Origin: Lama guanicoe
Lineage: Eukaryota
DNA length: 64,000 nt
Direction of reading: 5' to 3'
Assembly: GCA_013239625.1 (NCBI GenBank)
Contig: MU054413.1
Location: forward strand, 10,339,109 to 10,403,108
Shown here in pieces: positions 1-64,000 of this stretch (its first letter is position 1; every line of letters starts with the position of its first letter). The notes beneath the pieces are model-generated. The model had not been told where the DNA came from. It ran no database searches and saw only the letters and a list, made by a program, of their open reading frames with translations. Position numbers and translations under genes: made by a program.

Positions 1-274
1 TGTTTACTGAGTGTTTGCTGTGTGCCAGGCACCATGCTGAGGACTCTCCAGACACTGGCTCCTTCAAGTCCTCCCTGTGACTTTGGGGTAGATGTGTCTA
101 CATTTTGCAGAAGAGAAAACGGAGGCTGACTGACTTGCCAAAACCACGTACCCATGGACAGGTGGAAGAGGGATTTGAACCCAGCTCTTGCTCACTCTAA
201 AGTCTGTGCAACTAACTCCCGGGCCATGCCAGCTGCATACCCCCAGCACCCAGGCCTGTGCCCTCCAGCCTCAC

Positions 275-382
275 CCTCCTGGCTATGCGTGGATTCTCTG
301 GGTTGTCCTTCACGGAAATGGTCAGCTTGTACTCTGGGATCCGCTCACGGTCCAGGGGCCGGTTCACAGTGACAATCCCTGT
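275..382 (-). CDS. CDH23: CDH23 exon (108 nt): [36 protein letters not shown]
   Basis: cag|ACAGGG...AGGAGG|gtgagg; translated by hand. Confidence 0.96.
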
Positions 383-3300
383 CTGGGAGGTAGAGTGTGG
401 TGAGCTGAGCAGTGACCTGTCCCCCCACTTTGGGCTCTGGCCTACAGAGGCCCAACTGCTCTGCCAGCAGGAGTGGCTGTGAATTATCTTCCTAAACCAC
501 CAAATGGTCTAGAAGGCCAAAATGGGTTGGCAGGGTCTTGCCAGGGCAAGAGTGACCACCAATGCCCGGTCTTTCTGCCTCAAAGGGATGGTTCCTCAGA
601 GAACCTCACGGTTTCAGCAGCTGATAACCCTCCAAGAGGTCAAGTGAGGACTTCTAGGTACAAAGGATATCTTGGTACAAACCAAGTGGTACAAAGTCTC
701 TGTCCATCTCTGCACATGACAAGCCTTGGGGTGACAAGGACCCCAGAGGTGGCTCACCTACAAATCCAAGATTCCATGCTCCCCACAGAGACCCCCACAT
801 CCCAGTGGAGGGTGGAGACTTGAGGAGGAAGTGGAACCAGCAGAAGCCCAGACAGATAGAAAAGCCCCTGGGGCAGGGTCCTCTTTTTTAGGCAAAATCC
901 TGGGGGCTTTCCTGGGGTCAGCCCCGGCCCTACCGTGGCATTGATGGAGAAGGCCTGCTCTCGGTTGCCTGCGGTGATGTTGAAGGTGAGGAGGGCGTTG
1001 CACCCACTGTCAGCGTCACTGGCCAGGACATGGGCGACGAAGCTGGAGACGGGGCTGTTCTCACTGATGGTGACGTTCATGGGCAGGTTCCGCAGCACGG
1101 GGTCGTTGTCGTTGATGTCCAGCACCCGAATCCCCACCAGCATCTGGGGCATATCAGAGAGGAGGGGAAGTGAGGGAGGAGGACAAGGAGAAAAGGGGGC
1201 ACGGGGTGGGGATGGAGGGGAGAGAGGAGGAGGAGAAAGGGACGAGGTAGCTGAGGAGGAGGAGACGGAGAAGACAGCCAAGGAATAGGAACTGAGGACG
1301 GAAAGGTGCAGCTGGTCATGGAGAAGGAAGGGGATGACAAGGACAATGATCATAAAAAAAAGAGGATGAAAATGAGGGTAAAAGAAAAGCAGAAAAGATA
1401 AAGAGGCAGAGATGGGGTGGAAATGGCAGAGTGACAGGTACAGAGGTCTGGCAGACAGGCAGCCTCCCCAGAGCCCTCCGAGTGGCCGTGGCTGCCAGGC
1501 CCCAGGTCCAGCCCCTACGGGTGGACTGGCTCCAGAGCAGCCCGAGGCCGCTCTGGGCATGAGGGTGGCAGTGTTGACAGGAGTCTCTATAAAGAGTTCA
1601 GGGTGTAGTGAGGCGAAGCCAGTCAAATGGGGTCTCCAGACTCACTGTGGAGCTGAGTGGGGGTACCCCCCTGTCTCGAGCACAGATGGTCAGGTTGTAG
1701 AAAGAAATGGTCTCCCGGTCCAGCTCCACATCCTTCTGGACTCGCAGCACCCCCTCCACGGGAGAGATCACAAACTCCCCTGGGTGCCGCCCAGGAGAGG
1801 CCAGAGTTAGTAGAGAACGGCCACGAGTCAGGCTGCTTCTAAAAAGTCCTACTTGCCAGGGTCAGGGGACAGCCAGGGCATGGGCCCTCCAGTGTCCCCA
1901 GCTTCAGATCCTCACGAGACCCGCCAAGGGCTGAGAAGTGCAGGAGGTAGAGGGGCAGATACTACTAAGGGTGCAAGCAGGCAGGGACCTGCTCATGCCC
2001 TGAGGTGCATGAGATGCCAGGCCATTTTCCTTCCCTGGGCCCTGAGCAGGCCAGGGACCCACCCTGCGTAAGAAGGTTTTGTTGAGAAGTGGGGCTTCCC
2101 TTTCCACACAAGCACCCTCTTTCTTACTATTATTGATCAGAAATCAATTAATGAAGGCGTTGGAAACTTCATAATGTGTGATCCTTCCCAGATACCACGC
2201 CCTGTAAACAGGATGTTGGGGAAGGGCAAAGTTTACCCCAAAGGAATACAACACTAATGGTGAGGCACTGGGGCAGGGATAAAGTTGGGATGGGGGTGGG
2301 GGACGGGGAAGCCCCCAAGTACCTTCCGTTCAGCCCTGATACTGAGCCAGCTGGAGTGCAGCCAGGGTGCTCCCAGGCCTGTGGCCTCCCTTGGCCCCTA
2401 GTTGGCCATGATTTCCTTTCTTTTTTTTTTAATTGAAGTATAGTCAGTTTATAATAATGTGTTACTTTCTGGTGTATAGCATAGTGATTCAGTTATACAT
2501 ACACACACATACATGTATACATGTATATATTCCTTTCCATATTTTTTACAGGCTATTACAAGGTATTGAATACAGTTCTCTGTGCTGTACAGTAGGAGCT
2601 TGCTTCTATTTTACATGCAGTAGCTACTGTCTGCAAATCTCAAACTCCCAATTTATCCCTCTACCCTACCCTTTCTCCCCCGATAACTATAAGTATGTTT
2701 TCTATGTCTGTGAGTCTGTCTGTTTTGCAAATAAGTTCATTTGTGTATTTTTTTTTTTAAGATTCCACATGAAAGGGATTTGATTCCCTTTCTTCGAGGT
2801 TTCTGAGGACCCTCAGCTGGACCCCTGGCTTCAATCCTTATCTTGGCCTTGCTGAGGGATCAGACGTCTAAGAGTGCCTAGAGCAAGAGCCTCAGATTTG
2901 CAGTCTCTGCACTGGCAGGGACCTCAGAGATCGGCCGGTGTCCTCTGGAAAATTGAATGGCAAAGAAGGGTGATGACTTGTTTGAGCCCCCACAGCAAGT
3001 TAATGACAGAACCTGGACTTGAACCCAGGGCTCTGCATCTCAGCCCACTGCAGCCATGGGACTCACCACTCAGAGCTGACTAGGGCTGGAGGGGTGGGAG
3101 GGAAGGGGCTGGAGGGGAAGAGCAGAGAGGCAGGAAGCCAGGAAGGTTAGCAGAGGCCCAGCTGGATGGAAGCGCTCAGGGGGCCAAGGCAAGTGAGGGC
3201 GGATGAGCGAGGGAGGTGGGGAGAAGGTGAGGAAGAGGGGGTCATCTCTATGCACTCTCCCAGGAACTGGAAACAGGGAGAAAGTTAGTTCCTTCACTGG

Positions 3301-6300
3301 CCCTTTTGACAGCTGGGGGAAGAGGCTCCGAGTAGGGCACTGACTTGCTCACAGACACACAGCACACAAGGGCGCGGCAAGGACAGAGGCCCAAGCTACC
3401 CAACAGTTTTCTCTGCCTGATTCTTCACATCCTCCCCAAGTCTCTGCTCCCAACTCCTACTGCTCTGATTTACCAAAACTGCCTTTTCTTGGCCCACCTG
3501 CAGCTGGGATTTCCCACTAGCCCTTCTGCTCCCAGCAGCCCTATGGCTACATCCAGCTGAGAGAGGCGGAAGCTGCTTGAAACTGGATTTCCTGATACTC
3601 CAAGGTCTCCAAAGAACTGGGGATTCCCTTTCTAGGGGTTTCCCAGCCCTGTGTGAGCTCCTGGCCATAAGCAAGCAGATGGTCTGATGCCTTCTCTCCA
3701 AAGCCAGCCACCCTCTTGAAGGAAAGGAAGAGGTTCTGAAGGCTCAGGGAAGCAAGCCTGAGGGACTGGGGGCTAGAGTCCCATGAGGTGAGCTCAGTGG
3801 GGGAAGTGGGCAGGTCAAAGGCCCCCACACTACAAATTACCCCCCTCAGCAGCTGGGGCCGGAACACCCCCTGCCCCACTCCACTTCTTCTGGAGATTGG
3901 GGATAAAAGCATCTAATCAGAACCAGGTATGCATCCTGATTTCACTCCTATACACCCTTGGGCATGTGACTGATTTTCACCTTGATGTTCTAATCCGAAA
4001 AATGGGCTAATAAAGAGGTATCATCACAGGGCTGTGCTGGTGCTGGCCCAGTTCACCTTGTGTGTGTTGGACCCACGACAGCTCTTGGCATCATCAGGGA
4101 GATCCTGAAAGTGAGCCCAGGCAGCCCTCCAAAGGAGCTGGGGGCTTTCAAGGAGGATGTGGATGTAAGAAAAGGGTCCAAGGAGCGCTCCAGACCAGAA
4201 GGGGCAGTTGGAGGTTCTGAGAAGATGGGCTGGTGGGAGAGGTGCGAGTGATAATGGCCTTCTCTCCCAACTGTTCTTTGCGTGTCTCCTCACAGCTTAG
4301 TGGGGCTTGTGAGAGCCGTCAGCCCTGACGTCTCCCCACCAACAGAAGCCCCCTCCAGGTTCAGGCTGCAGTGGTGGAAATGTGGCCTTGAAGCCAGGCG
4401 ACCTGGAGCACATCCCTTCACTGAACCGGCTCTCCACATAATTTATAGTGTTTGCCAATTTTTTCAAGTTACCAACATGGTGTCAGTGAACCCGGGAGCG
4501 AGAAGAGAGGTGAGGAGTGGGTGTTGTGACCCGTACAAGCTGCTGCAGCACACCGCTAGGTCATCCACCCCACCCCACCCAGCCTTTGCTCTCTCTTCTG
4601 GAATGTGGGGAGTGCTCAGTGAGCCCCAAGTTATCTTTGGACTCTGAATGTCTACTCTTCCTTCCCAGAGGGGAGGGAGCCCCAGGCCAGGTGTGAGCCC
4701 TGCACCCTAGAGCCGGATACAGAGAGGGCTCCTTTCTGGGAGGGGGGCCAGCTGCCCACCCAGCACCCACCTGTCAAGCAGGCCTTGGCATCCTCCCAAA
4801 CAGGAGCAGGACTCCTGTGAAATGCCGCAACTGCTGTGCGTGCATGGCAGCAGCAGACGAGAAAGGCCCATGCTCTGCTGGTTTCAGAGCAGAAAGGCAC
4901 AGTGCTTGGCCAGACAGAGGACTTTGGGGGCACAAAAGGGTAGCATGTCAGAACAGAGTGAGCCACCACAAGTTCTGAACAGCAGGGGCTCCAAGTCTGG
5001 CCCTACAAAAAGAGTTTGTTTTTTAGCATCTTAAATGCAAATTCACCCCAGGTTCTATGTTCTATCCTTGGACTTCTCTGTCTCCTGCCTCAGTATACTT
5101 CTTCCATCTTGTGCCTTTAAATATCTCTAGGATGACTACTCCCAAATACCTCTCCTCAGTGCAAATTTTTCTCCTGAACTTCTGGCTTGAACATCCAAGC
5201 CCATTCTGACATCTCAAACCCAACCTCATCCTTCCCCCTACTTTTCCTGCTCCTGCCGCTGTCTTCCCATCGTCGGCTAACAGCAATGCTGCCTCCCTAG
5301 TTGCTCAGGCCAAAAATCTTGGTGTTATCCTTCGACTTTTGTTCACATCCCACATCTGATCAGTCAGTGTATCCTCTTGGCTCTGTCTTTGAAATATATC
5401 AGAGCTCTCACCACCTCCAGTGCCACCTCCCTGGTCCCAGCTACATCACCTCTAGCCCAAGTGTCTGCCATGAACTCCTACCTGGTTTCCTTGCTCACAT
5501 TCCTGAACCTCTATGGTCTGTTCCAAACTCAGGGACTGGAGTGGCCCTGTTGAAATCTAAGTCAGATTACATCCCTCCTCTGCTCAAAGCCCTCCTACCG
5601 TTCCCACATCACTTGGAGGAAAAGCCAAGTCCTCACAGTGGCCTGCAAAGCCCGACAACATCTAGGCCTGCTCCCTCTCTGATCTGACCTCTTCCTACGC
5701 TCCCCCTCATTTGGCTTCATGCCAGGCACAGGGCTTTTGGCTCCTCTGTGAACATGCCAGGCACATTGCGACCTCAGGGCCTTTGCATTTGCCACTCCCA
5801 CTATCTGTCATACTCCTCCCTGGATGTCCACATGACCCACTCCTCACCTCCTTCAGGTCTTTGCTCAAATGTCACCTCCGTGCACAGATCTTCCTTGAGT
5901 ACTTTCTAAAATTGAGCCGTCACCCTGGCACTCTCCATCTCCTGGCTTTACATTTCTCTGTAGCACTAAGCACCTCCCAATAGACTAAGTTGTCTACTTA
6001 ATCAGTTATGCTCATTGCCTGTGTCTTCCAACTGGAACATATGTTCTCTAAGGGCAGGGATTGGTGTCTGTTTTGTACCATTCTGTATCCTCAGCATCTG
6101 GAATATGATCAGCAAATACGCTCAATAAATGTTTTTTGAGTGATCAATTAAAAATCAAATGCTTCACAAAGATTTGGATTTCCAGCTTTTCTCTAAACAA
6201 TGGGAAGGCCTCCCCCATGGGCCTGCATTTCAACCTGACCGCAGTTGGCAGGAGTGAAGCTGCAGCTGCCACAGCCCCCACTGCTCCCTACTGTCTTGCC

Positions 6301-9300
6301 CAGACCTTTTCTCCCATGTATGCTCCCTGCCTGGCCCCAGTAGGCCTTGAGTTTGGGATTCCTACTGGACAGAAATAAGTAAAAACTGTCTTGAGAAATC
6401 TCTCCGGCCAATCAAACCCCTCTCTTCAACTGAGGCGAACAGCCAAGGTAGCTGTGAAGGCTACTAAGGGTTGACAATGAGATGTGCAGAGAAATCCGGG
6501 TGCTCCCTGAATGTGCGTATTTGGGGGGTCCTGAAGGTCTGGGCCAAGGATGCTCATCCCTTCTCTTCTCCGGAGCCTACTTTCTGGATATGACATAGGG
6601 GCACTTTTCTATCAGGTTCTCAAAGGGGTCTGTGACCTTCCAAGGCTACCAGCCTCTGATCCCAGATTTCAGGGTTCTCACTATATTCCTGGGGGAAGAT
6701 TATTCCCATCATATTACAGGCAGGGAGACTGGGGCCCAGAGAAGGCAAGATCACACGATGGTGGGGCTAACCGCCTCAAGACCTCCTTTCTCATCCTGTT
6801 CCGGAGCCAGGCTGGGGAGAGGCCCTCTGGATCATGCCACCCCCATCACCCAGCTCAGGCCCCACTCACCCAGAGGGTCTCCATCCACGATGCTGTACTC
6901 CACCTGTCCATTAGGACCCGAGTCCCGGTCATGGGCCAGGAAGGTCCACACTCTGGGTCCTGGCTGGCCCTCGGTGACATCAAATGGCCCCTCGTAGTCT
7001 TGGGGGAAGGTGGGCATGTTGTCGTTGATGTCATTCACATTCACAAGCACCTGGGGATGATGAGCAAGTTTGGCCAGAGCCACCCCCAGTCAGCCCTGCT
7101 CATCTGTAAACTGGACCGGATAATTCTGCCTCATGGGTCAATGCGAGAATCACATTGGATAATAGATGCAGGAGGGCTTTTTAAGCTATGCATGTGCGTA
7201 AGTCACTGTTATTGTCAAAGCCTCTTTATGGGCATAATAATATGGGCATAAAATTATTAATAATAATGCTAAGAGCTTCTACTTATTGTTGTACTGGGGT
7301 CATTTTACCTGGTGTCACTTGGTCTTCCAACATTGTGAAACAGTTTTTATTCTCCCCCTTTTACTCAGGGAGGTTAAGTTACTAGCCCAGAGCCACACAG
7401 GTAGGAAACAGAAGATCAAGGATGTGAACCCCTGTTGGTTTGACTAGAGTCTGTGCTCTTCCCACGAAGTGGGGGAAGACAGGTGTCATTATCTAGCTGA
7501 TGGTTGCAGCCACACAGAGAGGTTCAGTAACCTCCTCAAAGTCACAAAGCAAGTTTGGGTGAGTTGTGGAGACCAGACAGGGCTTTTGGATTGAGATGTT
7601 TCTCCTGGATAATCTTTCTCTACAATACTTCCCCACTGAACTTTCTGTGACCTGTCCTGCCCCAACCCCAAATTGGGGCTGTGCCCCACCACTCACCGTG
7701 GTGGTAGAGGTGAGGCGGTGGGACAAGATGGGGCACTGGTCTGTGGCGGTGACAGTCAGGGTGTAGTGCCCGTGGCTGATCTCGTAGTCCAGCTCCTTGG
7801 CAGCACGGATGACGCCCTGTGGGATACGGAGAGGGACAAGGGTGGATCAGTGGGTGGTGGGTCTGGGCCACCCTAGGGACTAGCTCCTTCATGAGGTACC
7901 CTCTGACCACCCCAGGAGGTACGCCCTGACATCCTGGCCATGATAGGGAATGCTGCTGTCCTCTAAACCAGGCCCCACCCATGCTTTTCATACTCCTGCA
8001 TGCGCTGCCCCGTTGGTTTCCTCCCAGACTCCATCTTTGCTCTGTCCTCAACCCCATGATGTCACTGAGCTCCCCTCTAATCCCTTTAGCCAGCTGATCC
8101 TCCTCCTGGACCCTGCTACCAGCTGCTGACCGTGTGCCTGTTGATATGAAAGGTGTCGATGATGTTGCCTGCAACGATGGTGTAAGTAACGGTGCCATTA
8201 GGCCCCTCATCCAGGTCTAGCGCCTGGATGGTGACCAGGCTGGCGTTGATTGTGTCTGGGCCCTCATCCAGTAAGATCTCGTAGTGGGGCTGCTGGAATA
8301 CAGGTGTGTTATCATTCTCGTCCATGATGGTCACGTACACGTAGGTGGTAGCCTGTGGAAAAGAGTAAGGTCAGGTTCTGTGGTCAGCTGGCTGGAGGAT
8401 TTGAGGTGGACCCAGCTGGATGTTCTCCTAGGCTGAACTTACTCAGTGGGATTCAATAGAGTGAGGGAAAGGGAGAAGGATGAGAGTGAGGGAAGTCCCA
8501 GGCTGATAGTGGAAGAAATCACAGAGGCTTCACCGAAAGCCAAGCTAGGTAACTGCTTTAGGTCCAAGTTAGCACTTGCACCACCACCCTTCTGTCCATG
8601 CCCATGGCAGACATCACTAATCAATCATGGTACTGCTGGGGCCAGATGCAATCCCAGGATTCCTGTCAGCATGCTGATCTAGTGATTAAAACTGGTATAT
8701 GAGATGAACCCCAGTAACTACCTCCAGCCCATAGCTTTGACTGGGCCTGGGTCTTCCTGACACTGGGCCTCCTTCTAGATCACAAAAGGCAAGAATGTGA
8801 TGTACTCAGTCTACGCATTCAAGCTTTACCCATTATTCATGTAAGTGAAAGAAATACCCATTTTCAGCATTTTTGAGAGGAACAACACTGGGTTTGAGGC
8901 AATTACATGGGCATAATTTGTTGAACTGTGAAAAGTAAAGCTCTCAGCACATGACTTCACTGCAAGAACAGTTTGTGCACCATGTTCTCCTGTCAGTGAC
9001 CATTTTTGGCTGATTTGGTCCAATCAGACCACAGGTAAAACTTAGCCAATCGGAACTCAGCAAGTAGCACTCAAGAACCACTGAGAAATGGTTGATGTGG
9101 CACTTCAAAAGCAGAGTAGATAAATGGAAGAAGGAAATTAGCCATGTGCTGGCATTCTCTGTCCCCCTGCTGCCCTCCTCCCTTCTCTGCTTCTGTGCCT
9201 GGGAGGATATCCCCTGTGGACTGCCTCACCTAGGCTCCCTTGACATCTGGCTTTCAGACGGTTTGGCCAATGGAAGGTCCCAGCAGAAGACAGGAGAGGA

Positions 9301-12300
9301 AGGTACTTCACTCATACTCCCTCCTTTCCTCTCTGCAGTTCTGCCAGCAGCTGTGTTTCCTGTGCTGCGTGGCCCCTCTTTCAGGGTCTAGCCCTCAACG
9401 GGCTCCAGGTGCCTCACCTCCTCTTCTTGTCCTTCTGCACCCCTGGGCGGGTAATGGCTTCCTGTGGTTGTTGATCTACGGGTGCCTCACTAGCTCTCTG
9501 TAAATGATCTCCCATTAAACTCTCTTCAGCTGAACCCTTTCTGAGTGTGCCAGCTGTTTCCTGTCAGGACCTTGACTCATACAAACTATAATTAGTGACT
9601 AATATAAAATAATAAGGTTACAACAACTGCGAAGACGTCTGGGTAGAGAGAATGTGACCAGGCCATTGCCAAGGGCAGGGAACAGAAAGCAGGTAGTGCA
9701 AAAAGCTGGATGTAGACAAACTGTGTGCACCTTTTGCTTGGCACTGGCTGGCTCTGGAACCACCTGTGGGAGGATGGACAGAAGGACAGGAGACCTAACT
9801 GTAGAAGACTGTCACTGCCCCTGTGGAGGCCATGAGTCCCCGGAGCTGCAGCTCTGGTTGGGGGGGCGGGCGTGCTAGGTAGTTGTTGGAACTGTTTCCA
9901 AAGCTGGTAGGGTTGGCAGCCTTGAGTTGAGGCTCTGTGACCTTGGTCATGTCACATCTCTTCTCTGGACTTTGTTAATAAAGGACCTGACTTGTTCTTT
10001 AACATCCTTTCTGGCTCAGGCATCCCGAGGTTCTGGTCTGTTATCATTAGTCTAAATCTCTTCAATAGGAAGCTATTCCTTTGGGTCTTAGAGTCTCAAC
10101 GAATATTTATGACAATAAGCACACAGAGTGGGAAAATGTATTATTTTAACATTTCTCAGACTTCTCCACTGGAGTGGAGCAGGAACTTGCACTGAGTTGG
10201 GGAAAAGCCTGAAGTGTTTGTCTCAAGAATGTAAGATCTTTGAGACCTCTCATTATCTTTGAAAGCTCAGATAAATTCCACAGTCTTCTCTATAACGTGT
10301 TTGTATTGGTTTTCATTAAAAACAGTGGTGGGGTCTCCAAATATCTGAGTACAGATGACTGTCAAGGAAGGCCACTGTGTGCATCTTGTGGCTCTTCATG
10401 GTCCTGGATGCAGCTAAGAGCACTCACTACGGAGGAGGAGCTCAGCATGGCGTCCTCCTGAGCCCCCTTCTGCCAGTAAGAGCACACGAGCACCGCCCTA
10501 CAGGAAGGAGGCCAGATTCCAGACCCGCTGACATGGTGGGGGTGCTGACATTTCCCACTTCCCTAGACTCCTGGAAGTGGTTCTCACCATCGTGCAGGCT
10601 GCGGGGGCTGAGAGGGGTGGGGGGAAGGGCTCTAATAGAGCCCCCTGTCTCCAAGACCAGGCCTAGCTTGGGAGGCAAAGGTGGGTCTGACTTCCCCTGC
10701 CCTCTGGAGTGAGGAGGAAGTCAGCACCCCAAAGGCCCTCTCAGTCAAGCCCTTCCTGCCCTGGCACTGAAGAAAGAGTTCTTGAGGTTTCTGGACCATG
10801 CCCACACCTTGGGCAATGCCTCTGTGTCTCACCCTGATGCGAACTCAGGAGGCTGAGTTGGGGACAATGTGGTGGGGAGGGGAGGGAGACTGAGCCCAGG
10901 TCAGGTGTTCTCGCCCTCTGGGGAAGGGGCGGTGAGGCAGTTGCTCCCCTCCCCTTATCCAAGGCTTTCTGCACTTACCTTCTAGGCCCTGGGGCAGAGA
11001 GTCTGGTTTCAAGGGTGGCCTGGGCAAGGCCAGGCAGGGGTGGGGAGAGGGAAGGCAGGTGCTCCAGAGTCTCACTCTTCAGTGACCCCTCCTCACCGCT
11101 GCCAGAGGATGGCCAAGGTGGGGAAAGGGCCCAGCACCCACCTGGTTTCAGTTGGCTTTGTAGCTTCCCTGGGTGGAAGAACTCATACTCTGCCAGCAGC
11201 AAGGGCCCTGGGCTGTCTCCCAAAGTGGTGCCATAATCATGATCAAGGACCTGGGTTATGTCCTGGAAATCTCTAGGGCAGCCCTCCCAGGGGGCTCCGT
11301 GGCTCCAGATGGCCTGGGCCTGTGCAAGTTCACCTAGTAATAGCATGATGCCCACTCTTCCTCTGTGGCCCAGGAATGAGAGCTGGGAACTCTCAGAGAG
11401 CCTCGGACTTACAGCAGCCCACCCACGGGTCACCCAGAATTCCTGGCTCCCCTGAGTCTTACCGCCTTGATTCCTGACCTACATGGACTCTGGCTGTCCT
11501 CTGTCCTTCAGCCTGGGTGACGCCTGTGAGCTCAAGATCTCTAACAGGCCAGCAAAGCCCTTGGAAGCTTTACCCAGGCTGGGGTAAACTAGGTACAGTT
11601 GTAGTGCCCTCCCTCTCCCCTGACCCCTGGCACTATCCACTGTCACCTACACTTCTATTTGGGAGATCACTTACTCACTTATTCATCAATTTGTCTATTC
11701 AGATAAGAGTGTATTAAACATCTTCCCTATGTCCAGTTTTGTGCCAGGGACTCAGAAACATCAGGGAGAGGCCCTAGTCCCCAAAAGCTCATAGTCCAGC
11801 TCAGGAAGGCAGATAAACCCAGGTGGAGATCAGCTGGTTGGAAACCTCAGGCTTGGTGTGATAATCAAAAGGGCTGCGGACTGGAGGAGGACCCTCAGGG
11901 GAATTTCAGGGTACTTTGTGAAGAAGGACTTCACTTAAGCCCTAGGGGATGAGAAGAACTGGGAGGAGAGGAGAGAGACATTACCAGTGGTGCCAGTGCT
12001 GGGGGGAGTGCAAGAGCAGAGGACCAGAGGTGGGGGCTGTGAGAGAGTCCTGCAGACATCTACGTGCAGGAAGTGAGAGAGACTGCAAGGCAGGAGGTGA
12101 AGCTATGGCCTGGGTGAGAGGAGCCCTGATTTTTCCATGAGACACACTATCTGAAGATGCACGTGCACATGCACAGATACACACGTGTGTGTGTCCCAGT
12201 GTAGAGATGTGCCAAGCCTGCTGTGTACTCCTGCACCTGTGCCGAATCTGTGAATGTGTGCATGTGCATGGGGGTGTTGCGGGCTCTGGAAGCTACAGTC

Positions 12301-15300
12301 AAGCCTGCTCTAACTCAGCTAGCTCTTTACAAAAGTCAGATTTCATTCATCCATTCATTCATCCATCCATCCATCTGTTTATCCATCCATCCATTCATTC
12401 CTCTACTGGGTGGGAGAATGCTGGGTACAAGCCCCTGCTGGTGGGTGAGGGCTGATAGAATCTATGATGACTTTTTATCATGTTAAATTAGACACAGATA
12501 TACTTCTCAGGCTTTGCAACAATATGACTCCTCTGCAAACAGGAATGGAAGAGAATAGAAAAGGCTTTAAACTGGCAATAAAGTGGCGTTGACTCTCTGG
12601 GACACTGCCTGGCTCCCCGATCTACAGGGCCAGCCCAGTGTGAGTCAGCAGGAAGCCCCTCCCACGGGGCCCTTGGGGAGCCAGTGCCCTCCATGGCCGC
12701 TCGGGGGCGCTGTGGGAACCCCGGAGCGGGCCGCTCTCGGGCCGCCCGCTGCGCTCACTCGCTCGACACTCACTTGTTTGGAGGTTTCCCCGCCAGCCGC
12801 GTCCCGTCCTCTCCCTGCGAACCAGGAGTGCCTCCTGCGCACCCCGGGGCCCCCGCTCAGGCCCGGCTGTCCTAGACGACCCTCTGCCCGACGGCGACAT
12901 GGGCGTCCCCCAAGTCCCGGAGGCTGGCAGCCGGCACTGGGGGCCTGTGCTCCTTGCCTTCTTCCTGGCTGCCTCCCGAGGTAAGGTTGGTGGGAGCCTG
13001 GGTGCTGGGGAGAAGTACCGGGAACACCGCGGGCAGGGTGGGGTCACAGGTCGGATGGGGGCGCCCTGGGAGTCCCCTTCAGCATGCCGTGACTCCCATC
13101 CCGCGGCAGGGAGGCTGCTGGGACTGCTAGGCAGGGGGCAGCCGTTCTCTGCCAAGTGCCCTGGCTAGGCAGTCGGCATATCTGTATGCTCGGACAGCTG
13201 CCAAGCAGCTGCCTTTCCAACCCTTCCCTGCTCAGAGAGCCCGGGCATGAGCACCTTCTGTAAAATAGGAGATAAACACAGTGGAGACAGACCACTGTGT
13301 TCTAGTGGGTGTCACTAACTTTTGACACCTGTGGCATCTCCCTGCCCCGCCTCAGGGCTCCAGGATCTCACATGGTGCAGGAGTTGTGTACTTTTTAGCC
13401 AGTGCCAAGTACCCTGGTGACACTCCTGGTTGAGCTTTGGAGGGCACTGGTCTGCTTCTGCACATGGGCGCCCATCTGGTCCTTAACCTGAGGGTCTGAT
13501 GGCTGAGAGTTGTGGTCATCTGGTTCCTGGCATCCTAGCAAAGCTGTAGCTCAGGGACCAGTGTGGGGCACTGGGGAGAATGTGGGATACTTCCCAGCTT
13601 GGCTCTGAGCCCCTTCTAGGTCCTTGGATAACATATAGCATCTTTCTGGCCTCAGTTTCCTGAGCTCAGACACAGAAGCCATATACATGGAAATGCCAGT
13701 TTCCTTCTCTAAAGTCTAGACTGTCATAATACCAGGTAGTCTCCTTGTCAGAACACAGGGGGTCCTTGGTGGGGGTGGGAGGGGCAAAGGTCCTTGTACT
13801 CACAGCCTGGCCCCTAGTTCTTGCCTGCCCAGAACTGAAGAAGCTGGATCTCATGGGAAGAAGGGGCCAGCAGGCAGCCTATGGAACTAAACGTCAAACT
13901 TTTTCCCTGGGAAGGCTCAGGGAAAGTGTGAGTCATGCAGGGAGTCTGAGGAAGGCAGGAGGGAGGTGGGGAGCTTGGCAAGGGACCCAATGGGTGAGCC
14001 AGAAGAATAGGAGGATGGGCAGGACAGGGTGAGAGCAAGAGGAGGAGTCTGAGAGAATCTGGAAAACACCTGAGAAACAAACTGGGGAGCCTGCAGGCAG
14101 CAGGTTGTCTCTGCACTTGGAAGCTGGCCTGGGTCTGCTCTAAGGAGGAGGGAGCCCACAATCCCCGGCAGAGCTGCCTAAGCCCTGAACTGGATGCTCC
14201 CCAGGAAGAGCCATAGGGGGTGAGGGAGCAATGTCTGCACCAAAGCCATGGCTCATGGTGGACACTGCTTCCCAAAGGAGCAGGGCATGGTGGCAGGCAG
14301 GAAGGCCAGCGTCCCGCCCACCACAGACCACCTGCCCTGCCCCATACTCTCCAAGTGACCCCCCCAAGAGGCCCTTCAGTTTTCTTACCCTAACCTGTCC
14401 TCCTCTGGCTGGGCTGTTCTCTGTTCAGCAGCCCCAGTTTGAGAAACTGAGTCCTAGAGAACTAGGGCTAGGGAGCCAGCCTGCAGAGCACCCGGTAGCA
14501 GAGAGGCTCAGAGCCCCTCACTGCATATCATCTACACAGCCAGGAGACTTCGCCCCTAGAGGTCCGGGCTACTTAATCAGCTTGGGACTCCATCTCTTCC
14601 TGGGCCCAGCTCAGGGACATAATTAGGGTTTGAAGCAGCTTTCCACTGAAAGGAGTCAGGAGAATTCTCTTAGTTTTGAACTACCCTGGACTCAGTATTC
14701 TTAACTGTAATATGGGTATACTAATCAATGTACATCCTATTCTCCAGTACAGTGTGCAGCAAGGGGGACAAAAGATGAGGAGGCCTGGTTGCAGGTATGG
14801 CCAAGAGGGTCCGTGAATAGGAAAGACCCGCTCACCAGTGTGCTGAGGTGCCCGGCTGCCCTGGGCAGGATTGCTCAAGGTTAAACAAAGCCTTTACGCT
14901 TTTGGAAGGTGAGATGGAAGTGGCTGGTGCAGACCTGTTCTCTAGCTCTTGGGGCTGGGCCCACACCATGGAGAATGGTGGTGGTGAGCATGGCGCTCAG
15001 GAGCCCAGGAAAAGTTGCAGGTGGCCCTTTCCTGGGCCTGACTCAGGATGAGATGGGTTGAGGAGGCACATAGGGAGCCAGGACCCAGCAGACCCCAAGG
15101 GTGGGAGAGCCTCTCCTTTTCCTTTTGGCATCCCTAGGACCTGTGGAAGTTACTGACTTTGCCACGTCCTCACAGGCTGACCCAGGAGTCCCAGACTCTG
15201 GTGCTAGCCCACTGAGGCACACTGGGGCCAGGGAGGGGAGAGTCCATCTTCCCCTCCTAGTAAACAGGGTTGCAGGACCTTGTTGAGTAACCCAGTGGTG

Positions 15301-18300
15301 CAAGCTTCTGATACATCAATGATCAGCTCTTAGGAAATCCACAATCCTCTGCCCAGAGGCCTTGGGATGGAGAGAAGCAGGCTTGAGGCCAGCCCACGGG
15401 CCTAAGGAGGCATCTACTCAATGCCGGGGCACCCAGCAATACTGGGGAGCCCCTTGCTGAGCAGGGCTGGTTGCTCCTGCTTTCCCCCAAGCAGGGCAAA
15501 TGTTCCTTGCTGGGGTCTAATCTCCCCAGGAGAGGGTGGCCCAGGTGGGAGGTACGTGGCTGGGAGGCTGAAAGAGGCTATCTTCCTACACGCACACACA
15601 CATGGGATCTTAGTCCAAGCAGACAGAGGGGAAGAAGAGAGGAAGGAAACGGTCCTCGGTGCCCATCGGGTCTACCGGCTGTGCCCCTCTCAACCAGCAT
15701 TGACCAAGCCCACAGACTGAGTTTGAGGCCCCAGGTTTTAAGCCAACTGTTCATCCAGGAGCAGTCTGGCCTTACCAGGGGAGGATTAACTAGACATCCA
15801 CGGTACAGCTTCTGATGGACCCTCAGATCCCCTTAGCAGCAGCACTGGCACGCCCAAGGCCTTCCTGAGGCCAGCCTGTGTGGGAACGGTGAAGTGAGAG
15901 ACCTGGAGTTGTGCGCCCTGCATGCCTGCATTCCCGTACAGTCTGGCCTGGGGGGTCAGTCAAGACCTACGCTCAAATCCCAAGATGGCCTTAGGCTGTC
16001 TGTGGCTTTGGGCAGGTTATTCAGCATCCCTGAGCAAGTTCTCTCATTTCTCCAATAGGGGTGATGATAGCACCTCCCTCAGAGGGCTGCTGTGAAGTCA
16101 GTGCACACTTAACCCGGTGCCTGGCACCTGGTGAACGCTGTGTAGTATGATCCTGCCTCTTGGCTTTTGGAGACCGCATGCCATCGGCTCACCATCTGAG
16201 CTCCTTGCTGTCTGTAGGGTCTGGCGGAGTGCCCTGAGCATGGGAAGGCATTGACTGGTTTCCCTGGGATAGGACTCTCTGGAACCCTGGAAGTCTGAAG
16301 GTTTGCATGCTGGGCCCAGTCCCCTCTAGGCACTTAGTGTGAAATATCCATGGAAGGGCCTGTAGATTCTCCTCCTAAAGTCCCCAGAGATGGGGACTTT
16401 GCAGCTTCGAGGCAAGCTGGGCCCAGAGTTTGCTGGACTCATTGGGGTCCTTCTTGCAACTGATCTTAACATTCAGCATATTTTCTTTGGCTGACCATCC
16501 CCAGAAAGACATGGGCCACCATTGTGCCCATCAGGAATTCAGTACTGAAGTTGCTCTGCTCTGACCAAGCCAGCCTAGTCCCCTAACCTTTCTACATAGG
16601 ATCTTATTTCCCATGCAGACCGAAGGTCAAGTCCTGCCTCTGCTGTTCACTTACTGTGGGACCACAAACCCACACACCCCCTCTATCTGAGCCCTGGGCA
16701 GGCTGGGTGCCATGGTCTCAGCAAGGCTGACCACTCGCATCTGAAGGGTAATTCTATGATGATGTTTCCTGACCTTCAGTCATTTGTTCATCACTCTGGG
16801 GATTTCTACAGTGTCTGCCTATTACCATATGTACTTTCTTGAAATCTATTCATTTACTTGAGTAAATAGATTTTTGAAGGAAACTTTATATCACTGCCAT
16901 AAATGGAAAGCCAGTATCACTTGCCATAAATAGAACAAAACCATAAAAGTACATAATAGGAAAACCAAATAAGGTAAATTTTAGTTGGAAACTATAGCCT
17001 GGGGAAGGCTCTAAGCCGGCTGTACCTTGCAAGAAAGGAAAAAAAAAGAGCTTAGCAAGTAACAGATGCTTTGAAGACATATTGGCATCAAACTGGGACT
17101 TTCTCTTTGATGTAATCAGGACTGAAAGAGAATCGAAAAGGGAATAACCTTCTCTCTATGTGATTCAGTATTATTTAATGCCATAAAACTGAAAGTAAAA
17201 CTACCTACCCTACAGACGCCGTCAGCTCCCCTCCCTCACTGCAGAAGCAGACGCGCACCATCATGAGGAGTGGCAGCTGGTGGCAGGGGGACAGTTCTGC
17301 TCTCCTGAGAGAAGGGAGCAGTGCTCATGATCCTAAGAAGTCAGGACAGAGTCGGCAGGCCTTTCTGGGCTTCTTCCTGTCCCTAGTTCTCCTAGCCTCT
17401 GTCGCCTCCCCCAGATAAATATAGTGGCTCGAGCTGGGTCGTCTCCCGACACTGGGGCCAAGTTGTTGTTCCAACAGTCACAGGGAGAGCGGGAGAGGGA
17501 GTTGCAGCCTCGCTGGCCAGGTCATCCTGTCCATCTGCAGGAAGTAGGTGGAGCATCCAGCAATCCCTGGCTACTTCTACACTCCAGACTTCTGGAGCCA
17601 GATGGCCTGGGTACCACCACTTACTATTCGTGAGACTCTGTACAAGTTACTTAACCTGTTTGTGCTTCAGTTTCCGCATCTGTAAAATGGAGATGATAAT
17701 AGTACCTACCTCTTAGGAAGGGAGGATTAAATAAGCAAATACATGTGAAAGTGATTAGAATGATGCTGGCACAGAGTAAGTGCCAGCTACTACCACTACC
17801 CCTGAGACTCCTCAACTGAGGTTAGAGCACAGAAAGATGTGAATCTGAACCTTAGGAAGTCTTTACAGCACAGGATCTTGAGGGTAGCTGGCTGGGGCTG
17901 GTAGTCTGGGCTACATACAGTCGTCCTTAGGGAGGGCATGGGATAGTTGGGGAAAGAGTCGTCCAGAGAAGCATCCACTGGTGTGGTTCTGGCCAGCCGC
18001 CCAGGCCCTCCCCGAGGAGGTGTGCTGACCAACAGCCTCCAGCCCCGGATGCATCGATGCTTTCCCAAGGTGCTGGAAGTGCCGCTTCCTCCCATAGAGC
18101 CTGGCTTCCCCTTCCCGGTCTCCTTGGTCTGATGTGAATGGCCACTTCCTGCCGGGGCAGGTATCAATAAACACATCTGAGATACCCTTTGTCCTCACTA
18201 GCCACGGAGCCCTAGGGGTGGACCTGCCAGCTTTGGGCCCTCAGCCCCTCACCCCGGGGTTACTTCCTGGAGCCTAGCACTGGAATCAGGACCAGTCCTG

Positions 18301-21300
18301 ATTGGTCCTTGCCTCTGTTTCCCGCTGCAATCTGCATTGTGATAAAGACAAAGCCTAGCCTTTCCTTATACCCTCCATGGACTGTCCTGGAGGACAGGAC
18401 CTGGCAGAGAGCTGGAGACCAGGTCCATGTCTTTTTGGGGCCCCCTCGGAGGGTGAGGGTATCTCTGAGGGCCTTTTGTACCTAGCCCAGGGCCAGCAAC
18501 AGCAGGCCATCAGTGACTGTTTACTTACAACCCCTAACAGCTGGACAGAGTTCAGCTGTTTGGGTGGGGCCTCAACTGATTACTCAGGCCTGGGACCCAC
18601 CTCCAAAGGCTGGGGTGTTTCCCTGGCAACTGCAGGCCAAGCTCACGCCCCATTAGGGAAAATATACAGGCCTGTCCACACCCACACACACCCATCCCGT
18701 GCACACCCACAGGGTTTCACAAGGTGCCTGCTAGAGGGAAAGAGATCACAAAAACTTGCATCCTGAGATGTAGCCAAACAAGAGCTCCTTTCCTCTGCCC
18801 TGGAACAGAAACTATTACAAGAGGCTTAGCCCATCTGTGGCTGAGGATCCCACTGCTAGAAAGCGGCAGAAGCAGGACTAAATTCTGAGCAGAAGTTCCT
18901 TAAGGAACTCTGCACCCCCATGGCCTCTCTGCCTTGGGCCTGGCTCACGTTGGGACCTTGGTAAATATTTATGGAATGAAAGATGTTTTCAGTTTGGGTC
19001 TGAGGCAGAGTAAGGATGGCTGTGTGGAGAGTGCAGAAGTCAACTGGAGGTCAGTTCACTCTCTAAGTAGCTGGAGGATGAGGCGTCAGCCCCACCTGCT
19101 TGGGGGCGGGGGGCTCTTCCTGTCTGCAGTGCTGGCATGTCCAGGGTGTGGGCCTCAGTTCAGCCGCATGGGGCCTTATGGCCTTGGGCAAACCGCTTAA
19201 CTTCTCTTGAGTCTATTTCTTTAAAATAATCTTTAAAATATGGGGATGATAATACCTACATCAGGGGTGTTATAAGGATTAAATGAAGTGAGTATAAAGT
19301 GCTCAGCATGTCCGAACCGTAAGAAGCGCTCACAAATGCCCATGATCACCTTTGTGGCTCATTTCTGCCTCCTTCCTCTGCTCTGAGGAAAGACAATCCT
19401 TCTCACCTGCCACAGAGTTTCAGAGCTGGAGGGGGCCTAGGAATGTGGGGAGTCTCTCAAGATAGGATGAAGAAAGGGAGGATCAGAGAAGGATGGGACT
19501 TGCCCAGAGGTGCACAGCAAGGGCATGGCTAAGTGAGGACTAGGGCCTGGGGATCTGCCTCCTCAGGCCAAAGTAGTAATCCTGAGACCCAGAATTTCCC
19601 AGGTTCACAGCATTCTCCCTCCAGCTGCTTCTGCCACCTTACCCAGCAGCTGGTAGGAGCTGGGGTTGGGTGCTGGGCCCCAAGTACAGCACAATGATGC
19701 ATGGCTCCCATACGGACACAGGCTCAGACCGAGGGCGGGGGGCATTTTCCTGTCCCACATGCCCTTGGCCACCCTGGAGCCAGGGGCCTTCCTCCCCACC
19801 CACTCCCCCTACTCTCTGACAATGCCCCAGGTGTCCAAAAGGATCTGCTCCTGACAATAAGCAACATCCTCCTGTCGAAGAATTGTAATTCCAGATGGGC
19901 TATTTATAGGCCCTGATAACACACGTGCGCATGTGCAGTTGTGGATGGTGTGGGGCATGTGTGCTGTTTTCTCTAAGGCCGTGCCCTTGAGAGTCCCCCT
20001 AAGGACAGGCTGCCTCCACGCCTTGTCCTGGCTGGAGTCTCAGACACAACAAACAAGATGTTTTCTCTCCTCCAGGACAAACCCTGTGGATGCCTGGCCC
20101 GCTCTTGTCTGGCCTTTTTGCTGAAATTGAACTCCCTCTCGTCCACACCCAAACCTAAAGTCCAATGAAGCTTCTCCTTTTTCTAAAAGGGGAAGAGATC
20201 CTTCTGGGGCATATGGGGTGCTAGGGATTGAGCAATGCTTCTCCCCACCTCTAACTCTTAACTCTCTGTGAGTCCTCAAGTAAATTGCCTCTCGGGCTTA
20301 AAATCGCCTCATTCTGTGGTTGTTAACACCATTGCTTGGACCCAGAGGGTTCCGGGCCTGCCGCCTTGCTGGAGGCCCTGCTGCTTGCTCCTACCCTGCC
20401 CCACCTCCCTGTTCTCATGACACCTACCCCACCCACAAGCTAGCTTCATCTTGCCAGCATCTTGGCCCCACCCCAACCACACCTCTGTCCACTTAGCATC
20501 CCCACCCCACTCAGCTCTGTGCTCCACTTCTTCCTTCTGTCTCCATCTCTAACTCTGCCTGTCCTCCTCCACACACCCCAGACTTACGGCCCTAGCTTTT
20601 ACTGAGCCAGCCTCCCCATAGCCCCCAAGGTGTGTGTGCATGAGCAAATGCTACTGAATCTGGATTCAGCCCCCACCCCTGGGGGCAGCTCTGGGACTGA
20701 AGATTTTGGGAAAAGGGAAAACCAGCTGGGAAAGATGCTGGTGGGAGCTGCCACATGGCCTGCTAAGGAAAGGGGGTGTGCAGGGCAGAGATAATCCAGG
20801 GTCTACTCTTTGGGTAGGTTTTTGCTCTTCCTCAGAAGAGCCTTTCTGTAGCTACTCCCCACCTCCATTTACTGGCACAGCCATAATTCTACAGCTACGC
20901 TTCCACTGGGGACCTTGGGTAGGTCAGCTCCTCTCTGAGTCTGAGGGTCACATTTGTAGGACAATTGGCTTGGGCAGTAGAATTCCTCCCTGGTTAGCCC
21001 AAGGAGCCACAGTCATGGATCAGAAACTCAAATGTCCACGGGGCATTTATGGTGAGGGTGTGAAGCAGGCCAGGTGGAGACACTAGGGAGTAGTGGGGAC
21101 TGTGGCAAGCTGGAATGGCAGTTCCCCATCTAAAGGGGAGGCTGCTACTCAGCTTAAGCTGATGACTGCCTTGTAGGAAAATTGGTTTAATGTTAATCTT
21201 TTGATTTTCAAAGAGAACCTAGAGGTCAGAGTTTTCATATCAAGTTCCTGGTTTCTAAATGTTGGTGATCTACAAAAAAAATGTAAAATACTTTCAGAGT

Positions 21301-24300
21301 CAAATAAAATATGTTTGAAGGCTGGGTATGGCCTGTATGCTGCCAGTTTCTGAAATTTTTTCTTTCAGTCAGTGTCTAAGTGCCTCAGTTTAATTCTGAC
21401 TCTCATACTTATTTGCTATGTGATTTTCTGTAAGTTTCTTAACATCTCTGTGCCTCAGTTTCCTCATTGGTGAAACAGGAATAAAGATAACACCAACTCT
21501 ACAGGGCCGTTAGACATGCCCATAAAGCACTTAGCATAGCACAATACATGCTATTTCTTCTTCTTCTAGTTCTAGCTAGATCCTGCTTTACCTGAAGCCC
21601 CTATACCCCAGGTTCTGAGTTCACACCCTCTGGAACTTCAGCAAACCACTTTCCCGTTCTGGGCTTCTACATTTTTGCCTGAAAAGGAGATCAGCATCTT
21701 GCTAAAGCAGTTCTGAAATCTCTGCTCACCTTAGCAATGACTTTCCAAAAATCTGGGGCTCCAAAACATGGCTCCCTCTCGCATGTGGGTAGAGTGAATG
21801 GGAGGCTCTGGTGTGTATCTGCTGTCCTTGCCTTCTGGGACTTAAAACTCCACCTTTGCAGAACTATCCTTTCAGGCCATGACTTTGCTGCCTCCTTGCA
21901 CTCTGCTTTCAATATGCCAAGATTGGGTTACAGCTGTTGTCAGTCATTCACACCTTAGTAGGAAAGAATCTGAAGCTGGCTTCTCCATTCTATTGTGTAG
22001 AAGGAATTATCTCTTGAATTGCAGAAATGAGTTAGCTCCCAGGTATCAAGGACCAACTTTCAGAGCATTCCACGTAAATTATCTGTAATTCTGTCTCAGC
22101 TCTGACAGGACATGTTTCCCCTTCTGTGCTTTACAGTGAGGAGTCTAAGGCTCATAGTCTAAGTAATGCACAGCTGTCGGGCTCCAGTGCAGGTTGGGTC
22201 AATGCCAAAGCTACACCAGGCTGCCTCTCTCCTGACTGAACCAGGATTTCAGCTCTGCAGGGGAACTGGGGTGGGGGGTGGGTACTAAAGGCAGTGAGGC
22301 GGCATTTGGAGAAGGAAGTGACCTTGTTATTTTGGGTTCAGGCAATGGCAATGGAAAGGACACACCTATTTGGGTCCTGTACCTATTTCCAAATTCTTCC
22401 CTGTCTGCCCACAACAGCCCCTAAGATGCCAATCAAAATTAAAGTACCACTAATATCTAATCATCACAGCTATCCCTCCTATGTCTGCAGAGGGCATGAG
22501 AGCTCACATCTCGTGTCCTCCTCTTTCCCTCCTCCATCCTCTCTCAACCCTGTGTTGTAGCTAATATTTCCTGCATTGCACACAAGAGGAAGCTGAGGCT
22601 CACAGCTAGATAGAGTTTTCTGTTAAGGGCTAGTGCTTTTGGGGGTCAACATGGTTAAAAGCTGGGAGATTGGGGTAGGGTAAAGAGAACGAGGGGATTG
22701 CTTCACTTGCTTATTGAAAACAATGAAAAAGAAAATATTTCTGAGATTGGGTGGCAGGCAGGAGCCTGGATGAGATGACCTTTCTGCATTCCCCAACCCT
22801 GCCCTTGAGACACCTTGGTTTTCCTGCTTCCCCATTACCTTACTCAGGGCACCCTCTCTACTTGCTGGAATCCTGTCCATCCATCAACCTCAAAGACCCT
22901 CCCTCCTTCAAGAGTCCCTTGACCATCCCCAGGAAGGCCATGTCCTCTCTAATCCAAGTGCCCTGAAGGCTGGCACCAGTTTACCCTTTAGCCTCTGGGG
23001 TTACTTTGTCAAGACGCAGGACTTGTCTGCCCAGCTAGGTCATAAGCTCCCAGGGGAGGCCACATCTTCAGCATCCAAGTGAGATGTAGCACCTGGCATA
23101 GGCTTCACACAGGGAGATGCTCCATTAGTACTCACTGATGAGGAGGTGGGGAGGCACGGCCAGCCCCAGGAATGGGAAGGCCCAGAGGTGCTGATGGCCC
23201 CTAGACGGGTGGTCAAGAGCAAAGGACCACTGTTCCCAAACAGCCTTCTACTCCCCAACCTGCCTCCCACCTGACGGTGCCAGGCATGGAGGCTGGAAGT
23301 GCCAGGGGCCAGGCCAGGGCAGAGCCACAGTGCCTGTAGCAGAGGGGTGGGAGCTGGGTCCAGGGCACATGAGCCACCGGGCAGAGGGACGCATACTGGC
23401 TGGGCCCAGTCCACTGCCTGCCTGGGGTCTCTCTACCTTGTCCAGCTTCACCTGGGGAAGTTCCTGTGGTTCCTCCCACACAGCCTGGGACGGAGTCGGG
23501 TTTGTGAGCTAGTGAAGAAGCTGAGGCTTGCGGATGTCAGCTGACTTGCCTGGAGCTTGTGGCTGGTGAACTTGCATCTTTGAAACCCTAGGCCAGTGTT
23601 CTTCCCTACTCAGAGGGCACTGGGAGTGGCGCTGTCTCAAGCAGGTGACATGTTCTCATCTCTCTGAGCAGGTCTGGTGACAGCATTCAAGGTCGCCACG
23701 CCATATTCCCTGTACGTGTGTCCCGAGGGGCAGAATGTCACTCTCACCTGCAGACTCTTGGGCCCCATGGCCAAAGGGCACGAAGTGACCTTCTACAAGA
23801 CCTGGTACCGCAGCTCGCGGGGCGAGGTGCAGGTCTGCTCGGAGCGCCGCCCTATCCGTAACCTCACATTCCAGGACCTTCACCTGCACCACAGTGGCCA
23901 CCAGGCCAACTCCAGTCAAGATCTGGCACAGAGCCACGGGCTGGAGTCAGCCTCGGACCATCACGGCAACTTCACCATTACCATGCGCAACCTGACCTTG
24001 CTGGACGGTGGCCTCTACTGCTGCCTGGTGGTGGAGATCAGGCACCACCACTCAGAGCAGCGGGTCTATGGAGCCATGGAGCTGCAGGTGCAGAGAGGTG
24101 AGGGCTTCCTCTGCAGGACAGCTGGGAGGTGTTGTTCCTGTGGGTGTGGTTCTGTGCTGGACTGGAAGGGTGAGCAGAGAGAAGGACAGTGTGACTGTTG
24201 GGGGTGGCGCTGCTACTACAGGGTGAGTGAATGAGATGGGGTGGGATGCTGTCTCAGTCTCTCTGGTTAGCTCGTTGTGATGGAGAGGAAGGGTGTAGGT

Positions 24301-24387
24301 GGCTCTATTTATGATGGTGGGACTTTTAAATGGGAGAGGGTATATGATCCTGGGCTGGGAGTGTGACTGCTCATGACAGTTCCACAG

Positions 24388-24419
<32 letters not shown>

Positions 24420-27400
24420 CTGTCTGTCTGTCTAGGTGAGAAGGCAAGGGGTAGTGGACTAGACAGAGGTGTGGGTGAGGGCAGGTATCCACAGGCCCCT
24501 GGGGTGGCACGACAGTGGGCAGGGCATGCCTGGCCGTGCAGTGAGAACATGCCCTTGTGCGTGCATGTGTGTATGTGCCTGAAGGTTCCAGCTCGGCCAA
24601 CACTGCCAAGGGGACACTAGCATGAGTACTTGTGACAAAAGTGAGGCACGCCAGCCTGGACAAGCCTCCCTGGCTTCCTGAGCCTGACGCCCACCTAATG
24701 ACCCTTTTCTTCGCTCCCACAGGCGAAGAAGCACCATCCAACTGCATCGCGTACCCACCCTCCTCCAAGGAGAGTGAAAGTAAGGAACCACCCTCTTGGT
24801 CCTTCTGGGTTCTCTATTCTCCTGTCCTCCTCCTGGACCCAGACCCCATCCTGAACTTTGACCTCATCACCCCAAGCCCACAGAACCCCTATTCCTCCTC
24901 CTTTGCTGCTGCCCCTCCCTTTTGTTCCCTCCTCCACCTGAGCCATTGGGCTGCAACCCCCAGAAGCCCATGCTCTGTCTAAGGCCCAAAGCCTGAGGAA
25001 GCTGCATCCTGGAACCCTAGCTCCTGACTCCCTGGGTGGGGTTGTGCCCTGGCCGTGACCTTTGGCCAACATGACAGGTCCTGGGTGTCACAAGCTGTCG
25101 AGCTCGTTTTCTGTGGGCACTGCTCCTACCCACCAGCCCTCTGCCACATGGGAAGGTTGGAGGGCTGTGTGTAGGGGGATCCTCTTGGCTTGGATTCAAC
25201 TACTTAAAATTTCTTTGTTCTGCTTGTGGGGGAGGGAGGAGGAAGAGGCTCAGGAAGGGAACAGAACTGCCTTTTCTAGAGCTCCTACTATGTGCCAGAC
25301 ACCATGCCAAGTCCTTCCAAGTATCAGTGGTTTCTTGTAAGAACCCTGTGAAGTAGGTGTCACCATCTTCACTTTATATACATGGACACAGAGGCCCAGA
25401 GAGGTGACATAACACCTCAACTCACACAGCCTACGAGGGAAGCATGCTGGGAATGTCACCTTCTTCCCATGGTTGGGGAGAAGCCTAGATGTGCAGTGCC
25501 ATGGGTGGCAGTCAGCCCCCTGGTTTTGGCCCAGAGATGCCCTACAGGGGATGGGGGCACTTGCCAGGCAAGAATGTCCAGCAGCTTGGAGACAGCAGGC
25601 AAAGGGTACACGTCTTAGGGGCACCCCCTCTTCTGAGAGCTGAAGGTCTTGGCTTCCTCAGCCTTCTCTTCATTAGTGTTTATAGGGTATCTAGTGTGGA
25701 CCAGCTCCTGCTGAGTCCCCAGGGGTACAAAAGTGCAGGCCTCCTTCCTGCCCTCCAGGAGGACATACACGAAAACAGAGGCCAGGACTGGGAACAGCTC
25801 AACTACAGCCCCTGCCAAAGCCCTACTCAAAGGCCGTGGTGACTTTCTACTCAAACTATTCTTTTTTCTTTGACCCAAACAATGGACCAGCCAGGAACAA
25901 AATTAGAACACACAGTTCTATCTGAGCCAGACCCACATGGAGCTAAGAACAAGCCCCTCTGCCTGCACACCACAGAGCTCACGTGTGGCCTCGGCACCAA
26001 GCCACTGCCTTCCTCACTTTCTCCACCGGCAACTCCCTGAGGAGGGTGGAGAGGGAGCCCCCAACAGCCCCTCCCTTCCCATACAGCAGTCTCACGACTG
26101 TGCAAACACACGTCCCTGTGCATAGGACCGGGTGAGCCTCACCTGGCGGGCCCCACGAGTGTTCACTTCCCCATGACTCCATCTATCTGAGCAACCGCTA
26201 GCCCCACTTCTGCCTCCAGGAGCTTCTGCAGAAACAGGCACCTCTTCTACTGTCCCCATTTCACAGATGTGGAAACTGAGATTCAGACAGGTGAAAGGAC
26301 TTGTTCCCAGTCTCTCAGACTCCCTGAGCCAAGAGGAGAAGTCAGAGTGCCTGATTCTCAGTGTGCAAACCCTGCCTGAGTGCTGGGGCCCTCTCCTCTA
26401 TAAACGCTAATTTTCTGAGAATAAGGTGTGTGAGTTAAGTCTTGGAGACAGAGATGAGAGATGCCGGAGGGGATGATGGTAAAGAAATCAGGTGTGAAAT
26501 GGAGGAGTAGAGATTCGGGTCATTTTTCTTGATCTAGATTCTAGAGAAGCAACTGCTGGAATTAAGGGAACAGAAATCACCTGGGAAATGCCAGGAGTCT
26601 GGCTGATAAGAGCCCAAGGGTGAGGCAGAACCTTGAACTTGACTGTTAAGAGTGGGTCAAGTTTCCTTTGCTGGGTATATCGGCTCTCACGTTTTGACAT
26701 TTTCCTTCCTCTCCAATTCACAGGGATGTGCAGCCTCACTCTGGCCTCTGCTTCCCAAGCTATAGGCTGTAGGAAATTGGCTCCTTACGGGCCAAAGGGA
26801 CATGTCTGGTTCTGTCCCAGTTGTCAAGGGCAGGGGGATAGTTTCAATGAGCTCTGGACTCCTCTCTCAATCCCCTTCCAGACTCTTGGTTCTGGAGGTC
26901 TGGAGACTACAGCTGTGGTGGAGTCTTGGCACTAAAGCGGAAGTGGTCTCAGATGAAAAGGAACCTGGCTGTACTTTCGGGTGGGGTGTGGGGGCTTTGG
27001 TAAGTGCTTCCATTCTCTGGGCACCATGTGTCCATTGAGCAACTGGGAGCAACTGAGTCCCTCCCCTGCTAGCAGAGAGATAATCGGTGCTACCTAAGGT
27101 ACTGAGTCAGGGATCAAAACTTTAAATGCCCCCAGGGCCAGAGAGCTGGTGGGTGAGACAGAAGGGAGAGATAGAGACCTTGGCGAGCAGGCAGCTGCAT
27201 CTGTAAGTGCAGTTCCAACTGCTGTGCGTCAGGAGAGGGGACCAGGGTTGCCAGAGCCACTGAATTTTCAAGCAAAGCCAGAAGTCCAGATTTTACATGA
27301 ACTTTCTCAATTTTAAAATGTTGGCAACTAATTTAAAAAAATTAAGTACTCTGTTGGCCATATTTGCAACTTGATTCCATTCCGGTGAAAGGCAGTACAG

Positions 27401-30400
27401 TGAAGTGGTTAAGAGCACAGATTCTGAAATAAGCCAAGGTGCTTAACCTCTCTGTGCCTTAGTTTTCTCATCTATAAAATGGAAATGATGTTTATAATCA
27501 TACTCTCCCAGTTGTTATGAGGCTAAAATGGGTAACTATGTAAAGAAAGCCCTAAGAACCATCCCTGGCACCAAGTAAGTGCTATGTACCTGCTAGCTAT
27601 TATTATTTCTAATGCAGAATTCTAGGTCTGGCTTCATGAGTCATCTCATCCTTTCCCCTGTGCCAAGGCAGGATGGCAAGTGGATGGCAATGGACAGTGG
27701 ATACACATCCTGTTTTCTAATGGTTAGAAACAAGTGCCTGGTGACCCATGTGCTTAGTAGGCCCCAGGGCTGGCTACTGGGTACTGCCCCCCACTGCCCT
27801 TTGGAAAGAGCCCAGTCCCTGCTGCAAGACAGGTGTCTCACAGCTAGCCTTGGCACCTGATCAGTTCATGACACTTACAGCCAAGAAGCTCTTTGAATTT
27901 TCCTTCTCTAACTGCAGCCCCAGTCTCCTAATGTTATCTTTGGGAAGTAGGAGGGGAGTTGGTCTATGAAATCATCTGAATGCCCACATCGGCTTCCGGC
28001 AGCAGGGGAGGTGACAAGAGAAGAGTAGGACTGAGGAAGGTGGTACCCAAGGAGCCCTGAATTGCTGAGGGGCTGTGGTTTTTCACTGAATCCAGGAAAG
28101 GGGGCTGGGCAGCCCATCTCCCGAGATGCAGCCTCCCCAGCCTCCAGTATAGCAGGATGTTTGGTTTGCTTTCATCCAACAGTCTTCCTGGGGAACCAGG
28201 CAGTGTCACGGAACTCCCTCCTCCATATACACCCTCGGGGTGCTGGCAAGCCCAGGACAAAGACTTACTGAGCAGGCCAGGCCCTCCCATCCCACCCAGC
28301 TGTGTAAGGGCCTGGCACACTGCTTGGTGCTGGCCAGGCAGCTGCCTCTGCCAGTGCCTGATCACCTCCTCAGCAAGAGCCTGGCTCTGGTGGCTACGCT
28401 CCCGCCCCGACCCCCCAGGGACTGGCCACATTCATGGAGAGGAGTGGGGAGGCTGCGTTCTGCAGTGGAGCCTGTTGCCTCAGAGGGCAGCTGGTCCACA
28501 GAGCTGTCCCCAGACCCCTGTCTCTTGGCCCTAGCCTCAACTCCCAGCCCAAGTTGTAAGGAAACCAAGTCCTGATCCCATAGCAGGGCCACAAACAGGG
28601 AGTCTTTGCCTGGGGACAGCAGTCAGGCAGAGAGGCTGCGCCAAGCCGACAGGGAACCGGATTCAGTGGTCACTGACTGACTACACCAAATGCTGCTCAG
28701 TACCAGTCCAGAAGAGACCTGCTTTGATGACCAGATAAGAGCGCTTTGCAGCCAGCTTCTCCGTGCCCACAATAAGGTCCTGTGTTGGGGTTTAGAGATA
28801 CTCAAATGTCTGAATTATAGACTATTTTACTTTCAGTACTCCACGTCAAAGTGCAGCCTTGCTAAGATCTGCGGGGAACCTGCTTTAATGTGGAGTTGAA
28901 CTTGCTTTGTAATGAGCACAGCAACTGTTCCTGTACCAGCGGGTACTTCTAAAGTGCCTGAAAACAGCTTGTTCTCTTCCTCGGTATGAACAAACCCCTG
29001 AAAGCTTGTTTACACCGCTGGGTTGTTCAGCAACACAATGAGATATAAAAACAGCCTTTATTCCCAAATAAGTAGTGCAAAGGCAACACTGAGGCCTGTC
29101 CACCTTTCCAAAGCTCCCTGGGGCCAAGTAAGGTATCCCAGCCCATCTTTCTTGGTCAGAGGGAAGGGCTAAAATTGGGAAGGAAATGCGTTTACGCTGG
29201 TTGTGGTTCTGAGGGCACGTCTGTTCCCAGCTAAACTCCTGGAGTCAGCAGATGGACTGAAATAAATCAAACCTCCCATGCTGCTGGTGGGATCGTGAGG
29301 TGGTACAACTTTTTGGGGGAGGACAATTTAGCAATAGCCTGAAAGAAAATACACATATGCTTTGGCTCAGCACTTTCACGACTAGGGTTTTATGTACGGA
29401 TGTACTTGCCCCAGTGAGCAAAGATGCCTACGTGAGGAGTTCACTGCTACGTTATTAGTTATGTTGAAAAATGCAAACAACCTACATACCCACCAATAGG
29501 GGACTGTTTCAGTGAATTTGGGGTGAGCTATGTGATGAAGCCCTAGGCAGAATAAAGTGGATCTCAGTGCTGATACAGAGAGGTGTCCACGCTGTGCTAA
29601 GTGGGAAAAGCACTTGTCACGTGACCCCATATATGCTGTATATGCAGACGGTGTATCTAGACTATACACAAGAAAACTGCAGACAGTGATTATGTCTTTC
29701 CAGGGGGCCCAGGAAGAGGGGGAGGAGGAAACTTTTGAATATTTTTTTTAACTTGTACTTTTTTTTTGTCATTTATAAGGTTTAAAAAAATTTTAAATGT
29801 TGGGCAAGGATTCACATTTCCCTAGTTCTCACCCCAAGCTTTTTTCCTTGTGAATTATACATGTGAGATCATTTTCAGAGGCCCTGTTCTGGAACTAAGG
29901 AATCTCTCAGGGGATAAATAGGGCTTTTTATTCATTTTTTTATTGTGATAAGACATATATAATAAAAAAGGTTAAAATGGCAAATTCTGTAAGTATACAA
30001 CTCAGTGGCATTAATTACACTTAAAATGTTGTGCAATTATCACCACTATTTCCAAAAGTTTTTCATCACCTGGGCTCCTTTTGACCCTGAACTCTGTAGC
30101 ATGGGGTCTCTCTCTTTTTAGGGAACCACCTGTAGCCCAGGGTGGTCAAGCTGTTCCCAGTGGGCTGGGATGAGGACCCTTCTCTCTCTTCCCTCGAGCT
30201 GCCTCAGCTGTAAGCGTCTGGCCTAATTTCTGGGTGCTCTGGCCCGCCTTGGGGTCCCCAGACCTTTCATGCCTCTGTGAGTTATTGAGGGTCTGGCTGT
30301 GGGGCCTGGATAGAGATGGGTCCCCCTGCTCCCTGGCCTCATCTGTGGGCTTCAGCTTCCCCTCAAGAGGAACAGTGGTAATGGGGCCTCACTTGGGCTG

Positions 30401-33400
30401 CGTCTCTGTCCTTTCAGGCATTACGGCTGCCGCCCTGGCTACCAGCGCCTGCATCGTGGGCATCCTCTGCCTCCCCCTCATCCTGCTCCTGGTCTACAAG
30501 CAAAGGCAGGTGGCTTCCAACCGCCGTGAGTATCCCTTTCCTCCCTGCCTGTCTGGGTTATGTGTGAGTGACCTGCCCCAGCCCCCTGGTCAGCCCCAAA
30601 GGCCAAAGACAGGCATAATTCTGCTCTTCAAGAGACAGGAGCTGCTACAGTCCTTGCAAGGAGCTGGGCTCCGTGGTGGAGAGAGGAGACCCAGGTGTGC
30701 CACTTCTAGGGTGTGAGTGCCCACCAGCCCCTGGCAGTGCTGCCTTGGTGCTCAATAAATATCTGCTGAACGACTGACTAATCATATGGAGTAGCTCAAA
30801 TTGGTTTATAAAAATGTGGAAACTTGGAGATCTTTGGGGACCTGATTTAATGTGTGGGTAGGCTTGTTTTGGTAGTAATTTTGGGACAAAATGGCCTTTG
30901 GATTTTCAGAACTGGGAGGGATCTTGGAGACAGTTTGGTTCAGATAATGGGTGAGAAACCAAAGATCAGCCAGGTTAAATAACTAACAAAACGTTATGTA
31001 ACTCAGTAAGTGGCAGAGCTAAGATTCAGAGAGCTCTCAACTCTCGCTTCTCAGGGAATATAATCCTGAGAATCTGCATAATAAAGATGCACATCAGCAT
31101 GAGCTTCAAAGCCAACAACCCCTAACCCATAGGACTGCTGTGCCAGGTACCATGCCAGGCTTGCTGTATACATTCTCTCATGACTCCTCATAACACCTCT
31201 AAGAGTCTGATCCTACCATTGTCCCCATTTTATGGCTGAGCAAACTGAACCACAGAGGGAGTAAGTAACTCACTTAAGGAACCGCCCAGTGAGGACGTGG
31301 TAGAGCCAGGTTTCAAGTCATGGCCACAAATACCTTTTCGCCCGTCTCTTTGGGTGACAGTGCCCCTTGCCCTTCCTTTGACCCCACCCCTGAGCCTCGG
31401 CCAGTCTTAGTCTTCCAGGAGCAGGAAGGTAGGGGCCTTTGCATCGCCTCCCTGACCTCTTCCCCTCTGTCCGCTGCTCTGTCGCCAGGTGGCTTTGGCT
31501 CACACCTGACTTCTTTGGCTGGACGGTAACAACTTGATACCCCTCTGTGCCTCTGTCTGTGGGTTACTCAGGGGCTATGGCCACCTCTCCCTTCCTCTCA
31601 GGATGCCCTTATTCCTCTCACAAAACCCTAGGGCAGCCTATCTACAGAAACACCCCAGAGTGTTTGGGGGTAGGGGAGGGTAAAAGGCTTGGAGCAGAAA
31701 GAGGAAACCAGGGGCTCAACCAGGGAGAGAAATTGCTGCAGAGCTGTGGTTAGCCTGCGGTCAGCCCTTGCTCATCCTTGTGGCACTTCCACAGAGATGG
31801 GGAAGGGACGAGGAGGGAGACGTGCCCAGCTAGGCTTGGCTCCCAGATAAAGAAGTGCTTTCTGGCCCCCTTACTCCAGACCACAAGGCTAACTCCATCA
31901 GGGAGCAGGAACTGGGAAACAAATTCCAGGCAGAGGCTGGTGTTGGGTAGGGGCAGGGGGCTTTGGTGCCTCACAGCATTCCTTTCAGGGTCCCCAGGGA
32001 TTGGATCAAGACTCTGCTCATGTCCCAGGCTGGAGGGAGGAAAATCAGAGGGGACATCCCCAGGCCAAAACGCTGTGGGTGTGTCCTTAGGACATGGAGA
32101 GCCTGGGGTCAGCACACAGTATCTCCTACTCCAAGCATTGGGACACCTGAAGTCTGAGGGCTTCCCAGAGGAGGGGACAGAGGAGCTGGATGCTGAAGAA
32201 CTGCACTGAGAGATGGGTCAAGGGTGTGCAGTGGGCCATTTGGGGCTGTGCTATGACCAGTGTTGAACACATCCTCTGAAACCCTACATGAACCCTGTTT
32301 CTGTAATGGGTGGCTATCACAGTACTTTATCCCCAGATTTAATATATGTGGTAACAGAAAGGTATCAATAATATATCTAATAAAAATTTTTTGAGGCCAG
32401 TCCCCTGCCCTCTCCAAAAGAAAAAAAAAAAGAAAAGAAAAAAGAAGAAGAAGAAGAAGGAAAAATGAGTTGTATAATCGAAGGCTTAGAGACAGACACA
32501 AGAGATGCCAGGGGGGACGATGCTAGAGAAACTAGGTACAAAATGGACAGAGAGTGGAGATTCGGGTCATTTTTCTTGATCTAGACTCTACAAGAGCAGT
32601 TACTGGAATTATGGGAACAGAAGTGCCAGGAGTCTGGCCACAGGGCAGAGGCTGAGCAGCCTGGAGCGGGGCAGCAGGTTGGGGATGGAGTGGATGGGGA
32701 GTGTGTGTGGTGCAGTCTGGGCAGGACAAAAAGAGAGAAAGAGGATTGGGAGCACTGAGGAAGGCAGTGCGGAGGCAATGGGTGTAGCAAACCCTCTTGT
32801 ATTAGACGGGGACTCGGTTTCCCTTGGGCAGAGGAGAGGGGAACTGAGGGAACGTGGAGACCTGCATGGAGCCTGACGCAGTCACCCAGTAAACAAGGAG
32901 CCATGATTCCGATACCTCAGAGATTTCAGGAACTTTTGTGCAACTTCCTCCTGGGGGTTCTGTTATTGTGCCCCTCCTCTAGTGCTTGTTTCCTCATCGT
33001 AATCAGCAGGGAAGCTCTCAAAAAAAACGAGAAGAATCTGTGGGAGTACGTGGGGGAGCTGCAAGAAAGAGGGAAGTTGGGGTCGCTGCATCTGGTCGGT
33101 TTGGGGGTGGGGAACTACAAAAGTGGGGCAGGATGACAGCAGTTTAGATGCAAAGTAGAGGGTAGCAGGATGGCTGAGAAGTGAAGGGGTCTGAGGCCCC
33201 CTATGGTTCGTCTAAGAAATGTTGCCTTGGAAGCCACACTATTGGGCAATGTGGAGGATGGGACAGAGGACCAGGAACTCTAATTAGGAAGTGATCTTGC
33301 AACACTCCCACACGGTAAATCATGGGTGACCACCAGAACGTGACAGATTTCCAAACAGCAAATTCTGGAGGCAGGCCTTTGGTTGGTCCTGAATGCCTAA

Positions 33401-36400
33401 TATCACCAAGTTAAGCCCTAGGAGTAATCACTGGCTGCCTTTGGTCTCCTGGTAACAAATGTTTTCCTATATACTTGTAAAATGCAGTCCAAATTTCACT
33501 TATCCTTGGTCAAACTGAGCTGTTTACGGAGGCCTCACCTGCTGGGTAGACACGCAGAGAACTGCCATTCGGGCTTCCTGAGCCAATGGAAGTAGGATCC
33601 GGGACTGAGCACGGCCCTGCCCGGGCTTGCTCCTGCTCCCCCAGGGGCATCGGCCAGTGAGGGCAGCGATACTGTCTGGGGAAGCCTTCTCTTTCTGACT
33701 AGCTTCTCTGTCTGTCTGTCCTTAGGTGCCCAGGAGCTGGTGCGGATGGACAGGTAAGGCCCTGGAGACCTTCCCAAGAACACTTCCCACAGCTGCCCTC
33801 ACCCTGACTCAAGGCTTGGCAGGCTCTCTTTTCTTGCCTCTCCCCGGACTGCTGTCTTTGTAGGTTAGCGTCTACATCCGAACTATTTATGCAGCAGTTA
33901 ATGCATAAGGGGGAGGGGGAGCTATTAGCCAGGACAGATCTACTCTCCTGCCTTCACCAGGATCTTTTCTCCTCTCCTCCGTGGTCACTGGTTAGGGCTG
34001 AGAACACAGATATGGCCTCCCTGATGGCATCCTGATCCTTCCTGGGCCCTGGACCAGCTGTCAGGAAAGAGATAGTTCTCTGCAGTAGGGCCCCTGTTTA
34101 GCTGCCTGGCACAACTGGTTAGAAGAGCATTTGCCATCTGCCACTGAGGCTGACACATCTGTGCCGATGGGCTGTTCTCCCTGCCACTCCCCACCCAGCA
34201 GGCTGAGCTCCAACACTGCCTGGATGAGCAACGCACCCACCTCTGGGCCTCAGTGGTCAGCCAGGCTGGCGTGGGGGAGTCGGGGGGAAGCAGCTGAGCC
34301 TGAACAGACACTGAAACATGCAAAGGAGGCCAGCACACCTGGAGTTGTGGCCCCTCTCAGCACAGTGCCCCAAGGAGAAAGCTGTCAGGCCACTGCAAAC
34401 CACAAAGGCAGAGGCTGACTGGGGCTCAGAGCAGGGTGGCAGGTTGGGGATGGAACAGACAGGGAACATGTGTGGGTGCACTCTGGGCAGGAAGCTGGCA
34501 GGGAGCCTAGCACACAGGGGATGCTTGGGAATGAGCCACACTTAGGAACTTGGCCCCAGTACCGGCAATGCCAGATTCAGAGCTCCCCTGGGTGTTTGAA
34601 AGGGTGTTTCAAGACTGGTCACAGGAAGTCCTGCTACCAATCCTGCTAGAATCTCAAAGTGGGAAGGGTCCTCAGACGTTGTCCTACTCCCAAGCAGGAA
34701 GAGGGGAAGAGAATGCCTCCCCTTCAGCTCTAGACAAGCTGTGGGGACATCCAGTCCTAATGCTATTAACTCTACTGACCAAAGAAAGACTTGTCCCCAG
34801 ATTCCTGAGGCCAGTGTCCTGAGTGCCTGACCTTGGGCTTCCTGCCTGGGCCTGGGGCAGATGGTCAGACCACAGGGTGGAGCTAGGTGAAGAACTGCAC
34901 TGAGAGAAGGGTCAAGGGGGTGCAGTGGGCCAGCTGGGGCTGTGCTACAACCCTTGTTGAGCATGTCCTCTGAAACCCTACATGAACCCTGTTTCTGCGA
35001 TGGGCAGCCACTTCATAGCGCCTTATCCCCACATTTAACATATGTAGTAACAGAAATCTGACTTCCCTGGTGGAGCATCTGAAAACGCTCGGGATGCCCG
35101 GAGAGGTTTTGCAGTGTGTCTCCTGAACACTGAGAACAAGCAAGCCCCTTATGTGATCACCCTTTTGTAAAATTCGCCAATGCTTGTTGCCTAATATAAA
35201 TCATGCTCTTATTTCTAGATTAGATTTAAAATCAGGATAGGTCATGAAAGCCTAGCAAACACACTTTCCCCTACAAAAAAAAAAAAAAAAGGGGGTCACA
35301 TGCCCTCAGCTCAGGGCAGGTGGGAGAGTGCAGCCCGTGGCCTTTCTCTCTGGTCCCAGATCCTCCCTTCCTGCTATGGCTTGGGTGGGAAGGCAGGTGA
35401 GGAGAAGGGAGCAGAGAAGTGGGGCTGGTGGGGAGGGCGGAGGTCAAGTCCCATGCAGCACAGATAACCTTCAATTCTGATTTTCCAGCAGCAACATTCA
35501 AGGAATTGAAAATCCTGGCTTTGAGATCTCTCCACCCTCCCAGAGGATGCCAGAGGCCAAACCCAGGCCCCCACTGTCCTACGTGGCCCAGCGGCAGCCT
35601 TCTGAGTCTGGGCGGCACCTGCTCTCTGAACCCAACACTCCTCTGTCTCCGCCAGGCCCTGGGGATGTCTTCTTCCCCTCCCTAGGTTGGTGCTTCTTCC
35701 GCCTTCACAGCATGATGGCTTGCAAGGTCATGACCTCTCCATGGCCTGCAGGGCAGGAGTTTCACTCCCTACCCTTCCTGGGAAGTCCTCACAGCCTCAT
35801 GGTGTGGGGTTGGGGGATGAAGGACAGAGGAACTCCCCCCTTCACTCTGCTTCTCCTTTTTTTTGCAGACCCTGTTCCTGACTCCCCAAACTCTGAGGCC
35901 ATCTAGACCAGCCGGGGGCCAGTGGGCCGTTGTGGCTGGGCCTGGGGCAGGTGCATTTAAGGCAGGGCTGGCCCTCTGAGTGGTCCCTTGGCCTTGGCCC
36001 TGGTTTCCTCCTTCTTGCTCTAAGCCCAGACTCTGAGATTCCCCTGATGGCCAGACCCTCAACCCCTCTGGATGCTACACAACAGAAGGGAGGTGTTGGA
36101 TTGCTCAACTCCTGTCTCAAGGATGCTGGGGTGCTGAGATCCGACTCCAGAGACTGGAAATTCACCAGCTACTGTGCTAAATGACCTACATCCCAGAATT
36201 GCCAGCTCTGTGGCAGCTTCTCTCCCTGGGACATGAGCCTTGGGACCGGACAGCATAGTTGGGCTCCGGGCAGACCTCCCAGTGCTATCCTCCCAGGCAA
36301 GACACACAGGACAGGATGTGGAGAGACTCCTCCCAACTGTGGCGGACCAGCTCTCCCACCTTGCCTGGGGCTGTGCATCTGTCAGACCCACTCTTTGTAA

Positions 36401-39400
36401 CCCTGGGGCTCTGGGGCTGGGCCTTCCTGGCCCCAGGCCATGGGAGCCTTCCACAGCTGCCTCCTGCCAGCAAACTCTCTGAGGATCTGTCAACAGGTTA
36501 AGCAAATCTGGGGCTCTCACCGCCTGCACTCCGGTTCCCAGAGCCCATTGGCCAGAGGCCCCCAAACAGGAAGTACACACTGGGGCACGGTGGTCACTGT
36601 GAGCCAACTGGCATCTTGGGCAATGGGAACCAGGCTAGAGGTTGCACTACTCACCGCAGATGGGGGTAAGGGCGAGCCAGTGGGGCCTGCTGGGAAGGTA
36701 AGAGAGAGGGCTCCACCTCCCCTCTTCCATGTAGTCAAGAGAGATGGTGACCACATAATGTACTGCCTGAACTGTGACACTTTTGAGGAGGAAGAGGGCG
36801 TGCTATTAACAACTACGTGGGCAGCAGTGCCAACCCTGTGGATGGATTGTAAGGGACTGTTCAATCCCTGCTCTGCTTCCGAGGTGCCTGAGGCCTAGGG
36901 AGCCCTCCTCCCCGACCCCCCCCCCACCAGTCTTTAGTCCTCTCCATTCAGTCAGTGCTGAGCCTTCACTGCAGAGTGACCCTGTCAGGTGGGAGGAGCG
37001 GGCACGTCCATAGAAAGGCTTGTGTCTGCTCTCCTCCCATCTCCTGCTTCAGGGCATGAGCTGGGTTTGTTTTATACGCATATATGAAGGGAGTCCTTTG
37101 TGGAATTTTGATTAAAGGTTTTAAAGCACAGAGAGGAGTATCTCTGTACACTCTGGGGTGAAAACGGGAGGTGGGGCCTGTTGGAGCTAGGCAGGACCCC
37201 AGGGCACCGCACTGCGGGGGGCATCTTTTCAACTAGGCGTTTCATCTGCCAGCTGCCTATGCTGGCTCTGCTGAGCTGGGCCTGGGGCTGACAACCAAGG
37301 CCTGCAGCTGAAGCCCAGGAGTCCCCTGGCTGCATGACATTGCTTCCAAGCTCCCTTCTCAGGCCCAAGGCTGTAGGCCAGTGTGGGCCTCCTGCTGTGC
37401 CTGGGGGCCTTGCGGAGAGGGTGAGTGTGGGCCTCTGGCCTCAAGACCACACTGACACCTCCAGCGGCCAGAACCCTGAACCCTGGCTCCTGCTTTGTCC
37501 CAGGGGGTCCACTCTTCTATTCTCACCCGCTGCCATGGACACTCAGTGCCAGCTGCCACAGAAAGAGGGTGCTGTTCTCACAGTTTGTGGGGGCCTAGTG
37601 GGCAGGGATGGGGAGGGTGACACCTGCTTGGGTCAGGGCCAGGCTCCACCCAGGCTTGCAGGACATGCCCACAGACCAGACTCTGTCTCCCAGCTCAGAA
37701 AGAGTGTTCCTGTGCAATGGGGAGGCTACACTGGCCCAGACCCCAGCTTCTGACCTCAAGACAGAGACAACTTCTAAGAATCTGGCTGCCATACCCCAGG
37801 CCCAGCTGCCTCTGTATAGAGAGAGGGAGGAGGCCCCAGAGCAGAAAGCCACCACATTTCCTCCCCAGCTTCCTCCTGCATGGCCTCAAGCTCTTGTCTC
37901 TGGACCTTTACTAGTGAATGCACCTCGGCTTCGTGGTTTCCTGTTTTCAGTAAAATTTACTCTGAGCTCCAGGCTCCATCTTTATCCATGACAAAGTGCC
38001 CTCCCTGACATGGCAGGGAGAGGCAGGTTGCCAAGGTGTCCCTCCGTGCTGGCTCTGGGCTGGTAGTGCCTCTGCAAATGTCAGCCCTGGTGGCTGAGCC
38101 CTACAGGCCCCAGTTCAGTGCTTGCCGATGGAGGTGCCTGGATCAGAGGAGAGCAGCAAGTACGTGGTGCTTGCCTCCAGGGGGCTGGGGGGAGCCCCGG
38201 GGCCGCTAGCACTTTGGCCTCTGCGCAGGGTGGGACTGAGGCAGGAAACATGGATCACGGCACCATCTGCAGCCCTGGGAGGGAAATTCGTGCTTTAAAG
38301 CACTAAGTCATCATTAAGAGATGTATCAGGAATTGGGGGACCTGTGATATATCTCCCGATGTTCACATTTAATAAAGGCCTCCTGCCTTTATTCCCACAA
38401 AGGGAGAGGCTAAGAGAATGGAATTGACACTCTCTGAAAACACACCACAGAGGCCTGTGGAGATGCTGCTGTTGGATCAGGCTGGCCCTGCCTGGGGGTC
38501 TGTGGTGATGGGCACTAGGGCAGGTGTGCAGAAACACTGGGGCCTGCTTCTCAAAAGACCAGCCCTGGGGCTGCTCTCACTGCTACCTGGCCAGAGCTCC
38601 CACCTATACCAGCAGCCTGGGACAGAGGGGCTAGTGCCTCCCCTTCTTCAGGGTGTGCTCTGTGGCGGGGGAACTGGGAGGACGTGGTGGGGCTGGAGGC
38701 TGCAGGGGCCCTGTCACCTTCCACCCCAGCGTGGGCACTGTCACCCTGCCTCCTGGAAGAGGCCTTCCTGGGTGTCAGCTAGAGCTCTCCAGGGCTGGCC
38801 TGACTATGCTGGAGGTTGGGCTAAGATTTGCTCAGGGAACTCAAAGAGAACAACAGTGGCAGAAAGAGGAACTGGGGTTGCCAGCCAGGATGCTAGGTGC
38901 AAAGTCCTCTTGAGAAGCCAGCACTCACACAGCCCACATGAGCGTTTGTCCCAGCCCACTGAGCGCACTGACCACCTAGCCCCTTCACTGGGCATTCACT
39001 GTACCTGCTTTGCATGGTCCCTTCTGCATGGACCCTGTGTCTACCTAACTATTCTGTGGGTTCTATGGTGGGGGTCCAATAACAACCTGCCCTTTGGACC
39101 AGGTTGCAAAGTTGACCACGGATGCACAACACCATGGGTGATGGGTCAAACTAGGATGCCAGGGTTCTGTTCTCTGGACCACTCACAATCGGCAGGGCCA
39201 CCTCTGACTTTCAACGAGCTCTAGTTCCCAGCAGCGTTGTCTGGGCATGGTGGGATCTCCTCAACAGCAGTAATGCCCTGAGTTCTTGCAGGCCAAGGGG
39301 CAGAGGTTTCATTTTGTTTTGCAGTTCTGGTCTATTAGTATATCTCCCTGGAATGTGTGTTAAGAGGGATTCTGAAGTATCAATATAGCCTAATGAGACA

Positions 39401-42400
39401 GTGCTGACATCAGCTAGCAATGTCTGTCTTGGGCGTAGGACAGCGAAGGGCAGTATGTGTTCCACATCTTTGCCTCTTCTATACTCTGTGCTTTCCAAAA
39501 CACTGTCATGTGTGTTATTACTTCTTTGATCTCCTCCTTCCTGAAAATCCTGGGAGGTTATACTGTCTCTATTTAACCTATAGGGAAACAAGTTTGAAAA
39601 GGTTTTTATCTTGCCACAAGTGAATGTGGAACTTGGACTAAAGCCTGGGTCTCCTGCTTCCCAGGCCTGCGCTCCTTCCTCTTCACTGAAGCGAGTGGCA
39701 TTACAGGCCAGGACTTGAACTTGCTAACAGTACATACCAGGGCCCTGGGGGATGAACCTGTGCCCACAAGCCCACAAACAGAGGATCTGCTCCTTCCACA
39801 TCAGTCTTTTCACTCCCCTTTCTGCCTGGCAGCCCTGAAGCCACATGACTCCTGGTGGGCATGGGGGCCCACGTACCCAGCTTGCTTGCAGGAGGGGATG
39901 GGGAAGGGAGAAACTTATCTACCCACAGAGCCCCAGGGTCTCTTGGAGGAACCAAGTCAGTTGCATGTGTAGCATTTGAGCAGCTGCAGAACATTCTCAA
40001 GAAGCAGGGCTACTGGAAGGGCCTGAATTTAATCATGCTGGGCCAGAGAAGGTCGGCTTACTTGGCGTGCAGCACAGGGAGGGGGCCAGGCTGGGGGTTC
40101 CTGAGCTGAAGCCAGGGGAAGCAGCCTTCACAAACAGCAGCAGGGTCCAGCTTTAATCAACATAAGAGCCCTCAGCCCTAAAATTTTGAGATGAGCTGCC
40201 AAGAGCAGTATCCCCTGCTCACAGACTTTCAGGAGGCTGTTGCTGGTAACTCTTGTACTGGAAGTGGGTGGTGGGAGATTTTTTGTCTTTCGGCCTGGAC
40301 AGGTGTCTTCTGCAGAACCCACCAGCCTGAGAATCCAGGGTTGGTGATCTGGGCTGTCTAACCTGCTGCCTGTGATTCGTATGGCAGAGAGGCTCCCTTA
40401 GGCCCTCCTCCTCCCCATCCCCCTGCAGCTGGGGCTCAGCGCCTGACCTCCCAGTTGCCTTCCGTGCTTCCTCCCGGGGCCCAGCCCTTCCTCTTACAGG
40501 GCCCTCTCTGCCTGCCACGTAGACCCCTCCCCCAAGCCTGGCCTCCCTGCCTGAAGCCTGGAGCTAGGCAGAGGGCCGAGGCTGTACAATGACTTCCCCT
40601 GCTGGGTGGCACACCATTGTGTGACAGGCCTGGGCTGGCCCAGATGCCCCTTGCAGCACAGCTGTTCCTAGCTCTGGGTGATAGAGGCTGAGAGCTGGGT
40701 GGGGACAGCTCAGGCCGTTTGCAGGAATGTCCGGCTCTCAGGAAACTGGGGGGAGGGAGGGAAGCCCAGGGAGAAAAGAAGAGATGGCAGGGCTCAGATA
40801 CAGGATTTCTCTTGGTTTTGGGGAGACTTGGCAGCGAGTCTCATCCCTCTGCTTAGAAAGCCTCATCCTTTAAGACATGGATGCAAATGCCTTGTCCAGA
40901 ACCTCCCCTGGCTCCTGGCTCTGAGCTCCTAGCACATTGCAGAGTGTCACCTCTCTATTAAGTGTCCATTTCCCCACTAACCATAGGCACCTTGAGGGCA
41001 GAACTGTATCCAACTCATCTCTGACTTCCTAGCCTCTAGCACAGGTCTGGTGCATATTTAGTGTTGAATGAATGAATGAGTGAATGAGTGAATGACTCTT
41101 ACTTGCCCTTGTCCTACAGGAAGTTTGGTCCTGTGCTGGTGAGGGCTGGCTTGAACCAGGTGGATAACTGTAGGTGTAGGTCTGCTAGGTATCTCTAGAC
41201 AGATGTATACACCCCTCTTAGACCATGGGGACCTCTCCTGGAACCTCAGGGTGGCTGGTCTGATGCTTCTTGGGGCTTCGGCTGGAAGGGGCTGGAATGG
41301 TCCTACTTCCTCAAACACTCATCCGGTGAAATCTGCCCAATAGCAGAGAAGGCCCCTCCTGTGGTCACCTTTGGCTTGAGGGCACACATGACCCTAGGCG
41401 GGTTCACTGTTTAGAGGTGACAGTCTGGTCAGTGGAAGCAAATCTTCAGAGTGGAGGGCCCTTGCTTGCTAGCTTCTGCCCCATCCCTACTCTGGCTTAG
41501 CTGGGCTGGGAGGGAGTAGAAGAGGTGCTTGAGAAAGGACTCACCCTTGGGATCTGCCCCAGACAGCATGTCGTGGGGAGGATACGTAGACAGAGAGCCC
41601 TGCTCTGAGCCCCGAATGCTGCCATGGGTCTGGACCACCTGTGGCTCCCTGGACCCACCCTGGATTATAACTTGCCCTTAGGCCTTTGTTCAGGCTCATG
41701 CCTGGATCCAGACCATGCTTTTCCCTTTGCTACGCTAACTGTGACTGACTGACAATACAGCCCAGGTGTCACCTGCCCCAGGAAGCCTTCCCCAAGGCCT
41801 TCTCAGTGCCCCATCCACACCTTGGCCCCGCACATGGATGTCCTCATGGCCTTCCTTATCAACTGCACTTCAATTCATGGCAGGGCCCACACAGCCTCCT
41901 TCATCTGTGTCTCTGGGTTCTGGCACACAGTGGGCATTCAGGGAACACTGGCTGAATGAATGAATGAAAAAACGAATAAACGAACAAATACAGTCCAGTG
42001 TTACCTTCAGAACAATGCTCCTGTGGTCACTGTAGTTCTTCACTCTGGTGTCCCTAACAAAAATTAAATGAAAGCGATATTTTCCCCCAACCTGAAGAAG
42101 CAGGAAAAAAAATGGAAGGGATAGATTCTTTTTGACTGAAAATTTTTCTCCTATAAATGTTTTGCCAGCTGGTACCTGACACTGTTTGTCTGTACTATGG
42201 TATTCCAGCCCAGGAGCCATATGCATAATCCCCCGGTAATGGCCTCAGAGAACCTCATCCCTGATCCTGGTCATGAAGGTGTTTTCTGGTAGAAGAGTTG
42301 GTGATGACCAGGATGAGAAAGGAAGACAAAAGGAGACTGCATTTCTTACCACCCAACTTCCCACATCCCTACCAGGGAGCTGGTACAGGCCAAGACCTGC

Positions 42401-45400
42401 CTCCAGGAGGGCCAGAATGTCAGGGGCCCACATGTGAGGAGGCAGTGCTCATGGGTCTCCACCAGTCTAGGCTGGATCCCTACAGAGGGTTGGGTCTATA
42501 GATGAAAATTCTTTCTAGCCATAGGGACCCATCCCAAGTTCTGCAGGGACTGCTTGGGGAGTGGCCCACCCATTGTGGGTGGTTAAATGTGGCTAGGGTG
42601 ATTTCACATTTCTCTAATTCTTGTTTCTTCTGGAAGCCAAAAGGAAGCCAGAAGTTGCCTCCAAAACTCAGAATCTTAGAATATTATGGGTCTCACCAAC
42701 TGCCTCTTTAGGAAACTCTAGGACTTCAGGGTGTGGGGAAGGGTGGGGAGTGGGGTGAGAGTAGTGTGTTCACTGGCCTAGGTCAGGATGAGGAAGAGCA
42801 GCATGGCAAATGCTATCAGTCATGCACCCAAAATCTATTCTCCACTTCTTCCTCACTAGCAGAGCTCTGATTTTGTTTGAGACAGTGATATATCTGGTCC
42901 CCAAATAATAAGCCAATTCTGACAATCCTGTCCCTCATTTTTTTTCCAAACTCCTTTGTTCCAGAGTACCCATGTGAACCTCTTCTGGCCAATGAGGCAC
43001 AATCAGAACTCTGGAGAATAGTTCTAGAAAACTTTTTACTTTCCTGATAAAAGGGCAGAAGTGGCATGCATTGCTCTTTGTTTTCTTGTCATTTCCTGCC
43101 TTAAATGCCAACATGATGGCTGGAGCTACAGCAGCCATCTTGCAACCATGAGGGAAAGGCCAAGAAACATTAGCTCTGACATCACTGAGTGTGAAATTAG
43201 CATTTGTAATTCTGTGGAACTCTTGTTATGTGAGAAAAATGCATTCTAATTTATTTATGTCTTCATAGTTAAGTTTTTTATTTGTAGCCAAACACATCTA
43301 TAAATGCTATTGGGGAGCTGACCAAGAAGATGATTCACCCTGAAGCTAGGTGCAGGTAGGGAGGGGTTATGTCACAACTGAGTCCCTCCATGTCAGCACA
43401 ATAAATGATACCCCCCTGCCTGTCCTCCCCTGTTAGTGTGTCTCTGGCCCACTTGTGTGATTGGCTGAAGTGACAGTATTATCCTGGGCTCTTTAGAATG
43501 TGGGTCCACCATCCTCCCCAGAGACACACTAGATAAAGAGCCCAGCTCAGACCTGCTCCGACCGCACAGTCCACAGTACCATTGTCAAAAGAGAGGGGTC
43601 CAACAGAATCACCTTTTGGGGACAGAGGGACAGAGCTGAGGCCTCATTTACCATCAGGGGCCCTAGGGCAGACAGATTACAAAAATGTCCCCAATCCTCA
43701 CACCTCCCTATATGTACACTCTGCAATGTAACTTTGCAGTTCAGTCCTTCAAAAGATAGAGTTTATTCCCCTACGTCTCCAACCTGGGCTGGCCTTGTGA
43801 CTTGCTTTGGAAAACAGAATGTGGCAGAAGTAACCTTGTTCTGGGCCCAAGCCTGGGCCTCAAGAGGCCTTGCCTGCTCCTGCTGTCTCTCCTGGACCCT
43901 TTCTGGCTCCATATGAACCAGCACTGGCTAGCCTTCTGGGATAGGAGAGGTGGCCCAGTTGCCCTATCATTCTAGCTGACAGGCAGCTGACCCCCAGAAG
44001 AACAGCCAGCCAACCAACACATAGCCACCCACACGTGTGGGAGCCCAGTGGACAGCAGAAGAACCGCTCAGCTAAGCCAGGTCCCTACTGCCAGCCTGCA
44101 GAATTGGAGCTAAGTCAACAGCTGTTTTAGGTCTCTCTGGTCAGTTTGGTTTGTAAAGCAGGATTATGGTGGTGATAGCTGATACAGTCCTCCTCCTCAT
44201 GGATAACCAAGCGCTTCCACAGACGTGAGCTAATTCAATTCCCCAAGCACCACCTCTGCAGGAGATCTTATCTCTCTTTTATAGATGACAACGCCAGTAT
44301 TTGGAAAGGTTCTGACTTGCTCGTGATCACGCAGTCAGCTCACAGTAGAAATCATCCCACCTCAGCCCATCGCCCCAAATGACGTCACCATCCAGCCCCG
44401 CAGGCCCTATCTCCTTGTCCAACCTTACAGACCTTGCACATTGCTTTGGGCAGTGGCCTCACCCACGCAAGCATCAGACTGGACCACAGACATCAGCCCC
44501 TGCCAACTCTGACATGTTACCACAGAGCATCACACCGATACGATGTAGGGGAAGAGGCCAGAGGGCACCTTCTCCCATTTGGAACAGACAAACCACCATG
44601 TGGGTTAGCGCGGCTCCATAGGTACACAGCTTGGCAAGTGGAGTGAGGGTTGGCCAGACCCCAAGGCACAGACTCAATCTGGACCATCCTACAGAGCTGC
44701 CCTGGGTGAGCACAGAGGCCAAAATAGACTCTGAGTGGCCACAGAGGCAGATGAACCAACACCCTAGCTTGGCACACACCAGCCCCCCATAAATATGCAT
44801 AACTGATGGACTCGAGGTGCAACAAAATCGTCAAGGACTCACCCATGCATGGCATTCCATTCCCATCCATCCTGTCCCCTCACATAGAAGGTGGAGCTGC
44901 CCTCCTCCACCTCCCCTCCCTGTGGCCACCCCATCACTCACCGACAGGGTAGGGGTGCCCTCATCCTCCACGGTGACTAGCAGGTGGTAGAAGCTCTGCC
45001 GCTCGCGGTCGGGCGGGGCAGGCCGCGTGGTGATCTCACCGCTGATGCGGTCCATGCGAAAGGTCATGTCCTTGTTGCCCTCGGTAATGTAGTAGGACAG
45101 GACGCTGTTGATTCCAATGTCACGGTCGGTGGCTCTCACCTGGACCACGGTGGTACCCCCACCCACGTTCTGAGGGGAGAGCAGAAAGGCGGTCATTCCG
45201 GATTCAAGGCCTTTAGGGCAAAATCTAGCACCTGCTCTTGAGTGCCCAAGGGTTGCACCTGACTCTGGAAAGCTCTGCTCTATCCTGGGTCCATGATAAG
45301 GAAGATAAAGATCATCGTGGTGAACATTCTGTGGGCACCGTGTCCGAGTTAACTCATCAAATCCTCTCTATAACCCTACAGATTAGGTCCTCTCCATTTA

Positions 45401-48400
45401 CGGATGAGAAAACTGACCTGCAGGGGAGGAACGTGTGTGAGTCACACAGCAGAGCCACGGTGTGAATCCAGGGAGGCCTCTACAGCCCTGTGTCAACCTG
45501 CCTTCATGAATGTCCAGCCTAGAGTGATACCCAGCAGGGTCTGGACAAAAATTCTACCAGAGTGACTCGATCTTAGGACTGAAAAATGTGTGAGCTATTT
45601 TATTTAAAAGCAGCTCTCTCAGGGTAAACAGGTCCCTGTTGGTGGTGAAAGGCTACTTTCTTTATCTCCTCTCCTTTCCTCTCCTCTTCATCCGAACCAT
45701 GAAGAGCTTTCCTCTGTAGGCAGACCTTCAAACGGGTGCTTCATGGTCAGCTCACACCCACTGTCCACCCTGGATGTTCAGCTGTATGGGCGCCAGAGCT
45801 GCCCTCACCTCATTGACACTGACGTTGTATCCAAAGGCGCTCTCGATCACTGGAGGGTTGTCATTGACGTCTAGGATGGTCACTTGCAGGATGTGGTCCT
45901 TCTTCCGTGGAGGGGTGCCACGGTCAGATGCCACAACCTGTGAGGAGGGGATGACTGGAATCAGGGCTAAGGGTGAGGGGGGGATCAGGAATATGGAGTC
46001 CGAATGTGCTGTCTGCTCAGTGTGGAGGAAAGAGAGGGCAGAGGGACTCACTGGCCCATCCCTGCCCCCTCGGTGGCCGCTAGCCTTGAGCCCTCCCCAA
46101 GGCTTTCAACATTTGTCCTATGCTGCAAACCACTGTTGCCCAATTTTCATCTGACTGGGGACCCTCCTTTGCAATCTAACTCCGATATGCCCAGTTTTTA
46201 CCTCCTGACTATGACCCTGGGGGCCTGCAACCAGACCCAGGGCTCCTGCCTGTAGCTTCAAAGCCTCTGTTCCATGTCCTCAGATCTGGTCTCTGACAAA
46301 CAGAGAAACAGTCTCAAATAATATTTTCAGTAATGATCTAGAGTCCTAGCATAGCCTGAGTCTGTCCTTAGGAGACTTGCTGGTTCCCAGATGCCTGCAA
46401 GACAGCAGAAAGTGCTTGAGAGCTCAGACTCCTGCAGAAGCATGGCCCTGGGGACCCCAGAGACTCCTTAGGAAACATGGCAGCCACAGCAACTCAGCAG
46501 TAATGGTGGCCTTCATGATTCCTTGCTTGTACGTATTTCTCACCTCAGCAGAGATTTTCCCGCCCCATGCATGGTGTGGGGGAAACTAAGGCCCAGGGTA
46601 AACAACTTGCTCAAGGTCACACAGTGTCTGTGTGCAACAGCCAGGGCTCTTATCAGCTGGCAGTCTTTCTCTCCTCACTCTTATAGCAGAGACAGATACC
46701 TCCCGTGTTTCCTGCCCTGGGTCCAGAGACCCCTCCTCCCAGGATGCCCTTTCCCAGGTCAACCTCACTCATGCTCTTGGCCCTTAGGAGTGCTGTCTGC
46801 CCCACGGCCCTTGGTGTCAGCAGCAAGCTGACTGCCCGGGTGTGCTGATAGGCTGAGTTGTCTCTAGATGGAGGGGGGCTGGTTCCCACCTTGAGGATAT
46901 AGTGGTCCAGCTCTTCTCTGTCCAGCAGTCTGGCCACAAACACTTCACCAATGGAGTCATTGGTGGTGATGATCTCAAAGGCCCCAGCGATGTTGCCAGA
47001 AGCCAGGGAGAAGACCACCTGTCCGGGGGAAAGAGCATGCCGAGTGAGGAAGTGTAGAGGACGGGACAAGGGGCGCTCCTCTGCCCACCTGGGCCTTCTG
47101 CTCAGCAAAGGTGTCTGAGAAGAATGTGTTTTAGGCAGAAGTGGTTACAACCCTCAAAATGGGGGTAGTGGGTCCACTGAGGTGATGCAGGGTCTGTGAC
47201 AGGCTCCTGGGTGGTGGGGGGATGTGAGCATACTGGCCTGGGGCCAGGAGGGCGGGTGAGTCCCAACACATGAAGTTTCCCAGGGCCGGGGGCGGGGAAG
47301 CACTGAACCCCCCAGCAAAGGAGCAGGCTTGGCCCTGCTGTTACAAGGACTCTATTGGGCTCTCACAACAACCCCGTCACAGGGAGCCACTCTCTTCAGC
47401 TCAGAGAGGAGGCTGCGGACAGCGAAACCACTGGCGAGGTTACACAGCTTGTAAGCGCCCAGGAGAACAAGGATTTGAACCCACAGGCTTCTAACTCCAG
47501 AGCCAGCATCCCTCAGCTCCCTAGAGGTGTGCAAACATTTAAATAAAGGTAGAAACCTCCTCACACACAACCCAATTTGTAGCCTAGGTCAAAGTGGTGT
47601 GAAGACTGAAACATCTGTCACTCCTCTTCCTCGTGCTCGGGGGGAGGCCCAAACCTGCAGGGTTGGGGAGCACTTCCTGCTGTGGGACAGGTAGAGAGCC
47701 TGAGAAGCAGGGGTGCAGAGGAGCGTGGGGAGGGCTGCCCAAGGATGGCACAGAAGGTGAGATGCTGTGTGGTTTGTGGATGAGGTGACCCGGGATTCAC
47801 TGGGAAAGCTAAATCCCCACAGCTCGCTGTGGGGAATGACTCTGGCCAGCCTTCAGCTCTGTGCTCCCTGGACCCAGGCAGGGCTGACTGCTTGAACAGC
47901 TCTGCCTCCTTTCCCAGACCACGGACTGTGGTGAGGGCCAGGCTCTCCTGCTCAGGACCAGGCAGAGCCTGGGGGACCCTGCTTCCTGCTTAGTGACAGG
48001 GATGGCTTGGGAGGCCCCCTCCAGCTGAGGGGCTGAGGGAATCCCCTCCTGACAGGCCAGTTTTGGATTATTTCACCTGGTGCCCACCTGCCCATTGCTG
48101 CCAGCGTCGGGGTCCCGGGCCTTGACGGTGGCCACGTGCTGGCCCACAGGGTAGTCCTCGGGCACACTGACCGCTGAGTCAGAGGTGAAGTCGAACCGGG
48201 GACTATTGTCATTCTCGTCCAGGACAGTGATGTAGACCTGGGGATGAACACAGCCAGAGAACTCCCACCTCCTTCCCCTCCCTGGCCCCAGTCACAGGGT
48301 CTCACCATGGGCCCGGTGGAGACCAGACCTCCAATCCATTCCAGAAGGTCAGCAAGCTTTCAGAGCCCACCTAGGCCAATCCTGATTTTACTCGGAGGCC

Positions 48401-51400
48401 CGAACACATTACTTCTGGGAGTCTAGTCGGGGAGGGCTGCACACACTCAAATGCTGGGGGGCTGAGGAGGGGGGACTCAGAGGTGGTGGGGACTTGGAGA
48501 ACCAGAAGGCACGGGCCCTGGCTAAAGGGAACAGAGGCTACTCAGCTCCAAACTGGGGAGGGAGTGCCAGCATGGCACTGGCATAGCTTCCAGGTTTTCA
48601 AAAGGAATTAGGAATCCAGACTTTTATGTGGAATTAGGTGTTGATTAATAAAACTTAAAAAAAAATCATGTGCAGGCCAGTTAAAACACATCTGGCAGCC
48701 AGATATTGCCCGAAAGCCACTTTGTCCACACCTCTGGATTAGAGGGAAGGAAATAGGGCTCAGGAGCAGGAGGGAGCCATGAGGTGACTTGGTGGTCCCA
48801 GCAGGGAGAGGGCAGATGGGGAAGGGAGGGAAATTTCCAACTACCAGATAAAGAGGGAACATGCAAGCTGCATGTGAAGAGCGTGCTGGTTTGTGTCTGC
48901 AGCTTGGGTTTCTGCTGCAGGGTCTGGATGGTAAGCCTGGAGAGAAGGCCTCCAGCTCATGGACGGCCACAGGTACCCCTTAGGTTCACTGATGAGGGGA
49001 TGAAAATGGGGCAGAAGAGGCTCAGATTTTAGGAACCCCAGGCCAGGTCTCCCCTGACCCCTTCCCAGGCCAGACCCCATCTTCTCCTTCCCCAGGCCTG
49101 GGCCTCCAGGGCTCACAGGCCCATCTGCCTCCTAGTGTGCACAGGATCCCATGGGGAGCCTTGGGAACCTCACCACATTGCAGAGAAAATTCCATTTCAT
49201 CCTCTCTCCTAATCAGGTCTTCCCTCTTCTTGGTCCTAGACACGCTCCCGCATCTTAGGCAGCTGTCGGGACCGTACGCAATGAGCCCAGGCTTTGCAGC
49301 AGGACTGATTCCACCACTTACTAGCTCTGTGATTTGGCAAAAGTTACTCAACCTCTTTGGTGTTCCATTTCCTCAGATGAAAGTAGGAACAAGAACACCT
49401 ACGGCATCAAGATGCTGGAAGGAATAAATGAGCCAACAAAAGTGGTCCCCATCCTGCTTCTGGCCTGGCTAAGAACTGCCCATGTATCATTTTGGATTTT
49501 GTTCAGGGAGCTCTGTGACGTCCCAGAGCCCTAGTCTGCTCTCCTGTGAAATGGGCATAATAATGTCTACCACACTGTTCTCAGGGTGAAAACAAACAAG
49601 GCCCCTATCATCTGATCCCTCCCAAAATCTGTCACTCGGGTCAAGGCCTTATATGGACTCCCCATGCTTCCTCCTACCACAAGGCCTCTGCACATGCTGT
49701 TCCCTCTTGCATAAAATGCTCTTCCTTTTTGGCTGTGCAAACTCCTATATTTTCTGGGGATCTCAGCTTGAGTCACTTCCTCAGGGAAACCCTCCTCGAT
49801 TTCCCTGACATCTCATTATAGGCTCTCTCTTGGCATCTAGTGTGATAATCTGATCAATGTCTTTTCTGTTTGTGAAGGCAGAGGCTGCATCTGGTTTTGG
49901 TTTCCTGCCATATGTCCCCTGAGCCCAGCTCAGAGTCGGGCACATGGTAGGTACTCCCTCTATGCTACTACTCTCATCATGATCATGATGATGTTTGTGA
50001 CATGCTCCCAGCACTAGGGAGTCTGCATCAGTGAGTGAGGAGGGAGGGCAGGTACCAAGGCCTGTGGGAATTAGCTAAGGGTCTGTGGCCCCACCCAGGG
50101 CCTCATGGTCCAAATCACCTCCCCCATCAGGCAAAGGCCCCAGCGTGTTACTCAGAGCTCTTACGGCAGAGTCCCCCCTTCCCCCAGCCCAGCCTGCCCC
50201 CTTCCTGCTGTCTCCCCACCCCTCTCAGGGCCACGGAGCTGCTGGGACTGGGAGGAGTCAGGTGTAGGTGAGCTGTGGTTTAGGGGTTCCGGCCTCACAG
50301 AGGAAATGGTGGCACCTTTAAAAGGTCCCTCAGCCTGCCTCCACCCCAGCACCTCCAACAAATTTGGAGCTAACAGAGCTGGTGTATCTGGGGCAGTGGC
50401 TCCTGGGAGCCTCTGAGAGGAAGCCGTCGGGTGGGTCCTGCTTCCTGGAAGAGGGTGAGGGACTGTGGAAACACAGGGGCCCTCCCAAGAGTATGTACTC
50501 TAAAATGCCCTCACTTGCCCAAGCAGGGGAAGGGGCCAAGGCTTCCACGGCCTCGGGAGGAGCGTTCCTCCTGCTTCTCGGGCTCCTCTTGGCTTCAGCT
50601 CCTGGACTCAGGACAAGGGTGAGGGGCAGCTGGGCCCACTTTACAGATGAGGCTCAGTGAGAGGGCCTTCTGAAACTTAGATCCTCTGGCTGAGAAGGGC
50701 AGGAGCCCCAGCTGGGCGCTGCAGGACATGTGGCACCTGCTCACCATCTGCCCCCCGAGGGCTCTGCTCACTGGCTGCCCTCTGGGATCCCCAGGGAGCT
50801 GAGGGCAGCTGGGTGGGCTCACTGCTGCTTGTAGCCTCACTCACCCCAGGCTGGCCCCATGGACGGAGGAGGCTTTTGGGTACAGCCAAGCCACAATCAG
50901 GGCCACTGGCACTGGGCACTTCTAGGGAGCCGTGCGGCAGAGGATGCTCTTTGCCTAGACACCGGGTTGGTCTGTACCCTTTGGCTAAGGTGAAAGGGAC
51001 TCGGTGGGGGTGAAATTTGGCTATAACCAATGTTGATGATGAGCTGGAAACCCTACGTGGTCTACAGATGACCTCAGGACTGTCCGGCTGGGGCCCAAGC
51101 TGAATCGTGGTTAAAAGTTCTCATTATCATGGCAGAATGCCACCCCATAAGCAGCCCCTGGGGCCCAACCCCTAGCCTGAGGTCACCACCTCTCTTATTC
51201 TTCTAGGAATCTTGCCTGGTATCTCCGACCTCAGCAGTCACCCTTCCCAAAATGCATAAGGTCTTGGTGCCTTTACTTAGGGTCCTTGAGGGCAGTGACT
51301 CACACCGAGTGCCCACCGCTGCCCTTACCCAGCACTCCCCAGGCCCTGACCAGTGCCCCACTTCACACGACTTACTATAACACACTCCTTACACTGATCC

Positions 51401-54400
51401 CGAGAGAGGCAAGGGGTACCCTTTACAGATGCTACTCCTATCACCCCTTCCTACAAAGGGTTTCCAATCTGCCATTTCTGTCACATCCTCTGAGGAAGGG
51501 AGAGCAGCTGGCATGATCCCCATTTGAGACCCAAGAAAAAGCAGCACAGAGAGGTTGAGCAACTAGCCTACATTACATGGCCAGTGAGGAGCAGAGCTGG
51601 GTAAGGCTTCAGTGTTTCCTCCACTGTTTGTTCCACGTACTCCTTGTTAGTGCACCATTCACCCCAGGATCCCATGAGGGGCTCGGCAGGACATGCAGGG
51701 TAGAGAGAACAGAGCTGGATGTGGGGTACATGTCCAGGAGGGGCCTGGACTCAGGTGTGAGAGTGTATGGACTGGAGAGTTTGGGAAGGGTCTGAGCAGG
51801 GACCAGCTCCTGGCCTGCCATGTGCCCTCTCCCCAGGAGAGGCAGGAAGGCTCAGCACCATGCAGAGCCCAAGCCAGCACTGGCCACAGACAGTGCTCAG
51901 GGGAGAGCCCTGGTCCACAGACTACTCACCTTCTGTAGGCAGAGTGGCAGGAAGCGGCCGAGGGAGAGAAAAGGCAAAGAAGGTGGTTAGCAGTCCCAGC
52001 CCAGCACCCACTCCAAGCAGTGGTCTGCTGAGGATGCCATCCTGCCCCACCACCTGTCTGAGGTCTCCTCCCTGGTCCAGGCTGCCAGGGAAGGTGTGGC
52101 ATGGTTGGCCACAGTGCCATCCCTGGGCTACTGAAACCCTCACCCACTGCCTGGCCTGCATGTTGGGTGGCTGGTGAAGTTGTGGGTTTGGGGGCCATTG
52201 GGGCAGTGATGGGCTGTCCCTGTGGGGCTCTCACCTGGGGATCTACTCACCACAGTGGAGTCTACTTTGGGGCCGCCGTCATCTGCCACCACTGTCAAGG
52301 TGTAGAAGTCACCTTTCTCCCTGTCCACCAGGCCCTTGACTGTGATCACGCCCTGCAGGGAAGGTGCCAGATGGGCAGTGACATCATATACACCAGGCAG
52401 AACCTACCTTGTCCCCAAGCAGTCCCGTGCTCTGATCAAACTGGATTCCTCACCAGCCCTGAGCATCCTGCCCACTTTCCCACCTCCACATCACTTCCTC
52501 TGCTGGCATAACTTCTCTGTGAAGCTCTGTCTGTTGAAATCCTCCTTCTCTCCCAATCCTACTTGGACACCACCTCTTCCATGAAGGCTTCTTTCTCCCC
52601 TAGCCAGGTGCCACCACTCTCTTATATGGGCCCCAGAGGGGCTCCATTATATCTCTATTACAGTTCTTTTCATATCATCGCTTGGGGTGCTCTGATCTGC
52701 ATCCTTGATTATTTCCACTGCTACTCCTAGCCTAGGAACTCTTTGAGGGCCAGGAAGGGTCTTGTTCATCTTTGTATCCTCAGTATCCCCCAGGACAAGG
52801 CCTGGCACATCATAGTGATTACTGCCTTGCCTATTTACTTTTTCTTTTCACTTTGCCTATTTTCAAAGAAGGGATTCTGACTTGAAAAAAAAAAACACTA
52901 AAGAAAAGATGGAAGAGTAAGATCTAGGCAGTAGATAAGACATAGCTGCACCAGACACCTAAGACTAGCTTTTGCAGTAAAGCACTAAATTTATATGTGA
53001 GCTTCCTAACAGCCAGGGCAAAAAGGGAAACATGATGACTTGCATAGCTTTCATTGACTAACAAGAAAACACCAGGTTGCCTATGCATAATCTTTATCTT
53101 ACCCTTAAATATTAAACAGATGCATCACAAGGATGTTTATCTTTATGACAATGAAGAGAGTGCTATGCACATAGAAGGAACTCGATCAATACTGGCTAGC
53201 TTTAAAGGCACTGAGCAGCCTGCCCCCAGGTAGAGCCCTTGCTGTGCTTGCCCCTAGCCTCCCTCACCGTGATGGCATCTATCTTGAAGAGGGCTTTGGC
53301 CTGGGCGCTGGTGTAGGCGTCGAAGCGGTAGGTGATCTGGTTGAGGTTGTCGATGGAGTAGGCCTGGACCCGCACAATCTCGGTGCCCAGCGCCAGGTTC
53401 TCCAAGATGGCAGCCTCATAGGAGGCATTGGAGAATTGCACAGCCTCGTCCAGCTCATTGAGCAGAGTGATGTAGACACTGCAGAAGCCCTGGTTGAAGG
53501 GGGGTGCCTGGTCAGTGGCGGATACGTTCATCAGGTAGCTGGTCTTGGTCTCATAGTCCAGGTAATCCACGGTGATAATAAGCCCTGTGCTCTCATCAAT
53601 CTCGAACTTGCCCTCCGCGCCTGACAGGATGCGGTAGTTCACCAGACCACCATCCCCTGCAGGAGGACACAAGGGGCTCGGCAGTCCCGGTCGGGGTGGG
53701 CTGCCTGGGGCTTTCCAAGCTGCCCCAGTGCTCCCCTTGCTGTCCCAGAGGGACAGGGCGAGGGGCCTTGACTGGCTCACCCAGTATACACCACCCCTCC
53801 CCCACTCCTGTGGACCAGGTTGTCCCGAGGGACAGTACAGAGGACAGGGTCAAGGGCTATGTGGACAGCAAGTCCAGCACACTCTGTTGACCTCCTCTGG
53901 GGCCTGTCCTTGACATGAGGGGGTGGTTCTATTCCTGGAACCTTAAAATTCAAGCTCAAGCACTTCTCTTGGGTATTTGGACAAAGAGAGGGTGGGGAAA
54001 TTAGGGATCTCTTATAGTGGGGGCTTTGATCTAGAAAGTTTAGATGGTGCAGCATCTTTGGGGGTGGCTATGCCTTCATTTGGTCCCTCTGGCTGAAGGG
54101 TTCCAGTATCAGGGTTACCCTCCTCTGTTCTCCAGACTCCCTCCACCCCAAATTCCTGTGCTTTGTTGGAATACATCCTTCAACCAGAAGCTAGAGTTGG
54201 GATTCCTTAGCTGCAGTCCACATACTTCAAAGAGAATGGTTATAAAACCACTCAGGCAATCCCAGACTCCTTTGGAATTATTTGCAAAAGTCTGAATGGA
54301 CATGCATTTTTTTCTGGGGAGGGATCCATAGCTTTCACTAGTTTCTCAGATTCCTGGCCCAGAAAAGATCAGGAACCATTGGTCCACAGCAGCATATAGG

Positions 54401-57400
54401 ACCTGGACTGAGAAAATGTGCCATGTAAGGGAGAACAATCACCTTGGAGTTTTCTGGCCTATTTCTCCCTCTATCCTATCCTGTGCCCCAGGTGAGCTGG
54501 GGATACTGACAGGGGCTGGGTTGGGAGCCACCAGAGCAGCTGACATGAAGGAAGGGCAGGAGCTGGGAAACTAGGAGCAGTTTAGGTTGCCCAGGACAGA
54601 GGTCCTCTCTGGCCATAACCCTGGCCAGGGGCATAGGCCCATCTAGCCAGGCCCCATGACCTAGGTTGGCCACCTTTTTCCTTCATGTGGCACTGCTAAC
54701 TGTGGCCACCTCTAGGGCTTGGAGCCTTTGGAGAGGTCCGGGCTGCCTTCAGGGACATCCACTGCCCTGTAGAACAGGACACTGCCCTTGGTCAAATGTT
54801 TGTGTGCCAGGCCGTGAGCTGCGGCTGGCTGGCTGAGTAGCCCTCAGCCAGCTTTCAGACAAATCCTTTACCTTCCCCAACATCTGCCTAGTCCCTAGCC
54901 AGGCGGCTGGGAGCTGCCAGGACCTGCGGTGACAAATCTAGACTTTCCAAGCTGTGACCTCTCCTCTCTCCACCCAGAGTCTGGGACAACTCTCCTTGAC
55001 TCCAGACCTCCCAAGACTGAGAATCTGGTGGGGACACCACCAAGACTGTGCCAGGAGCCACTCTCCAGCCTGGAAGCCACTGAATGGGGGAGCCCGAGGC
55101 ATCCCAAGGATGACAACCCTACAGGAGAGGGAGGGATGAGCTGGGGTGGGTCACTCTAGGGAATGGACTCTCTGGTTTCCTCCTGCCGGACTCACCAGTG
55201 TCTCGGTCCGTGGCTTGGACAACAATGACTGATGTGCCAATGCCCGCCGTCTCGCGAAGCCCCAGGCGGCTGTACTGCTGCTGTGTGAACACTGGGGCCT
55301 CATCGTTGACATCTTCAATGTACACGATCACCTGTAGAAGCCAAGCCAGGGATGAAAGGTCAGGGTCAGGTGGGGACTGGAGAAGCCCAGGGCTGGGCCC
55401 GTCTGGATCTCTGTGTGTGGTCACTGCTCTCCTGGGCCAGCTATGAGCTTCCTATAGTCCAGTTGGTCACTACATGCCCCCACCTTGTACAGTACCTGGC
55501 ATGTGGCAGGTGTTCAGATACCACTTGTTAGGGAGCAAATCTCGTCTTACTCTTGGCTCTGCTTCAGATCCTGGGGGAACCTGTGGCTAATCAGTGAAAC
55601 GAGCCATCGAATTTCTCAGCTATGGAAGGGTAATATCAACATAATAGTTCACAACCTGTGCCACTCCTGTTATGAAGACAAAATGAGCCAGGGCCTCGTA
55701 AAAGTGCTTGAAAAAGTTTAAAGAGACCCCATTCAAATATCGACACACCTAGAAAAATAAACATGAAAATGTCAACCATGGTTGTAGCAGAGGAAGCTGG
55801 TGCTTAGACCCCTTTAGATGCTCACACAACGTACCTTCTCTGGCGCCCTCACTGCCAGCGGCCAGCACTGTGGCTCTTTGTGGGGAACTAACCCCAGCTC
55901 ACCCCACTCCACCCTGGCTGCTGGAGCCTGCACACCCAGAGAGCCAGAAGTGCCTGGAAATTACGTCCTGCATTGGCTAAGGCAGCCCTTAGCCAATGAC
56001 TGATGGGCAGCTGAGACGACTCTCTCCGGAGCTCCCTGTGGGACTGAGTCAGTGTCCCGTGTTCCACTTTGCTGGCTGCCTTTCCTTCCTGGTCCCACGC
56101 CCCTTCTGGCCTTTCCTGGGAACTCTTCCTACTAATCACACCAATCCATGTCTCAGGATTTGCTTCTGGAGACCCCACCCAAGACAGTGGCTATGTCAGA
56201 ATTGTGGAATTACATATGATTTTCATCACTGCTTACATTTTCTAATTTCTCTTTAATGAACATGTGTGTCTTAGATAACCAAAAACCACACAGTTTAAAA
56301 AATGTTTATGGAGAGAAATGTTATGGCTAGAGATCAGAACCACCACCCTTCTTTTTTGCGCCCCCCCTCCCCCAACACACATAGGCTCACAGAGGGGTCT
56401 GGCCCAGGTGTGGGCAGGACCAGGGCTATGTATAGAAGGACCAGTGTGGTGGGAAGAGGAGTTATAACCAGAGTGGTCGTGCTCTAGGAGCCACAGGGAG
56501 GACCAGGGCTCCTGCCTCTTTTCCCAGATGAGGGGACAGAGGCCCAGAAACGGGGAAAGACCTGCCCATGGCCTCACTGTCACTGAGGGCTGGAAAGAGC
56601 ACAGGGGTTCTGGTTCCCAATCTACCAACCCTACTGCTCTTTGCTGTATGCTGGGGATGAGCTGGCCCCAGAGCAGGAAAGACACCTCTTTTCAGCCTAA
56701 CAGAGCCAGGGCCAGCAGGAACCTGTCAGCAAAGCAGGCGGGAAGCACATGGGGCAGGGGAGCACACGAGGCAGGGGAGCACATGGTGCAGGGACAATGA
56801 TGCACAGCACAAACTTCACACATGGTCATCAGCACCAATGGTGGCACAAGGCCTCAGCTGAAAGCATGCATATTTGGTTTTTGATTGATCACTGCCACTC
56901 AGATCAGCCTCAGCTTCTCTTCTGGGGTTAGCTAGGAAACAGCTGGACAGAAGTGAAGGGGCTTCTGTTGGTATAAGCGGAAATGATGGCCTGACCAGTG
57001 GAGGACTGGGAGGTGAGTGGGGTGGCAGAGCCAGGGGGAGGAGAGACTCATGCGGGTAAAGGCTTCTCTACTTCCCCGCTCTTGGGGTTCCTGTAGCCCT
57101 GCTAGGTCATCAAATCTTCATGTCCAGACATCTAGAACACACTATGCAAACTAGGGTACCCACCCCTGAGCACAGCTGCTCACAAGCCGGAACCTAAGTC
57201 TGGCTTTGCCAACAACTTGGCTGGGAGATCCTGGGTGGGGTGGGTGTGGGGGAGAATTTGCATGGATGAATTTTAGGAACTCTCTTGCTATAAACAGACG
57301 CTACCCATCCATCTTTCGAAACCGTGAGCCTTCCCCTTCCCGAGTCTGCTTGTCCAAATGACCTTGACTCCAAGAGTCTGGGGGAACAGGGCTACGCTGA

Positions 57401-60400
57401 CAGTTCGATAAGAGGAGGGTGGCAGCATGGTGCCTGGGTGTGGCCCGTCCTCCATGAGGCTGGTTGCATGCCACTATCCTCTTGCCGGTTTCAACCTTGT
57501 TTTTAGCAGCAAAGAAAGGAGGCAAAATGGTGTGTGGTTTGCAAACCTGAGAGACACAGATGTACAGGAAACACCCAGATCTGCCAAGTTCTTACTGAGC
57601 AAGAGGGCTCAGCGACTGAGCTACTGGGCTCCCTGGAGAACCAGCCCCACTTTCTGCCCAGTGCTGCGCCCTCCAACGGCGATGAGGCAGGAGATGTGAG
57701 ATGTGTGTGCAAGCGCACGTGCGCAGGGCACATGTGAGGCCCCCAGTCTCTACGAGGACCAGTTCACTCTACGATCCCTAGCCCCTCATCTATGCTGCCC
57801 TGGTCTCTGAAGCAGGAACTGGAGAATGTAGGTGGTCCCTGCAAGTCAGCTCTGCTGCTGCGGAGAAAATGAGCCCAGGGCAAAGCTGGAGTCCCCACAC
57901 TGTCTTCAGGAAGGTCCCTGGCTTTCCTGAAGCTCAGGGGTGTGGGGGCCATCAAGCCCTGGCCCCAAGGGCCAGCAGCCAAATTCCCACCTTAAAATCG
58001 ATTCTTTGGGGATAAGGAAGCAGTAGTCTCTGTTCCGGAGCCCTCTGTGAGGCAGCATAGCGCAGTGGTTAAAACACACCTGAGCTGACTGCCTTGGTGT
58101 GAAGCCTGGTTCTATTGACCCTGACTGCTGTGTGACCCTAAACACACTGGCCAAACCCATCTTGCCTCAATCTCTCATCTGTAAAGTGGGTATAATAACC
58201 GTGCCTATCTCAGAGGGCTGTTATGAGGGTTGAATGAGTTCAAGCAAATGAGGTAATTAGCAAAGATCATGGCACAGAGTAAGAACTCTGTGAGGGTTTA
58301 ACACTCCTGGGTTAGAGGCGGCAGGCGCAGAGGGAGGGCGGCCGACCAGGGGCGGCTCTGGCGGCCCCACTCCCACACTGCTTGGCCCAGCCCGGCTACA
58401 TGCTGTTTTACACAGGATCTGGAGCGCTGCATACTATTTTGTTTTAAAAGGTTTGCAGCCACGATGCTGAGGCAGTGACAGGAGCAGGCACTGGAGAGAG
58501 GTACCAACCTGCTTCTGGGGCTCAGGGTGCCCTGGAGGGCTGTGGTTAGGCAGCTTGAAGTCCAGGGGGCCAACCCAAGCTATGCTGACGTCAGCCACCT
58601 GGGGCCTGAAGCTAGCCCCACAAAGGGCACGCTCTGAAGTGGGTACACCACTCAGCATGTAACTAAGTAATTCGCTGTCATGCAGGTGAGCGTGGCCGTG
58701 TGGGGCTGCCCCAGTGCACATCCAAGTACCTGTCTGACCCTCAGTCACCAGAACCCTGGAATTGTCCCAAACAGCCCCAAGGTCTATAACCCAAGGGATC
58801 TAACCCCTCAGCCATCTCCACTGGGGCAGATCTTACTCTGAGGGGCGGCCGTAAGGACCCAGGTTTCTCTTTCCATCTCTTCCTGGGGCACAGCTGAAAG
58901 GGGGTCCACAGCAGGAGACAGGTCAGGGCTGAATCACCCTCTCCCCAGCACATTTCTTAGCGTTGGTCACCCCAGGCAGGCTTTTGTTCACTGTTTCCAG
59001 CCAGAGGGAAACAGTGGGGTGGAGATGGGGCTGATAAGAGTAGCTGATTCTGCCCCACTCAGTTCTGGGTAAAAGTCCCTGCTTGCTCCCCACCCCAACT
59101 TTTCCCGTCTCCCTCCTACTCTTCACCTTTAGGGTCTGACTCACTTTCCACTTGGTTAAGGGGAAGGGGCTGTGAGCTGCTAAGTGCGTGGGAGGCGGGT
59201 GGGGGTGGCCTTGAGAGGTCATCTCAGTCAGCCCCCCGCCACAGGGCAGGAGAGTGCATCAGCTCAGCCAGTGGAATGTCTGGGTGCATGTTTCTGAGCA
59301 TCGGGAACACTGGAGTTGATGCGATTTCAGCTGCGTAGGGGAGAGGCCCGAGGTGAGTGAGGGCAGGCAGAAAAGAATGCACCCGATGAGGCAGCTGGGA
59401 GTGGTGACTGGAATATCTGGGGGACACTTTCAATGGAAAGAGTCCTGAACTTGGACTCAGAAGACCTGGGCTCAAGTCCTGGTTCTATCACTAGTGACTT
59501 CTCTGGGCCTCAGTTTCCTCATTTGTAAAATGAAGTTTGCAACATCTACATTTCTAGGATCACTTACATGAAATTTCCTTGGCCCACCCTGGATTGTTGT
59601 GTGGATACAGGGGGTTAGTATTGTAAGGACACCTCTTAGGTACCTTAGACATCAGTGTCACTGACCCCTTTCCACATCTGAAGAAACAGGCTCAGAGCAA
59701 AATGACATGTCCAAGATCCCAAGCTGGGCTGAGCCTCTGGCTGCTCCCCACTGCACCCTGAACTCCAGGAGTCATCTGGCACCTAAACCAATGATGGTCC
59801 TGCCTCCTGCCCTGGGCTCCAACTGGTGGTCATCTTCTATCCACCTGTGGCCTTGGCCCAGCCCTGAGATCAGCACTGAAGAGGATGAAGGACTTCATAA
59901 TGAGTCACCCCAATGCGCCCCCCTCCAACTGTGTCCCCAGCCTTACCCTGACAGAGCTCCGCATAGGGCCCAAGTCGTGGTTGTAGGCCTCCACTATCAG
60001 AACGTGGGATGAGTTCAGCTCCCGGTCCAGGGGCCGGGGCCCTCGCATTAGGAGCCCATTGCTGATGTGGATCCGGAAGTTGTTGCCATGGTTACCTGGG
60101 TAGAGAGACAGATGAGCTGCATGGGCTCTGCCCTGGAGAATGATGCTCATGGGATCATGGGGGTCCAGACCCCCTAGAATGCTGACCCTGCCCAGAGGTC
60201 TTGGGAGCTTGGCCAAAGCCCACAATGGCAAGGAGGCTCTGCCTCATGCTGCCCTAGCCTAACAGGATTTGACAGAGGAGGCAGAAGCTCACCCTGTGTC
60301 CTCCTTATGGGAAGCCTGGAGGTCCCCTAAGAACCTAATACCCAGAGGTATCAATGGATTCAATATTTCAGAGGAATCTGGGGCATTACAAAGAGAGGAA

Positions 60401-61085
60401 CCTAAATTAAATTTTCTGTGGGGAGTTGAAACAAGTATTTTATGGACATCTCTGGGCTGGTCCAGCACCCATTTCCCCATCTTGTGGTAACAGCACTCTG
60501 ATTTTCCATTGGGGAACCACCCTCCTCCACTCTCGGCTTTGCATAAGGGTAAAGGGTGAAGGGAGCCAGCAGATCAGCATATTTTAGTTTCTGGCCCTAG
60601 TGACTGATTCTAGTTGGCCCAATGAGGCTTACTCTGGGGAGCTGTCCTATGTCCAAGGCCATAGTGATTGGTTCATGGGTGGGCATATGATACACGTTGG
60701 GCCAGTGGTACTCAATCGCTGGGGAGCTCGCTGCTGGGGGCTGCCCTGGTCCCTAAGGTTCCCTCCATCAGGGCGATACCCCACCATGGGACACCAGGAA
60801 CTTCAGAAGCACAGCAATCAAATGCAGCATCCCTTACTTAAAATACATCCAACTTGGTGACATGCCTGGAGAATGTACCTGTTTCCTCCCTCTGCCCCTG
60901 ACATGGGTATAGCACCTGGGGCTTCCTTGGCGCCCCACCTCCCAGACCCTTGGCAGCCTAGAGCAGCTCTGCTATCCCAAGTGCAGGAAGGCTGGCTCCT
61001 GCTGTCCTAGGGCAGCCCACTCACCGTGAAGGATGCGGTACCACACACGCCCAAACTCGCCTTCGTCTGCATCTGTGGCTTTTAG
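275..61085 (-). CDS. CDH23: Cadherin-23, partial multi-exon CDS (16 internal exons, about EC11-EC18); the gene extends beyond both window ends
   Basis: Exons in transcription order: 61025-61085, 59947-60095, 55196-55331, 53268-53656, 52251-52352, 51930-51932, 48088-48237, 46890-47018, 45809-45937, 44942-45169, 8131-8352, 7697-7816, 6870-7050, 1646-1779, 934-1143, 275-382. All have GT-AG borders and compatible phases, summing to 2451 nt = 817 codons without a stop. Repeated cadherin Ca2+ motifs (DRE/DYE, DxNDN, AxDxD). The translation matches CDH23 as I recall it. Confidence 0.98.
934..1143 (-). CDS. CDH23: CDH23 exon (210 nt): [17 protein letters not shown]...FSINAT
   Basis: cag|ATGCTG...GCCACG|gtaggg; inside ORF 754..1626. 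Confidence 0.96.
1155..1450 (+). repeat. GA-rich low-complexity polypurine tract
   Basis: Strongly A/G-biased on the plus strand; explains the long Pro/Ser/Leu/Phe-rich part of ORF 754..1626. Confidence 0.85.
1646..1779 (-). CDS. CDH23: CDH23 exon (134 nt): [23 protein letters not shown]...RGVPPLSST
   Basis: cag|GGGAGTTT...TCCACA|gtgagt; translated by hand. Confidence 0.96.
2409..2794 (-). mobile_element. 5'-truncated LINE-1 3' end (laurasiatherian/cetartiodactyl-type) with target-site duplication
   Basis: Poly-T then AATTGAAGTATAGT...AGATTCCACAT, typical of an antisense L1 3'UTR; flanked by TGATTTCCTTTCTT (2409-2422) and TGATTCCCTTTCTT (2781-2794), 14 bp with 1 mismatch. Confidence 0.85.
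5060..6150 (+). mobile_element. LINE-2 (L2) 3' fragment
   Basis: Motifs such as CTCAGGCCAAAAATCTTGG..ATCCTT and CTCAGGGCCTTTGCATTTGC, plus terminal CTCAATAAATG; recognised by eye, borders approximate. Confidence 0.7.
6870..7050 (-). CDS. CDH23: CDH23 exon (181 nt): [21 protein letters not shown]...DGDPL-G
   Basis: cag|GTGCTT...CTGG|gtgagt. Confidence 0.96.
7697..7816 (-). CDS. CDH23: CDH23 exon (120 nt): [16 protein letters not shown]...LTSTTT
   Basis: cag|GGCGTC...ACCACG|gtgagt. Confidence 0.96.
8131..8352 (-). CDS. CDH23: CDH23 exon (222 nt): [15 protein letters not shown]...FHINRHT
   Basis: cag|GCTACC...CACACG|gtcagc (relatively weak donor). Confidence 0.95.
9170..9585 (+). mobile_element. 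Ancient ERVL-type solo LTR (LTR33-like)
   Basis: TTTGGCCAATGG box, ATTAAACTCTCTTCA poly(A) region and TTTCCTG..AGGACC..GACT.ATACA end; recognised by eye. Confidence 0.5.
12342..12400 (+). repeat. Imperfect (CATC/CATT)n tetranucleotide repeat
   Basis: Direct reading; about 400 bp upstream of the VSIR TSS. Confidence 0.85.
12630..13110 (+). promoter_or_regulatory. VSIR promoter / small CpG island spanning the TSS (about 12770, inferred) and exon 1
   Basis: Sharp local CpG enrichment against a CpG-depleted background; no TATA box; GTGAGTCAGCAGGAAG composite at 12640-12655. Confidence 0.8.
12899..12980 (+). CDS. VSIR: VSIR exon 1 coding part (signal peptide [28 protein letters not shown])
   Basis: gcgacATGG Kozak context; donor GAG|gtaagg. 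Confidence 0.96.
12899..35906 (+). CDS. VSIR: V-set immunoregulatory receptor (VISTA/B7-H5/PD-1H), complete 7-exon CDS, 310 aa (311 aa with the proximal NAGNAG acceptor)
   Basis: join(12899-12980,23672-24097,24723-24779,30418-30525,33726-33753,35492-35685,35869-35906) = 933 nt. Signal peptide, IgV domain ([22 protein letters not shown]...[14 protein letters not shown]), stalk, TM segment ([16 protein letters not shown]) and tail ending [12 protein letters not shown]. All introns GT-AG. Confidence 0.98.
17612..17790 (+). mobile_element. MIR SINE; further MIR copies at about 1-200(-), 7270-7470(-), 21380-21560(+), 25285-25430(-), 27393-27607(+), 31135-31320(-), 45300-45470(-), 58050-58290(+), 59430-59540(+)
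   Basis: MIR core CAAGTTACTTAACCT..TGTGC.TCAGTTTCC.CATCTGTAAAATGG.GAT.ATAATAGTACCTACC. Confidence 0.75.
21050..21352 (+). mobile_element. hAT DNA-transposon relic (MER102-like); related copies at about 6155-6365(-), 27110-27372(+), 48440-48735(+)
   Basis: Shared degenerate motifs (GGGGACTGTGGCAA, CTACTCAGCT, TTTTCAA..GAGAA, TAAATGTTGG) among the copies; family name from memory. Confidence 0.55.
23672..24097 (+). CDS. VSIR: VSIR exon 2 (IgV domain)
   Basis: cag|GTCTGG...AGAG|gtgagg; ORF 23677..24234. Confidence 0.97.
24392..24432 (+). repeat. (GT)14 microsatellite followed by (CTGT)3
   Basis: Direct reading; VSIR intron 2. Confidence 0.95.
24723..24779 (+). CDS. VSIR: VSIR exon 3 (stalk, [19 protein letters not shown])
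   Basis: cctaat branch point, cag|GCGAA...GAAA|gtaagg. Confidence 0.95.
26441..26603 (+). repeat. Local duplication segment A' (VSIR intron 3), paralog of 32485-32638
   Basis: Exact 29-mer GAGATTCGGGTCATTTTTCTTGATCTAGA at 26510-26538 and 32557-32585; colinear similarity across about 160 bp. Confidence 0.9.
29270..29790 (+). mobile_element. Old L1 (L1M-type) 3' fragment
   Basis: AT-rich; TGCTGGTGGGA..GT..GGTACAACT..TT..GGA..CAATTTAGCAATA pattern. Confidence 0.45.
30418..30525 (+). CDS. VSIR: VSIR exon 4 (transmembrane segment)
   Basis: tttcag|GCATT...CGCC|gtgagt. Confidence 0.96.
32194..32360 (+). repeat. Local duplication segment B (VSIR intron 4), paralog of 34888-35056
   Basis: Exact 32-mer TCCTCTGAAACCCTACATGAACCCTGTTTCTG at 32272-32303 and 34966-34997; colinear over about 165 bp. 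Confidence 0.9.
32416..32465 (+). repeat. A-rich/(GAA)n simple repeat between segments B and A
   Basis: AAAAGAAAAAAAAAAAGAAAAGAAAAAAGAAGAAGAAGAAGAAGGAAAAA. Confidence 0.9.
32485..32638 (+). repeat. Local duplication segment A (VSIR intron 4)
   Basis: Direct-orientation copy of 26441-26603 with a 12-nt gap. Confidence 0.9.
32639..32726 (+). repeat. Local duplication segment C (intron 4), paralog of 34401-34492 (intron 5)
   Basis: Shared GGCAGAGGCTGA, GCAGGTTGGGGATGGA and GGTGCA.TCTGGGCAGGA in the same order and spacing. Confidence 0.75.
33726..33753 (+). CDS. VSIR: VSIR exon 5 (28 nt, [10 protein letters not shown])
   Basis: ctgac branch point plus pyrimidine tract, ttag|GTGCC...GACAG|gtaagg. 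Confidence 0.95.
34888..35056 (+). repeat. Local duplication segment B' (VSIR intron 5)
   Basis: Direct-orientation copy of 32194-32360. Confidence 0.9.
35492..35685 (+). CDS. VSIR: VSIR exon 6 (cytoplasmic tail; alternative start at 35489)
   Basis: ttttccagcag|CAACATT...CCTAG|gttggt. Confidence 0.95.
35869..35906 (+). CDS. VSIR: VSIR exon 7 coding part ([12 protein letters not shown])
   Basis: ttttgcag|ACCCT...ATCTAG. Confidence 0.96.
38371..38376 (+). terminator. Candidate VSIR polyadenylation signal AATAAA (alternative ATTAAA at 37111-37116)
   Basis: First canonical AATAAA I found after the VSIR stop (about 2.5 kb downstream); usage cannot be shown from DNA. Confidence 0.4.
42815..43310. 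mobile_element. MaLR LTR relic (MLT1-like)
   Basis: TGGCCAATGAG, GATGGCTGGAGCTACAGCAGCCATCTTGCAACCATGAGG and CTTGTTATGTGAGAAAAA motifs. Confidence 0.6.
43660..44190. mobile_element. MaLR LTR relic (MLT1-like)
   Basis: CTGGGCTGGCCTTGTGACTTGCTTTG...AGAATGTGGCAGAAGT...GGCCTCAAGAGGCCTTGC motifs. Confidence 0.6.
44942..45169 (-). CDS. CDH23: CDH23 exon (228 nt): [17 protein letters not shown]...EDEGTPTLS
   Basis: cag|AACGTG...CTGTCG|gtgagt; followed by the 36.6-kb intron that hosts VSIR. Confidence 0.96.
45809..45937 (-). CDS. CDH23: CDH23 exon (129 nt): [10 protein letters not shown]...[21 protein letters not shown]
   Basis: cag|GTTGTG...AATGAG|gtgagg. Confidence 0.96.
46890..47018 (-). CDS. 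CDH23: CDH23 exon (129 nt): [12 protein letters not shown]...[12 protein letters not shown]
   Basis: cag|GTGGTC...CTCAAG|gtggga. Confidence 0.96.
48088..48237 (-). CDS. CDH23: CDH23 exon (150 nt): [17 protein letters not shown]...DPDAGSNGQ
   Basis: cag|GTCTAC...GGGCAG|gtgggc; translated by hand because the ORF track shows another frame. Confidence 0.96.
49600..49965 (+). mobile_element. L2 fragment
   Basis: GGCCTCTGCACATGCTGTTCCCTC...GGCACATGGTAGGTACTC pattern; borders approximate. Confidence 0.55.
51930..51932 (-). CDS. CDH23: CDH23 3-nt microexon (AAG = Lys)
   Basis: Minus strand reads ctgctaac (branch point), then a ~50-nt pyrimidine tract, then ctacag|AAG|gtgagt. It supplies the Lys of the remembered CDH23 sequence DSTV-K-VYITV, which neither flanking exon encodes. 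Confidence 0.9.
52251..52352 (-). CDS. CDH23: CDH23 exon (102 nt): [34 protein letters not shown]
   Basis: cag|GGCGTG...ACTGTG|gtgagt. Confidence 0.96.
53268..53656 (-). CDS. CDH23: CDH23 exon (389 nt): [12 protein letters not shown]...LFKIDAIT
   Basis: cag|GGGAT...ATCACG|gtgagg; inside ORF 53202..53780. Confidence 0.97.
55196..55331 (-). CDS. CDH23: CDH23 exon (136 nt): [15 protein letters not shown]...QATDRDT-G
   Basis: cag|GTGATC...GACACTG|gtgagt; inside ORF 55119..55424. Confidence 0.96.
55990..56185 (+). mobile_element. ERVL LTR16-like fragment
   Basis: CCAATGACTGATGGG start and TCTCAGGATTTGCTTCTGG..CCC..CCAAGACA end. Confidence 0.45.
59947..60095 (-). CDS. CDH23: CDH23 exon (149 nt): [14 protein letters not shown]...[10 protein letters not shown]...MRSSVR
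   Basis: cccag|GTAAC...GTCAGG|gtaagg; inside ORF 59905..60231. Confidence 0.96.
61025..61085 (-). CDS. CDH23: CDH23 exon (61 nt): [21 protein letters not shown]
   Basis: ctcag|CTAAAAGCC...CTTCACG|gtgagt on the minus strand; not captured in the ORF track; phase 0 to 1. Confidence 0.95.
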
Positions 61086-63849
61086 CTGAGGGAAGAGACA
61101 CACAGTTACTCCTAGAATTCCACCCCACAGGAAGAGAAGGTATTTGTGGAGTCCCTTCCATTTCCTTATACCACCCCAAGTCTGTCCTGCCCAAACCCAC
61201 GGTTCCCCACGAGGCAGAGGGTGTGGGAGAGGAGAGGGCTACATCTGTCTTTCTCAACCCCCACGAGGACACCTGATTGTTCACAGCCCTGTGTTGTCCT
61301 GTCTGTGGTGGCAGCTCTGCTCCCTGCTCCTCCTCCCGGTTCTTGGGGAGAAGGGGTAGGAGCTGGATGATAGCACTGCAGCTCTCTGGTTCCAGGCTTG
61401 ACTCACTCAGCCCATTCCTCCACGGTTCCCTCCTTCAGCCTTTTGAGACCCCAGGAGCATCACCTGGGGTGGCTGGATTGCGTGGTTGCTTCTTGCCCAA
61501 ACTTCCTTGGTCTGAAGCCATTCTGGCCACACCGGCTCCCAGTGGGTACTGAATACTATAAGAGCCACTTTGTGGAAACTGAGAAATCCCACCCCACAAA
61601 GGATGGCTCCACATTCATTCACATGCATGATCACTCCAGTGTAGTTCCAGCTCACTCCTGCTTGCTTGGCTGTACCTCAGGCTTATGTACTGTCTCCAGT
61701 GGGACCTGGGGATGTGCTATTCTCACTCTGAGGCTGCCCAGTGATTAGCCCTTTTTACAAGGAGTCTGACCTTGAGGCTGTTGGCAGAGCCACAGTTGGT
61801 GCCAAGATGGGTCCTACCAAACCAAGAACTGATTACCTCCTCTACCTGCCGTACCCCTGCACAGTGATGCAGAGAGAGGCCCGAGCCTGCAAGGCTGGGG
61901 AGGCTCCCATGGGGCCATGGTATGTGTGACTTGCTTTGTAATGCTCAGGACCCTCCTACTTTTTCTGGGTCTGCCCTCTTGTCCCCACCAATCACTTCCA
62001 TCCTGTGGTGTAAGAGTGTCTAAGGATTCTGAACAGCATGCTGATGGTGGGAAGGAGGGAAGTATGTTGGTATGAAAGGAACACGGTGTCTGGGTCAGGC
62101 AGACTCAAGCACAAATCCTGGCTTTGTTACTTACTGCCTATGTGGCCATGGATACGTAACCCCCCTGAACCTCAGCGAATAGGCACAACAATAAGCAGCC
62201 TTGCAGGGGTTGATGTGAGGATTAGATTATCATCTCTGCAAAGCATCCTGCCTGGTGTCTGGTGCAGAGTGATGTTGAAAGTTGAACATTATGAGATATG
62301 CCACCTTTTCCTGGAAGGCCCTCTTGATTTACACTGGAGTTGAGATACCGGGATTGCCCCTTGCTGTGGAGTTCTTCCTCCTCCCTCCCAGCAGACGTGT
62401 TATGGGCTGAAAGGTGGAGGGAAGTAGTGGAGCACTTCAACATCTGAGTGTGGAAGGGACCAGGACAGGGGAGAAGGTTGCCTGGTGGATGCTCCTGGGC
62501 ATCTCCACCCATGGTGGGACTTCCCAGATGTCTCCCTCCCGTGGCAGCCTGTACCACCCTGGGAGTGCAGGGAGTTGGCTCCTGCTAACTGAGAAAAGTG
62601 GGAGCCCCAGATGAGGTGTGCAGGCAGCTTGGGAAGAGAAAGTGAAGGAAAATGAGGTTCACTGAAGGGTGGGATGTAAGATGCAGGGATCACAAGAGGA
62701 GCTCTGGGCACTGGGAACATCTTTAGGTCAATGCTGCTCATCACACTAGATTCCTGCTGCCCATGCCTGCCCACCCTTTTTGGGGAAGGCACCTAATCCC
62801 CTATCAGTAACTTGCTGGGTGACCCTGACCAGGCCACACCTCTCTGGACCTCAGTTTCATCCTCTGAAAGACAGAGGGCTGGACTGAGATGACCCTTCAG
62901 CCATCTAATGGACTTGGACAGTCCTAGGAAGGCTCCATCCATTTGGGGCTATGCAGAGGATGCTTCTATTGTCAGCAAAGCCTAAGGCCAGGAGGGAGGA
63001 GCTAAATACAAAAAACTAGGGCTCCAGAAAATAGCAGGTGGACCCCAGGATCAGGTCTTGGGCAGAGAGAGCCACAACTCCCCCTACCCATGTTATTCTT
63101 CTGGGAGCCTAGGGGTCCTTGATGGGAAAGCTGTTAAAGACTTAGGCTCCTAAGCAGGCAGCTGGTTACCAGGGAAGCTCTGGCTTCTGGGAAGAAGAAG
63201 GCTGGGGGAGGGGTGCGTATGTGTGCGTGTCCACTGCCTGGAGTGTCTCCAAGGGCCCACTCAAACGGCAAGGAGCACAGCCCTGGCTGGCTGTCAATCC
63301 TGCGCTTTTTGCTCTGTGATCTCTCTGACCTTTGAAAATGCCTCTCACCCCTGCTTCTGCAGCCAGACACCCTCAAAGGGAAGGTGCTTTTCTGGGAAGC
63401 TGAGGGAGAGGCCTGGAGGGGAGCAGGCCTGGGGGCTGCCAGGGCCCATCTCTCTGCCTGTCCCCCTCCTGCTGCGTGGCTTGTAGCCCCTCTCCCCGGT
63501 AACCTGGAGGCTGGCAGGCACTGAATAGCAACCCGCTGGCTGCTCCCGACCATACCATTCAAATGACCAACGGGGGAAGGTGAGAGCCATGGGTACAGAG
63601 GCAGCGAAACCCTCCCTCTGCGTCCCCCCAGTGTCTCCGCCCCTCCAAGAGGGCTCCAAGGGAACAGGCTGGAGTGAGGCTGTGGGAAGGCTCAGGAGCT
63701 CCCAGCTCCTCTGCACGACTTCCCTCTCCCTCTTCCCAGCCCAGTTGCCATCCCTACCCTCCCCACTGTCCCCTCCTCCAAGGAAGGGCCCAAACTTTTC
63801 CAGACAAAGTCAGGTCCAGCGGGAGAGTGAGGGGCGGAGGCCACTCTGC

Positions 63850-63884
<35 letters not shown>
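63850..63884 (+). repeat. (CTGG)8+ tetranucleotide microsatellite
   Basis: Direct reading. Confidence 0.95.
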
Positions 63885-63885
<1 letters not shown>

Positions 63886-64000
63886 GGGGCACAGGGCAAG
63901 GGAGAGTCCAGAGCAGGTCTGGGTCACAGTGGTGCCCGATGCTCCTGAGGCCCCCTTTGGACAGCTAAGAAGACCTCTGCACCTAGCCGAGGACTGCTGA

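Follow-up and report, generated by a model that had tools for sequence, protein, structure and literature searches.

A known one-codon exon of the cadherin-23 gene in Lama guanicoe, most likely obligatory for the long isoform

The cadherin-23 locus and the exons that flank the AAG codon

The stretch of Lama guanicoe DNA analysed here (the window, 64,000 nucleotides) carries exons of cadherin-23 (CDH23), a gene of hearing and vision, on its minus strand. The exon of interest lies between two longer coding exons:

52251 to 52352, minus strand: coding exon upstream of AAG, 34 codons (102 nt), both ends in phase 0, last residues ...DSTV
48088 to 48237, minus strand: coding exon downstream of AAG, 50 codons (150 nt), first residues VYITV, then the LDENDN linker

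The upstream exon codes for the later part of a cadherin repeat and closes on the donor GTG/gtgagtag (slashes mark exon boundaries); the downstream exon, preceded by the acceptor ccccag, codes for VYITV, then for LDENDN, a calcium-binding linker, and then for the first part of the cadherin repeat that follows. The exon peptides were searched singly against the sequences of solved structures, and the exons were never joined, either for a search or for a fold. In these searches the upstream peptide matched residues 63–96 of the cadherin-23 chains 7u71 and 5wj8, as well as residues 169–202 of chain 5vh2. The downstream peptide matched residues 98–147 of 7u71 and 5wj8, and the 50 residues of this exon showed 3/50 and 4/50 mismatches to the two best-matching solved chains, so that the DNA belongs to neither of the two species whose protein was crystallised. 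A preliminary description of this DNA had assigned the gene to cadherin-23, and the matches of both flanking peptides to 7u71 and 5wj8 bear out the assignment; the same description had the flanking exons ending in DSTV and beginning with VYITV, exactly as is found at 52251 (before gtgagt) and at 48237 (after ccccag).

The end of the 102-nt exon has a small peculiarity of its own, namely a tandem GTG/GTGAGT that is present in the window (52245–52256, minus strand) and also in L001 (4911–4924), an unrelated metagenome contig that is described below. The GT located three bases upstream of the donor of this exon is a possible donor that would drop one valine; its context is poor.

The AAG exon and its splice signals

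Between the two coding exons, the following features were located, given here in the direction of transcription:

51933 to 52250, minus strand: intron before the AAG exon, 318 nt; the other eight introns measured in the window are all longer
51986 to 51990, minus strand: branch-site consensus CTAAC, with its A at 51987, that is, at -55 from the exon
51935 to 51985, minus strand: pyrimidine tract and spacer, inside a 76-nt AG-free zone
51969 to 51964, minus strand: TCTCTC, at -37 from the AAG exon
51949 to 51947, minus strand: TGC, at -17 from the AAG exon
51941 to 51939, minus strand: TGC, at -9 from the AAG exon
51930 to 51932, minus strand: 3-nt exon AAG, one Lys, tacag/AAG/gtgagtagt, in frame
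51924 to 51929, minus strand: donor gtgagt of the AAG exon, AAG/GTGAGT, 9/9 consensus
48238 to 51929, minus strand: downstream intron, 3692 nt, between the AAG exon and the 150-nt exon

The arrangement agrees closely with the one first described for this place, where ctgctaac, a pyrimidine tract and tacag/AAG/gtgagt had been noticed on the minus strand. The branch-point adenine, which had been put about 54 nt upstream, was measured at -55, and the AG-free zone, which had been put at about 75 nt, was measured by a script run on the sequence at 76–78 nt to the nearest upstream AG, with 77–83% pyrimidines in the acceptor region; the two TGC motifs were found at the distances claimed for them.

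When the signals were compared with those of the other exons of the gene in the window, AAG/GTGAGT was the only donor with a 9/9 consensus among 14 CDH23 donors, and the AG-free zone (76 nt) was the second longest among 16 CDH23 acceptors; the density of G triplets in the 318-nt intron showed nothing unusual. The 4-kb span between the flanking exons contains 22 stop-free AG-NNN-GT sites, and the AAG site is the only one of them where a donor that matches in full goes together with 80% pyrimidines and an extended zone free of AG. From the base composition, the strict 12-mer found at the AAG exon is expected 0.0008 times in this span. Positions 49672–49711 were masked in the scan for AG-NNN-GT sites and in the comparison of donors and introns.

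A second match to the motif YAG-AAG-GTRAGT is present elsewhere in the window, in the large cadherin-23 intron at 8353–44941 (approx. 36.6 kb), which separates the exon that ends at 44942 from the exon that starts at 8352. This match reads ctag/AAG/gtaagt at 10973–10984 of the minus strand, and has another AG 9 nt upstream. It looks like an unused decoy, given that chain 7u71 has no room for an extra residue at that place. Its occurrence means that the YAG-AAG-GTRAGT motif, taken alone, is no proof of an exon.

Source of the lysine

The peptides of the two flanking exons are separated by exactly one residue in both 7u71 and 5wj8. In 7u71 this is residue 97, a Lys located between ...STV and VYI..., and AAG encodes Lys. 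The identity of residue 97 was read through a search with a sister repeat boundary contained within a single exon (45937–45809), whose secondary alignment covers residues 84–117 of 7u71; the boundary with the Lys aligns gap-free to this sister, which is the next repeat boundary. The flanking exons contain no alternative donor or acceptor able to add one codon. The earlier proposal that the AAG exon is the sole source of this Lys is therefore upheld by the one-residue gap in the solved chains and by the Lys at residue 97 of 7u71.

It could be argued, from the unused match at 10984, that the AAG at 51930–51932 is likewise a look-alike that arose by chance and is never spliced, and that the extra residue has a different source. 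Such a coincidence is contradicted by the fact that the codon corresponds to the Lys of the solved protein and that the exon, together with its layout, recurs in L001; the lack of a splice site in the flanking exons that could add one codon also speaks against it, as does the literature, in which a 3-bp exon of CDH23 is stated to exist (PMC8268283). We consider this explanation hardly credible.

Conservation of the exon in other contigs

The exon was sought in other contigs that carry related sequences. L001 shows 80% protein identity over the neighbouring exon of 129 residues and has compact introns. Its copy of the 102-nt exon also ends GTG/gtgagtag, and 937 nt beyond this copy, at 5854–5856, it reads caacag/AAG/gtaagc. 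This AAG exon of L001 is preceded by a CTAAC with its A at -49, by 91 nt free of AG, and by TGC at -15 and -32. The exon is thus conserved in the one other species examined. Another contig, L002, is 70% identical to the exon of 129 residues and ends before the next exon. Word searches with the exons of 50 and 129 amino acids returned no spliced fragments, only genomic open reading frames that read through.

An alignment of the flanks had been suggested as a check on the exon, and it was carried out with this one other species. Upstream, the window and L001 share a block just after the branch site and a CTCTGC that lies at differing distances from the AG. Over the upstream 60 nt there are 43 matches, a value that none of 200 shuffles reached; five neighbouring acceptors gave 32–39 matches in the same comparison, so that the margin of the AAG acceptor is modest for a pyrimidine-rich sequence. 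Downstream, no conservation between the window and L001 was found beyond the donor itself.

A further observation concerns P0048, from a contig with L001-like protein sequence. There, the exon of 129 residues is separated from the 102-nt exon by a short intron that has no stop in frame, so that the ORF caller read through it into the next exon. It shows that intron lengths in this part of the gene vary between lineages.

Known microexons and alternative exons of CDH23

A review counts 69 exons in human CDH23, to which it adds two microexons, one of 6 bp and the other of 3 bp (PMC8268283; the same is said in PMC12752033), and a clinical paper of 2025 uses these microexons to explain shifted exon numbers (PMC12752033). 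The human 3-bp microexon agrees with the exon in the window in gene, in length and in being in frame, although it belongs to another mammal and the orthology is based on the protein match and not on a DNA alignment. The exon in the window lies between an exon that ends one repeat and an exon that starts the next one, where it supplies a residue that is present in the solved cadherin-23 chains. Judging from this, the AAG exon is an already known exon, the predicted orthologue of the described human 3-bp microexon, and the guess made in the preliminary description, that the exon would be found annotated in human, is confirmed by the statement in PMC8268283.

Other exons of the same gene differ in their inclusion between tissues or transcripts. 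Exon 68, which codes for part of the cytoplasmic tail, is alternative and, according to PMC7397384, is regulated by RBM24, RBM38 and PTBP1. In a long-read study of the human retina, skipping of CDH23 micro exon 12 and of exon 69 is listed. In contrast with exon 68 and with micro exon 12, which is skipped in a retinal transcript, no such variation is described for the AAG exon in the papers searched. The table of the retinal study contains no event that involves a 3-bp exon, a difference of 3 nt being hard to detect. Likewise, no CDH23 form without the Lys was found in the papers searched, where a difference of this size is easily missed by aligners and annotators. Exons of 3 nt are also found elsewhere in mammalian genes: the ribosomal protein gene RPS24 has a 3-bp microexon that is described as an alternative exon in PMC12686416.

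Protein context of the lysine

The repeat that carries the Lys, which we take to be EC13 from the titles of the PDB entries, is the second repeat in chain 5vh2 and the first one in 5wj8 and 7u71. The Lys precedes by seven residues the first Asp of the DENDN calcium linker, a spacing that would place it in the last strand of the cadherin repeat. To compare it with its sister repeats, the spacing that separates the DxGxP proline from the first linker aspartate (DxND) was counted in residues, exon by exon. With the Lys, this spacing is 13; at the sister boundaries in the window it is 13 in four cases, 12 in one and 17 in one. The Lys gives its repeat the modal length of the sister repeats. A form lacking the Lys would be as short as the shortest of them, and is therefore not clearly unfoldable.

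The intron that follows the Lys codon (51930/48237) occupies the same position as two other introns of the minus strand, 59947/55331 and 7697/7050; the shared position is in phase 0, and the first DxND aspartate follows six residues later. At the 59947/55331 boundary the same six residues are found on each side and there is no extra codon, the spacing being 12 versus 13. The place of the one-codon exon is therefore exactly one where introns recur, and the exon may have originated within an intron that was already there.

Obligatory exon or sensory switch

The interpretation that we favour, with good confidence, is that the AAG exon is the one-codon exon already known from cadherin-23, and that the long isoform most likely always includes it. 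Constitutive inclusion is suggested by the protein sequences, by the literature and, more weakly, by the absence of reports of variation. Since the Lys is part of the normal protein, the exon is read as obligatory wherever cells produce full-length cadherin-23, rather than as a switch.

The preliminary description had put forward, as a hypothesis, a switch specific to sensory cells. Under such a model two functional versions of the protein would be made, one with the Lys and one lacking it, and their last EC13 strands would not have the same register or length. Skipping of the exon keeps the reading frame, so no decay of the mRNA would be triggered; one sister boundary has a natural spacing of 12, and the acceptor has a layout of the microexon type, all of which would be compatible with such a switch. 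Nevertheless, a single residue is present here in each of the two chains that cover the junction (7u71 and 5wj8) and is a Lys in 7u71, the Lys brings the repeat to the modal spacing, and the papers searched offer no form devoid of it. Furthermore, the hair-cell degeneration of the Srrm4 mutant is attributed to failed inactivation of REST in PMC7652395. On balance, a sensory switch seems unlikely, and obligatory inclusion remains the preferred reading.

Possible dependence on SRRM3 and SRRM4

A separate question is whether the inclusion of this exon requires the splicing factors SRRM3 and SRRM4. The microexons that respond to these factors are 3–27 nt long, as given in 10.1101/2024.11.29.626094. 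Their donor is strong, their branch site and pyrimidine tract are strong too but lie far upstream, and they have a UCUCUC...UGC enhancer in which the UGC lies between the tract and the AG in 74–79% of the targets; it was also reported that shortening exons lowers their inclusion (bioRxiv 10.1101/2024.09.17.613571). The UGC motif had been described by Nakano 2012, along with 54 Srrm4-regulated exons (PMC3464207). The AAG exon fits this layout, with its 3 nt, the TCTCTC at -37, the TGC at -17 and -9, the branch-site A at -55, the 76 nt free of AG, the 9/9 donor and the shortest intron upstream. It shares with the SRRM3/4-dependent (eMIC) microexons the length class, the donor strength, the distal branch site and pyrimidine tract and the AG-free zone; a UGC also lies between tract and AG, a feature that does not distinguish the AAG exon from ordinary CDH23 exons. 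However, that class is defined by dependence on the factors and by tissue-restricted inclusion, and the AAG exon is a candidate member of it.

The fit is not specific, because TGC occurs between -35 and -5 at 8/15 ordinary CDH23 acceptors in the window, in two copies at 2 of these. The text of Nakano 2012 (PMC3464207) does not mention Cdh23, and neither do the searchable supplements of two further microexon papers; the methods used there could hardly have detected a 3-nt exon. No link between the 3-nt exon of CDH23 and SRRM3/4 was found in the papers searched, and a review of cochlear splicing discusses no Cdh23 splicing event except that of exon 68.

With these data, it can be asked whether inclusion is strongly dependent on SRRM3/SRRM4 while no switch exists. 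The exon would then owe its inclusion solely to the fact that the cells making full-length cadherin-23 also express the factors, which would bind GC/UGC elements directly ahead of the AG and aid the early recognition of the acceptor; the shorter form, lacking the Lys, would be confined to cells without the factors and would itself serve no function. The length of 3 nt falls within the 3–27 nt class, and the reported effect of exon shortening points in the same direction. The TGC motifs at -17 and -9 lie between the pyrimidine core and the AG, with the TCTCTC at -37, as in the published enhancer, and in L001 a TGC (at -15) is retained, as are a CTAAC far upstream and a long stretch devoid of AG. 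On the other hand, TGC is common at the ordinary acceptors of this gene, its positions differ between the window and L001, and the distal branch site may have no other purpose than to keep clear of U1 on so short an exon; the absence of Cdh23 from the sources mentioned above is a weak argument, given that an exon of 3 nt is barely detectable. We hold strong dependence to be nearly, though not quite, as probable as its opposite.

A further version of this proposal is that SRRM3/SRRM4 are indispensable for the inclusion of the exon, so that hair cells or photoreceptors deprived of the factors would make a tip-link cadherin one residue short in the last strand of EC13, and this could add to the defects of the bundle or of the outer segment. 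In a bolder form, the versions with and without the Lys would both be used, and would differ in the mechanics or the calcium binding of EC13–EC14. We regard this proposal as unlikely.

Proposed splicing mechanism

An exon of 3 nt is presumably too small to hold U2AF at the AG and U1 at the donor at the same time. Because the two would not fit on the exon together, the two introns that surround AAG are probably removed one after the other. This process would be aided by the perfect donor AAG/GTGAGT, by the distal branch site at -55, by the long AG-free and pyrimidine-rich acceptor, and by the short upstream intron of 318 nt. The GC/UGC elements located between the pyrimidine core and the AG could, in addition, recruit SRRM3/4 in hair cells and photoreceptors.

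Significance

If true, control by SRRM3/4 would connect the tip link directly with a splicing programme. This idea is tempered by the fact that the hearing loss of Srrm4 mutants has already been given another cause: PMC7652395 attributes the loss of hair cells to a failure to inactivate REST, and reports that inhibition of the repressor rescues hearing.

Regardless of the factors involved, an exon of 3 nt is easily missed by gene predictors and by read aligners, which leaves a cadherin-23 model that is one residue short. A missed AAG exon also shifts the exon numbering used in clinical reports (PMC12752033). Finally, splice variants at the donor or the acceptor of the AAG exon could give rise to deafness or Usher syndrome.
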